This document shows positions 1-64,000 of a stretch of 64,000 nt of DNA, in pieces. The DNA is taken from assembly GCA_964590575.1 (NCBI GenBank), contig CAZPWM010000001.1, forward strand, positions 8,832 to 72,831. The letters are read 5' to 3'. Within the stretch, counting starts at the first letter, position 1. Each line of letters begins with the position of its first letter. This stretch comes from an uncultured archaeon. GTDB lineage: Archaea > Asgardarchaeota > Thorarchaeia > Thorarchaeales > Thorarchaeaceae. A program made the translations under genes and the position numbers. The notes under the pieces were generated by a model. The model was not told the origin of the DNA and did not search any database. It was given only the letters and a program-made list of their open reading frames with translations.

Positions 1-602
1 GCACCCTCATCATCTCCCATTAGATAGAGGGGATGTCCACAACAGAACTCCTCTGACCCCATGACGAGATAGTCCACTTCGAGTTTCTCAAGTGTTTGGA
101 AGAGTGACTTCAACACGTCAATCTGACTCCCTCTAAATGACATCAGACAACCGAGAAACACCATGACCTCTGCAGTCTTGCCTTTCTCATAGACTCTGTC
201 CTCAAGACCAGGAATATCATCTTCGAGCTCATCAAGCCAGTAGACAGCTCGGTCCTCAGCAGCAAGACCATAAATGTTCTTCACGTTTGAGAGCGCATCC
301 TGAAGAGGCTCAAGGTAATCAAATTCGTCGGGATGGGTTTCTATAGCTTTAGATCTCTGTTCGTGCCAGATTTTGAGGAGGTCAACTCCTGATGAACAAG
401 CTTCTTCACAGCGCCCGCAGAGTGAACACTGGAACAAGAGCCGTCTGAATTCCTTGCCCAGTTCTTTGTCATCCTCAATCTGGTCCATCACTTGAAGCAG
501 GTACATTTTCCCTCTTGGGGAAAACTGCTCCTCACCAGTTGCATCAAATATCGGACACAATTGCAGACATGAACCACAACGGACACATTTGTCACAGGAC
601 AT
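1..602 (-). CDS. Fe-S oxidoreductase, HdrD/GlcF-like (two 4Fe-4S ferredoxin motifs plus CCG cysteine-rich domain); 3' partial, runs off window start
   Basis: Reverse-strand translation from ATG at 600-602 gives MSCDKCVRCGSCLQLCPIFD...CSLCGRCEEAC...FLGCLMS...EEFCCGHPLYLMGDD: CxxCxxCxxxCP x2 then CCG motif; not in ORF track because truncated. Confidence 0.6.
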   Translation of the reverse strand, partial: MSCDKCVRCGSCLQLCPIFDATGEEQFSPRGKMYLLQVMDQIEDDKELGKEFRRLLFQCSLCGRCEEACSSGVDLLKIWHEQRSKAIETHPDEFDYLEPLQDALSNVKNIYGLAAEDRAVYWLDELEDDIPGLEDRVYEKGKTAEVMVFLGCLMSFRGSQIDVLKSLFQTLEKLEVDYLVMGSEEFCCGHPLYLMGDDEG

Positions 603-797
603 TTCTGATTCTCCAGAGGATTTAGCGAGTCTATTACACTATGTAAGAATGCTCACCGAGTTCGATGGGCGAATTTTCCATTTCTTAATAATGTAGCGCA
701 ATGGATTCAAGTTATTGAGATAAAATACACGAAATGATTGCGGCAAAAGATAGAAGGTGTCCTCCCTGAAACATCAGGGGGGAACCTGTTAGTAGAA

Positions 798-2156
798 TTA
801 GATAGGAGCCTTCGAAATAAAGCCTTTCTCGTAAAGCATTTCAGAGGCTCCACGAGCACGTTTTATGATTTTCTCAGCATGTTGGTAGAGGTCTTTCTCT
901 TCCCAATGTTTCTTTGCAATACCCTGCTCAATGGCCTTCATACCAACAGCTGTAGCTTCAGCAGGATATAGCTCCCACTGGTCCATCGTCGGTATGACTT
1001 TACGGACATTAGCTTCTTTCGCACCGAGGTCAGCTAATGCTTGAGCTGCAGCAATACACATCTCATCAGTGATTGTGCTTGCCCTCACATCGAGAGTTCC
1101 GCGGAAGATTCCAGGGAATCCAAGCGAGTTATTGATCTGGTTATCAAAATCTGATCTGCCAGTTCCAACAATTCGAGCTCCTGCATCCTTGGCATCCCAT
1201 GGCCAGATTTCAGGTAGTGGATTCGCACAAGCGTAGACAATCGAGTCGGTTGCCATCGATTCAATCCATTCTTTCTTTACAGTACCCGGTACAGGTCGTG
1301 AAGCAGTGATGAGTACATCCATTCCTTCAATGACTTCGCCCATATCACCAGTATGTCGTTCTGGATTTGTCTTCTGAGCCAAATCATATTTGAAGGTATC
1401 ATAGTCCTTTTCCTTTACGATATCTTCACGGTCCGCATAGATAGCTCCTTGGGTGTCGACCATGATGATGTTCTTTGGATCAACTCCCGCTGCTATCAAC
1501 AAGTATGCTGTACGAGTATTTGCAGCACCGACACCAAGAAATGCTACTTTGATATTCTCGATGTCCTTCTTGACAACATTCAATCCACCGAGTACGCCAG
1601 CTAGAACTACTGTGGCTGTTCCCTGAGCATCGTCATGCCAAACTGGGATTTTGACATCCGGATCGTGTCTCAGTTCCTCTAGAACCTTGTAACATTTTGG
1701 CTTGGAGATATCCTCAAGGTTGATACCACCAAATGAAGGTTGTAGGAGTTTAACAAACTCAATGATTTTATCAGGGTCTTTCGTGTCGACACAAATCGGC
1801 CATGCATCCACACCACCGAGGTACTTGAAGAGAATTGACTTCCCTTCCATAACAGGACCTGCTGCGAGAGGACCGATATCACCTAGACCGAGAACTCGGG
1901 TACCATCGCTTACAACTGCGACCATGTTCCCCTTGTTCAGATGTTCGTACGCCATCTCGGGATTATCTTTGATGTCCAGGCATGGTTTAGCCACACCAGG
2001 AGTATACCAGATTGCGAAGTCTGAGAAATCCCGAACCGGACATTTACCAATACTCATAATCTTGCCTTGGTAAAATGGGTGAAGGACCATAGCGTCCTTC
2101 CCTGGTTTCTCAGCCTTTTTCTTCAACTCTTCGACAGAGAGCTTTTCTTCAGACAT
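798..2156 (-). CDS. NAD(P)-dependent malic enzyme (malate dehydrogenase, oxaloacetate-decarboxylating)
   Basis: 452 aa; typical malic enzyme motifs (GLGDIGPLAAGPVMEGK, FLGVGAANTRTAYLL Rossmann); full-length small-type malic enzyme. Confidence 0.9.
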   Translation of the reverse strand: MSEEKLSVEELKKKAEKPGKDAMVLHPFYQGKIMSIGKCPVRDFSDFAIWYTPGVAKPCLDIKDNPEMAYEHLNKGNMVAVVSDGTRVLGLGDIGPLAAGPVMEGKSILFKYLGGVDAWPICVDTKDPDKIIEFVKLLQPSFGGINLEDISKPKCYKVLEELRHDPDVKIPVWHDDAQGTATVVLAGVLGGLNVVKKDIENIKVAFLGVGAANTRTAYLLIAAGVDPKNIIMVDTQGAIYADREDIVKEKDYDTFKYDLAQKTNPERHTGDMGEVIEGMDVLITASRPVPGTVKKEWIESMATDSIVYACANPLPEIWPWDAKDAGARIVGTGRSDFDNQINNSLGFPGIFRGTLDVRASTITDEMCIAAAQALADLGAKEANVRKVIPTMDQWELYPAEATAVGMKAIEQGIAKKHWEEKDLYQHAEKIIKRARGASEMLYEKGFISKAPI

Positions 2157-2300
2157 AATGTGCGCCTCTTTGTCTTCAATATACGAGCTATACTCACTCG
2201 CGAAGTGAGTTGAAGCTGAAGAAGTTTCGGTTTAAGTGTATCCGTCTGGTGCATTATCACGACAGCAGGAAAACACTCACACAACCGCGAACACATCGTC

Positions 2301-2312
2301 TTATTAATAAAA
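2301..2312 (+). promoter_or_regulatory. TATA-box-like element (TTATTAATAAAA) ~21 nt upstream of ATG 2333
   Basis: AT-rich octamer at archaeal TATA distance from the first conserved Met of the SagB-type gene; implies leaderless or near-leaderless transcript. Confidence 0.4.
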
Positions 2313-2332
2313 CAACAAACCAATGCTGGTTT

Positions 2333-3070
2333 ATGCCCGGAGTTGGTGATGAGTTTCATAGCTCAACAAAGTATGAGAGAGGTAAACTGCCTGGTCACCA
2401 GTTGGACTGGAGCACTAAGCCGTCGGTATACAAAAAGTACCCAGAGGCTGAGAAGATTGATCTCCCTCCGCCAGTGGTACAGGGTGGACCTGGTCTCTGG
2501 GAAATCCTAAGAACTCGAAGAAGCGTCCGTGCTTATACTCGAGATGCCATAAGCATTGAGGATTTATCTCAGATTCTTTGGGCCACACAAGGAATCACAG
2601 ATTCTATTGGCGACCATCACCTTAGAACCGCTCCCTCCGCTGGAGCTCTTTATCCCATAGAGACCTATCTCTTGATCAACCGAGTTGACGGTTTCAAATC
2701 TGGTCTATACCATTATGATGCTGAAACTCATCAACTTGACGTTCTCAAACTTGGTGACTATTCTCGAGAGGTCAGGGCAGGTGCGCTGGACCAACAAATA
2801 GCTGAACGAGCTTCAGTAGTATTCATTTGGAGCGCTATATTCCAGAGGTCTAAATGGAAGTATCTCCAACGAGCATATCGCTACATATTCCTAGATGCTG
2901 CTCATATAGCACAGAATCTTGCCTTAGCAGCTGAAGGTCTTGGTTTGGGAAGTTGCCAGATTGGTGCTATTTATGATGATTATTTGAACGAGCTAATGGG
3001 TTTTGACATCTCTGAAGAGAGTGTAATCTACTTGAGCAGTGTCGGGAAACCAACCAAGACCATTCAGTGA
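2333..3070 (+). CDS. SagB-type dehydrogenase domain / nitroreductase-family protein
   Basis: RTAPSAGALYPIE signature of SagB-type dehydrogenase domain, nitroreductase fold C-terminal region; ORF-track start 2210 has an implausible basic N-extension, ATG 2333 sits behind a TATA-like box. Confidence 0.8.
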   Translation: MPGVGDEFHSSTKYERGKLPGHQLDWSTKPSVYKKYPEAEKIDLPPPVVQGGPGLWEILRTRRSVRAYTRDAISIEDLSQILWATQGITDSIGDHHLRTAPSAGALYPIETYLLINRVDGFKSGLYHYDAETHQLDVLKLGDYSREVRAGALDQQIAERASVVFIWSAIFQRSKWKYLQRAYRYIFLDAAHIAQNLALAAEGLGLGSCQIGAIYDDYLNELMGFDISEESVIYLSSVGKPTKTIQ

Positions 3071-3072
3071 TA

Positions 3073-3543
3073 CTATAGTTTCAGTCCCCAGTAATTCACG
3101 ATTTGTTCAGCATGTTCCCTGGACCTGACTTTGTCTAATCCTTCAGACCCTCCAAAGATGGCTTCTATCTTTCCATCCTCGCTTATCAAGTATGTAATCC
3201 GCTTAACTCCCATTCCGAGGATATCCAGTTTACTATAAGCACCATATAATTTCGCAATTTCAAGGTCTTCATCCATCAAGATATTGAATGGAAGACGGTG
3301 CTTTGCTCTGAACTTTTGATGGAGCTCAGCTGTGCCTCCTGAAACCCCAAAGATTGGAATCCCGGAGCCTTCGAAAAGCTCATAGCTATCTCGAATTGAG
3401 CATGCTTCAGCAGTACATCCTGGAGTGAAGTCTTTAGGATAGAAATAAAGAACCAACTTCTTTCCTCTGTACTCACTCAGTATGAATTTCCTACCTTCGT
3501 CGTCTTCGGTTTCGAAATCTGGAGCTTCTTCGCCTATCTGCAA
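3073..3543 (-). CDS. bcp: Peroxiredoxin, Bcp/PrxQ family (thiol peroxidase)
   Basis: APDF..., FYPKDFTPGCTAEACS peroxidatic Cys motif, 156 aa. Confidence 0.85.
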   Translation of the reverse strand: MQIGEEAPDFETEDDEGRKFILSEYRGKKLVLYFYPKDFTPGCTAEACSIRDSYELFEGSGIPIFGVSGGTAELHQKFRAKHRLPFNILMDEDLEIAKLYGAYSKLDILGMGVKRITYLISEDGKIEAIFGGSEGLDKVRSREHAEQIVNYWGLKL

Positions 3544-3557
3544 TACTACAATACCCC

Positions 3558-4040
3558 CTACAACTTTAGGTTCCAGAATTTGATGACTTGGTCCGCATGT
3601 TCCTTGGTCTTGACCTTCTCGATTCCTTCTGAGCCACCATAAATTCCCTCAATTCTTCCCTTCTCGTCAATTAGGAAGGTTGTTCGTTCAATACCCATGT
3701 ACTCTTTTCCGTACATGCTCTTTTTCTTATAGACATCATAGAGCTTGGCAAGATCAAACTTCTCATCCATCAACAGTGGAAATGGCAGTTCGTTCTTTTC
3801 TTTGAAGCTCTTATGTGACTTCTCAGTGCCGCCCGACACTCCAAATACAGGTATGTCTGATTTCTTAAACACGTCATAGTTGTCACGAATCGAGCACGCT
3901 TCAGCCTGACATCCTGAGGTGTTATCCTTTGGATAGAAGTACAGGAAGACTTTCTTCCCCTTGAAACTACTGAGTTTGATTTTCTCTCCACTCTCTGTTG
4001 TTGTCGTAAAATCTGGTGCTTTATCGCCTATCTTGAGCAA
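3558..4040 (-). CDS. bcp: Peroxiredoxin, Bcp/PrxQ family (tandem paralog)
   Basis: FYPKDNTSGCQAEACS; ~50% identical to adjacent 3073..3543 product. Confidence 0.85.
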   Translation of the reverse strand: MLKIGDKAPDFTTTTESGEKIKLSSFKGKKVFLYFYPKDNTSGCQAEACSIRDNYDVFKKSDIPVFGVSGGTEKSHKSFKEKNELPFPLLMDEKFDLAKLYDVYKKKSMYGKEYMGIERTTFLIDEKGRIEGIYGGSEGIEKVKTKEHADQVIKFWNLKL

Positions 4041-4177
4041 TGAATTCTCATCCCCTTAAAATTAACAATAATTAACATAAATAGTTACATTTCTAATAAT
4101 AAATATTTGCATACTACTATGACCTTTAGCAATCCTTAAAGAGCAAGTAACATGCTGAGCCTATTGACTTAGGCGGA

Positions 4178-5197
4178 GTGAAGATGGCAGATAGCATCAT
4201 AACCTACAAGTCGTTGACAAAGGTCTACGCGACCATATTCATTGGTACGCTTCTTTTCGTAGTGCTAGGTTACTTCGTCGCAGATCTTTTCCTTCCTTCT
4301 ACGACTTGGGATTGGGTTATTGTACTTTTGTTCTTCATCGGGCTACCCGTGTTAGTCGCTAGTTTAGGATTCTACGTGGGATGGATTGGGAAGAAATCTG
4401 CCATTGAATATACAGATCCCACTTGGGACGTTGAACCAGTTCAGATGACGATTGATGATGCCAAGGCACTCGTCAAACGTAACAAACGCCAATATTGGAG
4501 AATGGTTTCTAACAGTAGTTATTGGACATTCTTCATCCCCATTGTGCTACTCCTGTTCATGGCTGGGTTGCCTGTTTACATATTCTTTGAGTCTCCTGAC
4601 CTTGCCGGATTTGACTCATTGATTTTTTCTCTATCCCTCTCCCTTGCATATCTTATCTCTTCAATTGGTGCTCTTCTAGCCACATCAAACGCAGCCACTG
4701 AAGACTTCGACATTCCTCTGGTACGGGAAGCTATTGCCCTTGCCAAAGCTCAAGAAAAAATAGCTGGCTTGTCTCATGTTCGTGTAGTTTTTGACAAAGG
4801 CAAATTAGATGGCTACAATATCTACGAGAGTCCAAGGGTTGTTTCCCGAATCGCTAGTATAGAAAAGGACGCATACATCGAATCATGGGCTGAGGATCTT
4901 CATGCTTTGACACGTGTACTTTGCAGACTTCATGAATCAGATAGCAACCCACAAGTTGTCTGGTGGTGGATATCCAGAGATCGTAATTTCCGCAAGTTTA
5001 TTGGAACGGATGAGAAGGGCTATTATGTCAGACTACCAGTTCACTCCAAAATGAAGAATCCCGGAGTCAAAGATATCGCTGCTGTTTTTAAAAATGCAGT
5101 AGCAATAATCATCTTAGAATGGTTACAAACTCGTGGTGAGAATAAAGATCTCTCTGGTATTCTCAAGGAGCTTGACGCATTTCCTCATGAGGGATAG
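4178..5197 (+). CDS. Membrane protein, 4 TM + C-terminal soluble domain (paralog family member 1)
   Basis: Two hydrophobic hairpins; conserved IEYTDPTWD and QYWR motifs shared with next two genes. Confidence 0.6.
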   Translation: MKMADSIITYKSLTKVYATIFIGTLLFVVLGYFVADLFLPSTTWDWVIVLLFFIGLPVLVASLGFYVGWIGKKSAIEYTDPTWDVEPVQMTIDDAKALVKRNKRQYWRMVSNSSYWTFFIPIVLLLFMAGLPVYIFFESPDLAGFDSLIFSLSLSLAYLISSIGALLATSNAATEDFDIPLVREAIALAKAQEKIAGLSHVRVVFDKGKLDGYNIYESPRVVSRIASIEKDAYIESWAEDLHALTRVLCRLHESDSNPQVVWWWISRDRNFRKFIGTDEKGYYVRLPVHSKMKNPGVKDIAAVFKNAVAIIILEWLQTRGENKDLSGILKELDAFPHEG

Positions 5198-5199
5198 TA

Positions 5200-6126
5200 T
5201 TGACGGAAGGTCCTATCAGAACCGCGTCATTCTTGAACTATCAGATACTAATTTTCATTGTCGTTTTTGTGTGGGCTTTGATGGGTTTCGAAATTGCCCA
5301 ATATCAGCTACTTACTCTGTATGAAACTCCATACACTTGGATTGCTTGGGCTGTCTTTGCCTTAGTGAGTGTTATTCCCGCCATCACAGCTGTCACTTGG
5401 AGAATGAAGGCTCGGGTCAGTTTTATTGAACCAGAATGGGATTTCAGAGAAAGAGAGATTTCTTTGTCCGAGTACGAGCAAATGATGAAGCAGTATCTCA
5501 ACCAGTATCGAAACTTCCTATCATTTGTTGATTCTCGTCTAATTGCTTTAGCTTGCTTCCTCTCTGTATCTGCTGTAGCATTCCCCTTTCTCCTCATGAG
5601 AACCACAATTATTCTAATCGCTGCAACCCCTGTTATCTTCGGTTTTTTCATCCTCATTTTTGGGCTTGTCAATTCCTCAATAATCTTCAAATTCATACCA
5701 AATGAAGCAACTCTTCATTTTCCCGTTGTACCAGAGAAGATTCTACGTCCATCGATTAGAATTATGCAGACAACATCTGGCATTTCATGGGCTGGAGTGA
5801 GTGTGTTGCTGGGTGAGGCGTCTGGCTACTACACGGTTCGTAAACCCACACCTATATCTCGAATTGAAGGCATTGAGAGTGCTGCCAAAATCCATTGCAT
5901 AATTGACGAATTTGGCAATGTTTCAAAAGTCGTTTCTACGCTATCTCTTGATGATTCTGATACATTAAACATTATTAGCGAGGCCTCCGGCGAGATCTCT
6001 CATAAACAGATTACAGAAATAGTGTACAAGACTCTTCAAGCATACATCAAGGCAAGAGGTCCGGATGAGTTCTTGGATGAAGTACTTGAAGAAGTGACAT
6101 CCTTTCTGAAGAGGTTCAATGGCTAA
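5200..6126 (+). CDS. Membrane protein, 4 TM + C-terminal soluble domain (paralog family member 2)
   Basis: Same architecture; FIEPEWDF / QYRNF motifs; 2-nt gap to upstream gene. Confidence 0.6.
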   Translation: MTEGPIRTASFLNYQILIFIVVFVWALMGFEIAQYQLLTLYETPYTWIAWAVFALVSVIPAITAVTWRMKARVSFIEPEWDFREREISLSEYEQMMKQYLNQYRNFLSFVDSRLIALACFLSVSAVAFPFLLMRTTIILIAATPVIFGFFILIFGLVNSSIIFKFIPNEATLHFPVVPEKILRPSIRIMQTTSGISWAGVSVLLGEASGYYTVRKPTPISRIEGIESAAKIHCIIDEFGNVSKVVSTLSLDDSDTLNIISEASGEISHKQITEIVYKTLQAYIKARGPDEFLDEVLEEVTSFLKRFNG

Positions 6127-7168
6127 TGCAACCAACAATTATCGTAGAGCTTATCACTGCTTATGTTCTGATTTTGTTGAGGGAAGGTTTGGATTGAACG
6201 ATGAAGCTATCATTGATTATAGTCGGCAAGGTAAGGTAAACCGAGCGTTCGCAATTCTAGCAGTACTCTTCTCAGTTGTAGGAATTGTGATGAATTATAT
6301 GAACCTCTATGATTTCAACAAATTACTAGTGTTTATTGCTATGCCCACAGTCCTATTCGTTGTATCGCTAGGAATGGGAGGAGGGTCCAAGAAATCTATT
6401 GATTATATCCCTGGTGAATGGGAAAAGAAAAAGACCTGGGTAAGTTTCACCGATTATGATAATATGGTGGAGCAGTATGAGGATGCCTATGGTGAGCTAT
6501 ACTCAAATCCCGGCGATTTCCTGACCTGTTGTTGCTCACTCGTCTTTATTCTCATCTTCGGATTTCTTATACTACTGTCCCAATCGATGAGCATAATTCT
6601 CCTCAATCCATCACTCGACCCAATTATTTTCATTGTTCTTGAATACAGTATAGTTGCTGTGGCAGGTTTTGTTATTGGTTTCCGGATTCCATCAATTGAT
6701 GCACAGGATTTCTTCAAACGACCGATAAAGGGTGATGTATACAATTTCGCAAGATTCCTTGCGGGTGTTCCTGGCATCAGGGCAGGCATGAATGTTGAGC
6801 TGGGGGTTCGGTCAGGGGTTCAAACAATTATGGAATCTGAAGTCAAGGCTTATGTCCAGAACCTTCCTGAAACAGTCCAAATCCAAGTACAGGTTTCGCA
6901 TTCAGGTTTTGCATATCCATATCTTGTAGGTACGGCTTACAAGGGTGGTCGCATAACCCCCCATGAAGACACATTTCGAATTGGGACGAAATATCCAGCC
7001 CATGTTGAGTATTCAATGGATAAGGATGTCATGGTGATAGTAGCTCGTTTTGATATTCCTGAGCGTACAAGCAGTGTCCCTCACATATCGATGAGTGATT
7101 TCAGGGAGCTAGCAGCCTTACTTGCTGCTGAATTGAAGGATTACTATAATCCAAAGGGGTCGACATAG
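6119..7168 (+). CDS. Membrane protein, 4 TM + C-terminal soluble domain (paralog family member 3)
   Basis: Same architecture; IDYIPGEWE / QYEDAY motifs; start overlaps upstream stop by 8 nt. Confidence 0.6.
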   Translation: MANATNNYRRAYHCLCSDFVEGRFGLNDEAIIDYSRQGKVNRAFAILAVLFSVVGIVMNYMNLYDFNKLLVFIAMPTVLFVVSLGMGGGSKKSIDYIPGEWEKKKTWVSFTDYDNMVEQYEDAYGELYSNPGDFLTCCCSLVFILIFGFLILLSQSMSIILLNPSLDPIIFIVLEYSIVAVAGFVIGFRIPSIDAQDFFKRPIKGDVYNFARFLAGVPGIRAGMNVELGVRSGVQTIMESEVKAYVQNLPETVQIQVQVSHSGFAYPYLVGTAYKGGRITPHEDTFRIGTKYPAHVEYSMDKDVMVIVARFDIPERTSSVPHISMSDFRELAALLAAELKDYYNPKGST

Positions 7169-7234
7169 ACACCTTTAATTATGCGATTTTCAGGCTGAGG
7201 GCGTGTCTAGAGCATGCTAGGAAGTGGGTATTGA

Positions 7235-7528
7235 ATGGCTTCAGGTAATTGGACAAACAAATGGGTTCTGATTCTGATTCTTGGGATACTGATTCAATTG
7301 ATTATCTACCCAGCTGTTTGGGTCTTTCAGCTCTTCACTCATGATTACTTCCCTGATGTTGTTCTAATTTCGCTAATCTCAATAGTCATTCAGATTGGTG
7401 GTTTCTACACCATAATGAACAAGACCCAAGGAATGGATCCCGCAATCTATAGCCAAGGTCGGCCATTTCAGCACAAACTCCGTGAGGAGGATGAGGATGT
7501 GGCAACACGAAAACCAACCTTTGATTAA
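7235..7528 (+). CDS. Small membrane protein (2 TM)
   Basis: 97 aa, two hydrophobic helices, in-operon position. Confidence 0.45.
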   Translation: MASGNWTNKWVLILILGILIQLIIYPAVWVFQLFTHDYFPDVVLISLISIVIQIGGFYTIMNKTQGMDPAIYSQGRPFQHKLREEDEDVATRKPTFD

Positions 7529-7530
7529 TA

Positions 7531-8394
7531 TTGGAGCGGAATAACGTGGAAGAACAAACCAATGAACCAGGTCCTGTAATGAAGTTTGTCCAAGACTATC
7601 GATTAAAGATGTTGATACCTGAACTACTAGTTGTGTTCGGGGTTTGGTATTTCCTCCCGATTCTAGATTCTTCGTTCAGTCCTATGGCTGGTAATGTGTA
7701 TCAGAACTTTGGATTATTCCAGTACATCTTTCAACCATTGTTCTTCCTTCCTTCAGGATTGGTAGTTCTAGCAACTGCTTTCACACTTCATGGCATTTAT
7801 CCACTTGATAACTATCACGAAGGTAAGATTCCTGAGCTTCCCAGAGCTGCAGTTATCATGATTGCACTCTCGTTTATCTTACTACCCGTTCTTGTAGCAT
7901 TCCAGATGCTTGGATACTACATGACCGAGATGACTGAGTTCATCAGCAGGAACCCACTCTGGGAGCGAGTAGAGAGTGTTGGAGACCTTCTGTTCTATGC
8001 AGGTCCGATGTTCTTCGTTGGTCTCCAATGGTGGCTCTTGATTCCAGTGTTTTTCCTTGCACAGGGAGTTGATGGAATTCACAAGATTGCGCACCATGAA
8101 ACATCAAGTGAGAAAATTACTTGGATCTTCTATTTCCTATGGCCTATGTCAATGCCATTCTTTTTCGATTCTGTTGAGATAATGGCGATGGTTGCATTGT
8201 CTATTCCTGCCTTTGCATTCTATTCCTACATTAGACCTTACTACACGTACGTGACCTCAATACACACAGTATCGTTTGCAGTGCTACTCAGCTTGGCAGT
8301 GATTCTGGTGCCATTCTTACCATTGATGAACTTCTGGTTCCCGGGATTCATTCCGCCACACATCCCTCCACGTGCCATACCGTGGCCTTTCTGA
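7531..8394 (+). CDS. Polytopic integral membrane protein (about 7 TM)
   Basis: 287 aa, multiple hydrophobic segments, 2-nt gap from upstream gene. Confidence 0.55.
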   Translation: MERNNVEEQTNEPGPVMKFVQDYRLKMLIPELLVVFGVWYFLPILDSSFSPMAGNVYQNFGLFQYIFQPLFFLPSGLVVLATAFTLHGIYPLDNYHEGKIPELPRAAVIMIALSFILLPVLVAFQMLGYYMTEMTEFISRNPLWERVESVGDLLFYAGPMFFVGLQWWLLIPVFFLAQGVDGIHKIAHHETSSEKITWIFYFLWPMSMPFFFDSVEIMAMVALSIPAFAFYSYIRPYYTYVTSIHTVSFAVLLSLAVILVPFLPLMNFWFPGFIPPHIPPRAIPWPF

Positions 8395-8418
8395 CATAGT
8401 TGAGAATGTGTCTAGCAA

Positions 8419-9456
8419 TTACCTTGAGGATTCAAGAGTCTGCAAGAAGATCTCTTGGAATTTAGAACTCTCCTCATGAATCTTTCTTGAGAGTTCTGGA
8501 CTTGCACCTGAGAGACCACATTGTGTGGATACCATCGTGTTCCTTTCCACTAGGTCCAAGTCAACACCACTTTCTTTCAACAACCGAAAACTCTGTTTCA
8601 GATTAATTGAAAGGGTTTCTAGAATCGATTTCGAGTACGAGTTATCAACATTAGGTAGTGCACCAAGGGCAAGCCCGCCCCCATGCTTCATGAACTCATT
8701 CATTTTCTTTGCCTGTTCCTGCTTAACTTCCGGAGGATATCGGACCAAATCAATATGTGCAAGTTTTGGTTTGCTTTCCCAAAGAGGATACCATCCATCG
8801 AAATTCAATATGCGCCAATCATCACAATAATGGAAAGCTGGGATAACACTCTTAGGATAGACACTATCTGTTTTGTTAATTATTTCTTTCAGAGTGAGTC
8901 CTGGTACAAGTCCTTGATTGATCATCTCAAACACGTGTCCCAAGCTTGGGTCATCTTGGCAAAGAATTAGTGAGTCACAGAACTTGCTTAGGTATTCGAC
9001 CTGACCGATCGCAATCCGTTTCATCAGTCTATGAAAGAAATAGAACATATTCTGAGTAATATGCTGTTTGCCGCTACTATCTCTAATAGTATAGCACATC
9101 GTGGCTGGTGCTGTCTGTTGCGTTTTAAAGATAGGATACATTGTTCCATCCATCATTAAATAGTGACTATGTCCGTGTTCTTTATCCAGCATCAGTGGTC
9201 CATCGTTACTTACCATCTCCCGATATGTATGAATGTCGACATCGAGAACGAAGTTCCCCTTTTCTTCAAATTCCTCCACCAAGACCGCAAACTGTCTTAT
9301 CATATCCTCTTCACGTAAGGCTGTTATACTGTACGAATATGGAAGATTCAATTTCTTCACATAATCAACAGGTATTGATGGATTTGGTTCACCTAGACTA
9401 CCCACTCCAAAGAACTGACCTGCCAAATCTTTTGGAAGGCAACTTTCCAGTTTCAA
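8419..9456 (-). CDS. Hypothetical protein, possibly cobalamin-independent methionine-synthase (MetE C-terminal)/URO-D-like fold
   Basis: 345 aa; C-terminal ...VSTQCGLSGASPEL resembles MetE-like zinc-site region; weak. Confidence 0.45.
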   Translation of the reverse strand: MKLESCLPKDLAGQFFGVGSLGEPNPSIPVDYVKKLNLPYSYSITALREEDMIRQFAVLVEEFEEKGNFVLDVDIHTYREMVSNDGPLMLDKEHGHSHYLMMDGTMYPIFKTQQTAPATMCYTIRDSSGKQHITQNMFYFFHRLMKRIAIGQVEYLSKFCDSLILCQDDPSLGHVFEMINQGLVPGLTLKEIINKTDSVYPKSVIPAFHYCDDWRILNFDGWYPLWESKPKLAHIDLVRYPPEVKQEQAKKMNEFMKHGGGLALGALPNVDNSYSKSILETLSINLKQSFRLLKESGVDLDLVERNTMVSTQCGLSGASPELSRKIHEESSKFQEIFLQTLESSR

Positions 9457-11177
9457 TCACCTCTTTTTGCTTGGCTACGTCGTCGAATGACCTTGTTGCA
9501 TGATTGAACCGCTGGGCAACCTTTACAAAGTTCAGGAACATCTTCGATAACCTGGTCCTCTCCGTAAATTAAGAACTGATCAGCAATCGAAGATTCCGCA
9601 GAAACCATCGCCTCCTCGTTTTGGCTTTTTTTCCGAACCATACATTTGTGCTTGCGAAGATTTTCACTTAGCTCAACCGAATTGCCAGATACTACGACCG
9701 CTGTTGGTCCAACTTTTCTGACAATCTGTTTCGTGAAATCTGGAATCATCATTAATGTTTCAAGGTCCTGCTCACTCTCAGTTTCAAAAAGGGTGACTTC
9801 GGATATTGTAGTGAAGGTGGTTTGAGATGTCCAATCTGTAATAGATCTAACTACATTTCTGGGAACTGGTTTACTGCTCTCTTTCTCTAGGAAGCCAAGG
9901 ATGTCATCTTCACGCAGTCCAATCTCAATCGCCTCGAAGATTGATTTATCTGAAATTTTGAACGTGCTCACTACATCTGTACGAATTGGTTCTGTCAAGA
10001 GCATTAAACGGTAAAGTTTCTGGTATTCCATTTCACTGGTGAATACAGTGAGCTCGAAGTTTGGCAACACAAAGAATGATTCTCGCATCTCAGGCTTTTC
10101 GAACGGTGTCCCCAGGAGAACGTTTTCACCAACATCTGTCAATCTAACTGCGAGAAGTTTCTTGCCACGATATGCTGCTTCAACCAATCCCAGAAGTATT
10201 GGCGTTTCAAGAGATAATTGAACTCTATCCTCGTCGACCTGAATCCATTTCAATGATTGATTCTCTATGAACAATTCACTCCTAATCCAATCCCTGAGTT
10301 CTTCAATACTGATCCAGTCTTCAGACGTACTTTCTCGAAGTCTACAAATTGCCAGATTGAGCGTGTATTCTGTAGGTTGATCAGGGGTGGCCCAGATTGC
10401 TCTTGTTCTGCCAAGTTGGGACAATAGCAGTCTACGAGCTACATTGCGATGCTCTCCTGCAAATAGAATATCTATTTTGGATGGCTGGACTTTATCTCCT
10501 TCTCCTACAGTGTAAGCTCCCATTTTGCGCGCCATCTTTTGGACTAGTTCAAATCGCTCATCGGTTTTCTTAGACATAGGTTCTTTGATGTAGTCGATTT
10601 CTCTTCTGGGAAACTCCCAGGCACTTGTGAGGTGGACCTCTCGTTTTGCTATATGTGATACAAGCAGGAGCATATCTATAATCAAAGTGTCTCGTTCATT
10701 TACGATGTCTTTGACTTTCTTTGGCTTCTCTGGTTGGGGTTGAGGTTTTGTTTCAAATAGGTCCCTTAGATGGGGGATAAAGAACTCTAGGACCTTGAAC
10801 TCTGCAACCTCTCGTCCAAATTCTGTTAATCGTGACATCATTTGTCTGATGATGATACCCTTTTTCCGAAGGTCTCTCTCCGTTTGATTCAGTTGCCCAT
10901 AACTATAGATCTTTCTGAAAGGCTTGAGTCGGTCATAGCTCATAGCTCCCCCACTAAGTGTTAAGAGTCCCAGCAGATCTTTCTCGAGTTGAGAGAATGT
11001 GGCAAATATTCTTTCCCTCTCTTCTGGCATCCTCATTTTCTCTGCGAGCATTTTGATAAGCGATGATCCAGTGTCTTTTCCTGTCACGTCAATGGACCAA
11101 TACTGACATGCAAAGAGTAAGTCTTCTCTGAGGACATGTTCAAGTTCTTTCTCTAGGGATTCTTTTGCCATTATCAT
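9453..11177 (-). CDS. Large hypothetical protein (574 aa), cytoplasmic, C-terminal CxxC...C cluster
   Basis: Long ORF, overlaps downstream gene by 4 nt (operon); no recognisable catalytic motif. Confidence 0.55.
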   Translation of the reverse strand: MIMAKESLEKELEHVLREDLLFACQYWSIDVTGKDTGSSLIKMLAEKMRMPEERERIFATFSQLEKDLLGLLTLSGGAMSYDRLKPFRKIYSYGQLNQTERDLRKKGIIIRQMMSRLTEFGREVAEFKVLEFFIPHLRDLFETKPQPQPEKPKKVKDIVNERDTLIIDMLLLVSHIAKREVHLTSAWEFPRREIDYIKEPMSKKTDERFELVQKMARKMGAYTVGEGDKVQPSKIDILFAGEHRNVARRLLLSQLGRTRAIWATPDQPTEYTLNLAICRLRESTSEDWISIEELRDWIRSELFIENQSLKWIQVDEDRVQLSLETPILLGLVEAAYRGKKLLAVRLTDVGENVLLGTPFEKPEMRESFFVLPNFELTVFTSEMEYQKLYRLMLLTEPIRTDVVSTFKISDKSIFEAIEIGLREDDILGFLEKESSKPVPRNVVRSITDWTSQTTFTTISEVTLFETESEQDLETLMMIPDFTKQIVRKVGPTAVVVSGNSVELSENLRKHKCMVRKKSQNEEAMVSAESSIADQFLIYGEDQVIEDVPELCKGCPAVQSCNKVIRRRSQAKRGD

Positions 11178-11337
11178 TACCGACCACGAAATTGTCAGTT
11201 GGAAACAAGCGCCCAGCTTTTGAGCATTTAAGGAGCTTTTGGTTTTGTCATTTTTTCAACTGATGAAGGTTAGTAGCTCTATTGAAAAAAGAAACAAGCT
11301 TATCTTCACATGATATGACTCGATTCTGGGTGTAATA

Positions 11338-12450
11338 TTGGAACCTGTCCTTTGGAGTGTCAAATATAGGCCTAAAGCTTGGAATGATTTCGTTGGCAAA
11401 GAAAATACAATTAATCAATTGAAATCACTCGTGGAATCCAGTATTTTCACAAACATGATTTTCTATGGGCCCTCTGGAACAGGAAAGACGGCTGCGGCGG
11501 AACTCTACTCAAAGGAGATACTTGGCGATAGCTTTGGTGCCAACTTCAAAATTCTGAACATCCGTGATGTCTGGGATATTCCGGTTAGTAAAGCCAAACG
11601 TTCAGTGCAGGACCTGGCAAAACTTGGTCGTGAGCAGAGGTCCGAATTAGATGAGTATATCTCCGTTGTCTTTCGTGAAGCAAAGACTGAACGAAAAGCT
11701 CGAGGTCGTTCAGGAGACCCTACCAGACGTGAATTACTATTAGAAGCAATTCGATTTTTTGCATCAACCGCAACTGTTGCTGATGAGAAGATCAAAATAT
11801 TAGTCTTAGACGAAGCAGACGCTATGACTTTGAGTATGCAACAGGCACTTCGAAGAACTATGGAGCTATTCAGTGACACCTGTCGATTCATACTCATCAC
11901 TCCTTCTCTTTCAGGATGGAGTCCGGCAATCATCTCAAGGTCTCTAACCTTACACTTTCAAAATCCTCCCCCTGAAGTTGTACAAAAACTAATTGCTGAA
12001 ATTGCTTCAAAAGAAAACGTAATGATAGATGATTCCGCTGTGACAGCAATTGCAAGGGAATCAAGAGGGGATTTGAGACGCGCAATTAATTTACTTCAAA
12101 TTGCTGCTGCTGCAAGTGATTCAGTGACTGAAGATATTGTGTACGAATATTCTGAAACTCAACTAACTACCAGAGCGCGAGATATCGTTACTCTTGCAAT
12201 AAACGGTCAATACGAACCCGCAAGAAAAGAAATTCGAAATCTGATAGCTATTGACGATTACTCACCTCAAGAAGTATGTCTAGAGATCGAACGAGATCTT
12301 GTGAAGCGCCCGTTTGCGCCTGAAGTACTTAGCAAGGTTCTTGATAGAGTTGCAGAGATCGACTATCGTCTCCTACAAGGGAAGAACGCTTTCGTTCATT
12401 TGGCTGCATTATTAGCATCGCTCCGAGCAATAGCTGCTGAGGCCGCCTAA
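11338..12450 (+). CDS. rfcS: Replication factor C small subunit (clamp loader ATPase)
   Basis: WSVKYRPKAWNDFVG, GPSGTGKT Walker A, LVLDEAD Walker B, SRS (SRC-motif position); TTG start inferred; ~45-aa insertion between Walker A and B. Confidence 0.85.
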   Translation: MEPVLWSVKYRPKAWNDFVGKENTINQLKSLVESSIFTNMIFYGPSGTGKTAAAELYSKEILGDSFGANFKILNIRDVWDIPVSKAKRSVQDLAKLGREQRSELDEYISVVFREAKTERKARGRSGDPTRRELLLEAIRFFASTATVADEKIKILVLDEADAMTLSMQQALRRTMELFSDTCRFILITPSLSGWSPAIISRSLTLHFQNPPPEVVQKLIAEIASKENVMIDDSAVTAIARESRGDLRRAINLLQIAAAASDSVTEDIVYEYSETQLTTRARDIVTLAINGQYEPARKEIRNLIAIDDYSPQEVCLEIERDLVKRPFAPEVLSKVLDRVAEIDYRLLQGKNAFVHLAALLASLRAIAAEAA

Positions 12451-12755
12451 AACATCGGATCAATTTCACTACTAATGCTAATCTTGTCATTTAATGCAGA
12501 AGCCAGATTAGGAGCGAGATATTGACGATCGAATAGGAACTCTGCCTTGAGTAAGTCTTCAGATCTGGCTATCATTCCGTTGTCTATCGCCATTGTAAGT
12601 AATCTTCTCACTTGACTTGGTTTGCCATATCGACATCTAAAAGAAATGAATTCGACTGCGTCCTCAACTCGAACCGGATCTCCTTTCTTTCTGAAAAGGT
12701 GCGAGAGAATGAGAAGGAGATCTTTCCCGTTCATATTTTGGGTGGCTCCCGACAC
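12447..12755 (-). CDS. Hypothetical small protein (possible winged-helix fold)
   Basis: 102-aa ORF convergent with rfcS; no motif; would not overlap the kinase if that starts at 12790. Confidence 0.35.
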   Translation of the reverse strand: MSGATQNMNGKDLLLILSHLFRKKGDPVRVEDAVEFISFRCRYGKPSQVRRLLTMAIDNGMIARSEDLLKAEFLFDRQYLAPNLASALNDKISISSEIDPMF

Positions 12756-12789
12756 CCTTTTAGAAGTTGCTGTGTTAGGGAAGAGAGAG

Positions 12790-13752
12790 ATGACAAAACG
12801 ACAACTTACGAGGATTCATGGTCATTCTATACAGGAATTAGAACGCATGGTGCATGATGCATGTAATCTGTTTGATGAGGCGGTGTCGTTAGAGCGTAAA
12901 AATCTTGGTGGATGGTCAAATATCAATATCCGTGGTCACGCCTCAGGAATTGACTTTGTCTTGAAGCTACCTTGGTCTATTTCTACTCACAAAACTGATT
13001 CTTACAAACACCTCTATGACATAAGTATGTATTTCAATAAACTAGATCTTGCTGCTTTTCCACTTTCAATGGGTCACCTCTCTGATACTATGAGCACTCC
13101 CTATATCCTCTTTGAGTACGTCGACGGTGTTGTTCATGATTCTCTCACTGAATTTACAGCTCAAGAATTGTTCTCCCTTAAAACCTGTCTTCAACTCCTG
13201 ACACAACAAAAACCTCCCGGACTCAGTCGATACAAGTCCCCCTCAGACCACCTGACCACAAACTATGCTCTTGTTGAAAATCATGAGGGCCTTTCGATTG
13301 CTTCGCAAGACCTGACTCAACTTATTGACACATTCAATGATTTTTACCCTGAGATTCTATCATTCACTGATTCTCTGGGTTCATGGGGTCCATCGATAAT
13401 GCATGGTGACTTGTGGATTCCTAACATTGTCTTCAAATCTGGACACATTACTCTACTTGATTTTGAAGCCTGTGCATACGGAAATCCGCTTTTTGATTTA
13501 GCCTACCTTCTTGAAACGCCTGTCAGCACCTCTATAGACAAAATTCATGGATTGGTAAGTCTTGAAGATGCGGATGAAGTCAATAGCCTTAGACCACTCG
13601 TAGTTGCATTTCTAGTTAGCTGGTCTCTGGAACGACTCTTGTCAATGGAGTCTGGTTTAGTAGAACCAAATCTAGATACTCTCGAGAACAGGTCTGCTCT
13701 TATTGATTACACCCTTTCCAAAATGACTCGGTTAAAGACACTCCTCTCCTAG
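12790..13752 (+). CDS. Aminoglycoside/choline-kinase-like phosphotransferase (APH fold)
   Basis: HGDLWIPNIVF (catalytic loop HGDxxxxN) and LLDFEAC (DFE/DFG-equivalent); start trimmed from ORF-track 12622 to first Met after non-protein-like extension. Confidence 0.65.
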   Translation: MTKRQLTRIHGHSIQELERMVHDACNLFDEAVSLERKNLGGWSNINIRGHASGIDFVLKLPWSISTHKTDSYKHLYDISMYFNKLDLAAFPLSMGHLSDTMSTPYILFEYVDGVVHDSLTEFTAQELFSLKTCLQLLTQQKPPGLSRYKSPSDHLTTNYALVENHEGLSIASQDLTQLIDTFNDFYPEILSFTDSLGSWGPSIMHGDLWIPNIVFKSGHITLLDFEACAYGNPLFDLAYLLETPVSTSIDKIHGLVSLEDADEVNSLRPLVVAFLVSWSLERLLSMESGLVEPNLDTLENRSALIDYTLSKMTRLKTLLS

Positions 13753-15455
13753 GTGAAGAAACTCTCGGGAGGTTTCTCCCATATCTTCTCATCTACTGAA
13801 GCAATCACATATTGGTATCCTTGCTCAGTGAGGAAAAGTTGACGCTTGGCAGCGAAGTCCATATCGCGCGTGTCTTTTGTGATAAGTGAGTAGAAACGTG
13901 CAAAGCTACCATCAGTTTTAGGTCGAAGAATTCTACCTAACCGCTGAGCTTCCTCCTGACGTGACCCAAAAGTTCCTGAGACCTGAATAGCCACGTTAGC
14001 ATCCGGGAGGTCAAGGGCGAAGTTTGCTACCTTGGACACAATCAGCAACTTTTCAGTTCCCTCTCTGAAAGCTTCATAGAGACGTTGTCTTTCATCATTG
14101 TGGGTCTTCCCAGTAATCAGGGGTGCCCCAACCTCATCAGCTATCAATTTCAATTGGTCAAGATACATTCCGATGACGAGGATGTTATCATCTTGATGAT
14201 ATTCGATGAGCTTCTTGATTATTTCGAGTTTCACTGGGTTCTCTGCTGCAATTCTGTACTTCTTCCTGTCCTCAGCAACCGCATACATTCTTCTCATATT
14301 ATCTGGAAGGTCAAGTCTGATCTCATAGCAAATTGCTGTGGCAATCCAGCCTTGATCCTCTAGTTGTTTCCAAGGCATGTCAAACCGTTTAGGTCCAATT
14401 AAGCTGAACACATCTTCCTCTTTCTCATCCTCGCGGACTAGAGTTGCTGTCAATCCTAACCTTCTGGTTGCTTGGATTGTTGCAGTGACTCGAAATACTG
14501 GTGCTGGAAGAAGATGAACCTCATCGTAGATAATGAGTCCCCAGTTTCTCGCTTCGAATATCTTGAAATGAGGGAACTTGTCCTCTCGTGACTTCCGCCA
14601 AGTGAGGATTTGATACGTAGCAACGGTGACCGGACGAATCTCTTTGCTATCTCCAGTATATTCTCCAATATCCTCCGGTCGTAGTGTTGTTTTATCAAGA
14701 AGTTCTGTGATCCATTGTCTGACTGCTACGACATTAGGGCATAGGATGATGGTTGAGGTCTGTAGTTTGTACATGGCTCCGATGCCCACCATTGTCTTTC
14801 CTGCTCCACATGGTAGGACAACGACTCCCGAACCACCTCTTTCTCCACCACCTGCATGAAAAATAGCAACAGCATCTTCCTGATAGTGCCTAAGACCCCA
14901 CGTTTTTCCCTCGAGAGTTTTTTCGCGAATCTCAAAGGGCAGATGTTCTCCCTCTACGTAACCAGCAATGTCTTCGACCGGGTGTCCAATCTCTATTAGT
15001 GCATGTTTTAGAAAACCTCGTTGTGCAGGGTCAACGCGCATGGTGACCGCATCAGTTCTCTCGATGAGGTACTCTCTGACCTTTTTATTCGCCCATATCT
15101 CCTCTGCGAGGTCCTCATCTTCACATAGGAGAAGAATGTCGGGACCTTCCTTATACAGCGAGATTTGACCATATCTGGACATATAATCGACAATCTCTCT
15201 GGCAATGTTGCCGGGGATTGGATACTTCGCGAATTTTTCCAGCGCAGCAATCACCTCCTTTGGTGACATCCCCATCGCCGCAGCATTCCACAGACTCAGA
15301 GGTGTGACTCGGTATGTATGTACATACTCTGGACTTTTGACTAGCTCTGCAAAACGTGCCAAGGAATCACGCGCATTCTCATACAAAGGATTGTCTACTT
15401 CTAGAAGAACCGATTTATCAGATTGTACTATGAGTGGATTGCTTGGATTTGCCAT
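13749..15455 (-). CDS. xpb: XPB/ERCC3 (Rad25/Ssl2)-type SF2 DNA helicase with N-terminal damage-recognition-like domain
   Basis: LRHYQEDAV, GGSGVVVLPCGAGKTMVG (motif I), IYDEVH (DEVH box), LGLTATLVREDEKE (RED motif), thumb insertion; high similarity to eukaryotic XPB core. Confidence 0.9.
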   Translation of the reverse strand: MANPSNPLIVQSDKSVLLEVDNPLYENARDSLARFAELVKSPEYVHTYRVTPLSLWNAAAMGMSPKEVIAALEKFAKYPIPGNIAREIVDYMSRYGQISLYKEGPDILLLCEDEDLAEEIWANKKVREYLIERTDAVTMRVDPAQRGFLKHALIEIGHPVEDIAGYVEGEHLPFEIREKTLEGKTWGLRHYQEDAVAIFHAGGGERGGSGVVVLPCGAGKTMVGIGAMYKLQTSTIILCPNVVAVRQWITELLDKTTLRPEDIGEYTGDSKEIRPVTVATYQILTWRKSREDKFPHFKIFEARNWGLIIYDEVHLLPAPVFRVTATIQATRRLGLTATLVREDEKEEDVFSLIGPKRFDMPWKQLEDQGWIATAICYEIRLDLPDNMRRMYAVAEDRKKYRIAAENPVKLEIIKKLIEYHQDDNILVIGMYLDQLKLIADEVGAPLITGKTHNDERQRLYEAFREGTEKLLIVSKVANFALDLPDANVAIQVSGTFGSRQEEAQRLGRILRPKTDGSFARFYSLITKDTRDMDFAAKRQLFLTEQGYQYVIASVDEKIWEKPPESFFT

Positions 15456-16028
15456 ATTTTTTCATCATCCAGATACACATCGTTGCTTGAGTAAATGTCC
15501 TATCTGCACACGGAAAGCGTGAAACGGCGGAATTTTGTGGAGATAAACCCTTCGTTGTGACTTCTCGCTGTGACCGTAACGCCTATATACTTCTGACTCC
15601 GAGCCCGCTGTAATTGGTTAACGGAGGTGCAATGAAAAAATGATTGTAATTAGACTTGATACTGTAGTATATACCTGCACCAACGTTGAGAACGCCTAAC
15701 TGGCTTTCATTGCTTCTTTGTGCTTGTCCATCCATTCTACACATCGTGTATGGATTTTCATTGAAGCACGACGTTTGTTGTGGGTCTAGACTTCTCGAGG
15801 TTTGATGTGCTATTAACGTAAGATGTGTGTCGCTCAGCCGATGAGAGTGAACCCAAAGTTGTATACTAACAATCACAAAGAGAATTTTTCGCTAAACACA
15901 AAAAATGCGAACCTAGAATGCAAAAGTTTGGATACACAGAGTCCAAAGAAACGACATGCTCCCCTCTTGGACAGCATTCCTGGGATAAAGCATGGATGTA
16001 GACTCTCCACAAATGAGGTGGCCTAAAG

Positions 16029-16829
16029 ATGTCACCCGTAGTAGTAGAGAAGCTAAATCCTCGGAAACCCAGTGCGCTCTCTCTGAAGAGAGATGTTCAG
16101 AGAGGAAACAAGAGAGGATGGACGGTTGCGATCAATGAGATTAATCTAGACGAAGTCAGGGATGATGCTGTGAAATTCGGGCTTGCTACCGAAGTTCTCT
16201 ATCAGATGAATGCTGGCAAGGAAGCATCGATTTACTTAGCGAACTGGAAAGACTTTCCACTCGTACTGAAAGCCTATAGATTCTGGCAGTCTGCTCAAGC
16301 GAAAAGGAGTAAGGGGTTCTTTGCTCCAGGAAGGATGCAGGCAATTGCAGCACAGGAGTACGGCCTATTACTGGCTTGTTTCAAAGCAGGAATGAATGTT
16401 CCCACTCCTGTTTCTCGCGTCGGCAACTATCTTACAATGAGATACATCGGCGACGATATAGATCCTGCGCCTCAACTTAGGAATGTCCAACTCGAAGAAC
16501 CTGAACTTGTGTTGGATGAGATACTCGATGACTACCTAATTATGTACCGTGATGTTCACTACGTCCATGGAGACCTTAGTGCTTACAATATATTGTGGTG
16601 GCAAGGTAGAGCATGGATTATCGATCTCCCTCAAGCGTATCAGGTTGGTCCCTGGGCTGACATGAAGAGGGTTGTGACTCTCCTACGTCGTGACATTGTG
16701 AACCTGCTTCAGTATTTCAAGAAATACGGAATCAGACGAGACCCTGATGAGATCGTCAAAGTATTCCTCTCAGAATATGTTCCTCACAATCTTAGGAACT
16801 ACAATGAGACCGTAGCTGGGGGCGCCTGA
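16029..16829 (+). CDS. RIO-type serine/threonine protein kinase
   Basis: GKEASIYLA (P-loop-like), VLKAYR, HGDLSAYNILWW catalytic loop, IDLPQA metal-binding loop. Confidence 0.85.
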   Translation: MSPVVVEKLNPRKPSALSLKRDVQRGNKRGWTVAINEINLDEVRDDAVKFGLATEVLYQMNAGKEASIYLANWKDFPLVLKAYRFWQSAQAKRSKGFFAPGRMQAIAAQEYGLLLACFKAGMNVPTPVSRVGNYLTMRYIGDDIDPAPQLRNVQLEEPELVLDEILDDYLIMYRDVHYVHGDLSAYNILWWQGRAWIIDLPQAYQVGPWADMKRVVTLLRRDIVNLLQYFKKYGIRRDPDEIVKVFLSEYVPHNLRNYNETVAGGA

Positions 16830-17666
16830 ATGAGTCGAGTAGACAAGTTCAATCCCCTGGCTAAGGGTAGTGTTATCGATCAGAAAAGAGATGCTTTGAG
16901 GGGTGGTACTAGTGGTAAAGCTGAAATTGGGGAACCAAAGTTTGAGGAGATTCGACGTGAAGCAATCACCTATGGACTGGCTACAGATGTACTCTATCCC
17001 ATAAGTTCTGGAAAAGAAGCCTCAATATTTCTTGCCCTGTGGAAGAATCATCCAATCGTTCTAAAAGCCTACAGACTCTGGGCCACTCCTCATAAATTGT
17101 CTATGACAAAGGGTCACATTAGAGAGTCCAGTGGTAAGAAGACTCGGTGGATACTTGGCTTGATTGAAGACATTGCAGTAGCAGAGTTCGATGTACTTCA
17201 AAACTGCTTCAATGCAGGTGTAAGAATTCCTACTCCAATCTCGCGGGTGGCTAACTACTTGACCATGAGGTTCATTGGAGATGTAGAAACCCCTGCTCCC
17301 CAACTTAGAGAGGTGCAGCTGGAGGCTCCAGAGCATGTTCTGAACGAAGTCTTCGACCAGTACCTGAAGATGTATCGCGATGCTCACTATGTGCATGGAG
17401 ATCTTAGTGCATACAACATCCTTTGGTGGCAAGACAAGCCCTGGATCATTGATGTTCCGCAGAGTGAAACAGTGAACAAATGGTCAGACATGAATAAGGT
17501 TGAGTTAATTCTTCGTCGTGACATTCACAATGTTCTCAAATATTTCGAGAGTTATGGAATAGAACGCGACCCTGAACATATTCTCAATGTGTTTCTTGAT
17601 GCATATATTCCTGACAACTTGAGAAACTATAAGGAGCTACGGAATGAAGGTATGGAGCTCTTGTAG
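16830..17666 (+). CDS. RIO-type serine/threonine protein kinase (tandem paralog)
   Basis: GKEASIFLA, VLKAYR, HGDLSAYNILWW, IDVPQS; start 1 nt after upstream stop. Confidence 0.85.
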   Translation: MSRVDKFNPLAKGSVIDQKRDALRGGTSGKAEIGEPKFEEIRREAITYGLATDVLYPISSGKEASIFLALWKNHPIVLKAYRLWATPHKLSMTKGHIRESSGKKTRWILGLIEDIAVAEFDVLQNCFNAGVRIPTPISRVANYLTMRFIGDVETPAPQLREVQLEAPEHVLNEVFDQYLKMYRDAHYVHGDLSAYNILWWQDKPWIIDVPQSETVNKWSDMNKVELILRRDIHNVLKYFESYGIERDPEHILNVFLDAYIPDNLRNYKELRNEGMELL

Positions 17667-17799
17667 ATATCCTCTGCGAGAAATATCTAATCACCACACG
17701 TCTAAATGAATTAAATGGAAAATACATAGTGAGCCTCAAGCTCATCGCCGAGGCTCCACATACAACATCGTTTGGACGGGTATTAGGCACGACTACCTA

Positions 17800-17834
17800 A
17801 AAAGACCACTAATGTGGTCTTTTATTCCACTTTT
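17800..17834. terminator. Bidirectional terminator-like hairpin (AAAAGACCAC-TAAT-GTGGTCTTTT) followed by T-rich tract
   Basis: Perfect 8-10 bp stem with 4-nt loop between convergent genes 16830..17666(+) and 17833..18249(-). Confidence 0.5.
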
Positions 17835-18249
17835 ATGAGACCTTTCTGAGGACCACTCTGGATACTCCAGGGATCTTCTTCAGGCTATCTTCAAGTTCGT
17901 TGAGAGTCACAACCAGTTGATCTGGAATGAAGTAACACTCATAGTAGCAGCGCTCACCACGGAGACAAACTCCAGTTGTGAAGATGATGTCGCTCAATTT
18001 TGCATCGTTAAATGCAAAGTTCAATTGCTTCAGGAAGTTACGAGAGAGATCACTGATTTCAATCCTGAGCAAATAAATATCCTCGTTAGCGACTGGGAAG
18101 ATTTTCACGACGCGGTCTTTGTGGTGCATTACCACTAACCCTGCCTTCTCCCCGATGTCTGCCACAAACTCAGCCGGGAACACTACTGGTTCTCCGGGTG
18201 TTAAGTGTAGAATAATCGCGCTTGTCGCCCCTTCTTTGTCTATAACCAT
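17833..18249 (-). CDS. Hypothetical protein (138 aa), possible ACT-like regulatory domain
   Basis: ORF with good coding periodicity; no definitive motif. Confidence 0.45.
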   Translation of the reverse strand: MVIDKEGATSAIILHLTPGEPVVFPAEFVADIGEKAGLVVMHHKDRVVKIFPVANEDIYLLRIEISDLSRNFLKQLNFAFNDAKLSDIIFTTGVCLRGERCYYECYFIPDQLVVTLNELEDSLKKIPGVSRVVLRKVS

Positions 18250-18482
18250 TAGATTGGTACACGTCCTTCAGGGTCTGTACTTCAGTTGACTACGTTCTGT
18301 CTATATTAAGCTTATCTGTCACTATGCCTTTTTGAGTGTTGGCCATAGATTAGACTACTTTCAAGAAATTTTGCTAAAAATATACGATAAATCCAGCTAA
18401 ACAAAGCAAGCTATTATTTTACCAGAGTCGGAATCTATAATTGGAATCACGTACTGGATGTAGCTGAGGAGAGAGAGAAGCA

Positions 18483-19196
18483 GTGCATCCCCGTCTACTA
18501 CAACTTGTAGGAATCATTTTAGTAATTGTTACACTTGCGATGACCTTCATTGTCTACCAAAGCACAATGATGATAGAAGGTCAAGAGTTCTTCACGATGA
18601 TTGCTTCAGGAATGATTGCTTGGGCTATTGTTGCATTACCTGAATTAGTACTTGGCTTATGGCTGATTGCCAAAGGAACGCGTGAGGCTCGTATTGGAGA
18701 TGTATCAGGAGACCTCATTCCCCTTGTACAGAAAGAAGGTCGTATCAGTGTGGATGATGCTGCCAGACAACTTGCTGTTGAACCACAGGTTGTCGCTGAC
18801 GCAGCAGAGAAACTAGCTAAGCGTCGACTGCCACTTGTATACCTAGATCGACGAGCTCATGAGATTGTGAGTCCGAAAGCTGTATCGTTGAAGGAGAGTC
18901 TGTTACATCTTCTCTATGCACAGCGACGAATGACTTTTGACCAAATACAAAAAGTAACCGAGTCAACTGATGAGCAGATAGTGGATGCCTTGAAGGAGTT
19001 GTCAAAACAGGGCAAGTTCAGAGGAGTAATTGATGAGAACTCGAGGGTGGTATACACTCAGGAAGCAGTATCTCAACTTCCTAAAGCAGTGACTGTTTGT
19101 CCTAACTGTGACGGAAAGTTGGAAGCTCCAATTCTACCAGGTGAGGAAGAATTCTGTCCATATTGTGGACATGCTATCGTGAACAGACTGAAGTGA
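18483..19196 (+). CDS. Membrane-anchored hypothetical protein with C-terminal zinc ribbon
   Basis: 2 N-terminal TM helices; C-terminal CPNCDG...CPYCGH. Confidence 0.5.
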   Translation: MHPRLLQLVGIILVIVTLAMTFIVYQSTMMIEGQEFFTMIASGMIAWAIVALPELVLGLWLIAKGTREARIGDVSGDLIPLVQKEGRISVDDAARQLAVEPQVVADAAEKLAKRRLPLVYLDRRAHEIVSPKAVSLKESLLHLLYAQRRMTFDQIQKVTESTDEQIVDALKELSKQGKFRGVIDENSRVVYTQEAVSQLPKAVTVCPNCDGKLEAPILPGEEEFCPYCGHAIVNRLK

Positions 19197-19200
19197 CCTG

Positions 19201-20019
19201 TTACACTGCACAGGCGTAGGCTAGATTGCCGCCATGATTGACTACCTGAGCATTTCGTCTTCCTGAGTTCAGTTCAGAGAGGAACTCGCTTATCCCCTCA
19301 TTGACATCCTGGTATGACAATTCTCTGCCTGCAGTCCGTAATGCTATAGGTGCATAGCTCTCCTTCAGGATTGAAGCGTAGTCCCTCCTCAACCCCATCT
19401 TGTCACCAAAAATCTCTACACCCTGGACCTTCCCATCAACACTGACGATCATTCCAACCTCATCGTCTGTCCAGTTGAAGCGACTTATGTATCTCTCAAA
19501 TTCATGTCCATGGTATGCATAGAGTTCTCCAAGTGCGCTTGTGCCAGAGTGGACTCCCCATGCTGAGAGAATCTGTTGAACTATGCTCCATACATATTGT
19601 TGGTTCCTACCTTCTAGGATTGCCTTTCGCATTGTGATCGGTGTGTTAGTATGTAACCATTCACCCTGTGAGTGTTCCCATCTTCCTGCTTCGATGCAGA
19701 ACACATTCAGGTTTCTATATCCTTCAACTACTGTACTCTCAGCAATAATGCGGTCCTGCTTTCCGCCTCCGAGTACTCCCTCACCACACCTGACCAATGT
19801 TGGTTCTTCTGCGAAGAAGCGAAGACTCGGTACATTACCGGTTTCTTCCACATTCATATTGCCCATTTCCAGAGCAATCTGAGTTGATACAATTCCATTA
19901 TAGAGCTCAGCGCTTGCATCTACAATACCGGTCACCGCTAAATTCCCTTGGATCTGTGGTGCGGTCAATTCAGCATTATCGACTAGCTTCAATACTTGTC
20001 TTGTGGCCCCATTACTCAT
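19201..20019 (-). CDS. Hypothetical protein (272 aa)
   Basis: Long ORF, no recognised motif. Confidence 0.5.
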   Translation of the reverse strand: MSNGATRQVLKLVDNAELTAPQIQGNLAVTGIVDASAELYNGIVSTQIALEMGNMNVEETGNVPSLRFFAEEPTLVRCGEGVLGGGKQDRIIAESTVVEGYRNLNVFCIEAGRWEHSQGEWLHTNTPITMRKAILEGRNQQYVWSIVQQILSAWGVHSGTSALGELYAYHGHEFERYISRFNWTDDEVGMIVSVDGKVQGVEIFGDKMGLRRDYASILKESYAPIALRTAGRELSYQDVNEGISEFLSELNSGRRNAQVVNHGGNLAYACAV

Positions 20020-20089
20020 GTTCCACCCTCATTCATTCTTGTGTGGTTAACTCTATAAAAACCGCACAGAATCTCTCAAAACAAGAATC

Positions 20090-21241
20090 TCATTCAAATC
20101 TCTCTCGACGAACTCTCCATCTATTAATGACGGTATCTCCTTTTACAACATGATAGTTGTCGTACAAATTTGCAGTAAGGCATGAGTGGTTGGGAAGTAT
20201 CCTAATCTTATCTCCATGTTCAAAATGAAGAGTAGCATTTTTAGTCATGACGAGTTTTCCGTGCTCCTGTGATAATGCGTCAATGATTACCCCACTTTCT
20301 AAACTCCCTGCATCGTAATCTCTGATTACCTGACCATATCCAGGGTTAGGTATAATATGAGTTGGTCCTTGGTCTTTTGAAAGAGCGGTTGCTCCTGCAT
20401 CAATCACAATCCTGTCTTTGTTTTTGCTTATGACACTCGATAGAACGGTAAGAGCGCAATCAGCTACTTGACAAGAGCCTAGAGCAACCTGTGTATAATC
20501 AAAGAATACATAGTTACCCGGTCGTATCTCAGTAATGCCATCCCGAAACGTGTCCGTGAGAAGCGTAGTGGGTGTTGAACCAATACTTACCACTTCAGGA
20601 GCCAGTTGAGCGCTTTCAGCCTTCAGTGTTTCTGCGAATTGAACCATTATTTCTTGCTCTTGTTTCGCAATGGTCTTGATCTCTTCAACAGTGGTCCCAT
20701 TATAGGAATGACCTGCATGAGTCAAGATACCTTTGAAGTGTAGGTTTGGATTCTCATGAATCTTCTTTACAAGCGTAACCGCGCTGGGGCTTTTTGGGTC
20801 GATACCACATCGAGGGTATCCACAGTCTACCTTGACCAGAACATCTAGTTTCATCCGCGCCTCTCTACAAAACCTCTCAAGATGGTCGACGATTTTCGGA
20901 TGATCCACGAGTAAATTTAGGTGCGTCTTTTCCGATATCCGTCGTACTCCTTGAAACTTGTCTAATGCTAGTGGGACTGCGTATGATATATCCCTAAATC
21001 CTGCATCTGCAAATGCATCTGCTTCACCGAGTGTTGAAACTGTTATGCCCACTGCTCCATTTTCTAGTTGCTTCTTGCCAATCTCAATGCATTTGTGAGT
21101 CTTGATGTGTGGACGAAGATTAACTCCATTCTTCTTTGCCTTAGCAGCCATACTCCTGATATTGTACTCTAGCTTATCATAATCTACGAGGAGAATCGGA
21201 GTCTTTAGGTCTGACAGATTCATCTTTGGCATTGCATACAC
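20090..21241 (-). CDS. PLP-dependent fold-type III enzyme (alanine racemase N-domain; D-serine dehydratase/D-threonine aldolase-like)
   Basis: RPHIKTHKC (PLP-lysine in HxKT context), 383 aa with C-terminal beta domain. Confidence 0.75.
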   Translation of the reverse strand: MYAMPKMNLSDLKTPILLVDYDKLEYNIRSMAAKAKKNGVNLRPHIKTHKCIEIGKKQLENGAVGITVSTLGEADAFADAGFRDISYAVPLALDKFQGVRRISEKTHLNLLVDHPKIVDHLERFCREARMKLDVLVKVDCGYPRCGIDPKSPSAVTLVKKIHENPNLHFKGILTHAGHSYNGTTVEEIKTIAKQEQEIMVQFAETLKAESAQLAPEVVSIGSTPTTLLTDTFRDGITEIRPGNYVFFDYTQVALGSCQVADCALTVLSSVISKNKDRIVIDAGATALSKDQGPTHIIPNPGYGQVIRDYDAGSLESGVIIDALSQEHGKLVMTKNATLHFEHGDKIRILPNHSCLTANLYDNYHVVKGDTVINRWRVRRERFE

Positions 21242-21311
21242 TCGTTCTCTTGGTTGGACATACTACCTCAAATACTCTCGTGCGGGGCGAGCGGAATCGT
21301 TTAGTACAACA

Positions 21312-21851
21312 ATGAATTATTTTTTCTTGGTGTTTGAAATGGGTACAATCTCCAAACTTCTACTGAATATGTTAGAGCATGAGAGTAATCAAACGAGGTT
21401 TGTTTTATCTGCTGCTGAACATGTCGACCTCAAATATACTCCTAAGGACGGATTACGTTCACTCATTGATTTGGCTAATCACATTGCGCAGATTCCACTA
21501 ATTGATCTTAAGTTCTATTCTATGGAATTCAAAACATTTGAAGAAGTTCAAGCAATGGAAAAAGAACTTCGTAAGAGGTCAATTGATGAACTGCTGATAG
21601 TCTATGACCAAGGAATTGAAACGATCAAGGAATTCATCTCGAAACTCTCAGATGAACAACTTCTTGAAAATAACTTGAAAGTTATTTTATCGTTATTCTA
21701 TCAAAACGGTCATGAAAAGAGCTGGTCTCATTATATCCCAGAAATTACAACTCATCTCGCAATGCACAAAATGCAACTATGGATGTATCTGAAATTAGCG
21801 GATGCTCCTGTAAGTATGTGGACCTACTATGGTATTCCTCAAAGTGACTAG
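21312..21851 (+). CDS. Hypothetical protein, possibly DinB/YfiT-like four-helix-bundle metalloprotein
   Basis: 179 aa; spaced His residues (LANHIAQ..., HLAMHKMQ); weak. Confidence 0.4.
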   Translation: MNYFFLVFEMGTISKLLLNMLEHESNQTRFVLSAAEHVDLKYTPKDGLRSLIDLANHIAQIPLIDLKFYSMEFKTFEEVQAMEKELRKRSIDELLIVYDQGIETIKEFISKLSDEQLLENNLKVILSLFYQNGHEKSWSHYIPEITTHLAMHKMQLWMYLKLADAPVSMWTYYGIPQSD

Positions 21852-21856
21852 TTGAA

Positions 21857-23290
21857 TCACGTTATTCCATGTTGACTACCACGAATCCGTCGCCGAAGGT
21901 TGAGACGAACTTCATCGACCCTCTCTTTCACTCTACTCCCCTTTGGCCAGAACTCCTTGATCTCATCAAAGCCATGGACATCCCAATAAAGCGGACATGC
22001 TCCATAACAGTAGCTAAACTTGTCACATTTCTTACAACCTTCTGGAGCAAAGTCCTTCGCTCTCCAGAATTTACTAGCTCTATTATACCAAACCTGCTCA
22101 AACCCTTCGTTGAGTAGATTTCCAACAGGTTCACTGAAGCTTGAGCATGGAAGGAGACCTCCTTCTGCGTCAACTGAAAGTAACCCATCACAACAGGCAC
22201 AGCTCTTAGCTCCGAGTCCGTGCGCTATCGGGTTGAAGATACAGACTGGTGTGGGTGCGTACCACACGAACTGAATGCACTTTTTATTTGCACGTCTCTT
22301 AACGCGTTTCACAATGTCCTTGATTTCAGAATACTTGACTTGGAGTTCCTCTCTGAGTTTGGCTGCTGTCCCAGTGTATATGACCATGTTCATACTAAAG
22401 TAAGTGAGCTCCAAAACATCAGCATGGAAATCAACTAGTTCCTCAAGCTTGTCTAGATTGGGTCTGCAGATGGTTGTGTTGCAGTGTGTGTAGATGTCGG
22501 TTTCCCGTAGATTCTTGATACCCTGCACAGTCTTGTCGAAGGCACCTGGGCTTCCAACAATGTAATCGTGCGTTTCAGCATCTGGACCTTCAATAGAAAC
22601 CTGTGCACTGTTCAGTCCCGCATCAACTAGCTTCTGTACGAATTCCTTGTCGTGGCAACGAATTCCATTTGTGATTAGATTGACACGAAGGCCCCTCTTT
22701 CTTGCATGGGCTATTAGTTCAAACAAATCCTCCCGGAGGGTTGGTTCTCCACCAGTGAAAGACAGACTTGGAACATGTGCATCATCAACGATGATGTCAA
22801 TGACCCGTTTCACTTCCTCAGTCGTCATCTCACCGGATTCTCGATACGGTGAGTAGGCATAACAGAACCGACACTTGTTGTTGCATCGATAGGTGAGAGC
22901 AATTTCACTAAGGACTGGATACTTGATCTCTCCTTCTCCAAATGGCACTATCCTCGCAGTCTTGTAGCTATAGATGTTCTGATTGCCTATGGCCATGTTT
23001 CTGAGATCATCAATAAAAGCGGCGAGGTCATTGGTAACAACCTGTTCTGCTCCTCCTGCATCCACAAAGTGCTTAATGATATCCTCTAGTGACTCATTGT
23101 CAAGAAGCATCTTTAGCATCCTCATACCAGTTTCATTCAGATGCATTATCTTGTTCGGACGTAGAATGAGTAGGTTGTCCTGAGGTCTTGCAAAGAAGAA
23201 GTCTCTAACCTCATCAATGAAAGCAGGAACCCATTGCAGGTCTTCCAATGTGTAATCATAATAGGGTATTGAAGGCGGTGAGGTCATCAC
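21857..23290 (-). CDS. Radical SAM/SPASM-domain peptide/protein-modifying enzyme with N-terminal PqqD-like RRE domain
   Basis: N-terminal ~90 aa PqqD-like pattern (LILRPNKIMHLNETGMRMLKML...EDIIKHF), CNNKCRFCY (CxxxCxxC), C-terminal SPASM with CKKCDKFSYCYGAC (CxxCx5Cx3C) and additional Cys. Confidence 0.85.
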   Translation of the reverse strand: MMTSPPSIPYYDYTLEDLQWVPAFIDEVRDFFFARPQDNLLILRPNKIMHLNETGMRMLKMLLDNESLEDIIKHFVDAGGAEQVVTNDLAAFIDDLRNMAIGNQNIYSYKTARIVPFGEGEIKYPVLSEIALTYRCNNKCRFCYAYSPYRESGEMTTEEVKRVIDIIVDDAHVPSLSFTGGEPTLREDLFELIAHARKRGLRVNLITNGIRCHDKEFVQKLVDAGLNSAQVSIEGPDAETHDYIVGSPGAFDKTVQGIKNLRETDIYTHCNTTICRPNLDKLEELVDFHADVLELTYFSMNMVIYTGTAAKLREELQVKYSEIKDIVKRVKRRANKKCIQFVWYAPTPVCIFNPIAHGLGAKSCACCDGLLSVDAEGGLLPCSSFSEPVGNLLNEGFEQVWYNRASKFWRAKDFAPEGCKKCDKFSYCYGACPLYWDVHGFDEIKEFWPKGSRVKERVDEVRLNLRRRIRGSQHGIT

Positions 23291-23393
23291 AATTGAGATT
23301 TACTCTGACCATCTTAAGGGTTCGGTTAGAGGTATGAGAATCTGAAAGGCTTATCAGTCTCCATTCTTCAGATATGTATAACATCATCGTGGA

Positions 23394-23798
23394 GTGTCTT
23401 CGATGAGCACAAATGAGATAAAATTACCATATGGTACGATTTCGAAGAAGAAGTTGATTATGCATTTCAGTGCATATGACATAGATTTGCCAGTTATCGC
23501 AGCTGGCATTCGCGAGAGAATGGACGTTCTGAAAGAACTAGAAGTTTCATTCGCTGGGTTTGGAACTGAGGTTCCTGAGAAAATGACGGAACAATCACCT
23601 GCAGTCATAAAGTGCTTCTTTGAGTATGTTGGAAAAGAGACTGATGCAAGTGTTATCTTGAAACGTGTTTACCACTTGATTTGGGGAGGTATGATTTCGG
23701 AATTCCCTGATCTTGTTGAGTGGGCTGCCGCGAAGGCTGACCTTTCAAATCTCACTATCGCACAAGCGGATGTTCTCAGAGCACAACGTGGCGATTGA
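23394..23798 (+). CDS. Hypothetical protein (134 aa)
   Basis: ORF divergent from rSAM gene, co-directional with downstream Cys-His-tail protein. Confidence 0.45.
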   Translation: MSSMSTNEIKLPYGTISKKKLIMHFSAYDIDLPVIAAGIRERMDVLKELEVSFAGFGTEVPEKMTEQSPAVIKCFFEYVGKETDASVILKRVYHLIWGGMISEFPDLVEWAAAKADLSNLTIAQADVLRAQRGD

Positions 23799-23849
23799 AC
23801 TAATCAATGGGTCTAGTAATTGGAGACTAGTTAGTAAGAGGGTCATGCT

Positions 23850-25979
23850 GTGAAGAGAGATCTGGCAAACGCGTTCATAATTGGTCTGATACTGCTTTCA
23901 GCTATCCCCATCTATTTCGCAGATAGCACACCGAGCCAATCAGTTGAGGTCAATCTAGATAGTGTCCTAGTAGATGTTATGGTACTTCAAAATGGACGAA
24001 TCAATGTCACTTACTGGATTACTATCACAGTTTTATCAGGAACTCTCAACGAGTTTGACCTTTTCGGAATCCAAGAAACCACGATTTATGACACTGATCG
24101 CGCGTATGCTGAAGTAGGAGAAAATCGTTACAGTTTACTTGTTACAAAAATGTCGAGTGGATACACACTGAGGTTATCACAGAGTGTTTCTGCAGTGAAC
24201 ACTGTGACTGTTGTCTTTGGTTACTACAGTACGAATCGAATCATAGAGAAAACAACATCTGGCACTTATGGAGATCTTGGAGTTTTCAATTGGGCACCGG
24301 TCCAATGGGAGATCCCTATTGACTATGAAGCAGTCCAGGTCATCTATCCTATCGAAATGAATGCGTCATGGATTGAACCAAGTAATGGCGTTACTACTGA
24401 AGGCGCTGAGTTCGCTGGTTATGTCGTAGATGCCAATCAAGGTCTATGGGATGGAAGTCTCTTCGAGAACTTCGAGGAAGAGAATCTTCTAGCGTATCCG
24501 TATAGTGCCTCGGCTGATCCTCGCTACTTTACAGTTAGTCTAGGTCACACAAATATTGGAGATTATGATCATTTTAGGGTTTTTCACTACACTAACTGGA
24601 GCTTCTACGAACCATATCTTGAAGCTGGTGCTCTTGGTATCGATTATGTTCCGATAATCAATGTTAACGCAGATACGCTGTTTAACCTGCAGCTTGCCGT
24701 TTTCAACTATGGTGATGCTAACTTAGAGGATGTGACAATTACTATGTCTTTGCCCGAAAATCTCACACTCACGTCTGGGTCTGTGACGACACTTGTGGGA
24801 GATTTATCAGGTGGAGAAACATGGTACGAGTCTTACTCACTCATCCCTGCTAATGTTCCGGCTATCCTTACGATAGCTTTCCAAGTGAGTGCATCAAATC
24901 TGAACGCAACTGATTGGCTCACATTCACAATTGATGTATATGTCCAGGAGTATATTCCTCCGTTGATTCCGCCGAATCTGCTATTTGGAGGAGCCGCCAT
25001 TGTTATTGCTCTAGGTTTCATATTCTATGGCTACAGGAGAGTCACTCGTACCTATGGTGCAAAATGGGAGGCTGATGATACAACCTATACCTATGAGAGT
25101 CCTGAGATAGCGATACAGACATTCGGAGAGCCGGGAACGGTTGCAGAACTGGATCCAATCGAATCTGCATTCTTCATCAATACAACGCGACAAAAACTCG
25201 TGTCAATGATTCTCATGTCTTGTGTCAGAAAAGGCGCAGTTCGAGTTTTATCCACAGATCCTATGAAGCTCTCGGTGACAGGTCTTCAATTCCAAGACTT
25301 GACATATTATGAAGAGCTGTTTCTAGCAGCGATTGTTGATGATGAGCTCGACCCTGAGAAAGTAGATGACTTGCTTGAAGAGCTTGCTGACAAAGTTCAG
25401 GAGAAAGCATGGAGTGCAGACTTTGAGGCTACTAAGACACAGCATGACGAGATGATCGATGGGGCATGGGAAGAGTTAGAATCCTATCCAACACCGGATG
25501 ACAGGATAGACTATTACTTCAATCGTCAATACCATGGAGGTGGTTGGGCTTGGTATTGGCTGTACATGAATCCACGACATGATCACATCGGCGATGTCTT
25601 TGATAGACGTGGACCCTCCATCTCACCACCACAGGTTCCAGACTGGTTCTCTCAACTATCTGAGGCGACAGGTCATGCTATTAGTGGTGTTGGTCGGGTA
25701 GTAGGTGATGTAGCGGCAACCACTGGTCAGATTATGAACAATGTTGCAAACACTATTGGTAGTGTCCTTGAAGGAGTAGGCAATATCATCACTGAACCAC
25801 TAAAACCTCTTATTGAGAGTACCAGCAGATGTGTGTCACACGATGCATGTCATAGTGCTTGCGTTTCTCATGATGCATGCCATAGTGCCTGTCACAGTGC
25901 TTGCCATAGTGCTTGTGTCTGTCATAGTGCGTGTCATAGTGCCTGTCACAGTGCGTGTGTTTCCGGGGGCTTTAGATAA
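23850..25979 (+). CDS. Signal-anchored/single-pass membrane protein (709 aa) with C-terminal (Cys-His-Ser-Ala)n repeat tail
   Basis: N-terminal hydrophobic signal/anchor, mid-protein TM (LLFGGAAIVIALGFIFYGY), C-terminal 49 aa containing 11 Cys and 10 His in CHSAC/CVSHDACHSA units. Confidence 0.7.
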   Translation: MKRDLANAFIIGLILLSAIPIYFADSTPSQSVEVNLDSVLVDVMVLQNGRINVTYWITITVLSGTLNEFDLFGIQETTIYDTDRAYAEVGENRYSLLVTKMSSGYTLRLSQSVSAVNTVTVVFGYYSTNRIIEKTTSGTYGDLGVFNWAPVQWEIPIDYEAVQVIYPIEMNASWIEPSNGVTTEGAEFAGYVVDANQGLWDGSLFENFEEENLLAYPYSASADPRYFTVSLGHTNIGDYDHFRVFHYTNWSFYEPYLEAGALGIDYVPIINVNADTLFNLQLAVFNYGDANLEDVTITMSLPENLTLTSGSVTTLVGDLSGGETWYESYSLIPANVPAILTIAFQVSASNLNATDWLTFTIDVYVQEYIPPLIPPNLLFGGAAIVIALGFIFYGYRRVTRTYGAKWEADDTTYTYESPEIAIQTFGEPGTVAELDPIESAFFINTTRQKLVSMILMSCVRKGAVRVLSTDPMKLSVTGLQFQDLTYYEELFLAAIVDDELDPEKVDDLLEELADKVQEKAWSADFEATKTQHDEMIDGAWEELESYPTPDDRIDYYFNRQYHGGGWAWYWLYMNPRHDHIGDVFDRRGPSISPPQVPDWFSQLSEATGHAISGVGRVVGDVAATTGQIMNNVANTIGSVLEGVGNIITEPLKPLIESTSRCVSHDACHSACVSHDACHSACHSACHSACVCHSACHSACHSACVSGGFR
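25831..25964 (+). repeat. In-frame tandem 12-nt/30-nt coding repeat (TGYCAYAGTGCN)n encoding (CHSA)n
   Basis: Directly visible periodicity: tgtcatagtgct / tgccatagtgcc / tgtcacagtgct ... ; two longer 30-nt units (CVSHDACHSA). Confidence 0.8.
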
Positions 25980-26735
25980 TTGCCAGAACCTTTTGCTACT
26001 ATTTTCCATCTTAGTGACATACACATAGGTGAAGCTGGAGTTACTGTAAATGACCTGAAGAAAGCCATCGACTCAATTGAAGAAGTAGCTGCAAGTTCAC
26101 CCGCACCCTTACTGATTGTGACTGGCGATCTTACCACTGAGGGTCTCTTAGAGGAGTATGAGGGAGCTGCGTCAGTATTGAATGATGTTACGTTTCCTAA
26201 AGTAATCATTCCTGGGAATCATGACGAAAGGAATTATGGATCAGTGTTGTTCGAAGAGATGTTTGGGGATCGATTCAAGACATTCGAGTCTGAACACTTG
26301 GCGGTCTTTGCTGCTGATAGTGCAGAACCCGATAATGATGCAGGTCATGTTGGTAGGGTGAAGTACAATGAGATTAGAGACTTTTTCAATCAAGCCAAGA
26401 ACAAGACAAAAATATTTGCTCTTCATCATCACCTAATCCCAGTTCCACACACTGGACGAGAGTTTAATGTAGTAGAAGATGCTGGTGACGTTCTTGGTGT
26501 ACTTGATGGTGCAAGATGCTCATTGGTCTTGAATGGTCATCGTCATGTTCCATGGATGTGGCGACTAGGCGAGATGATTCTATTCAATACAGGAACTCTT
26601 CTTTCACGACGTGTTCGAGGGTCGATGACACAGCTACACACGAGGATTTCATTGAGTGCAGACCATGTCAGTTTTACACTCTGTCATAAAGATGGCAGCG
26701 AACGACTGTTTGCGGAATCCTCGTTTCGTGTGTAA
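25980..26735 (+). CDS. Calcineurin-like metallophosphoesterase
   Basis: LSDIHIG, GDLTTEG, GNHDE, HHHL, GHRH motifs; start (TTG) immediately after upstream stop - translational coupling. Confidence 0.75.
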   Translation: MPEPFATIFHLSDIHIGEAGVTVNDLKKAIDSIEEVAASSPAPLLIVTGDLTTEGLLEEYEGAASVLNDVTFPKVIIPGNHDERNYGSVLFEEMFGDRFKTFESEHLAVFAADSAEPDNDAGHVGRVKYNEIRDFFNQAKNKTKIFALHHHLIPVPHTGREFNVVEDAGDVLGVLDGARCSLVLNGHRHVPWMWRLGEMILFNTGTLLSRRVRGSMTQLHTRISLSADHVSFTLCHKDGSERLFAESSFRV

Positions 26736-26762
26736 AATCTCTCATGTGACAGATTTGGTAGT

Positions 26763-27119
26763 TCAGTAAGCTGTGAATATCCAGACAACATCTACTGAGG
26801 TCACATTTGAAAGTGTGAGAAATGAACTGACAACACCGCGAACCACGACGATAGAATTCAGAGTCGAGGCGCCTGTCCAGGTAAAGCCCAATATGTTAAG
26901 ACCATCTTGGACTGTAACGAAATTACCAACCCGGGCTGTGATCTCTCCTTTGACAGAAACAGGTGTACCTACTGATACTAGACCATCATTGATATCATTA
27001 ATACTGGTAAGGCCAAATACCCCATCGTGCCAACTGACAACACCGACAGAAACTATCACAATTACAACGACAACAAGAAGAATTTTTGCTATTGGTTTTC
27101 CTTTCTTCCTTTTTGGCAT
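26763..27119 (-). CDS. Hypothetical N-terminally anchored small protein
   Basis: Basic N-terminus then hydrophobic helix (ILLVVVVIVIVSVGVV), beta-rich remainder. Confidence 0.4.
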   Translation of the reverse strand: MPKRKKGKPIAKILLVVVVIVIVSVGVVSWHDGVFGLTSINDINDGLVSVGTPVSVKGEITARVGNFVTVQDGLNILGFTWTGASTLNSIVVVRGVVSSFLTLSNVTSVDVVWIFTAY

Positions 27120-27210
27120 GTTACTCCACCACCTTCAATAGAAACGCGTCAACTAATTAGTCTGACGCCTCAAGAGGCAAACGCTTTAGGCTAGATTATC
27201 ATGTCCAAAA

Positions 27211-28440
27211 ATGGTCACGATGAATGCGGCAGAGAGATTTGTGATAATTTGTGGAGAGATAGGAAACTACACCGAAAGGATGACCGGTGTTAGTGTTGTT
27301 GATGCATTTACCGGCCCTGAAGAATTTCATCCAAAGAAACAGAGTAAAGAGAAATCCCCTACTGAATTGGTTCATGATATCCATCAGACTTTCGACATGT
27401 TGCGAGATGAAATAGGTGACCCGATTCGTTTTGAATACATGATGGGTGAGTTACATTCGTTGAACGTAGTTGTTGACTGGGTTGCCGGAAAGGAGATGTC
27501 CTATGCGGAACTTGTTGAAGGGCTCTTTCAAATTAAGTTAAAACGATTCCCAGAAGATGATATTGACCAAAACATCCAACTACTAGAAGAACGAATCTCT
27601 GATTTTCCTGGAGATGATCTGCGCGATAAAGTTACTCGATTTGGCTCAGAGGGTGAAACTACCGGAGAGGCACTTCAACATCTAATAGAGAATGAACTTC
27701 AGAACAAATCCTTAGAAGTCGGTCAAATGTTCAGAAACCAAATATATTCGAAAATGGGTGCATCGGTTCCTGATAATGGAGTCCAATACGAGGCAGTAAG
27801 AAACCAACCCTGGAGCGGCTACAACTGGTATCAGGGTGGGTTCAAGTCTCTCAACCAGTTCAACATTGACTCTAAATTCAACAAGGACTCTCTACTCAAT
27901 GTAATCTATCATGAATATGAGCATCATGTTTCAAACCTGTGGCGTGAGAAAGCTTACCTTAACAGTAAGAACCTGGAGCTTTCCACTGTTCTTCTTCACA
28001 CAGGTCGATGCGTAATCTCGGAAGGAACTGCAGATTGTGCGAAGGAGTTTTTGGGAGTTACAGATGATAGTCCAAGAACACTAGTTGATAATACACTCTA
28101 TATACTACGACGTATGGTTGGTATAAATGCCGCAATCATGTTGAATGATGAGGGAAAATCTGCTGATGAGGCGGTTGACTACATGGTTAATCGAGGATTC
28201 CGAACACGTGAGGCTGCTCAACAATCGCTCAATTTCATTTCACCAACTTCAAAGGATGGGAAATTGAACTTCTTTGCTCCCTACATCTTCACCTACTTCC
28301 TAGGTCGGACAGACTATGTTCTCCCAATGTATCTCAAGGCAGTTGAGAAAGATGTACTTCCAGATTTCTTCAGGACCGTGTATATGAACCCATATTCGGG
28401 GTCAAGTGTAACATGGGACAAGTCATTCGACTGGATGTAA
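27211..28440 (+). CDS. Hypothetical protein with HExxH motif (putative zinc metallopeptidase-like)
   Basis: IYHEYEHHVSN; 409 aa cytoplasmic. Confidence 0.5.
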   Translation: MVTMNAAERFVIICGEIGNYTERMTGVSVVDAFTGPEEFHPKKQSKEKSPTELVHDIHQTFDMLRDEIGDPIRFEYMMGELHSLNVVVDWVAGKEMSYAELVEGLFQIKLKRFPEDDIDQNIQLLEERISDFPGDDLRDKVTRFGSEGETTGEALQHLIENELQNKSLEVGQMFRNQIYSKMGASVPDNGVQYEAVRNQPWSGYNWYQGGFKSLNQFNIDSKFNKDSLLNVIYHEYEHHVSNLWREKAYLNSKNLELSTVLLHTGRCVISEGTADCAKEFLGVTDDSPRTLVDNTLYILRRMVGINAAIMLNDEGKSADEAVDYMVNRGFRTREAAQQSLNFISPTSKDGKLNFFAPYIFTYFLGRTDYVLPMYLKAVEKDVLPDFFRTVYMNPYSGSSVTWDKSFDWM

Positions 28441-28782
28441 CACAAGAACAGTAGAACCTATGGATCAAGATAAAAGAAGAAAAAACCTGATAATGGGAGA
28501 ACTAAAAAATTTGAAACCTTCTTCTGTATAACTGATCTGGGACTATTGTTCTTCCTCTGGATATTAAATGTCTTCTTTCGGGCGACAATTGGTGAACTAA
28601 TTGCTATATACTTCATCGGTAGCATAGTACTGATTGCAGTGCTTCGTGCGATTGACAAAAGAGCAGCTTAGCATGCACTCGATATTCTCTCGAGACCTTG
28701 AGGTCTAGATTCTTCTGAATGTGTATTTTCAAAAATGAGAGATGTGTGATGGCAAAAAACCATCACACTGATGATTGAGATA

Positions 28783-30153
28783 CTATCTACTACTTCGTGC
28801 CTTGTTGTAGGCTCTGTCTAACTCTTGACTCATTGAGCTAGGAATGGCAGTCTTGCCTGTGATATCCCCTTCCTTGCGTCTAATGAAGACATAGAGGAGT
28901 GTGACATACACGATATCGAATGTGCGTAGAACAAGTGTACTAGGTATGGCTGCAAAGACAACGAATACAACGGTGACCAAGACTGTGGTGATAATATCCC
29001 CTGCGGAATATATCCATCCAAACAATGCACCAAAAATTGCAAAGCCAAAGAAGATCATGAATGCAAGAACACCAAAACCCCATCTTACTGCAGTTTCCTT
29101 GATCATTACGTCGACAAAGTTCTTACGTACTAGACCGGCACTCCGTTTGATGGCTTTAGTTGCACTCAGTTCTTCAGCAACCATTGCAGGAATTGTAAAA
29201 TAGTTGACAAGTGCCCATACCCAGCCTATGATGCCCTCTGCGGCATACCCCACACCTCGACCGACTGCACTTTGAGATTTACTAGCAGCGCCTCTAATTG
29301 CAATTCTGACTATCGCAATAATCACACTCATGATGCTCAGTACAATAAGTGCGCCAAGAACTCCAAGTGAAGAGCGCACACCATCCCCAAGAGATGGATC
29401 ACGACCTCGCATGTAGATGTAAGTAATCGCTGATGTAGTAGAGTACGCAAAGTTGTAGAAGAATATTGTCACGAAGAGAAAAACTACAATGCCAATTGCA
29501 TACGGCCAGTCTCTCTCAATCATAAACTCAAAATTAGTGTCGAGAACCTGTGGCATGAAGTAAACTAAAATGCTCGCAAACAGTACTGCTGAAACGAGCG
29601 TGAAGATCATTGTCAATAATGGTGGGACAAATGTCCCTTTCTCATCTAGTGTAACTTGTCCTGTCAGTTTAATTATCTCACCTGCTCTCCGTACACGGTC
29701 TCTGAAGACTGTAAATAGAAGAACTGTAAGGAACAACGTGAAGAGTCCCGGTATCATGATTGGCCACCATGTACTAATCAAGGATAATGGCAATGCTCCT
29801 GTGAATACAAGAAATAGTACAAGTCCCCATGATAAGATGTTCATGAAAATCGCACCTATGGTGATTAGCGTTCCACCCAGACGTCGTGCAGCTAGAGATG
29901 CTAGTAGGCCCATAGCAACACTCATCCCGATTATACCTAATAGTCCAGCACCCAACAACCACATTTGACCTGCTAAAAACGGAATGTAATAAGTTATGAT
30001 GCCTGTTAGGTCGTACATTAGCCATAGATTATAGAGTGCATAGACTCCAAATGCTATGAACCCTCCAAAGATAACAAGGAGCCCTACAACCGGACCCTTG
30101 CGGCTTGGAAATTTCTCTTTCTTATGATATTCATAAATATCAGTACTTGTCAT
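28783..30153 (-). CDS. Polytopic integral membrane protein (about 10-12 TM)
   Basis: 456 aa, continuous hydrophobic segments. Confidence 0.55.
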   Translation of the reverse strand: MTSTDIYEYHKKEKFPSRKGPVVGLLVIFGGFIAFGVYALYNLWLMYDLTGIITYYIPFLAGQMWLLGAGLLGIIGMSVAMGLLASLAARRLGGTLITIGAIFMNILSWGLVLFLVFTGALPLSLISTWWPIMIPGLFTLFLTVLLFTVFRDRVRRAGEIIKLTGQVTLDEKGTFVPPLLTMIFTLVSAVLFASILVYFMPQVLDTNFEFMIERDWPYAIGIVVFLFVTIFFYNFAYSTTSAITYIYMRGRDPSLGDGVRSSLGVLGALIVLSIMSVIIAIVRIAIRGAASKSQSAVGRGVGYAAEGIIGWVWALVNYFTIPAMVAEELSATKAIKRSAGLVRKNFVDVMIKETAVRWGFGVLAFMIFFGFAIFGALFGWIYSAGDIITTVLVTVVFVVFAAIPSTLVLRTFDIVYVTLLYVFIRRKEGDITGKTAIPSSMSQELDRAYNKARSSR

Positions 30154-30273
30154 GATGACTCTCCTCCAGAGTTAGCTTATCACTGAATTACGTAAACCCT
30201 ATTATAAGTTAAATCTTAGGGCGAAAAGACCAAAACACAAGTTAATTATAGTGAACATACAATCAGAATCTAC

Positions 30274-30747
30274 ATGGAATCTATTCGCTATTGTGCACCT
30301 GGACACATCTTTTGCAAAGCAAACAAGGTGATGCTTGCTGTTGATGGCAGTGAGGGTTCGTCACGAGCTGCTACTGTGGCATTTGAGGTGGCCGAGATGA
30401 CAAATTCGAAGCTGTTCATCATACATGTCATTCCAACCTCGGTTGTAAAACAATTCTCCCTCATGTCAGACGCAAACCCCGATGATGTCCTTCACAAATA
30501 TGAAGAAAAAGGTAAAACGCTACTTGATGGCTATAAGAGAGCCGCTGATGACTATAATCTTGAAGTTGAGCTAATCCTAGAGAAAGGCTCTCCATCCGAG
30601 AGAATCATCATACTGGCAAAGGAATTGGAAATTGACCTATTAGTTATAGGCTCAGTGGGCGCATCTGGTGCACTCAGGTCTGGTGTAGGCAGTTCTGCTG
30701 AACGTGTAGTACTTGGTTCTACTAAGCCCGTTCTTGTAGTAAAATAG
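30274..30747 (+). CDS. Universal stress protein (UspA family)
   Basis: VMLAVDGSEGS...LFIIHV...LLVIGSVGASGALRSGVGSSAERVVLGSTKPVLVVK. Confidence 0.8.
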   Translation: MESIRYCAPGHIFCKANKVMLAVDGSEGSSRAATVAFEVAEMTNSKLFIIHVIPTSVVKQFSLMSDANPDDVLHKYEEKGKTLLDGYKRAADDYNLEVELILEKGSPSERIIILAKELEIDLLVIGSVGASGALRSGVGSSAERVVLGSTKPVLVVK

Positions 30748-30793
30748 ATTGAACGACTGATGTTCAAGCCTATTTGATTGGGAAATCATCAAA

Positions 30794-31087
30794 TCAGAAA
30801 CCAAAGGGCATCATTGGAATTTCGTTATCCTCATCTAACTCTCTTACCATTCGCATTATTCCTCTGATACTGAGGAGCTCCCAAGCGGGTTTAACAAATG
30901 CTATTGAAATCTGTTTCGCGTCCTCCTGCGGGATTCCATTTTCTCTAAGTGTCTTATAGAATTCCTTGGCTCCCTTTTTGACATCGTTTCGTCCTTGACG
31001 AAGTGACCACCAAAGTTTGAATAGGAGCTTTGATCCACCGCCTATAGCACTCCCTGTAATTGATGCAATGGATCTCGCGGTTCCCAT
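30794..31087 (-). CDS. Hypothetical small protein (paralogous motif with 31090..31506)
   Basis: KEFYKTLRENGIPQEDAKQISIAFVKP motif. Confidence 0.45.
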   Translation of the reverse strand: MGTARSIASITGSAIGGGSKLLFKLWWSLRQGRNDVKKGAKEFYKTLRENGIPQEDAKQISIAFVKPAWELLSIRGIMRMVRELDEDNEIPMMPFGF

Positions 31088-31089
31088 TT

Positions 31090-31506
31090 CTATTCAAACT
31101 CCTCATCATCTTCGTCATCATCGTAGTTATCTGATCCTCGTCGTTTCCTCTTCTTCTTGCCACTAATTTCGATAGATGTTTCGTCGCTCACCATACTCAT
31201 GAGCTTGCTGAAGTCAAGAGCTCCAACAAATTTCTTAGTCATGTCAAGAGCTACTTCCTCGGGGATTCCCTCAGCGATGAGATTGCTATAGAATTTCCCG
31301 ATTCCTGCTGCCATGTTACCGGCAGCCTCAGGACTGTACACACTACCGATTAAGCCCGATATCAGTTTCGGAATTGCATCGTTGAGCGCACTGAAGAGTT
31401 CAGGCAATGCGCCTGCTATTTCCTTCAGTTCTTCAGCCTCACTCTTTTCTAATCTTGTTTTCTTTTTTGGTTCTGAGAATTCGTCACTCAAATTTATCTT
31501 CACCAA
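31090..31506 (-). CDS. Hypothetical small protein with basic-then-polyacidic C-terminal tail
   Basis: GKFYSNLIAEGIPEEVALDMTKKFVG motif; KKKRKRRGSDNYDDDEDDEEFE tail. Confidence 0.5.
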   Translation of the reverse strand: MVKINLSDEFSEPKKKTRLEKSEAEELKEIAGALPELFSALNDAIPKLISGLIGSVYSPEAAGNMAAGIGKFYSNLIAEGIPEEVALDMTKKFVGALDFSKLMSMVSDETSIEISGKKKRKRRGSDNYDDDEDDEEFE

Positions 31507-31573
31507 GTATTATGTAGACTGGTCACTTACTATATATAAATTGGAAAAAAGTGACCACTTCTTTAGAAACTTG

Positions 31574-32032
31574 CTACTCCCTCACCAGAGCGAAATACCT
31601 TGCTCTATCATCCTCATCTTCGATGATTTGCAAAATGCCCCGTTTAACAAGGTCATTCACTCGTTCCCGTACAATCCTTCTAGATGCTGTTCCTCTCTCA
31701 GCTCTCACAGATGCTGTTAATTGACTGATATTGAGAGGACGGGAATTGTCTAGTATCTGGATGATCCTCCAGCTGATATCGTCTTTCTTCAAATCTCCAT
31801 ATCTTGACTCTAATCTCTCAATCTTGGTGAATTTTCCCATCAATCGTACCATGCCATCATAGAACTCGAATCCTTCTTTGATAACTTTGGCTGAAGTACG
31901 GACTTCCTCGATACCTGGACCGACCCTCTCTATAAGCTCCTCGAGTCTAGCTAACCTTTCAGAGATTTCATCTAATCTATCTTGGACTTCCTCAATTGTC
32001 AGATCTGATTTCGTGTTTTTGATTCCAGTCAA
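31574..32032 (-). CDS. Coiled-coil + winged-HTH putative transcriptional regulator (start uncertain; ORF-track extends to 32140)
   Basis: C-terminal ISWRIIQILDNSRPLNISQLTASV...RERVNDLVKRGIL wHTH; possible TTG start at 32030-32032. Confidence 0.5.
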   Translation of the reverse strand: MTGIKNTKSDLTIEEVQDRLDEISERLARLEELIERVGPGIEEVRTSAKVIKEGFEFYDGMVRLMGKFTKIERLESRYGDLKKDDISWRIIQILDNSRPLNISQLTASVRAERGTASRRIVRERVNDLVKRGILQIIEDEDDRARYFALVRE

Positions 32033-32141
32033 GGAAGTGTCGCCACCTAGAATCAATAGTAGAAAGTGATAAGTCTGACGAATGCCGCGTAAGGACACCT
32101 GACCTGAAAAATGGTTCGAAGACATAGGAAGAATAAGCAAT

Positions 32142-33554
32142 TTGACCGGAGAAGAAGGTGAAAACGTAGTTGAAAATGTACTACCTCTACGTGATCTATT
32201 TCACTTTGCACACTTCTCCAGATTTTACAGACTGTACGTGCCTGCATCAATTCTTGTGGGTATTGCATGCGGCCTCTTCATGGTTTTATTTCAACTTCTT
32301 ATTGATACTGCGATTACTGTATTCTCTGTGCTTCCACTCTTCATCGCTCCTTTGATTGGAGGTGCATTTTCAGGTGTTCTCATCTATTTTGGGCGAACGG
32401 AGATTCAGGGGAGTGGGATTTCAAAAGCTATTGAAATGACACACAAACCAGGCTCACTTAGAAAAGGTACAACGCTCACAAAACTCGTAGCAACATCTGT
32501 ATCTATTGGGTCTGGAAATCCAGTAGGACGAGAGGGTCCTGCAGTATTAATCGGTGCAGGTGTCGGGAACGCTATTGGTCGAAGGCTTGGTTTCCGAGAT
32601 GACTCACATCTCAGAGTATTTCTGATGATGGGCTCTGCAGCTGCAACTGCTGGTATCTATAAGGCACCACTCGGTGGCGCTCTGTTTGCCACTGAGGCTC
32701 CATATAGACAAGATGCTCGACTTGGTTATTTTGTACCAACAGTGATTGCTGCATTGAGCTCTTTTGTTGTATTCATAGGCGTGTATCCATTTATCACAGG
32801 ACATGGAGCTGGTCCATTATTCACTTTTACTGCAGCATTAAGCATCACGCTTGCCGAGATTCCCTTCTTGGTTCTCTTTGGTGTTGTTGCAGGTGTCATT
32901 TCGATTCTATTTGCTGTGAGCCTCATGGCTACGCGTAACTTCTTCACAGTAAAATTTCCAAATTGGGTGGATCCTGTGATTGGCTCATTGCTTGCGTGCG
33001 TAGTCATTTTCGTTACATCCCTATTTGTAGACCCATCTCTTACAATCGCGGGAATGGGTTATGATGTAATTAACACGCTCGCACTTCATCCTGCGCCAAT
33101 TTTAATGATAGTTATCTTACTTTTTGGAAAGCTCTTCGCATCATCATTTGTAGTTGCAGGAAAGGTTTCAGGAGGCGTGCTTGCTTCATCATTGTTTGTC
33201 GGGGCAATGCTAGGGTTATTCTTTGGCGAGATCTTCTTTCCCTCCAATGTTCCTGCGATTATGGTCCTAGGAATGGGTGCGGTCCTTGCTGCCACGACGA
33301 ATACTCCTGTCGCAACCACCATCATGATGCTTGAGATGAGTCAAAACTTTGACCTAGTCATTCCTCTAGTGATTTGTATCTGTGTTTCCTATCTCGTAAG
33401 TGGAGGCACCTCATTGTATGAAGGTCAAAAAATAAGCAGAGACGATGAAACACCCGGCTTCTATGCCAATGTACTTCCTCCAAGAAAGCTTGGATACGAG
33501 AAAATTGATGGAGACGAAACAGAGCAAGATAGCGATGAAATCAATATACTCTGA
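32142..33554 (+). CDS. ClC-family chloride channel / H+/Cl- exchanger (no CBS domains)
   Basis: GSGI, GREGP (GKEGP motif), GGALFATEA, multiple TM helices, 470 aa. Confidence 0.8.
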   Translation: MTGEEGENVVENVLPLRDLFHFAHFSRFYRLYVPASILVGIACGLFMVLFQLLIDTAITVFSVLPLFIAPLIGGAFSGVLIYFGRTEIQGSGISKAIEMTHKPGSLRKGTTLTKLVATSVSIGSGNPVGREGPAVLIGAGVGNAIGRRLGFRDDSHLRVFLMMGSAAATAGIYKAPLGGALFATEAPYRQDARLGYFVPTVIAALSSFVVFIGVYPFITGHGAGPLFTFTAALSITLAEIPFLVLFGVVAGVISILFAVSLMATRNFFTVKFPNWVDPVIGSLLACVVIFVTSLFVDPSLTIAGMGYDVINTLALHPAPILMIVILLFGKLFASSFVVAGKVSGGVLASSLFVGAMLGLFFGEIFFPSNVPAIMVLGMGAVLAATTNTPVATTIMMLEMSQNFDLVIPLVICICVSYLVSGGTSLYEGQKISRDDETPGFYANVLPPRKLGYEKIDGDETEQDSDEINIL

Positions 33555-33659
33555 TTTCTACGAAAATTAATAGGCAATTGCAGTAATAAGGTGTCTAAAG
33601 GGAGATTGGTTTCGGAGGTTCACTCGAATCGCAAACTGACCCCCTAGGAGGAGTAATCT

Positions 33660-36271
33660 TTGCAGAAGAAAGTGGTAAGTACACTTTTGACCCTTTGTCT
33701 AATTCTCTCAAGTGTTCCTGTTCTTCTCTATGTCATGCCGATAGATGAAGTACAGCCAACAAAGATTGAACCAGTGACATTGGACTTTAACAGATTGACT
33801 GAACTTTATGGAGAGCAGATTCCAGTAGTTGTTCGTTTTAATCAAGGTCTCTCGTCTGGATTACAAGATATCATCTCATCTATGCAATTGGAATTTAGCC
33901 TCGGAAGTGCAAGTAAAAGTCACATCGGTTCGTACTATCTACTGAATGGCAATCCGGATAGTCTTCAGGCTTTGATTGATATGGGTGTTGTTGCGAAGAT
34001 TGCTCCGCAGACACATACACAATTTCTGGAAACTCCTAGAGACCTCTCAATTCCAGAAATCAATGCTGATGATGTCTGGTCGACGCTTGATGATTTGAGT
34101 AGAAACATCACAGGTCGAGATATTCTCATTGCGGATCTCGATTCAGGAGTAGATTGGCGACATCCTGACCTCTGGTTTGCTGATGGCGGCCAATACACTT
34201 GGTTTGACCATGCTGCAAACGGTCAGCTGGATAATGGAACTGATGGTATAGATCTCAACCCTGATGGAATCATTATGCCTGATGAGGCTCTGTATGTTCT
34301 TGATTTAGATCGGAATGGCATTTTCAATGTTCGATTTGAATGGGCATGGCTTGACAATGTCACTCAAAATGGATCTCCAGACATCGGTGAACCGTTCTTT
34401 GTTGTGAATGATACTTCGGGTGATGGTTTCCTTGACCTTGGAGAACCCTTGGTCATGTTGGGAACTCCTAAAACCAAGTACATCTTTGAAATGGATGGTA
34501 ATCCCTCACCAAGTCTACAGTTATGGGAGCGTGGAGTGAACCTTACATCAAGCACTCACAAAGACGACAGTCCTTATGGTGGAGGTCATGGAACCGCTGT
34601 CGCTGGAATACTATTGGGTGGACAACTTGGTTTTCGAGACTATGTTGGTGTGGCCCCTGATGCAGAGTTAATGCTGATTCGTGTTATAGGCGATCAGTTC
34701 ACGTGGATCTCAATTGAAGCAGGGCTTGCAATCGCAAACAATACGGGGGCTGATGTTATTCTTACAGAAATCGGGTCATGGACCTATCAATATCTCGATG
34801 GTAGTTCATTGGCTGAGGAAATAATTGACGATTTAGTTGCTGATGGCATTCCAGTAATCTCTCCAAGTGGGAATCTTGGAGGAAAGGACAAACACGCAAT
34901 GATCAACACAGTCCGTTTGCTCCCCATCAGATTGATTTCTTAGTTCCTACAGTAGATGGCCTTTATGTCTTTGAAGACATCACGGAGGTCTACATAACAG
35001 TCCTAACGGTTGATCCCACTGATTTCGTGGTGAGTAATTTTAGTTTGACAATTAATGGAACCACAACCTACCTTAATCCCGGAGTGGGTGAGGGTATATG
35101 GTTCCTGCAATCTAACATTATCCCTGGGGTCAATGTGCAGTCTTACATCTCTACTTCTACAAGAGGTACGAAGATGCTTGCCATCCAACTCTATGGAGCT
35201 CTTCCCACCACTCCTCCCGTCGTGCCCTACCAACTTGGCATCTCAACACCTGATGCCGCAACGATTCATGCGTATATCTCTGATGACCAGAGTGGATGGA
35301 CTGGTGGATGTGTATGGACAACCGACATGGCGGATAGTTATCATATTACATGGCCATCGACAGCAGACAGTGCAATAAGTGTCGCAAGCTATCACACAAG
35401 GAGTCTCTATGGGACAATTGGAGATCGTGCTAGCTTCTCCTCTATTGGTCCAAGGATTGATGGTTTTCCCAAACAGACTGTTGCAGCTCCTGGAGGTTAC
35501 GACATTATCTCAGACTATGCAAATGGTTCTGTTTGGGCCTCTTGGTTTAATGGTGGTGGTGCATTACCTTTTCAGCCGCAGTTTGGAACTTATCGGTTAT
35601 TTAGTGGAACAAGTGCATCAGGACCGCATGTTGCAGGAGCAGCTGCACTGCTGCTTCAAGCCAATGTTACTATTGGGGGTCAAATGAAAGCAATTTTTGA
35701 GTCCACTGCAGTAAGTGATGTGTTCACCGGGGTTGTCCCAAACGACATGTGGGGTAGTGGTAAACTGGATGTGGAGGCTGCATTAGCCTTCATCACTCCT
35801 GGTCCTGATGTTGATGGTCCAGTGATTGGGAACCATAATCGAAGCCCCTTCACGCCTAATTCTACTGAATCAGTACTGGTGAATGTTACAGTGTCAGACG
35901 CTTCTGGGGTCGACACAGTGATTCTTTCATATTACAATGGCTCAACCTGGTTCAATGTCACAATGACTTGGACTGGGTTATATTATGAAGGCACAATTCC
36001 TGCATTCCCGAATGGAACTACTATACTTTATCGTTTCTACGCAAACGACACACTTGATAACTGGTCCATGTCTGGGACATTTAGCTACACTGTTACAGAT
36101 CCTGGAACCACCACAACCACGACCACCAGTACAACCTCGACAACGGGAAGCCCGACTACGACCTCCCCTCCCCCCGAAGAACCGGATTACCTTCGATTGG
36201 CGGTGATACTAAGTGTGGTGCTTGCGTTGATAATTCTGGCAGTTGTATGTAATCGAAGGAGGTCACGATGA
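33660..36271 (+). pseudogene. Subtilisin-like (S8) surface protease, frameshifted: Asp/His/Asn in ORF 33660..34943, Ser in ORF 35027..36271
   Basis: DLDSGVD and HGTAVAG in first ORF; SGTSASGPHVAGAAALL in second; frame +2 reads through 34862..35030 joining them; Thr-rich stalk and C-terminal TM plus RRRSR. Confidence 0.6.
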
Positions 36272-36392
36272 CCAGATTAAGGCAAAGGATAAAAATTTGT
36301 GTTCTTTACACACTCGAAGTAGCGTGAGCAGGTCTTATATGAGCTAAGTTTATTGCGAAGTCGTCGACAAAACAAGACAAAAGGTATCAACC

Positions 36393-36731
36393 ATGAAGCA
36401 ACTTGGCGGATTTACTCTCGACTTAGGACATAAGAAACACATGCCTGTGGAAGTTCTAGTCGATAATGGCAATACACTCATTCTGATAGACTGTAACTGT
36501 TGCGAGGAAAATCTTTCGCGAAGGCTTCCTGGAGGTGCTCTCATACCTATTGCGACAGCCTTGAAAACCTTCTTTGCGGCTCGGGGGATGAGAAATATCG
36601 ATGTCAATGTGAGCGGAGTAATGATGCGCCGTACCTACAAGGGTATCATGGATGAGTCGGACCTTCCTGAGATGACAAAGGAATTGGAACAGGCTGTTAG
36701 TAATTTCACTCGCAAACGAAAGAAGAGATAG
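36393..36731 (+). CDS. Hypothetical protein (112 aa)
   Basis: ORF only. Confidence 0.3.
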   Translation: MKQLGGFTLDLGHKKHMPVEVLVDNGNTLILIDCNCCEENLSRRLPGGALIPIATALKTFFAARGMRNIDVNVSGVMMRRTYKGIMDESDLPEMTKELEQAVSNFTRKRKKR

Positions 36732-36765
36732 GTTGGAGAGAGAATACACTCTCCCCAGAATGGTA

Positions 36766-37860
36766 CTATTGATTTTCAGCTTGGAACTCTTTGAGATATT
36801 CAGCAAGTTTCATACAACCCTCAAGAGACATTGCATTGTAGATTGAAGCTCTCATTCCTCCAACTGAGCGATGTCCTTTGAGTCCCACCAAATCTCTTGC
36901 AGTTCCTCCAGCAACACACTTCTGTTCCAGCTCTGGCGAAGCCATGGTGAATGTCACGTTCATGAGCGAACGCGAATCCTCCCTTGCATGACCCTTGTAG
37001 AACCCATCGGAGGAGTCAATAACATCATAGAGGACTTTTGCCTTCTCTATATTTCTCTTCTCCATCTCCTTCACTCCACCTATTTCTTTCAGGTACTCAA
37101 GCGAGAGCTTACAGATATAGATTGGGAAAACTGGTGGTGTATTGTACATAGAGTCGTTGTCGGAATGGGTTTTCCACTTTTGCATTGAAGGTGCACGATC
37201 TGGAGCTCGATCAAGAAGATCCTCTCTTACGATGACTAAAGTGACCCCTGCTGGTCCAAGATTCTTTTGGGCTCCAGCATAGATTACGCCATAGTCCTTA
37301 ACATTGATAGGTCGATCCATGAGGTTCGAAGACATGTCACAGACAAGAGGAACGTCCTTAGGAACGGAGGGTAGGTATGACCACTCGGTTCCATAGAGTG
37401 TATTGTTACTTGTGAAATGTGCGAATGCGTTCTCCTCATTGAATTTAACATTCTTTGGAATGTATGAAAAATTCTCATCTTCGGAAGAGGCAATTACTTT
37501 GACTTCCCCAAAGAGTTTAGCTTCTTTGATCGCTTTCGTGGACCATCCGCCTGTATTAGCATATTCCATTGGTTTTCCAGGGATATGAAGATTAAGGGGT
37601 ACCATATAGAATTGAGTCGAAGCTCCACCTCCCAGCCACAGAACCTTATAGTCCGTCGGAACTCCCATCAACTCTCTCACAAGATCAGTAGCATCATTCA
37701 TGGCTTTCTCCCACTCTTTTGACCGATGTGAAATCTCCATCACTGACATGCCAGTTCCCGCGAAATTCAAGAATTCCTCCTTGGCTTTCTCAAGGACTGA
37801 TAGTTGTAATGTAGCTGGTCCAGCGTAGTAGTTCCATACTCTCTTTATCATTATCTTCAC
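36766..37860 (-). CDS. serC: Phosphoserine aminotransferase (class V aminotransferase)
   Basis: NYYAGPATL, ISHRSKEW, 364 aa SerC-type. Confidence 0.9.
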   Translation of the reverse strand: MKIMIKRVWNYYAGPATLQLSVLEKAKEEFLNFAGTGMSVMEISHRSKEWEKAMNDATDLVRELMGVPTDYKVLWLGGGASTQFYMVPLNLHIPGKPMEYANTGGWSTKAIKEAKLFGEVKVIASSEDENFSYIPKNVKFNEENAFAHFTSNNTLYGTEWSYLPSVPKDVPLVCDMSSNLMDRPINVKDYGVIYAGAQKNLGPAGVTLVIVREDLLDRAPDRAPSMQKWKTHSDNDSMYNTPPVFPIYICKLSLEYLKEIGGVKEMEKRNIEKAKVLYDVIDSSDGFYKGHAREDSRSLMNVTFTMASPELEQKCVAGGTARDLVGLKGHRSVGGMRASIYNAMSLEGCMKLAEYLKEFQAENQ

Positions 37861-39201
37861 TTACTCCAGTTTGTTTATTGTGAATCCAGTCCAGACTTTA
37901 GGCTGGAAGAACGTACTCTTTTGAGGCATGCATTCGAAATTTTTCGAAACAGCTTCAACCTCATTTATTCGTGTCGGGTTCATAAAGAAAACGGCCTGAC
38001 CATCATTCTGGACAGACTTTATCGATTCCTTTACAGCATCACCTATGCCTTTAATGTAGACAACATACCCTCCTCCCTTCATTGTACCCTGCTCCAGCTT
38101 CTTTTTATCAATTCCCAGCATTTTGTCAAGAACGAGGGTATGAAGTATAGCCACATCGAGACCTCGAAGTTCTATAGACTTGTTTGGCAAGAGTTCATCC
38201 ATCACTGAAACCTCCTTCAATGTAAGAGCATAGAACTTTCCATTATCCATGTAGAGTCCAAAGGAATGTTTTCCTTTCCGGAACTTATTCTCCATTAGCT
38301 CAAACATGGACTCTGATGATTCAAATATATCAACATCGAAGTATTTGTTGATGTCTTCAAGGAGTTTATCCTTGGAGAAGTCTTCCAAGTTTTGTACAAG
38401 TCTATGAGTAGGCAGGACTACAAGTCCGGGATTTGAGATATTAACAAATGTGAGCATGCGGTATCTTGCGGTTTCTAGCTCTGGGTGTTCTTTAGACAAT
38501 GCAAGGGCTGTTTTATATCTATGATGACCATCAGCTATTATAACGAACTTGTCATCCATTAGTCGGACTATCTCTTTCAGGTCATCTTCATTGTCAATTC
38601 TCCAGAGTCTATGACGGATACCATCGTAGTCAACAACATCGCCAACTGGATTGTCCTTCATATGCTTCTCAAGGATTGCATCCACCTGTCGTTCATGGTC
38701 CGGGTAAATTACAAAAATCTGTCCAAAATTAGCCATGCAACTTCTACATAGACTAAGTCGGTCTTCAATATCTTTTGGGAGGGTTTCTTCGTGTTGAAGA
38801 ACTCCATCAAAAATACTAACGCTCGGAGCTCTTGTTGCGAATTCTTCGAGTTCAATCAACCCAATGAATCCAAACCTAAATAGTGGTTTTCCCTTAATCT
38901 CAAAGTCCTGTCCATAGACATAGAATGACTCTTTCTCATCAGGTGTGAGAATACCCTCATTGATCCATTTATTGAAGTGGTTTCTCGCTCTGGTATACTG
39001 ATTTGATGAAGGTGTGTCGTTTTCTTCAGATTTGTTCTTTATGATCCATGCCATATTATAATCAGAAAGTGATTGAAGTTCGTCTATCTTGTCGCCCTTA
39101 ATGATATCATAAGGCGGAGTCACCAATCGAGACAACTCGCCCGCCTTGGCCTCGTTGTATCTATAAGCTTTGAATGGTTTTACACGTACCATCGTTAGCA
39201 T
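37861..39201 (-). CDS. DUF1015-family protein
   Basis: IIADGHHRYKTA signature (ADGHHR); stop codon abuts serC start. Confidence 0.8.
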   Translation of the reverse strand: MLTMVRVKPFKAYRYNEAKAGELSRLVTPPYDIIKGDKIDELQSLSDYNMAWIIKNKSEENDTPSSNQYTRARNHFNKWINEGILTPDEKESFYVYGQDFEIKGKPLFRFGFIGLIELEEFATRAPSVSIFDGVLQHEETLPKDIEDRLSLCRSCMANFGQIFVIYPDHERQVDAILEKHMKDNPVGDVVDYDGIRHRLWRIDNEDDLKEIVRLMDDKFVIIADGHHRYKTALALSKEHPELETARYRMLTFVNISNPGLVVLPTHRLVQNLEDFSKDKLLEDINKYFDVDIFESSESMFELMENKFRKGKHSFGLYMDNGKFYALTLKEVSVMDELLPNKSIELRGLDVAILHTLVLDKMLGIDKKKLEQGTMKGGGYVVYIKGIGDAVKESIKSVQNDGQAVFFMNPTRINEVEAVSKNFECMPQKSTFFQPKVWTGFTINKLE

Positions 39202-39372
39202 CTCCGGTTTCTAACTATAGATTCTGCTGAGCCGGCTCTTAGACTCTTTGTCATAAGTCTTTCTTTCCGAATGAAACTCTCTCACGTTTGAGAAAATTCC
39301 CAAACGTCAAACTTAAATGACTAAGGGTGACGGACACGCGAACCTATAATATCGACGGGGAGACATAAATAA

Positions 39373-39642
39373 ATGGAATTTTGTGAGAAATGCGGAGCCC
39401 TCATGTTTCCTAAAAAAGAGGAAGGAAAAAAGACAATCATATTGAAGTGTCGAGAATGCGGGCATGAAAAATCAGTTCGTTCTCCTCCTGATTACAAAGT
39501 AGAACATCGAATAAAACACACTCCTCGTGAGAAGATTGTTATCGTTGAAGAGGATTCAAAACATATGTCGGAGATGACTGAGGATGAACGTCGTGAAAGA
39601 CGTAAAGAAATACTGGAATACTACGAGTCGGAAGATGAATGA
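39373..39642 (+). CDS. Zinc-ribbon protein with charged C-terminal tail (Elf1-like / TFS-RPB9 N-ribbon-like)
   Basis: CEKCG...(19 aa)...[10 protein letters not shown]; acidic/basic tail; 89 aa. Confidence 0.55.
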
Positions 39643-39746
39643 GTATCTTCGGGTAACCTTAATATCCCTTCACATGGTCAGTTTACATGCCTATCATTAT
39701 CGGCCGTCTGAACACTGACTAATTTTACAATCCGATTTTTCACGGA

Positions 39747-40649
39747 TTGTATACTCATAAAATGGAGGACCTGAACAAGATGGGAACTAATCTTCATTAT
39801 AATCATCATAATTACCTGTTGAAAAATGGAAACATTGCAGATAAGCTGCGCCTTGCAGCTAGTTGGACTGACCTTTCTGAAGGGCAACTAACAGAACTGA
39901 TGCATGAAGTAACTCGAGTTCAGAACAAAGATGGCGGGATACCATTTGGTGTACAGCCAGGAAATCCAAGTTCCGTGAAAGAAACTGCAGAGGTATTGGC
40001 TCTAATATCTAGATACAAATCTCAGTGGGGTAAAATCCTCGATGAAATGGTCAAGTTTCTTATCTCGCGGCAAAAGAATGATGGAGGATTCAGTGAAACC
40101 CTGAATTTGGACCCCTATATTGAAGATAAATGGGGTGGTATTGGGCGAGATTGGTATCCTGTGGCTAAGAGTTTAACATGGCTAACAGGGAAAGCACTCG
40201 AAGCATTATGTCTTGCAGAATATCATGATGAAGAAAGACTAAGAAGAGCCAGAGACTTCCTCCTTTACAACCAGTATGAAGATGGTCACTGGCCTGATTT
40301 TATTGGCCGTGAAGTATCAGATCCACTTGCGACCGGTAATATTTTGCTCGCGCTAGAAGCAGTAGGGATTAATTCCAATAACAAAGTTTACCAAGATGGT
40401 CGGACTGCTCTTCTTCAGCATTTGAAAGACTCTGTTGAGAATAAATCAACATTTGACATGGTAGATTTGACTGCTGTAGGAAAACCTAATTCCAATCTTG
40501 AGAAAGAGGTCATCCGCAATGGAGTAGAACTCATAATCCAAAGCCAAAATGAAGATGGTGGTTGGGCTCCACTTGGGTCTAAGAAGAGTGATCCTGAATT
40601 GAGTTCCATACTCGCATTCGTCGCATCGAAGTTAAACAAGTATGCATAA
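39747..40649 (+). CDS. Prenyltransferase/squalene-cyclase (alpha-alpha toroid) repeat protein
   Basis: Repeated QxxDGG(I/F/W) units: QNKDGGIPFG, QKNDGGFSE, YEDGHWPD, QNEDGGWAP. Confidence 0.65.
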   Translation: MYTHKMEDLNKMGTNLHYNHHNYLLKNGNIADKLRLAASWTDLSEGQLTELMHEVTRVQNKDGGIPFGVQPGNPSSVKETAEVLALISRYKSQWGKILDEMVKFLISRQKNDGGFSETLNLDPYIEDKWGGIGRDWYPVAKSLTWLTGKALEALCLAEYHDEERLRRARDFLLYNQYEDGHWPDFIGREVSDPLATGNILLALEAVGINSNNKVYQDGRTALLQHLKDSVENKSTFDMVDLTAVGKPNSNLEKEVIRNGVELIIQSQNEDGGWAPLGSKKSDPELSSILAFVASKLNKYA

Positions 40650-41205
40650 CAAACGAGGTGACCAAGTGGTAGAGAAAGTTCTTGCGCTACTCGAGAAAGA
40701 CGAAAAATATCTCGCTGGTGTATTTACCTCTGAAGGGCTCTACACTAGTTCTCTCCCATATGCTAAAAAATCGGATGCAATCAAAGGTGTGAATGGACAT
40801 TCCCTTCGTAGAGATGACAGTGATGAAAATCTAGCAGTTCTTGAAACAGTCTATGCCATCCATGAGGGGGTTAGAGATGCAGCTATAGACGAAATCAAGT
40901 TAGATTTCTCTGGGTTCACACCTAAGCAGGTATCTGTTCTCAAGATTGTATTGACAATTCCATTTGGTTCAACCTTGACTTATGGATCTGTTGCAGAAAA
41001 AGCAGGACTGCCTAATGCTGCTAGATTTGTTGGGAATGTAATGCGTATCAATCGACTTGGACCCGTAATTCCATGTCATCGCGTTGTTTCATCAACTGGT
41101 CTTGGAGGTTATACAGGTGGTATAGACAAGAAGATTGATTTACTAGCACGTGAGGGAGTCATTCGCGGAGACTTTTCACAGAAGGCTTTACATAGGATTC
41201 CGTAA
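40642..41205 (+). CDS. ogt: Methylated-DNA-protein-cysteine methyltransferase (Ogt/MGMT) family
   Basis: IPCHRVV active-site motif with Cys retained, preceding helix-turn-helix. Confidence 0.75.
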   Translation: MHNKRGDQVVEKVLALLEKDEKYLAGVFTSEGLYTSSLPYAKKSDAIKGVNGHSLRRDDSDENLAVLETVYAIHEGVRDAAIDEIKLDFSGFTPKQVSVLKIVLTIPFGSTLTYGSVAEKAGLPNAARFVGNVMRINRLGPVIPCHRVVSSTGLGGYTGGIDKKIDLLAREGVIRGDFSQKALHRIP

Positions 41206-41245
41206 TTTCCGAAGTGGACCCCTTCGGTTTGGATGCGTGTACCTT

Positions 41246-41722
41246 ATGAACTTGAAAGTACGAAGAAACGGGGACATCGTTGAGTTACGTAAGGTAGAAC
41301 TTGAAACCTTGAGCCCTCCATTATTCAGGACGCTCATCGGTTATAATTCACTGAAGCGTCTTGGTTACTCAATTTCATTTATCCGTCCTAAGAAGAGCTC
41401 GAGCGGCGACTTTGAAAGGATTCGATACAACTTCATCGAGCGAGGAATTATGACCCGCCAACTTGAGGGTGAACTTGAACCCGATATGAAACGTGGCATT
41501 CTCAATCAACTACCTCGCGGAAATTTCTCAATTATTCTTCTGCTGACTCAAGTTCCACGAAGAGGTGTAAACATCAGACTCGATAAATTCGAGTATGAAT
41601 TCCTCGGCTGCATTCTCATGAGAAATGATGAAACCCTTGATGTTGTGATGAATATTACACCCACGAGAGATATTCTAATGCCGATGTATGATAGAGATGA
41701 AATCATGACGGAAAGTGCGTGA
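41246..41722 (+). CDS. Hypothetical protein (start trimmed to internal Met)
   Basis: ORF-track 41150 start overlaps ogt 3' end with arginine-rich low-quality segment. Confidence 0.4.
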   Translation: MNLKVRRNGDIVELRKVELETLSPPLFRTLIGYNSLKRLGYSISFIRPKKSSSGDFERIRYNFIERGIMTRQLEGELEPDMKRGILNQLPRGNFSIILLLTQVPRRGVNIRLDKFEYEFLGCILMRNDETLDVVMNITPTRDILMPMYDRDEIMTESA

Positions 41723-41902
41723 GTCTATATCTTACTCGTGAAAGGAGTTGATTTTTCCTCCAACTGCTTGAGTTCCAGCCGTTTCTTTCTGGCTTGGTAT
41801 CCTGCGAGTCCTGCTCTCCCTGCTAGAATAACAACTGGGACTACCCACCAAATGATGATGTAAGTAAAATCGTACTGCATTCTGTTTCATCCCAATACAA
41901 AA

Positions 41903-43681
41903 ATGAATGAAATTAAGGATGTCGCAAGACGCAGTATTTACTTATCTTTATCAAGAACGTACGACCTATACAATTCAGAGAGGAAATCCTACTTGCCTAG
42001 AAGTGTGAGAGAAGTCCCAAAAGAGATTGCTGCATTTGGAGAGCGCCAGTTCAAGGATTCTGGTGCAGCCGCAGTTGAAGTTCTTCGAGTAAAAGCAGCT
42101 GTGATGAGAAAGCACTTTCGTCAATTGAAAGGGATCACATTTCTCGTGGCTGTTGTAGCACGTGATCGGGTTCGAATCTATTTCTTCAACGCTGCTGGAG
42201 TCATGCTTGTGGGTGAGAATGTAGAGGTACCAGTATACCAAAAAGTTCGTGCAAGTTCCAAGCTCATCGCAAAGTATGAGAAACCAAGAGAGCTCACTCC
42301 TGAGGAGCAACGCATTGAAGCAACACAGGAGCTTAGAGAATCGTTAGTCAAAGCTATTCGTCGTGTGACTCGTTTTCTAAATGTAGCTCCGCCAACATTC
42401 CCAGATATTTTCGTCACTCGAACAAGCTCTGAAGAATCCAGCCAAAGTTTTGGGCTTCAGTTAACAGATGATAGGGAATACCTTTTCGAAGAATCCGCAC
42501 TAAAGACAAAATGGGTTGATGGACTCATTACTCGGACAGCGTTTCTTGTGCATCTTGAATCTGCACACTCAAAGACTCATATTGCTTCCTTAGTTGGCAA
42601 TGGGATTGCACTGGCTCTATTGAAGGATCCTGCAAAAAAGGGATTCCGTGAATTCTGGTTGAAAATCAGCAAAGATACAGAATGGTCTCCTCTAGTGAAT
42701 CACATGATCAAGCATTCGGATTGCTATGCGGGTAATGGGTTTGTTAGACTCTATTCACTTCTTCAACAAATATCTTCTTCTAGCTCAGTTGATGATTGGA
42801 TCCTCCCATTCAGAGTAATTCACGATAGTGCGAGGGTCTCAATAGGAACTGAAGAATACCATACAATTCAGGGGTTCTGCAAGACTCTATCAAACCCTCG
42901 AAAATTGAATTCTCGAAAACACAGTCTTGAATCTATTCACATGGCTCCTCGTGTTATTTGCGATCCCACTCCTTTGAACACTCAAATCTTCATCTCCCAT
43001 GGGTCCCCCTCAGATGAAGACTGGGCAACTGTGTCATTCATTGATGGCTCAGAAGTTAAGACACTCAGAATAGGCCCAGCAGATGAATCACGTGTAACAA
43101 CAATAGAATATTGGATGAATCTTGAGGATGTCTACCCTACATCTGGGGGATTGATCTCTCATGGCAAGAATGTTCTCCAGCGAGCTCTAGCAACTCTTGG
43201 GATCGAAACCACTCCTTCTGGGACATTTGAGGCAGCCATTGAATTCTCAGACTCCGTTTTAACCGCTAATGAGAAAGCTGTCCTTGAACGTTTGATTCTT
43301 GGAAAGTCTGATGTATTGTCGAATACATTGGTTGGCTCACCCCAGATAATTGACAAGCTACTTGCTAAAGGGAAAATCATGTTCCTGCCAAGCTTCAACC
43401 ATATTGGAGTGGATTCGGATTATCTATTGAGAGGGCCAACTGATTTAGTGAGGCAAATTGTAAGACAAAATTGCGTTGAGGCTACTCTCTTCAATAACAC
43501 TGCAGAGTCATTTGCTGTGGTTTCTGCCCCTCCAACTTGGAGAGATGGACTTCTTGAATCCACTGTCAAGGAAGGTGTGTCCATCTGGTCCATCATATCG
43601 ACCACCTCGAATAGAAATATTCTGCGTTGTGAGGATTCGTTTCCAAAACAAGTTGTGACCTGGTCTGATGGTGTCACTTGA
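41903..43681 (+). CDS. Large hypothetical protein (592 aa)
   Basis: Long ORF, no motif recognised. Confidence 0.5.
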   Translation: MNEIKDVARRSIYLSLSRTYDLYNSERKSYLPRSVREVPKEIAAFGERQFKDSGAAAVEVLRVKAAVMRKHFRQLKGITFLVAVVARDRVRIYFFNAAGVMLVGENVEVPVYQKVRASSKLIAKYEKPRELTPEEQRIEATQELRESLVKAIRRVTRFLNVAPPTFPDIFVTRTSSEESSQSFGLQLTDDREYLFEESALKTKWVDGLITRTAFLVHLESAHSKTHIASLVGNGIALALLKDPAKKGFREFWLKISKDTEWSPLVNHMIKHSDCYAGNGFVRLYSLLQQISSSSSVDDWILPFRVIHDSARVSIGTEEYHTIQGFCKTLSNPRKLNSRKHSLESIHMAPRVICDPTPLNTQIFISHGSPSDEDWATVSFIDGSEVKTLRIGPADESRVTTIEYWMNLEDVYPTSGGLISHGKNVLQRALATLGIETTPSGTFEAAIEFSDSVLTANEKAVLERLILGKSDVLSNTLVGSPQIIDKLLAKGKIMFLPSFNHIGVDSDYLLRGPTDLVRQIVRQNCVEATLFNNTAESFAVVSAPPTWRDGLLESTVKEGVSIWSIISTTSNRNILRCEDSFPKQVVTWSDGVT

Positions 43682-45365
43682 TTTTCTTTATTATAGTGCC
43701 AATTGCTCGAGTGTTGGCCTCTCTCAGAACAATCTTGTCTCCTACATTCAAAGCCTCAGGCGAGATCATGAACTCAAGTCGCACTCGAGCAAAATCACCA
43801 ACACTTAGATAATCTGCATCATAGATTTTCTTGAGGACCACCGTCTGTTGTATTGTGTGTGCTTGTAGGACTGGTGCATAGCCTACGGAGATTTTCGTTG
43901 GATGCCGTGTGACAATGATGTTCGCTTCGAAAGTTCTACAACTTCCGGATTCTATGTCCGGGTCTGTAATCATCTGACCTCTTCGAACAAGATGTTTGTC
44001 TACGTCTTTGATATCAAAGCCAAAGAGATCCCCTGCCTTCACCATTCCAATTCGTTTCTTGAACATCTCAATACTGAACAGTCGCCCCTCTTGGAACTGG
44101 TTACCACCATCTGGTCCTATTCTTAGTGCCTGACCCTTCTTGAACATGCCTGACTTGACTGTCCCCGTGACAACTACATTTGCTCCCTTTATTCCTCGAT
44201 ACACTTTGTCAACATATGCTCGTGCAGGATCACTCAGACCGATATGATTAGAGTTTACAGGGAGTGATTTGAGAAGGTTTGTCAAAAGTTCTAATGATTT
44301 CGACTCCAGAGCTGAGATTAGAAATATGGGCACTATCACTTCGTTACTGAGTTCTCTTACAATCGGAGGTATTTCATCACTTGTTCTAACCGTGACTGGT
44401 ATTCGTCCTACTTCTTTGAGACTATTTCTAACTACATTCACTACAAGTTCTAGATCTTGAGGACTAGTTTTATCTGTCTTTGAAATCATAACGATAAAAG
44501 GCGCGCCTTGATTGGCCATCAATATCATATGCTCTCGAGTTATCTCATCAAGTCTTGGAACACCATAGTTCAGCTCTTCTTGCCTGATTAGATATGCTTC
44601 TTCCGGACCCGGAATTAGAACAAGTCCATATTGTGCATCAGCTCCAAGGATTGATCTTATCATTGTCTTGCTGTATTCTTTGTGACCTGGTGCATCGAAG
44701 AATGTGATTATCTTCACGGATTGATCTAGAACTCTAGCTGAGTCTTCCTTGTTCAATGGATTCTCAGGATATACTGTGTTGCCTTCTTCATCAAATCCCA
44801 TGAATGCAAGGTGAATATCTGCAGTTTGTCCCCTTGTAATTTCCTGCGGATGTGTGAGGAGGAATGATCTCGCGCTTCCACTACCATTGTCAGGGCGTCC
44901 CGTAACTAGAGCCCCAATCAAACTAGATTTTCCTGAGTTGACTCTACCCGCAACATTGATTGAACAAGTTTCTTTTATTTCCGGTATTGCAAGTCGTTTC
45001 AGAAGATAAGACCCGACCATCCCCTGCAGTGTTTCAATCTGCTCCTCTTCAACAATCTCAACTGATGCTTCTTCGCACAGCTCAGCAAGAATCCTCTCCG
45101 ACGTTTTCAAAGCATTCTCCGATATTCCGTGTACTTGCCACTCCTTCCCTCCGATATCCTCAATACCAATGAGAAAAAGTCCCTCAAATGGACTCTCACA
45201 TGTCATATAGCGAATCCGCGTGACTAACTTCTGTTTCCTCTCAGTCTTGAGGTCTGCTCGAGTGAGTTTCCTCTTGAACTCTGTACTTCGATTCTCTCCT
45301 TTCATCAGGATTTTGAGAATCTCATCAGGCGTTGTCATTTGGTGTACTCCATGTCTTCTCTTCAT
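43674..45365 (-). CDS. EF-Tu-like translational GTPase of GTPBP1 family
   Basis: AGRVNSGKSS (G1), DAPGH (G3), SKTD (G4), C-terminal beta-barrel domains II/III, ~130-aa N-terminal extension. Confidence 0.75.
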   Translation of the reverse strand: MKRRHGVHQMTTPDEILKILMKGENRSTEFKRKLTRADLKTERKQKLVTRIRYMTCESPFEGLFLIGIEDIGGKEWQVHGISENALKTSERILAELCEEASVEIVEEEQIETLQGMVGSYLLKRLAIPEIKETCSINVAGRVNSGKSSLIGALVTGRPDNGSGSARSFLLTHPQEITRGQTADIHLAFMGFDEEGNTVYPENPLNKEDSARVLDQSVKIITFFDAPGHKEYSKTMIRSILGADAQYGLVLIPGPEEAYLIRQEELNYGVPRLDEITREHMILMANQGAPFIVMISKTDKTSPQDLELVVNVVRNSLKEVGRIPVTVRTSDEIPPIVRELSNEVIVPIFLISALESKSLELLTNLLKSLPVNSNHIGLSDPARAYVDKVYRGIKGANVVVTGTVKSGMFKKGQALRIGPDGGNQFQEGRLFSIEMFKKRIGMVKAGDLFGFDIKDVDKHLVRRGQMITDPDIESGSCRTFEANIIVTRHPTKISVGYAPVLQAHTIQQTVVLKKIYDADYLSVGDFARVRLEFMISPEALNVGDKIVLREANTRAIGTIIKKIK

Positions 45366-45541
45366 TCTCTCTACTGGTTATAAGCCCTATCAACAAATGC
45401 TATTTTGCTTGAGTGAGTCCTTAACCAGAGAACACTTTTTTTCACAAGTATTTCTGCTCCTTGAAACTCTTTCGTGACAACACAAAAGCATATCAGTGAA
45501 ACGATAAGAACGTCATTAATACCCACCACAGAGGGACTCCT

Positions 45542-48500
45542 ATGTACAATAGATACTTCATTCTGGCAATCTTACTCGTACCCCTTTTTCTAACTCCCAC
45601 TTCTGTGGCTGCACGAGTGGAATTGAATTCCACATTCGGTTCAGACAGACCGCTGATTGAATCCCGCCTTAGAATGGAGGTTCAATCTTCACCAAATCCT
45701 ACAAGCGCTCTTCTTGAATTCAAGAGTCCTTTGTCATCTACTGAGATCCTTAGAGCTGAAAGTTTAGGAGTCACTTTCGTGAAGCGTGGATCCTCGATTG
45801 TCAACGTTGGCCGGATTTATTCTGTAGAGATAAACAATATCGTTTCTTTGGAAGCCCTATCTGAAATAGGTCTAATCAGAGCCACTTCTGGAAAAAAACA
45901 ATACATACCCGCTCTCTCATCCTCAGTGCCTGCGATTCGAGCTGATGATGTTTGGACGAATCTGAACAAGAACGGTGGGGCAGTCAATGGTTCCGGCGTA
46001 ACGGTTGCAGTTCTAGATACTGGCGCTCTTTGGACACATCCTAGCTTTTGGCGTGCATCACCCGGCGAGTACAAGACCATTAACAATGGGTCTGACTACT
46101 ATGTAGATCTGGATAATGACACGGTGCCAGATTCTACCGAAATTATTCGTTTTGTGGGTGGAGGCGGACCTGACTTTTCCTACGCATTTAACTACATGTA
46201 CATTAATGCAGATGGGATCGCAGGGTTTAGCTATGCATCTGGAGACCGCTGGATTGGTGGAATTGATGCAAATGATGATACGGTCATAACTTTGGGAGTT
46301 GAGAATGTAGTTCTCTTAGACGTATCAAAAGTCGCAGTTTTCTACGACCAAGAACACTCCAACGTGTATGTGAGAGATGTCAATCTCACTCAAGCGGTGT
46401 CCATTGGTGATTATGATGGTCATGGAACACATGTAGCTTCCACTATTGCCGGTGGTCAAGTTGGAATGACATCCTATGTCGGTGTTGCCCCTGGCGCAGA
46501 TTTGATAATTATCAGAAGTGTTCTCCAATCTGCTGACATCTTGGATGGTATAGCCTTTGCAATTGAGAATGATGCGGACATTATCAACATGTCTTTCTCT
46601 TCATATCTGGGATTTTTAGATGGGACTGATTTGGAAGACCTTGCGGTATCAGAAGCGTTCCTGAGGTATGGAGTATTGACAACTGCAGCTGCTGGAAATC
46701 TTGGTAATAAAAACAAACACGCTCGATTCTCTGCGGCACAAGGGTCTTCGGGTTCTGCTTTGATGAGAGTAGATGATGTTGTTATATCAAGAGCACCATT
46801 TCTGAGCTTGTTGTGGCACTCGTCAGACAATGATGAGCATGTTATACTAACACCACCCTCCGGTAATCCAATAGACCTTGGAGCCTTCTCATCTATTGCA
46901 CAGCAATCCTGGGCACTTGAAGATGAAAATCTTGCAGCCTATATTTTTGCGGATGTCAGTATACGAGGGCTCAACAATGTGATAATCCAAGTTTCCACAA
47001 ATGACCATATGTGGGCGAATGGTGTTTGGAATGTAACAGTCACTAATGGTTCGGGTGACCTCATTTGGATAGACGGATTCGCATGGGATGGACGGTGGGA
47101 AACAACCCACTTAACTTTCCAGACCGCTCTTGATTCAGGAAGAAGTATCAGTTCCCCTGCTACTGCTGATCTTGCAGTGGCAGTTACTGCCTACAGTGAA
47201 GTAAGTTCAGGAATTATGAGCGAATCTAGTAAGGGTCCCAGGGTTGATGGCTCTCCAAAACCAACTGTGGCTGCCCCTGGTGATAATATAGCTGCAGCTC
47301 TGGCTAGTCTTACTAGCCTATGGACTTCAAAGGATGGGACCAGTATGGCCTCGCCGCACGTTGCGGGAGTGCTAGCACTTATTCGCCAAGCCTCAGGCAA
47401 GAACTCTGCATGGTTGGACTACTCTGCCTTGGTCAATGGTGCTGGAGGTCAGGCTTCACATTATGAAACAGCCTCGCCCTCATGGGGCCATGGTCTCACT
47501 GATGCTCTGTGGTCAGTTGTTCAAGTTTTAGATTCTCCAGGTATGGATGGTTCTACAATGTCCGATTGGTACGGTGTGAGTGAACTATTCGGAGATGCAA
47601 CAAATCTCTCAGTCAATGGAGGACATGATATCATTTCTGCCAAGTCATTCTTGGACAATGATACTATTGGAATAGCAATAACCATGAGGGCCGCACCTGA
47701 TTTACAGGGTACGGATGTTCTCAGCATTGAGTGGGATAATGATTCAAATGTGGGTACTGGGAGGAACGGAGCTGACATCGTTGTCAATATTACTGGAGGG
47801 TCTGCAGATGTCTATGAATGGAATGGTAGTTCCTATGTAGCTTCATCTCTAGTTTCACAATGGTGGACTGATTCGACAGCAGTGATCCTTCGGCTTGATG
47901 GTATTACTCCTGGCGTTCGTGGAATTATATCTATGAGTACACATAACTCTACGATGAGCAATATCGACCAAGCTGGTCCTGGGACGCTCACTGATATGTT
48001 GCCCCCTGTCATGGAAGACCTCTGGATGCAGTTTAATGATGGTTCAATGATTATTCACCTAGCCACGAGAGATCGCGACACTTCACAAGAACTTCGAAAC
48101 ATTGCGTGGAGTGTTGTCAACGGGCCTCTTGCAACTCTCAACTCATCATCACGAGTAGGAGAAAGCGATTACATAATCACTGTTCCTGAGAATCTGATTA
48201 CTTCTGATTATCTCAATAGCCTTTCATTGAATATCACATCAGAGAGCTTTACTCTTATCTTACCACTCGTTTTGCTTTCAACCCAAATCGGTCCACAACT
48301 AGTGTTTTCAATCGCTACGCTCAACCAAGATGTTGTTCGAGTTGGATTCCTGTTGAATGATTTAATTGCTGGCGAATTGGTGTTGGAGGGTTTTACTCTC
48401 GCTTCCTTGGTCTACGTAGCATTCCATTCTGAATCTGGGTCTTGGCTCAATTTCACTCTTTCAAGTAGTACTGGTCATTACGACTTTGAGATATCCCCCT

Positions 48501-48691
48501 CATACTTCCAACTAGGGTCACATGAGGTATACGCAATCGCTATAGGGCAGGTAGTACCTGGAACATCTCTGAATTTCGCCACTCTAACAGTGGTACAGGA
48601 TTACACTGTGCTAGCTGTAGGGGCTGCAATCCTTATCGTGGGTTGTGGTATAATTGTGATTATGCGAAGACGTAGAGGTGACATAGGCTGA
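45542..48691 (+). CDS. Subtilisin-like (S8) serine protease, secreted/surface-anchored (1049 aa)
   Basis: Signal peptide; VAVLDTGA (Asp), HGTHVASTIAGG (His), AAGNLGN (Asn), GTSMASPHVAGVLALI (Ser); C-terminal TM plus RRRRG. Confidence 0.85.
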   Translation: MYNRYFILAILLVPLFLTPTSVAARVELNSTFGSDRPLIESRLRMEVQSSPNPTSALLEFKSPLSSTEILRAESLGVTFVKRGSSIVNVGRIYSVEINNIVSLEALSEIGLIRATSGKKQYIPALSSSVPAIRADDVWTNLNKNGGAVNGSGVTVAVLDTGALWTHPSFWRASPGEYKTINNGSDYYVDLDNDTVPDSTEIIRFVGGGGPDFSYAFNYMYINADGIAGFSYASGDRWIGGIDANDDTVITLGVENVVLLDVSKVAVFYDQEHSNVYVRDVNLTQAVSIGDYDGHGTHVASTIAGGQVGMTSYVGVAPGADLIIIRSVLQSADILDGIAFAIENDADIINMSFSSYLGFLDGTDLEDLAVSEAFLRYGVLTTAAAGNLGNKNKHARFSAAQGSSGSALMRVDDVVISRAPFLSLLWHSSDNDEHVILTPPSGNPIDLGAFSSIAQQSWALEDENLAAYIFADVSIRGLNNVIIQVSTNDHMWANGVWNVTVTNGSGDLIWIDGFAWDGRWETTHLTFQTALDSGRSISSPATADLAVAVTAYSEVSSGIMSESSKGPRVDGSPKPTVAAPGDNIAAALASLTSLWTSKDGTSMASPHVAGVLALIRQASGKNSAWLDYSALVNGAGGQASHYETASPSWGHGLTDALWSVVQVLDSPGMDGSTMSDWYGVSELFGDATNLSVNGGHDIISAKSFLDNDTIGIAITMRAAPDLQGTDVLSIEWDNDSNVGTGRNGADIVVNITGGSADVYEWNGSSYVASSLVSQWWTDSTAVILRLDGITPGVRGIISMSTHNSTMSNIDQAGPGTLTDMLPPVMEDLWMQFNDGSMIIHLATRDRDTSQELRNIAWSVVNGPLATLNSSSRVGESDYIITVPENLITSDYLNSLSLNITSESFTLILPLVLLSTQIGPQLVFSIATLNQDVVRVGFLLNDLIAGELVLEGFTLASLVYVAFHSESGSWLNFTLSSSTGHYDFEISPSYFQLGSHEVYAIAIGQVVPGTSLNFATLTVVQDYTVLAVGAAILIVGCGIIVIMRRRRGDIG

Positions 48692-48747
48692 AGATCATAA
48701 TCATCGGATATGGTCCTGGTGGTGCTGCAGCTGCAGTCGCTGCTCGG

Positions 48748-49968
48748 ATGTTCAATACGCAGTCTGAAATTCAAATTATCACTGAGGAAACATTAGAATC
48801 TCACAGAAAACCAGGCGCCTCGATGGCACTTGAGTTTCCTGATACTTCAGATCTCCGGATAGACGATTGGTCGTTTGATGCTCTCTCAAAGAAACGAATC
48901 GCCACCATCACAGGAACTCAGGTGACGGGAGGAGATTCCACCTCCAAAGAAATCTATATCAAAGGATCCCATGGCGAGAAGACTTTGAGCTATGACAGAC
49001 TCATCTTAGCTACTGGAGGCATTCCTGCTTTGCCGAATATACCCGGTACGGATTTAGCAGGTGTCTTCACAATTCAGACGATGGCTGATACAAGTGAGAT
49101 TGGAAACCAGTTGTCTGGGATGAAATCGATTATAGTTGTTGGCGCTGGTTTCAGCGGTCTCGAAACTGCTGAGAGGCTTCTTTCAATTGGAAAAGATGTT
49201 CACCTCCTTATACGATCCCGACTTATGCGAAAACAATTGGAGGAACCAATGAGCCTGGAACTTCAGTCAAGAATTCCAGACAGACTGAATGTACACGTTG
49301 GTAAATCCCCTTCATCCGTAATTGGGGATAAAAAAGTGCAAGGAATAACTGTTGGTTCAGAAACAATTCCTGTCGATGCGATTCTTTTCATGACCGGTGT
49401 CCGACCTAATACCGAGCTTGCTAAGAAACTTGGTGTCAAGATTGGCCCCTTGGGAGGAATAGTAGTTGATGAAGCGATGAAGACATCTGTGAATGATATC
49501 TTCGCAGTCGGCGACTGCGTTGAGATGAAAGATTCGCTTACTGGAAAGCCACTTCTTCTTCCAATTGGTAGTGTAGCCGCTCGTGCAGGTCGACAAGCAG
49601 GAGTTACCGCAGCAGGTGGCTCCAAGATATATGATGATACACTACGTCGCCTACAGTATGACCATATCTTCAATACTGATATTGTTGTAGTCGGTCATTC
49701 AACCACAACTGCTACCGAGATGGGCTTGAAAACTGATGTTCAATATTTTGAGGATAGCACAGAATTTGCGAAAGTAGCTTTAGTCACAACTGATGATGGA
49801 CGCCTTGTTGGAGGTCAGGTGATATCTTCACGCATGGGTGCTCGGCTTGGTTATGAAATACTTGAGCGAGTTGAGTCTGGAGCCACCCTAAGAGAAAAAC
49901 CCCTTCTCAAACCACGTCACGAAAGATTGCGTGAGTATCTAGAATCTACTTATGGTCCTATTCGATAG
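48748..49968 (+). CDS. FAD-dependent pyridine nucleotide-disulfide oxidoreductase (N-terminus probably begins upstream at a non-canonical start)
   Basis: Second Rossmann IIVVGAGFSGLE, C-terminal FAVGDC; first Rossmann motif KIIIIGYGPGGAAAAVAAR encoded in-frame at 48691..48747. Confidence 0.8.
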   Translation: MFNTQSEIQIITEETLESHRKPGASMALEFPDTSDLRIDDWSFDALSKKRIATITGTQVTGGDSTSKEIYIKGSHGEKTLSYDRLILATGGIPALPNIPGTDLAGVFTIQTMADTSEIGNQLSGMKSIIVVGAGFSGLETAERLLSIGKDVHLLIRSRLMRKQLEEPMSLELQSRIPDRLNVHVGKSPSSVIGDKKVQGITVGSETIPVDAILFMTGVRPNTELAKKLGVKIGPLGGIVVDEAMKTSVNDIFAVGDCVEMKDSLTGKPLLLPIGSVAARAGRQAGVTAAGGSKIYDDTLRRLQYDHIFNTDIVVVGHSTTTATEMGLKTDVQYFEDSTEFAKVALVTTDDGRLVGGQVISSRMGARLGYEILERVESGATLREKPLLKPRHERLREYLESTYGPIR

Positions 49969-52897
49969 ATGGCGGTGGGAGTTCCCACTCATCATCATCT
50001 GCTTTCTGTGTGTTGAGGTATCGTCGAGGTGGTTTTTGTCGACCTTGAATCCTGGTTAATATGACATATCCGAGGCCAATTCCAACTACTCCCAAGAGTG
50101 AAAAGATAACTGTCAATACCAAGGCATCATCCGCCGCATAAACTGGAACTAGTATGGTTTTCGTAAAGATCCTCACATTCCCTGCTAAGTCGGTAGCTAC
50201 AACTTGGATAGAAAAGAATCCTCCACTATTGAAAATAAAGGAAGTTGAAAATCTATAACCGAATTCCTCGAGGATAGCACCAGTCAGGTTCACTCCAGCT
50301 GGTCCAATAATACTCATTGAAACACTCTCAAGATCGTCGTCGAAAATGTATGCTGACACATTTGCTTCTTGACCAAACTCACCGATGTTAAGTTTAACAT
50401 CAAATATCCTTGGAGCATCTGGTATGATAATAGTAGCTAGATTTCTCAAGAGTCTAAGATTATCTGCACCTACACTGATTGCATCAAATAGAATATCATC
50501 ATACAAAGTCGATCCGTCTGATATTGCGAAGACCTGTCCACGACCATATTCAGCTGTAGCAACAATGGCATGAGTCCTACCAGTATCTTCCCAGAGCAGA
50601 CCTCTCGCATTAGATATACTTGAGTTCACATGAAGTGTACTGCCTTGGACGACATAGAGGTTGTTCACACCATCCATTAATGGATCATTCTCTACGTAGC
50701 CGCTGTAGTTGGCACCGTATACCAATCCATATCCTTCAAATCCAAATCCTATTGCCCTCCTTTCGCACTGGATGCCAAACGGTCCGAGAATCGCATTGTA
50801 ATCATCGAAAGCAAATGATGCCTCTCCAGTAACCTGATTAAATGATTCTGAAAAAACAAGCAGTGTCCCTCCGTTCTCAACAAACGCATGAATCGCTGTT
50901 ATTTCACTCACAGAGTATGACGTTTCTGTGTCCATGATTGTGAACACATCTGCACCTGAAATTGTGCTCAAATCAATATAGCTTCTAGAGAAGTCTTCAG
51001 AATTGCCAAACTCTGACACTACCATTCCTTTCTCTCTAAGATATTCCGTAAAGTATCCATAGTATGAGGGGTCATCAATATCCCCGTCTGGGCCACTGGA
51101 ATGATGCTCCATGTCCACCATCATTCTCCCGCCAAAAATTGTGACGGTGTATCTGATTTCAATTGATGCAACAACATCACTTCCTTGTGTCAAATTGAGA
51201 TGACCTGTATATACTCCAGCAGCAGAAAGAGGTACGCCTTCAGGTATTACGAGTTCAACCTCGAAGTATGAATATCCTGTTGTTACTATAAGCTCTTCAA
51301 CATCTGTTTCGATAAATTGACTTGCATTCCCTGAGAGTGTGATGTTCACAAGACCTATTGATTGTGTCGAGATGACAGCAACATTTTGAGGGGGGCGATT
51401 ATCGCCAACAATAAGGACCTGTGAGCTTCCTGGTAGGGTTGGAAGGCTCCGTGGTGTCATCAGAGTTATGTCTCGTGCTGAGCTATCCAGAAGCTGAGAT
51501 GCTTTAGATACATTTGCCAAACCCCACCCCTGACTCATCGGGTCATCTCCTAGATCTTGTGCTGTGCTCATCAGAGCTACCTTTGCCTCCACTGGTGTAA
51601 GAGCCGAATGCCTCTGTGTTAGTAGAGCAATCAATCCCGCAATCATCGGTGTTGAAGCAGAGGTTCCGGACCAACGAGTATAACTGGTGCCAAACTGACT
51701 ACTGTTATAAGCTGGATATTCAAGAGCGTTGACATTGTTTCCTCTTCCTGAAACCACCTGATTTCCTGGTGCTACAACATCTGGTTTTGCAGTGTATCCT
51801 AGTGGATCTGAAGATGTTCGCAACACAGGGCCAACACTACTAAATGCTACAACACCAGTGTCACCAAATGAAGACCCAACTGTGACTGCTTCCTCTGCTA
51901 CCCCTGGAGAATTGATTGTAAATGCTGCTGGTCCTGAATTCCCAGCAGCAACAACAACAGAAATCCCGGCTGCAACTGCATTTTTAATCTCACTTATCGA
52001 TGGTTCAACAATGTACAAGCTGTCGACCCATTCTCCTCCCAGACTGATGCTTATGACATCCACATTTTGTTCGATTGCAAACTCAATACCTTGGGCTATT
52101 ACATCATCCTCACCAGATCCTGAAGCATCAAGCACTTTAATCGCTAATAGATTTGCACCAGGAGCAATTCCCATAAGACTACCATTGCTTGCAGTTCCAT
52201 CGCCTACCGCATTCCATGCGCATGCTGTTCCATGTCCATTGTCATCATAAGCAACAATACCGTTTCCAGGATTCATATCATCTTGACCATCAATCAAGTC
52301 CTTGAATCCAATCAAACGATTTTGAAGGTCCGGATGGCCACTCCAAACGCCACTGTCCAACACTGCGATTGTTGTACCTGTGCCATTGTAACCCTCAGCC
52401 CACATCAGGTCTGCACTAAGAATTGAATCGAAGTGAACATATCCGTTCCCGTTTTCAGCTAGAACGTATTTCTCTTGAGGTATAACTTCGTCAAGTAGCT
52501 GCCGTTCCTGATTCATCTTTATCGACTCCATGTTGGATACTTGAGAAAGAGCTTGGACTTCATCAACTCTGAGTGATAACGAAACCATAGGAATCAAGTG
52601 AAATGCATATCTTATTTGGACACTGTCAATACCTGCTAAGCTTATTCTTTCTACCATCTCATCAGTGGATGTTCCTTCTGGGAATTTCACTATGACTGAG
52701 ATGCGACTGTCAGATTCCATCGTAGATAATGCTACAGCAATGTCGGAATCAACGAGAGCATTCTTGTGTTCTGTTTCTTCTGTTACAGCTCCTGAATAAA
52801 TGGCGATAGGTGTGAATAGGAGAGTCAGAAGTACGACAGCCACAAAACGTCGATAGTATAATTTGTGGATAGCTGGCATGTTCAAATGTCCTTCCAA
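49958..52897 (-). CDS. Subtilisin-like (S8) serine protease, surface-anchored (979 aa; real start possibly Met at 52879)
   Basis: Signal peptide, TTIAVLDSGV, HGTACAW, AAGNSGP, WSGTSASTPMIAGLIALL; C-terminal TM then charged tail. Confidence 0.85.
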   Translation of the reverse strand: MEGHLNMPAIHKLYYRRFVAVVLLTLLFTPIAIYSGAVTEETEHKNALVDSDIAVALSTMESDSRISVIVKFPEGTSTDEMVERISLAGIDSVQIRYAFHLIPMVSLSLRVDEVQALSQVSNMESIKMNQERQLLDEVIPQEKYVLAENGNGYVHFDSILSADLMWAEGYNGTGTTIAVLDSGVWSGHPDLQNRLIGFKDLIDGQDDMNPGNGIVAYDDNGHGTACAWNAVGDGTASNGSLMGIAPGANLLAIKVLDASGSGEDDVIAQGIEFAIEQNVDVISISLGGEWVDSLYIVEPSISEIKNAVAAGISVVVAAGNSGPAAFTINSPGVAEEAVTVGSSFGDTGVVAFSSVGPVLRTSSDPLGYTAKPDVVAPGNQVVSGRGNNVNALEYPAYNSSQFGTSYTRWSGTSASTPMIAGLIALLTQRHSALTPVEAKVALMSTAQDLGDDPMSQGWGLANVSKASQLLDSSARDITLMTPRSLPTLPGSSQVLIVGDNRPPQNVAVISTQSIGLVNITLSGNASQFIETDVEELIVTTGYSYFEVELVIPEGVPLSAAGVYTGHLNLTQGSDVVASIEIRYTVTIFGGRMMVDMEHHSSGPDGDIDDPSYYGYFTEYLREKGMVVSEFGNSEDFSRSYIDLSTISGADVFTIMDTETSYSVSEITAIHAFVENGGTLLVFSESFNQVTGEASFAFDDYNAILGPFGIQCERRAIGFGFEGYGLVYGANYSGYVENDPLMDGVNNLYVVQGSTLHVNSSISNARGLLWEDTGRTHAIVATAEYGRGQVFAISDGSTLYDDILFDAISVGADNLRLLRNLATIIIPDAPRIFDVKLNIGEFGQEANVSAYIFDDDLESVSMSIIGPAGVNLTGAILEEFGYRFSTSFIFNSGGFFSIQVVATDLAGNVRIFTKTILVPVYAADDALVLTVIFSLLGVVGIGLGYVILTRIQGRQKPPRRYLNTQKADDDEWELPPPSIE

Positions 52898-53067
52898 TCG
52901 AACGACTTCTAGATGTAAGATAAGGCTTTTCTTGAGTGCTATCTTGCATTCAATACGCCAAACATCATAGCTCGGAAACTCCGAGAGATGTGAGTAAATT
53001 GGTTCGTGTCAATATTATAGTGTGGGTTGGATACTAAGTCCAACCACGAATGAGGTGTATTGACAAG

Positions 53068-53361
53068 ATGGGTGATAAACCACCGGTATATGAGCGACGC
53101 CTTCAGCTAAAGCACTTCTTTGAGGATCGTGAGACTAAAGATACACGGAGGACTCGGTTCGAGATTCAGGTAAGCATGCCCGAACAGACCTCCGAGGGTT
53201 GGGTGAACGATGGTAAGGTACGACTCTCGATTGGCGAGGACCGAAACATAAAGGGTTCCTTCCTCCTTTCAATCGAAGAGGCAACCAGATTTCTCAAAGC
53301 ACTTGAAATTGCTGTAACTGATCACGAAGTTGAGAAGGCTGCTCTCTGGAAAGAAAAGTAA
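53068..53361 (+). CDS. Hypothetical small protein
   Basis: ORF only. Confidence 0.3.
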   Translation: MGDKPPVYERRLQLKHFFEDRETKDTRRTRFEIQVSMPEQTSEGWVNDGKVRLSIGEDRNIKGSFLLSIEEATRFLKALEIAVTDHEVEKAALWKEK

Positions 53362-53486
53362 CAGACTAGGGCTTTATCCGGGATTTTGTATAGTCGGACA
53401 TGCCTTTCTATATTCGACAACAATACAAAGTTAATTTTTATCCTCCAAGAGGATTCAGGTTCTTGCGTCACACAGGAGGATTCTCA

Positions 53487-54578
53487 ATGTTTAGTCACTT
53501 ACCATCTGTTGGATATGAGCTACTTGTTGATTTTCAAATTCCAATGGATGATATCGTCGCAGCGATACCATACGTCGTGCCACTACTAGCACTTGCAATA
53601 TTGTTGTTTCTTTATCAAAGACATTTACCACAGACCGAAATGAAACGTAATATCACGCTATGCATCGGAATCCTCGGTTTTGGTGCTGCAATGATTGCAA
53701 TCATATATTCCACTTTCGGAACTTTGTTGGGTTTTGGATCTGCAAGCACTTTCGGGCATTTTCTACAACTCTTGACTGATATCTTCTTTGGATCTATATG
53801 GAGCTCACTTCTTTATTTTGCGGGTTTTATTGTGGTTCTCTCAATCATTGCCTACTATCTTATTTCACCACCTGATCCTGATCTTGTCGCATTACGCGAA
53901 GAGCTCAAGAGTTCAAAGAGTGAATCTAAGACTTCAAAGGATGAACTTCAGAAACTGGAGGCGGAGAACAAGAAGCTCACTGAATTTGTTTCTGAAAAGG
54001 AGGATACTCTAACTGCTCTTGAAGGTGAACTTGAAGCCATCAAGGCTGAGATTGGTGAACGCGAAACATCAATTGCGCTGATGGAAGAGCAACTGAAGGT
54101 TGGTTCTACTACTGCACCTAGTCCGGATGAGAACCTTCTTGAAAAAATCAAGATGAAGGATGCACAAATTCAATCCCTAGAAAATGAAATAGCTGATTTT
54201 CGTCTTGCAGCTGAAGGCTTACCACGACATCATGCACCAGCAGCTGATGACAATATTGTCATTGAGCTATCAAGCAAACTAAACGAGGCTCAGACAAAAT
54301 GGGAAGACCTAAGCCGAAGAGCTGAAACCGCCTCTGAAGTTTCAGATAGTGTCATCTCAGATTTAGTTGAGTTAATCTCTCACGTAGAATCAAGCAATCA
54401 AAGTGATGGAGGCAAACAGGCATTGGTCACGTTGATTGAAAGTCTAGGTCGTTCTATGACTCGAGTAGCTAGAGAAATTGGCGATTCCCATGGCGAAGAA
54501 CCTAAGATTGAGATGATTGGGGCAATAATCATGGTGAATGAGATCGTAGACACTATCAAGAAGATGGTCAGGAAATAG
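53487..54578 (+). CDS. Membrane protein with long C-terminal coiled coil
   Basis: GGAGGA 8 nt upstream of ATG 53487; 4 TM then heptad-rich EL/KL region. Confidence 0.55.
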   Translation: MFSHLPSVGYELLVDFQIPMDDIVAAIPYVVPLLALAILLFLYQRHLPQTEMKRNITLCIGILGFGAAMIAIIYSTFGTLLGFGSASTFGHFLQLLTDIFFGSIWSSLLYFAGFIVVLSIIAYYLISPPDPDLVALREELKSSKSESKTSKDELQKLEAENKKLTEFVSEKEDTLTALEGELEAIKAEIGERETSIALMEEQLKVGSTTAPSPDENLLEKIKMKDAQIQSLENEIADFRLAAEGLPRHHAPAADDNIVIELSSKLNEAQTKWEDLSRRAETASEVSDSVISDLVELISHVESSNQSDGGKQALVTLIESLGRSMTRVAREIGDSHGEEPKIEMIGAIIMVNEIVDTIKKMVRK

Positions 54579-55017
54579 TCCTCCTCCAGATTTCTCACTT
54601 CATCATCTTATATTTTCAATATGACATTGAAAGTTACATATTTTTGAAGATTGTTTCAAAAGGTGGTGTATCAGTATACACATTGACATTTTCCAAGCTT
54701 CATATCCGTTTTTGTTCGAAAAAAAGGAATATCCGCCTTCTTTTTATTCTTTTGAACTTTCTCGGCTCGAGCATAGACCATTCGGGGAAAATGAATAGCA
54801 CAAATTAGTACAAGTCTTGCGCAATCCTTAATAGAGGCAATCATGCTGTTCGTTCTTAATCACAAACCCTTGGAGAACGTGAATAGAGGAGAGAACTGAG
54901 CAATACTTGGTCAGTTTTGGAGGTTTTTGTACGTTTAGAGAGGATATTATCTTTGCGGAAATTGTGCTATCTAGACGGTCTGGTTCTCCATTGAAAAAGT
55001 GAGGAGATAAATATAAA

Positions 55018-58000
55018 ATGAATAACCTGAGAAAAACTGCGGTTTTACTTATTGTTGGTGTGTTCATATTTAGCATGGTACTTGTACCTTTCACACCAAT
55101 GGCCAATGTTGAATCCCAGGCAGCAGCTCCGACCAATTATCAAAAGGATTTCGTAGATAAGTGGGCTACACGCCTACAAGACGAGATGCCGTCGGAGAAA
55201 ATGGATTCGGTACTCGCATCCTATATCGAAACAGGTGTTTTGGATCAGAATGTTGTTACCACAAGAAGTGGTGACATCAAACTGGTTCTATACATGGAAC
55301 CAACGTTCGATGCATCTATACTGGCAAATATTGCTAAAGTGAACTGGAAGTTAGATCTAAAGTTGGTTACCGTTGTATCAGTTGATGTCAGCTCAGTTGA
55401 AGCTTTGAAACAGCTTAAGACTGTGGACAGTATTCAATATATTCAAGCTGATTATTTCCTAGAACCTGAACCGATTGTGGATCTGGCAAACGAAGTTGAG
55501 CCCTCAATGTTCGTAATCAATGATATGATTGGTGCCACCGGACCCTATGCTTCTGGATACAGCGGAACTGATGTTGTCGTGGGTGTCGTCGACTCTGGTG
55601 TCGACTTCAGTCAAGAAGACATGAGAAACGCTGAGTACAACAATGGTACCTATCCGATGTCTTACGACCCGTCAAGCATGGGTCTGACAGAGATGGTAAT
55701 TGGAAACAGCACTGTCGTCACCAACACAACTGCTTGGCTCGAGGCTGGCAACCTTCTCACATATGAGATGGGTGGCAAATACTACCTAAATGTCACTGGC
55801 TGGGATCCAGTCTGTAACATGGAAGGTAGTGCCAGACACCTAATGGGTCTTGCACCTCCATACGGAGATGGTTACCCATACGGTGCGGTTATCGGATTCG
55901 TCGGTCTATATGAGTGGGCTTGGGGTGGAAACAATATGTCCGAGTTCGTCTACAATGAGATGTGGAAGGACTGGGAGATTCCTGCTCCTGTTGCCGCTAA
56001 CTACACATTCGGTTGGGCGTTCCAACAGAAGATTGATGGATATGCAAAGGTGTTTGCGCCTTCAATGGTCTACGATGGTGGTCTAGTCATTGACTGGAAC
56101 GGAACACTTGGTTGGACTAGAATGTGGAATTGGGCCATTGCTTCCCAGAATCCTAACTATCCACAGTATCTGCCCACTGAGATTGATCTCAACACGACTG
56201 TTGATAGAGATTTAATCAAAGGTATGATGGACTGGAGCTACGTCGATGACATAGCTGCAAGTTACGTCTTCAACAAAGATAAGAACATCCTCATGGCTGA
56301 TGTTGACGATGATGGTACAATTGACTGTGGCCTTGGCTCACTGAGCTGGGCATATGATGATCTTGGTTGGTTGACAGTTAACCCTGGCCTGTTCTTCGGT
56401 ATCACCGATGATGGTATGGCATGGAACGCATTGTTCACAACTGACACAGACCATGGACACTGGACAGCTGCAACTATTGCATCTGCAGGCACCTACGGTC
56501 ATGATGTATATGGTAACGGAACTCTCTATTACTTACCTGGAGTAGCTCCCGGCGCGAAAATAATTGCTTCTAAAGGAATTACATCGGGTGGTGATCTAGC
56601 AGCACAAGTCTGGGCTATGGGCTTCACCCTAAATGAAACCTCTGGCTACTGGGAATACATTGGAGATGGTCCGGAACACAGAGCACACATGGTTTCCAAC
56701 TCTTGGGGTTGGGGTCCTGGTGGTATGTACCTACAGCTGAGGATTTACTCAATGGTGTACGACCTAGCATCAGTTCCTGGTGTATTGGCACCTTCCTATC
56801 CTGGAGTGCTCATGTTCTTCTCTGCCGGAAATGAAGGCACTGACTACGGTTCAATGGGTACACCTGGTGGTACATTCTCTGTGGTATCAGTTGGTGCGAC
56901 AATGGCTAACCACTTGTACGCAGATACCTACTATCCATACCAGCCTAACTATCAACAAGCATTCTTCACGGCGACCGGACCTGCCTACGCTGGCTTTGTT
57001 AAGCCTGATGTAATGGCGCCCGGTTTCTTCGGGTTCAGTCCAGAACCATCCGAGAATGATTGGCTTGATGCAGGCGATACGTTCCTATATTGGTCCGGAA
57101 CAAGTCTGTCCTGTCCAATAGCTGCGGGCGTTACTGCACTCATTATGGATGCCTACAACGTCAATAATGCAATGATGCCATCCCCACAAATGACAAAGAA
57201 CATTCTCTTGTCATCTGCTACAGATATGGGTCTCGACCCATTGAACCAAGGTCATGGCTTTGTCAATGCTGAAGCTGCATGCGCTGCTATCGAAACTGGT
57301 GCTGTTGCCGAATATGTCTTCGAAACAGCAAGCTTCAAGAACTACGGCGAGCAGATTGCAGACTCATGGGCATACTGGGTTGCTGACTGGTCTCCATTCG
57401 GCGACATCTACTACAACGACACTGCTATCCCAGCCCTGCTAGATCCTGCAGGTCTTGAGTCAAGCAGTCTATTCTTCGGTACTGTCGTTCGTGGAGAGAC
57501 TAAGGAAGTCACAATGTCCATTGTGGACTATGCAGGAACTGGTGCAGTTCTTACTGACTTCGATACTGTCCAACCATGGTACTACACTGAAGCCAGTAAG
57601 CTAGAGTTCTCACTCACAGGCTACAAGTACAATGACACAAACTTCGATCCCTACATCCTAAGAGATGGATACTTCAATCTCTTTGACAACATGACTGGCC
57701 CTGAGCAAACCGCCTTCTTAGACGCCAACTACGCGACAATCCAGATTGCGTTTGATGCGGCTGATACCGGTATCTCTGCTCGTCTGTTTGATTGGAGTGA
57801 CACATCTGGTGGGACAGAATTGAACTTCTGGAACACTAGCACAAGTACAGGCGACTATCTTGTCTATGTCCACAGGTGCAATGGACCGAACCTCCTGACC
57901 ATGCGTGTCGGGAGTGCAGGAACATTGGCTGACCTCTTCAACTACAACCCAACACTGATACTGTTTGGTGCAGATGGAGTCACAGTGGATGTTACCATCC

Positions 58001-59883
58001 AAGTCTGGGGTAAGACAACCACAACTGAAGTTGATTTAGCAGACTTTGCTGCAGGTGTGGTCAATGCAACACTGACCGTTCCTGGCAATGCGGAATACGG
58101 AGTTCATCAGGGTTCAATCACCTTCACTGATGGAGCATGGACTCACGAGATTCCATACTCATACACAGTCGAGATGGATCTGACTGGCGCTGAGGGTGCT
58201 GTAATGACCCTCGTCGATGGAGCTGGTCCTGAAGTGACCCCATACGATACTGGAACAGCGATAACCTACTTCACTCCTGGTACAACTAGTACTCAGGAAG
58301 GTGGTGGTTTCACAACGTTCCACATCGACATTCCGTACAACATTGCAATCAATGCATCAGTTCTCGTTATGAGGGCTGAGTGGATGAACGCAGGAACAGT
58401 CGTAGACATGGCTCTGAGGACTGAAACCGGTGCAGGCATCACTGCTACAGATTCTGGTGGTCTACCATTCGATCCACATCCAACAGGTGCCCTGACTAAT
58501 ACTATAATCTGGCAGCCTGGTGGTCTGATCAATGGAACCTACTGGTTTGAGTACAACATTCATGTGTTTGATGGTGCAACCGTACCGGAACCCATCACAA
58601 TCACATTCCAGTTGTATGGACCTACCTCTCTACAACCTGGTGACCCAGGCTTCACTTGGACCGCACTCGATCACGTCTCACCGACAACGATCAATCCAGA
58701 TGATGTGCTAACAGGTGACCACGTCGTGATTGAGAGCTCTTGGAGCATTCCAGTAGTGGCTGGTCTACCTGAGTATTCGACTATAACTCAAACGAGGATC
58801 TCATTTCTGCAGGGACTCTATAAGGAAATTGACGGAATCTATGCAGATCCCCAAGGATACGATGCATGGCCCGTTCCGTTGCCGAATATTGGTACCTACA
58901 ACTGGGAAACCGTTGATGGAATCAAAGCAGAGGATGTCGTTCACGTATCCATAGACTCACAAAATGCTGCTGATCCAGCAATTCAGGTCTATCCCTGGGA
59001 TGACATCAACCTCGATGGCGAGGTTGATTACGAGGACGAGCTTGGTACTAAGCTAATAGACCAAGACCAAGGTACAACTGGAAACGGTGAGAGTGGTGTC
59101 TTCACGGCTGCCGAAGATATGAGCATTGCTATTCTTGTGTTTAACTTCGCATATGTATACCAACCTGGTGTGCATTACACACTCATAGTTGACTCACAAG
59201 TTGCATTAGACATTGACAGCGAACCAGGCACTCTTGAATACACCTCGTATGAGACATACGACTTCCTGAGGAACGTCACATTCTCCGTCAAACTGTATTG
59301 TTGGACAGAGACTGATGTTGCTTGGGTACTCAATTACGGTTCATTGAGGTTCGAGAACTTCTTTGCACCAGTCGTCACTGTAAACGCAGCTGTTGACCTG
59401 GGTAACGATATGTGGAACTTCACATGGACTGCATCCGATGCCAACATGTACGATTCGTTGTACTATAGCATATGGCTCAGCTCAGATGGTGGAAACACGT
59501 TCCAGTTAGTGAGCCAGAATCTGACGGAGACGTTCTATGTGTGGGATTCAGACGGATTCCTAATCGATGACTACATGTACAAAGTTAAGGTCTACGACTG
59601 TGACCACACATATCTCGTTGGTGGTGTTCCACTAGGTACAGCCGATACGCCGCCTTCGTCATACTGGCCAGGTCTGTCAAGTGATTCCATTAGCGCTTCG
59701 TTCAACGCTGGAAATGTTCCGCCAATCACGACAACCACAACGACAACGACTACTACAACTACAACTACTACAACTACAACTGTAGTACCCCCGCCATTCG
59801 ATCCCTTGTTGATTGGACTGCTGGGTGGAATCGGTGTTGGTGTAGTGGTTCTGCTGATACTCTTCCTGATCAGGAAGAAGTAA
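55018..59883 (+). CDS. Giant subtilisin-like (S8) serine protease (1621 aa) with poly-Thr stalk and C-terminal TM anchor
   Basis: Signal peptide; VVGVVDSGVD, HGHWTAATIASAG, SAGNEGT, WSGTSLSCPIAAGVTALI; (T)18 then VVPPPFDP-TM-RKK. Confidence 0.85.
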   Translation: MNNLRKTAVLLIVGVFIFSMVLVPFTPMANVESQAAAPTNYQKDFVDKWATRLQDEMPSEKMDSVLASYIETGVLDQNVVTTRSGDIKLVLYMEPTFDASILANIAKVNWKLDLKLVTVVSVDVSSVEALKQLKTVDSIQYIQADYFLEPEPIVDLANEVEPSMFVINDMIGATGPYASGYSGTDVVVGVVDSGVDFSQEDMRNAEYNNGTYPMSYDPSSMGLTEMVIGNSTVVTNTTAWLEAGNLLTYEMGGKYYLNVTGWDPVCNMEGSARHLMGLAPPYGDGYPYGAVIGFVGLYEWAWGGNNMSEFVYNEMWKDWEIPAPVAANYTFGWAFQQKIDGYAKVFAPSMVYDGGLVIDWNGTLGWTRMWNWAIASQNPNYPQYLPTEIDLNTTVDRDLIKGMMDWSYVDDIAASYVFNKDKNILMADVDDDGTIDCGLGSLSWAYDDLGWLTVNPGLFFGITDDGMAWNALFTTDTDHGHWTAATIASAGTYGHDVYGNGTLYYLPGVAPGAKIIASKGITSGGDLAAQVWAMGFTLNETSGYWEYIGDGPEHRAHMVSNSWGWGPGGMYLQLRIYSMVYDLASVPGVLAPSYPGVLMFFSAGNEGTDYGSMGTPGGTFSVVSVGATMANHLYADTYYPYQPNYQQAFFTATGPAYAGFVKPDVMAPGFFGFSPEPSENDWLDAGDTFLYWSGTSLSCPIAAGVTALIMDAYNVNNAMMPSPQMTKNILLSSATDMGLDPLNQGHGFVNAEAACAAIETGAVAEYVFETASFKNYGEQIADSWAYWVADWSPFGDIYYNDTAIPALLDPAGLESSSLFFGTVVRGETKEVTMSIVDYAGTGAVLTDFDTVQPWYYTEASKLEFSLTGYKYNDTNFDPYILRDGYFNLFDNMTGPEQTAFLDANYATIQIAFDAADTGISARLFDWSDTSGGTELNFWNTSTSTGDYLVYVHRCNGPNLLTMRVGSAGTLADLFNYNPTLILFGADGVTVDVTIQVWGKTTTTEVDLADFAAGVVNATLTVPGNAEYGVHQGSITFTDGAWTHEIPYSYTVEMDLTGAEGAVMTLVDGAGPEVTPYDTGTAITYFTPGTTSTQEGGGFTTFHIDIPYNIAINASVLVMRAEWMNAGTVVDMALRTETGAGITATDSGGLPFDPHPTGALTNTIIWQPGGLINGTYWFEYNIHVFDGATVPEPITITFQLYGPTSLQPGDPGFTWTALDHVSPTTINPDDVLTGDHVVIESSWSIPVVAGLPEYSTITQTRISFLQGLYKEIDGIYADPQGYDAWPVPLPNIGTYNWETVDGIKAEDVVHVSIDSQNAADPAIQVYPWDDINLDGEVDYEDELGTKLIDQDQGTTGNGESGVFTAAEDMSIAILVFNFAYVYQPGVHYTLIVDSQVALDIDSEPGTLEYTSYETYDFLRNVTFSVKLYCWTETDVAWVLNYGSLRFENFFAPVVTVNAAVDLGNDMWNFTWTASDANMYDSLYYSIWLSSDGGNTFQLVSQNLTETFYVWDSDGFLIDDYMYKVKVYDCDHTYLVGGVPLGTADTPPSSYWPGLSSDSISASFNAGNVPPITTTTTTTTTTTTTTTTTTVVPPPFDPLLIGLLGGIGVGVVVLLILFLIRKK
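59728..59781 (+). repeat. (ACN)18 codon repeat encoding poly-threonine linker
   Basis: acgacaaccacaacgacaacgactactacaactacaactactacaactacaact. Confidence 0.8.
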
Positions 59884-59919
59884 GCACGTAGGATCGTTAC
59901 AAATAGTTTAACGGAATAT

Positions 59920-59953
59920 GGGGGCTTTGCCCCCATCCCCCTTTTCTTTTTTC
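59920..59953. terminator. Bidirectional terminator-like hairpin GGGGGC-TTT-GCCCCC followed by T-rich tract
   Basis: Perfect 6-bp GC stem plus TTTTCTTTTTTC between convergent genes. Confidence 0.55.
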
Positions 59954-60052
59954 ATCCTTTGAATCTGCATGACAAGTCAGAGACCGTACGATCTGTATTC
60001 CTACTCACACCTGAAAATGATAGTGCATTGTGTTGAAGAATATGGACCTAGG

Positions 60053-60586
60053 TTATTCGAATTGTTCCCTTACAACAATATCTGGGATTCTCTTTCGTGG
60101 TCGCATAGGTGGAAGTTTCCCATCGATTTTACCAACTGGTATCATTGCCACTGGTCTCATATCCACTGGAATATTGAGTGTCTTTGAAACTGCATCCTCA
60201 TCGAAAGCACCTACCCAGCAGGCGCCATAACCGTGAAGATGTGCGCCATACAAGATGTTTAAAGATAGTGCCGCAGTATCTTGAAGTGTATACAATGTTC
60301 TTCCACGCTCCTGGTATCTCTCTGCTGATTCTTCTGGAACTGCGCAAACGACATAGATTACTGGAGCGTCAGCAATGAACTTTTGGTTGAATGCTGCGTC
60401 AGCAAGTTGATTTTTCAACTCCATATTCGTTACGATGATGATTCTCCATGGCTGACAATTTCCACCGCTCGGAGCGCTGATTCCTGTCTTTACGATGTCA
60501 TCGATTATTGAATCCGGAATTGACTCACTGGTAAATTTCCTGATTGACTGTCGGGACCTTATCTTTTCTATACAATCAATACTCAA
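60053..60586 (-). CDS. Nitroreductase-family flavoprotein
   Basis: RQSIRKF, SAPSGGNCQPWR motifs typical of NfnB/FRase fold. Confidence 0.8.
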   Translation of the reverse strand: MSIDCIEKIRSRQSIRKFTSESIPDSIIDDIVKTGISAPSGGNCQPWRIIIVTNMELKNQLADAAFNQKFIADAPVIYVVCAVPEESAERYQERGRTLYTLQDTAALSLNILYGAHLHGYGACWVGAFDEDAVSKTLNIPVDMRPVAMIPVGKIDGKLPPMRPRKRIPDIVVREQFE

Positions 60587-61570
60587 TCAAAGCACCTCCG
60601 GGTTGACAATGTTTGGTGGTTTCTCATCATTGAGAGCAGCAATAATATTCTCAGCACACATCGTTGCCATTGTTGCTCTTGTGTTCCTACTGGCGCTACC
60701 TATATGCGGAACAAGAACGATATTTGGAAGTCTTAACAATGGACTATCCTTGGAGATGGGTTCTTTCTCGAACACATCAAGTCCAGCTCCTCCTAATTGC
60801 CCCGTCGATAGTGCGCGATGTAATGCATCCTGATTAACAACTTGGCCTCTTGAAGTATTGATGAGAATAGAACCTGTCTTCATCATCCTCAACTCTTTTT
60901 CATCAATCAGGTGCTGTGTTTCAGGAGTGAGGGGTACATGTATTGTGACAATATCCGACTCTCTCAGTAATATTTCAAGACTAGCTGCTCGCGCACCCAC
61001 AAGTCTTTCCAGAACAGCTATATGTCCGTTATGACTACGAGAGTGATAAAGCACTCTCATGTTGAATCCCTGTGCTCTCCTTGCAACTGCTTGTCCAATT
61101 CTCCCCATTCCGATAATTCCTATGGTCGCACCATAAATGTCCGCTCCCAGAAGAAGCTCAGGTCCCCACGCTACATTCCAGTTTCCATTTCGAACATACC
61201 GATCAGCTTCAACAATGCGTCTGGCAGTTGCCATAATAAGAGACCATGCGAGATCCGCTGTGGTCTCTGTGAGTACTCCAGGGGTGTTAGTGACAATGAT
61301 TCCTCGTCGTGTTGCTTCTTCGACGTCGATGTTATCGTACCCAACAGCATATTGAGCAATCACCTTGAGATTCGGCAGCTGATCAATCAAGTCCGAAGCA
61401 ATTGGATCTGAGAGGAGTGTGACTAGTCCTTGGCAGTTTTTCGCCTTTTCTACAATCTCCTCTCTACTAGGTGGATGTTCTGATGGCCATACGGAAACCT
61501 CGAACTTCTCTCTGAGTAGTTTCAGGCCCTCTTGAGGGATTTTTCGGGTTACAAACACTTTCTGAATCAT
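60587..61570 (-). CDS. gyaR: D-isomer-specific 2-hydroxyacid dehydrogenase, glyoxylate/hydroxypyruvate reductase (GyaR-like)
   Basis: NYAVGYDNID, GIIGMGRIGQAVARRA NAD-binding, 327 aa without ACT domain; close to archaeal GyaR pattern. Confidence 0.8.
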   Translation of the reverse strand: MIQKVFVTRKIPQEGLKLLREKFEVSVWPSEHPPSREEIVEKAKNCQGLVTLLSDPIASDLIDQLPNLKVIAQYAVGYDNIDVEEATRRGIIVTNTPGVLTETTADLAWSLIMATARRIVEADRYVRNGNWNVAWGPELLLGADIYGATIGIIGMGRIGQAVARRAQGFNMRVLYHSRSHNGHIAVLERLVGARAASLEILLRESDIVTIHVPLTPETQHLIDEKELRMMKTGSILINTSRGQVVNQDALHRALSTGQLGGAGLDVFEKEPISKDSPLLRLPNIVLVPHIGSASRNTRATMATMCAENIIAALNDEKPPNIVNPEVL

Positions 61571-61696
61571 TTTGCTCGCATTTTATTCACAAAGAGAGCT
61601 CTTGAATCCTGCTGTATGTGAGTACCTCATGGTTCATGCTGAGAACAGACGGCTTATATTTGAAAAGACAAATTATGAATATCATAGGATTGTGAG

Positions 61697-62005
61697 TTGC
61701 AGATGTCCTTGGATCTTCCAAACAGTGCGATATTAGTCCTCGGTAGTTTAGCTGCTGAGGGGCCGATGACTCCGAAGACCATCATCGAAAAAGTAGGACT
61801 CGCACCGCGCACGATTTCATTTGCTCTTAGAACTTTAATCAGGGAACAAGTTATCCGGAAGACACCTAACCTCGCTGATATGCGACAGCCAATCTATCAT
61901 GTTGATATGGAGCGTTACAAAGAATTACAACTTCGATTTAATTCGGGTCAACTCTCACAGATGCCCTCTACTTTCAGATCTTCTGGTCATTCTTTCAATC
62001 GTTAG
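61697..62005 (+). CDS. Small winged-helix DNA-binding protein (paralog A)
   Basis: LAPRTISFALRTL ... NLADMRQPIYHVDM. Confidence 0.55.
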   Translation: MQMSLDLPNSAILVLGSLAAEGPMTPKTIIEKVGLAPRTISFALRTLIREQVIRKTPNLADMRQPIYHVDMERYKELQLRFNSGQLSQMPSTFRSSGHSFNR

Positions 62006-62150
62006 TACAAATCCCCTCTATTGGCCTTTCAAAATTGGGTAGATACGCTTATTTGTGGAAGACTGCTATAAACCGTTGGTTTATTAATTCTAATGTGTTT
62101 TAGTAAATGGGAACAGAAAGACCAAACTCTCAGGGGATGGTATAGACCGT

Positions 62151-62417
62151 ATGTCTATCGAACTACCACGTAGTGCAATAATCGTCTTAGACCGTCTAAC
62201 CAATGAAGGTCCATTGACGCCAAAGGACATTAGCAGTAGGGTTGATCTTGCACCTCGAACCGTGAGTTTTGCTCTAAGAAAATTAATGGGTCAGAAACTA
62301 TGTAGGAGGATTCCCAACCTCACTGATATGCGACAACCCTTATACGTGGCTGACATGGATCGTGCAAGGGAACTTAGGATGAGGTTTGAACATGTCTTTA
62401 GGCAAGTTCTTGTGTGA
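62151..62417 (+). CDS. Small winged-helix DNA-binding protein (paralog B)
   Basis: LAPRTVSFALRKL ... NLTDMRQPLYVADM; ~45% identical to paralog A. Confidence 0.55.
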   Translation: MSIELPRSAIIVLDRLTNEGPLTPKDISSRVDLAPRTVSFALRKLMGQKLCRRIPNLTDMRQPLYVADMDRARELRMRFEHVFRQVLV

Positions 62418-62552
62418 GTACCTTTTACTCTCCGCATATCCTTCCTTCACAACAGGCATTATCCTATAAATTACAATCTTCAGGATTTTCTAGAGATACA
62501 ATACGATTACGTTAATAACCGTACTTGGTTTCGCAGATTCAGGTGAATACAT

Positions 62553-62738
62553 ATGGCTCACGAAGGACTAGCAGCGTTCATGGTCATGCTTGGGGTGCTC
62601 CTTCTCCTTGCGTTTTATCTCGGACCGCGGAATGAAGCACGATTGAGAAAACGACAAGAAGCCATGATCATGCTTGTTCCATCTGCATTTTTACTCTTCA
62701 TTCTTGCAGCAGTTGTATTCAGTGGAATTTTAGGTTGA
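62553..62738 (+). CDS. Small hydrophobic protein (2 TM)
   Basis: 61 aa, two hydrophobic helices; weak. Confidence 0.3.
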   Translation: MAHEGLAAFMVMLGVLLLLAFYLGPRNEARLRKRQEAMIMLVPSAFLLFILAAVVFSGILG

Positions 62739-63782
62739 ATCTTGTGGAAAGTCAAGTGCCACAAGTTTACAAAAAATTCCTGCAGACACAAGGTCAGCTG
62801 TAGTTCCTGGATTTAGGAGATTACCCTCTCTCCGTAATTCTCCATCAAGAGTTTTCATGAGCTCTAGAGGTCCCGTTTCTTGATTCCACGCCTTCATTGT
62901 TTTCTCAGCTAACGCACGGACTTCTTCTGCTCTCTTTGTTCCAGCTTTCTTTGCGATGAGACCATCGGGTCGTTGTGATAGTAGCCAGACAAATGTTTGA
63001 ACAATCCCCTCCTCCAAGTTCTCAAGGCTATCTGCTACTTTATCGAGATATGGAAAGACCCGCGATAGTGTTAGTTCGAAGTTGTTTGCCCACTCACCAC
63101 TAATTTCATCAACATCTGCTGACATTTTAAAAAGACCCTGCAGAGTTAGTTTATCATCAAGAATATTGGATAATACAAGTTGATTGTCAATATCATATCT
63201 ACTGTGATTTTCTGTCCAACTTGCTGATTCCTCGACTTTCGGATTTGTTGTTCTGATAAGATGAAATGTTTTGTAGAGGTTCAAAGTGTCGTCAACTGAA
63301 GTATTCTCAGTAATTTCCTTCAACCATTTCAAAATACTCCCTGTTGAGTAACTCTCATCATGAGTTACTGCTGCAGCACTGGCTACGACAAGTGGAATAT
63401 AGAGGAGGATGGTCCCAAGAATGGTATTTCGTTTGTTGATCCCTGTAAATGTGTCTTGGGCACTCAGATGGATCAGCTCTCCGATATTGATCTCAGAGGA
63501 GCTCAGTTTTCCCTCTGCTAATGCCACTCCCCTAGACGCACTCGTGTAAAGACCTCTTGCCATTAATGAAGCACTCGCAAGGAAATGTCTATAGTCCGTA
63601 TCTGAGAATCCAAAGTGTCTGTTGACATTTCCTGGCTTTGGCGAGCTAGCTTCCAGAAGAATTGATAGCTGACCAATGCTGGATAGTCTCCAAGAAGTCC
63701 TTTTCATTAGGTTTTTTCGGGTGTCAGCATCCGTTTTAGACATTCGCATTGTTAAGCTCAGAAAGTGTAAAAAGGAATACAA
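62730..63782 (-). CDS. Triphosphoribosyl-dephospho-CoA synthase (CitG/MdcB)-family protein, tentative
   Basis: C-terminal NPGTTADLVSAGIF resembles CitG NPGTSADL region; 350 aa. Confidence 0.45.
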   Translation of the reverse strand: MYSFLHFLSLTMRMSKTDADTRKNLMKRTSWRLSSIGQLSILLEASSPKPGNVNRHFGFSDTDYRHFLASASLMARGLYTSASRGVALAEGKLSSSEINIGELIHLSAQDTFTGINKRNTILGTILLYIPLVVASAAAVTHDESYSTGSILKWLKEITENTSVDDTLNLYKTFHLIRTTNPKVEESASWTENHSRYDIDNQLVLSNILDDKLTLQGLFKMSADVDEISGEWANNFELTLSRVFPYLDKVADSLENLEEGIVQTFVWLLSQRPDGLIAKKAGTKRAEEVRALAEKTMKAWNQETGPLELMKTLDGELRREGNLLNPGTTADLVSAGIFCKLVALDFPQDST

Positions 63783-64000
63783 TCTGAATCTCGCACATGT
63801 CGAAGGTGTTTTTACCAGCGCGCTTGACTTTCTCTCAAGTTGGAATTTTTATTTCGATTCTATCATATCTTGTAGTTCGAGGCTTTTTTGTTATCTTGAG
63901 GATTGGAGGGGTACTATGGAGTCAAGCAGGTGGATACCTTGCAATTGCGTTGCCACTCAGTCCTGTCATTATTTTGGGTTTCGCTGCATGTGTCATATCC

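Follow-up and report, generated by a model that had tools for sequence, protein, structure and literature searches.

NCBI translation table 11 permits CTG, ATT, ATC and ATA as start codons, and the classic AUU start is that of infC in Escherichia coli. The oxidoreductase locus described here shares with such bacterial non-canonical starts a near-cognate codon that mispairs with the initiator anticodon at one base only, a good and well-spaced Shine-Dalgarno (SD) motif, and a position that is fixed and retained. Unlike the bacterial cases, it belongs to an Asgard archaeon, with an initiation machinery of the eukaryotic type (aIF1, aIF1A and aIF2), and its start drifts among five codons across its lineage; unlike in infC, no autoregulatory logic is evident. 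For archaea, reviews give only AUG, GUG and UUG as start codons, CUG not being accepted (PMC7531240; PMC4705826), and aIF1 destabilises complexes formed on non-AUG (AUU) mRNA in vitro (PMC4705826; PMC6237735). Documented cases of CUG or AUU starts in this domain are very few. In Ribo-seq of Haloferax volcanii, ~30% of putative alternative initiation sites were near-cognate (Gelsinger et al. 2020, PMC7261190), but these sites, mostly alternative or internal, were set aside as possible false positives (PMC7261190). Here, in contrast, a conserved enzyme has no other possible start than the near-cognate codon, for which the evidence is comparative, not experimental. On sequence grounds, we consider it probable (about 0.68) that the oxidoreductase begins at CTG 48688 and not at ATG 48748, near-cognate initiation being helped by the SD motif and probably linked to termination on the upstream protease gene.

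The start region and the protein it encodes

The features of the locus are listed below, with positions in the window (the whole stretch of DNA analysed, 64,000 nucleotides).

45542..48691 (+): upstream S8 (subtilase) protease, 1049 aa (ORF list; Pfam Peptidase_S8, 6.6e-35)
48675..48681 (+): GAGGTGA, SD-like motif within the protease coding sequence; spacer of 6 nt (CATAGG) to CTG 48688
48679..48681 (+): upstream in-frame TGA bounding the oxidoreductase frame; translation *R*HRLKIIIIGYGPGG
48688..48690 (+): CTG, putative initiation codon of the oxidoreductase, at the position of ATG/GTG/TTG in orthologs
48688..49968 (+): revised oxidoreductase coding sequence, 426 codons and a TAG stop; FAD/NAD(P)-dependent, Pyr_redox_2 superfamily
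48689..48691 (+): TGA stop of the protease, with a 4-nt overlap (CTGA) with the oxidoreductase start codon
48706..48723 (+): GYGPGG, first GxGxxG (FAD-binding, in the first Rossmann beta-alpha-beta unit), located before the first ATG
48748..48750 (+): first ATG (Met21), the start in the public annotation (406-aa product, P0001)
49141..49158 (+): GAGFSG, second GxGxxG, of the NAD(P)H-binding domain, residues 152-157
49958..52897 (-): S8 protease/DUF4350 gene, convergent, its 3' end overlapping that of the oxidoreductase by 11 nt

According to the sequence and translation of the window, the oxidoreductase frame is open from 48682. After the bounding TGA it reads CAT AGG CTG(48688) AAG ATC ATA ATC ATC GGA TAT GGT CCT GGT GGT and continues GCT GCA GCT GCA GTC GCT GCT CGG ATG(48748). 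No in-frame ATG, GTG or TTG occurs from 48682 to 48747; the 20 codons of 48688..48747, all free of these triplets, encode LKIIIIGYGPGGAAAAVAAR. A TAG at 48673..48675, two codons before the TGA at 48679, lies in the same frame. Residues that are conserved and required for function precede the first canonical start, and none of the codons between the in-frame stop and that start could initiate canonically. The initial annotation had reported the TGA, the CTG and the missing canonical start, and re-reading the window returned the same coordinates and sequence. Its GxGxxG stretch upstream of the first ATG also holds, although the distance from CTG to ATG is 20 codons and not the 19 that it counted. 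Its suggestion that the start overlaps the protease stop agrees with the ORF 45542..48691, whose terminal TGA shares the TG of CTG 48688.

Profile and structure alignments assign the 20 codons ahead of the ATG to the Pyr_redox_2 domain, far beyond chance. Their addition raised the Pfam Pyr_redox_2 (PF07992) score from 158.6 to 181 bits (+22; gathering threshold, 26.1 bits) and moved the start of the match from profile position 57 to 2, so that positions 2-278 of 291 are covered. Solved chains of CoA-disulfide reductase (CoADR) and NADH oxidase in the PDB align from query residue 2. GYGPGG (residues 7-12), which is part of the protein only if translation starts before the first ATG, aligns to the N-terminal GxGxxG of the CoADR chains and is identical in 43/43 orthologous loci and in every full-length N-terminus listed. 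A separate Pfam Pyr_redox match covers residues 148-222 (4.1e-12).

The best PDB and NCBIfam matches are to the CoA-disulfide reductase/NADH oxidase/NADH peroxidase group, with which the oxidoreductase shares two Rossmann GxGxxG motifs and overall colinearity. Nevertheless, the single redox-active cysteine near residue 42 (SxxxC), hallmark of CoADR/Nox/Npx, is absent here and in all orthologs, where the segment carrying it (SHAPCG in 3kd9/4fx9) is replaced by SHRKPGAS. The sole cysteine of the protein is C277, in GDC. The NCBIfam equivalog cut-offs were also missed (TIGR03385, 177 vs 579 bits; NOXase_Strep, 137 vs 600). Given the replaced cysteine and scores so far below the cut-offs, the JGI label 'NADH oxidase (H2O2-forming)' is unproven. 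Because gene callers recognise no start other than ATG, GTG or TTG, the FAD-binding motif is missing from the annotation of the deposited protein (406 aa) and of several orthologs (403-407 aa), and such truncated models mislead both function and structure prediction.

Start codons of orthologs and selection on the N-terminus

Thorarchaeota orthologs are nearly all 426 aa, the length obtained from CTG 48688, and ~100 of the best 120 orthologs listed are of 425-427 aa with the N-terminus M/V/L-K-I-[IV]-I-[IV]-GYGPGG. Among 43 (about 45) orthologous loci, the codon homologous to CTG 48688 is ATG, GTG, TTG, CTG or ATT. It stands 5-6 nt after a conserved SD-like motif, which resembles GAGGTGA and lies at the same place as here, and usually has an in-frame stop 0-7 codons upstream (43 loci in both cases). 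The CTG occupies the homologous start position at the normal SD spacing, as a near-cognate start would. The N-termini of orthologs and the DNA of the junction both put the start precisely at 48688, bearing out the proposal of a non-canonical start codon in the initial annotation, and orthologs do not begin at the Met of 48748. Met21 is common in orthologs without being universal (it is Arg in L007), and the few orthologs called at Met21 are gene-caller truncations of TTG, CTG or ATT starts. The 406-aa orthologs of cluster P0019, considered as further non-canonical cases, were discarded since their start is TTG, truncated by the gene caller.

The nearest relatives of the window, L036/L037 (91% identity), carry TTG at this position, as do L038-41 (87% identity), the junction being otherwise colinear in both. 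As the two nearest relatives have TTG, the CTG represents a T-to-C change, which leaves the residue read in the protease frame unaltered (GGT to GGC). A second genome, L042, also carries CTG at the homologous position. The window grouped with L036 in 298/300 bootstrap replicates and L038 joined them in 299/300, while window and L042 were paired in 0/300; by this tree, L042 is not sister to the window and its CTG is independent. The two CTG cases comprise one contig each, both at tree tips, and for this reason a recent unpurged mutation or a base-call error is possible in either.

ATT is the start in a clade of nine loci (six distinct sequences, from different samples), and its repetition at the homologous position in nine contigs indicates that non-canonical states exist in nature. 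An in-frame stop lies 0-2 codons upstream in 6/9 of these loci, and one member, L007, lacks Met21. ATT has been kept across dS values of up to 1.2-1.4, a near-saturating synonymous divergence, with omega at ~0.1 both over the entire gene and over codons 2-20; of the latter, 10 vary only synonymously and 3 in amino acid. On the window branch, 31 changes are synonymous and 10 nonsynonymous, all ten replacements being conservative; on the L042 branch the counts are ~64 and 19. Omega between the window and L036 is 0.11, and within codons 2-20 we counted 5 synonymous and 1 nonsynonymous change against L036, and 13 and 2 against L042. Judging from these substitutions, selection is not relaxed, and the N-terminal codons are under purifying selection in the CTG and ATT lineages (omega ~0.1), a pattern which leaves the CTG mutation undated.

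Alternative readings of the CTG codon

The TTG of the closest relatives would fit a reading in which the organism really has TTG, a normal start, and the C at 48688 stems from an error in the consensus or in base calling, or from a minority population variant that the assembler fixed. The window comes from a metagenome-assembled contig, in which the frameshift of an S8 paralogue (33660..36271) could be an assembly error, and look-ups of the exact products of the oxidoreductase and both flanking proteases found no independent assembly of the junction. Nevertheless, substitution errors are rare in assembled consensus, 48688 lies outside homopolymers, CTG was found independently in the unrelated assembly L042, and ATT recurs at the homologous position in nine contigs from different samples, so that a miscall seems quite unlikely. 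The other form of sequencing error, an indel hiding an upstream ATG, GTG or TTG, was also raised in the initial annotation but is ruled out: the junction aligns gaplessly to the 91%-identical L036, protease tail IMRRRRGDIG* included, and likewise to L037 and L038-41. If the C is genuine, the T-to-C change might instead be a recent loss of the start, leaving a gene that is untranslated, or yields only a defective Met21 product without the FAD motif, and is becoming a pseudogene. CUG is expected to initiate very poorly (in E. coli reporters, at ~1% of the AUG level or below), each of the two CTGs stands alone at a tree tip, and a very recent event would be invisible to a branch-averaged omega. 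This course of events is unlikely, however, as (i) the ORF is intact over 426 codons, with ten conservative replacements and omega of ~0.1, (ii) the second CTG lineage (L042) also has an intact, constrained ORF, and (iii) the ATT clade shows that a gene can stay functional over the long term with a weak near-cognate start at this junction.

Initiation at one of the ATH codons downstream (ATC 48694, ATA 48697, ATC 48700 or 48703) is very improbable. These codons are near-cognate as well, ATT is used in the related clade, and a product from codon 3-6 would retain GYGPGG; but the SD spacing would be 12-21 nt against the conserved 5-6 nt, every ortholog starts at the position of 48688, and beta-strand 1 of the Rossmann fold would be cut short by a start at codon 3-6. 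A protease-oxidoreductase fusion made by -1 ribosomal frameshifting or recoding of the TGA is scarcely credible. The genes overlap and the oxidoreductase frame is indeed -1 relative to the protease, yet GAC ATA GGC TGA contains no slippery heptamer, TAG 48673 and TGA 48679 close the oxidoreductase frame just upstream, the RNA structure of the junction is ordinary (z = +0.87), and the corresponding codon in orthologs is an ordinary start. An upstream start reached by reading through or recoding TGA 48679 was rejected too, TAG 48673 lying immediately upstream with no canonical codon between them.

Shine-Dalgarno motif, stop/start overlap and a candidate mechanism

Among anti-SD matches at correct spacing from a candidate start of the chosen long ORFs in the window, GAGGTGA (7 nt) is one of the top two in length. 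Its predicted duplex with the anti-SD reaches -11.5 kcal/mol, calculated with a generic archaeal sequence (AUCACCUCCU) that may not be the host's; it was assumed because the window holds no rRNA, an Rfam scan of the window having found no RNA families. The geometry, GAGGTGA followed by 6 nt, resembles that of the natural strong aEF1A start of P. abyssi, GGAGGUGA followed by 5 nt (PMC6237735). In archaea, termination-reinitiation is driven by stop/start overlaps that follow an SD motif inside the upstream gene (PMC6728339), and the present locus is similar to the ATGA/GTGA/TTGA coupling of Huber et al. 2019 (PMC6728339) in its co-directional pair, its 4-nt overlap and the SD motif within the upstream gene. 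As in termination-reinitiation coupling, overlap and intragenic SD motif are conserved across orthologs: an NTGA overlap is present in 24/34 distinct loci, while eight ATT-clade loci instead have overlaps of 5 or 10 nt ending in TAG. The locus differs from those of Huber et al. 2019 (PMC6728339) in that the restart codon is CTG, or ATT in the sister clade, where the overlap is 10 nt in most members, and in that a secreted protease and a cytoplasmic flavoprotein form no obvious heteromeric complex. RNA folding of the junction revealed nothing unusual and no start-sequestering hairpin that might serve as a basis for coupling.

The sequence data show where the start lies, that no canonical codon is available, that the junction is conserved and that the gene is under purifying selection; from this we infer that CUG acts as the initiator and that the two genes are translationally coupled. 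The 16S rRNA 3' end would pair with GAGGTGA and thereby retain either ribosomes that are completing the co-transcribed protease or new small subunits, with the codon 6 nt further on set in the P site. There the initiator Met-tRNA would pair with the near-cognate CUG, with one mismatch at the first position, yielding a product with the N-terminus M-K-I-I-I-I-G-Y-G-P-G-G (expected peptide, MKIIIIGYGPGGAAAAVAAR). Because the protease TGA overlaps the CTG, initiation is probably coupled to termination, with termination-reinitiation at CTGA. The CTG would have arisen from the TTG of close relatives by the T-to-C transition, which probably lowers expression without abolishing it.

More tentatively, Thorarchaeota may truly initiate at CUG and AUU given a strong SD motif and a stop/start overlap, the start codon serving as an expression dial, with ATG paired with a weak SD motif and GTG, TTG, CTG or ATT with a strong one. 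This broader idea is doubtful on present evidence. The initial annotation had proposed checking other genes for CTG or ATH starts, and the window offered none: all 16 other ORFs with at least 8 open codons before the first canonical start were translated from stop to stop and scanned against Pfam, a survey that sees only genes with Pfam domains near the N-terminus, and no upstream domain extension was found among them. Start-codon selection in archaea uses eukaryote-type factors, and this one junction presents ATG, GTG, TTG, CTG and ATT within a single Asgard lineage. Such a natural series of alleles could be used to ask how near-cognate initiation in archaea is limited by SD strength, by termination-reinitiation and by the stringency of aIF1.

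The neighbourhood of the gene is conserved as well. An S8 protease also precedes the oxidoreductase in orthologous loci; in the window, this protein ends in a hydrophobic segment and an RRRRGDIG tail, and its C-terminal codons hold the ribosome-binding motif of the oxidoreductase. A further S8 paralogue in the window, at 33660..36271, is the one split by a frameshift. The convergent S8 protease/DUF4350 gene is a conserved neighbour, the same arrangement being repeated in L036, L038, L043 and L044.

The start region of the oxidoreductase gene

In the sequence read from 48400 to 49000, the translation of 48673..48800 is stop, R, stop and then HRLKIIIIGYGPGGAAAAVAARMFNTQ..., and the oxidoreductase frame after the second stop proceeds as CAT AGG CTG (48688) AAG ATC ATA ATC ATC GGA TAT GGT CCT GGT GGT and on to CGG ATG (48748). 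No ATG, GTG or TTG was found in this frame from TGA 48679 to ATG 48748, exactly as the initial annotation had described, albeit the codons preceding the ATG number 20, not 19 as counted there. The features concerned are as follows.

45542..48691, + strand: protease ORF (1049 aa), the TGA stop of which (48689..48691) overlaps the CTG
48673 (TAG) and 48679 (TGA), + strand: in-frame stops upstream of the oxidoreductase, from translation
48706..48723, + strand: FAD-binding GxGxxG motif, GYGPGG
49141..49158, + strand: second GxGxxG motif, GAGFSG, of the NAD(P)H domain

The codons upstream of the ATG, judging from profile matches and alignments to proteins of solved structure, are part of the oxidoreductase protein: (i) the Pfam Pyr_redox_2 match scores 181 bits with the extension (profile positions 2-278) and 158.6 bits from the ATG (profile match from position 57), and (ii) the alignment to solved CoA-disulfide reductases and NADH oxidases begins at query residue 2. 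A product started at Met21, the residue encoded by ATG 48748, would be without the first Rossmann strand and the glycine loop.

Start codons of the orthologues

A protein search gave 756 hits, which amount to several hundred relatives, and the best 120 were listed. The source-named matches among these best 120 of 756 were from Thorarchaeota, with single cases from Sifarchaeia or Promethearchaeota; all of these are Asgard archaea. Of the 120 listed orthologues, about 100 are 425-427 aa long, which is the length from CTG 48688, and share the N-terminus M/V/L-K-I-[IV]-I-[IV]-GYGPGG; they begin at the position of the CTG, not at Met21. The deposited window product (P0001) is the ATG-start version of 406 aa. 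We also fetched DNA for 47 orthologous loci, 43 of which carried the junction, and read the homologous codon in each. Counted over distinct sequences, this codon was ATG in 12, GTG in 4, TTG in 10, CTG in 2 and ATT in 6 (nine loci). Nearly all loci have an SD-like motif 5-6 nt before the start, within the codons of the RRRRG tail of the protease, and most have an in-frame stop 0-7 codons upstream and an NTGA overlap of the protease stop with the oxidoreductase start. The proposal that the gene starts at a non-canonical codon overlapping the protease TGA is thereby supported, as orthologue lengths, N-termini and junction DNA point to CTG 48688.

The 406-aa proteins of the P0019 cluster (loci L038-L041) possess a TTG start and were shortened only by the gene caller. 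N-terminally truncated public calls (403-407 aa) were seen for L038-L041 (P0019), L042 (P0044) and L043-L047 (P0067, P0078, P0088); some gene callers chose an internal ATG despite a TTG start, and none can call CTG or ATT.

TTG stands at the start in the nearest relatives, L036/L037 (91% amino acid identity) and L038-41 (87%), and the junctions of L036/L037 and L038-41 are gaplessly colinear with that of the window (L036, ...cgtagaggtgacattggTTGaagatcataatcatcgga...; window, ...cgtagaggtgacataggCTGaagatcataatcatcgga...). The CTG of the window is therefore a T-to-C transition, a silent change for the protease (GGT to GGC). An indel error at the junction was ruled out because of the gapless colinearity with L036/L037 and L038-41. 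A second CTG contig, L042 from an ENA assembly, is 80% identical to the window, and neighbour-joining bootstrap analysis grouped the window with L036 in 298/300 replicates, with L036 and L038 together in 299/300, and with L042 in 0/300. Two independent TTG-to-CTG changes are the most parsimonious history.

The same gene offers a precedent: in nine loci (L007, L018, L027, L028, L043-L047), which come from different samples, the start position reads ATT AGA ATA.... An in-frame stop lies 0-2 codons upstream in six of the nine; L007 and L028 instead show an in-frame TTG within the protease gene, 14 codons before the ATT, and in L043 the frame is open for 42 codons upstream without a canonical codon. 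In L007, which lacks Met21, no canonical codon follows until 45 codons downstream. Divergence in this clade extends to a dS of 1.2-1.4, and omega (dN/dS) is about 0.1, for the whole gene and codons 2-20 alike; of these 19 codons, 10 vary only synonymously and 3 in amino acid. Such divergence under constraint argues for long service of ATT, which appears to be the long-standing start codon of a functional gene. The G-to-T change creating ATT also converted the protease stop TGA to TTA, and the protease is longer by two codons, to TAG, in 6 of the 8 distinct ATT junctions (all but L046/L047). The ATG-start locus L012 is nested within or adjoins the ATT clade, so that either a reversion or two independent origins of ATT must be assumed.

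Initiation at the junction

The motif GAGGTGA (48675..48681) stands 6 nt before the start codon and, at 7 nt, is among the two longest SD matches before the candidate starts of the long window ORFs chosen for comparison. Its geometry resembles that of a strong natural site in Pyrococcus abyssi aEF1A, GGAGGUGA plus 5 nt plus AUG (PMC6237735). Unlike Lokiarchaea, in which SD motifs are reported to be rare (PMC12993045), the Thorarchaeota junction clearly has one. With a generic archaeal anti-SD assumed, the predicted duplex averages -7.8 kcal/mol for ATG-start orthologues, and the means for GTG, TTG, CTG and ATT starts are -10.7 to -11.6 kcal/mol; ATG-start L012 has -5.8, as against -10.1 to -12.1 in its ATT relatives. 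The inverse relation of start-codon strength and predicted SD pairing among orthologous junctions, a comparison with an assumed anti-SD and no phylogenetic correction, suggests that SD strength compensates for the start codon. No stable RNA structure was found over the junction (z = +0.87). In archaea and bacteria, stop/start overlaps with a preceding intragenic SD bring about termination-reinitiation (PMC6728339). The protease/oxidoreductase junction probably operates likewise, and the initiator tRNA would then read CUG at 48688.

In bacteria, CTG and ATT are recognised starts (translation table 11; infC). The accepted archaeal starts are AUG, GUG and UUG according to reviews (PMC7531240; PMC4705826), and AUU is discriminated against by aIF1 in vitro (PMC4705826; PMC6237735). 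In Ribo-seq of Haloferax volcanii, near-cognate codons made up about 30% of the putative alternative initiation sites, and the authors set these aside (PMC7261190). A near-cognate start in an Asgard archaeon, together with a five-codon allelic series at a single junction, is what makes the present case notable.

We consider functional CTG initiation at 48688 probable (roughly 0.68). If a very recent mutation had instead abolished the start, the gene might be at the onset of decay. Omega (Nei-Gojobori) between the window and L036 is 0.11, with 5 synonymous differences and 1 nonsynonymous in codons 2-20; polarised with L038, the window branch bears 31 synonymous and 10 nonsynonymous changes, the latter conservative, and its TTG sister branch 43 and 9. 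The L042 branch has about 64 synonymous and 19 nonsynonymous changes, and in codons 2-20 the two CTG genomes are separated by 13 synonymous and 2 nonsynonymous changes. With omega low and changes mostly synonymous, the substitution counts give no sign of decay of the CTG-start genes, albeit branch averages are blind to a very recent mutation; we regard such a start loss as unlikely. A T/C miscall at 48688 is quite unlikely in our judgement. Some doubt is left by two results: look-ups of the exact oxidoreductase and flanking protease products found no replicate contig, and one other window gene is frameshifted, a flaw of either the assembly or the genome. All remaining explanations, taken jointly, seem very improbable beside CTG initiation.

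The initial annotation had also raised the question of further non-canonical starts. We translated stop to stop, and scanned against Pfam, the 16 other window ORFs in which 8 or more codons are open ahead of the first canonical start, and in none of the 16 did a domain extend upstream of that codon; by this test the oxidoreductase stands alone in the window. At a second junction, 9463..9448 (- strand), GAGGTGA-TTGAAA-CTG was noticed. Here TTG 9456 is overlapped by the TGA of the upstream gene (TTGA) and abutted by the SD with zero spacer, and CTG 9450, two codons further, has the same 6-nt SD spacing as CTG 48688. The start at this junction is ambiguous, and a canonical TTG is on offer.

The enzyme and its neighbourhood

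In PDB and NCBIfam, the protein matches CoA-disulfide reductase and NADH oxidase best, with all NCBIfam scores far under the equivalog cut-offs (177 vs 579 bits). The redox-active Cys motif SHAPCG of CoADR/Nox/Npx is changed to SHRKPGAS in the window oxidoreductase (48799..48816), of which the sole cysteine is C277, and SH[RKQ]KPG[AS] replaces it in orthologues P0002-P0120 (best 120 of 756 hits). The absent Cys and the scores below cut-off make the JGI label 'NADH oxidase (H2O2-forming)' doubtful. The protein is an FAD/NAD(P)-dependent oxidoreductase, and putatively an Asgard-specific one.

In the fetched loci, the gene is always flanked by S8 protease genes on both sides. The order membrane-anchored S8 protease, oxidoreductase, convergent S8 protease/DUF4350 is kept across Thorarchaeota (window 45542..52897; L036, L038, L043, L044), and the 3' ends of the latter two genes overlap by 11 nt (49958..49968). 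An S8 protease paralogue at 33660..36271 (+ strand) is split over two reading frames: ORF 33660..34943 covers Peptidase_S8 profile positions 1-154, and the rest (160-273) is read in the frame of 34844..36271. A tblastn search with the intact paralogue placed 33828-34916 and 35345-35494 in different frames, and the split gene is either a pseudogene or the product of an assembly indel.
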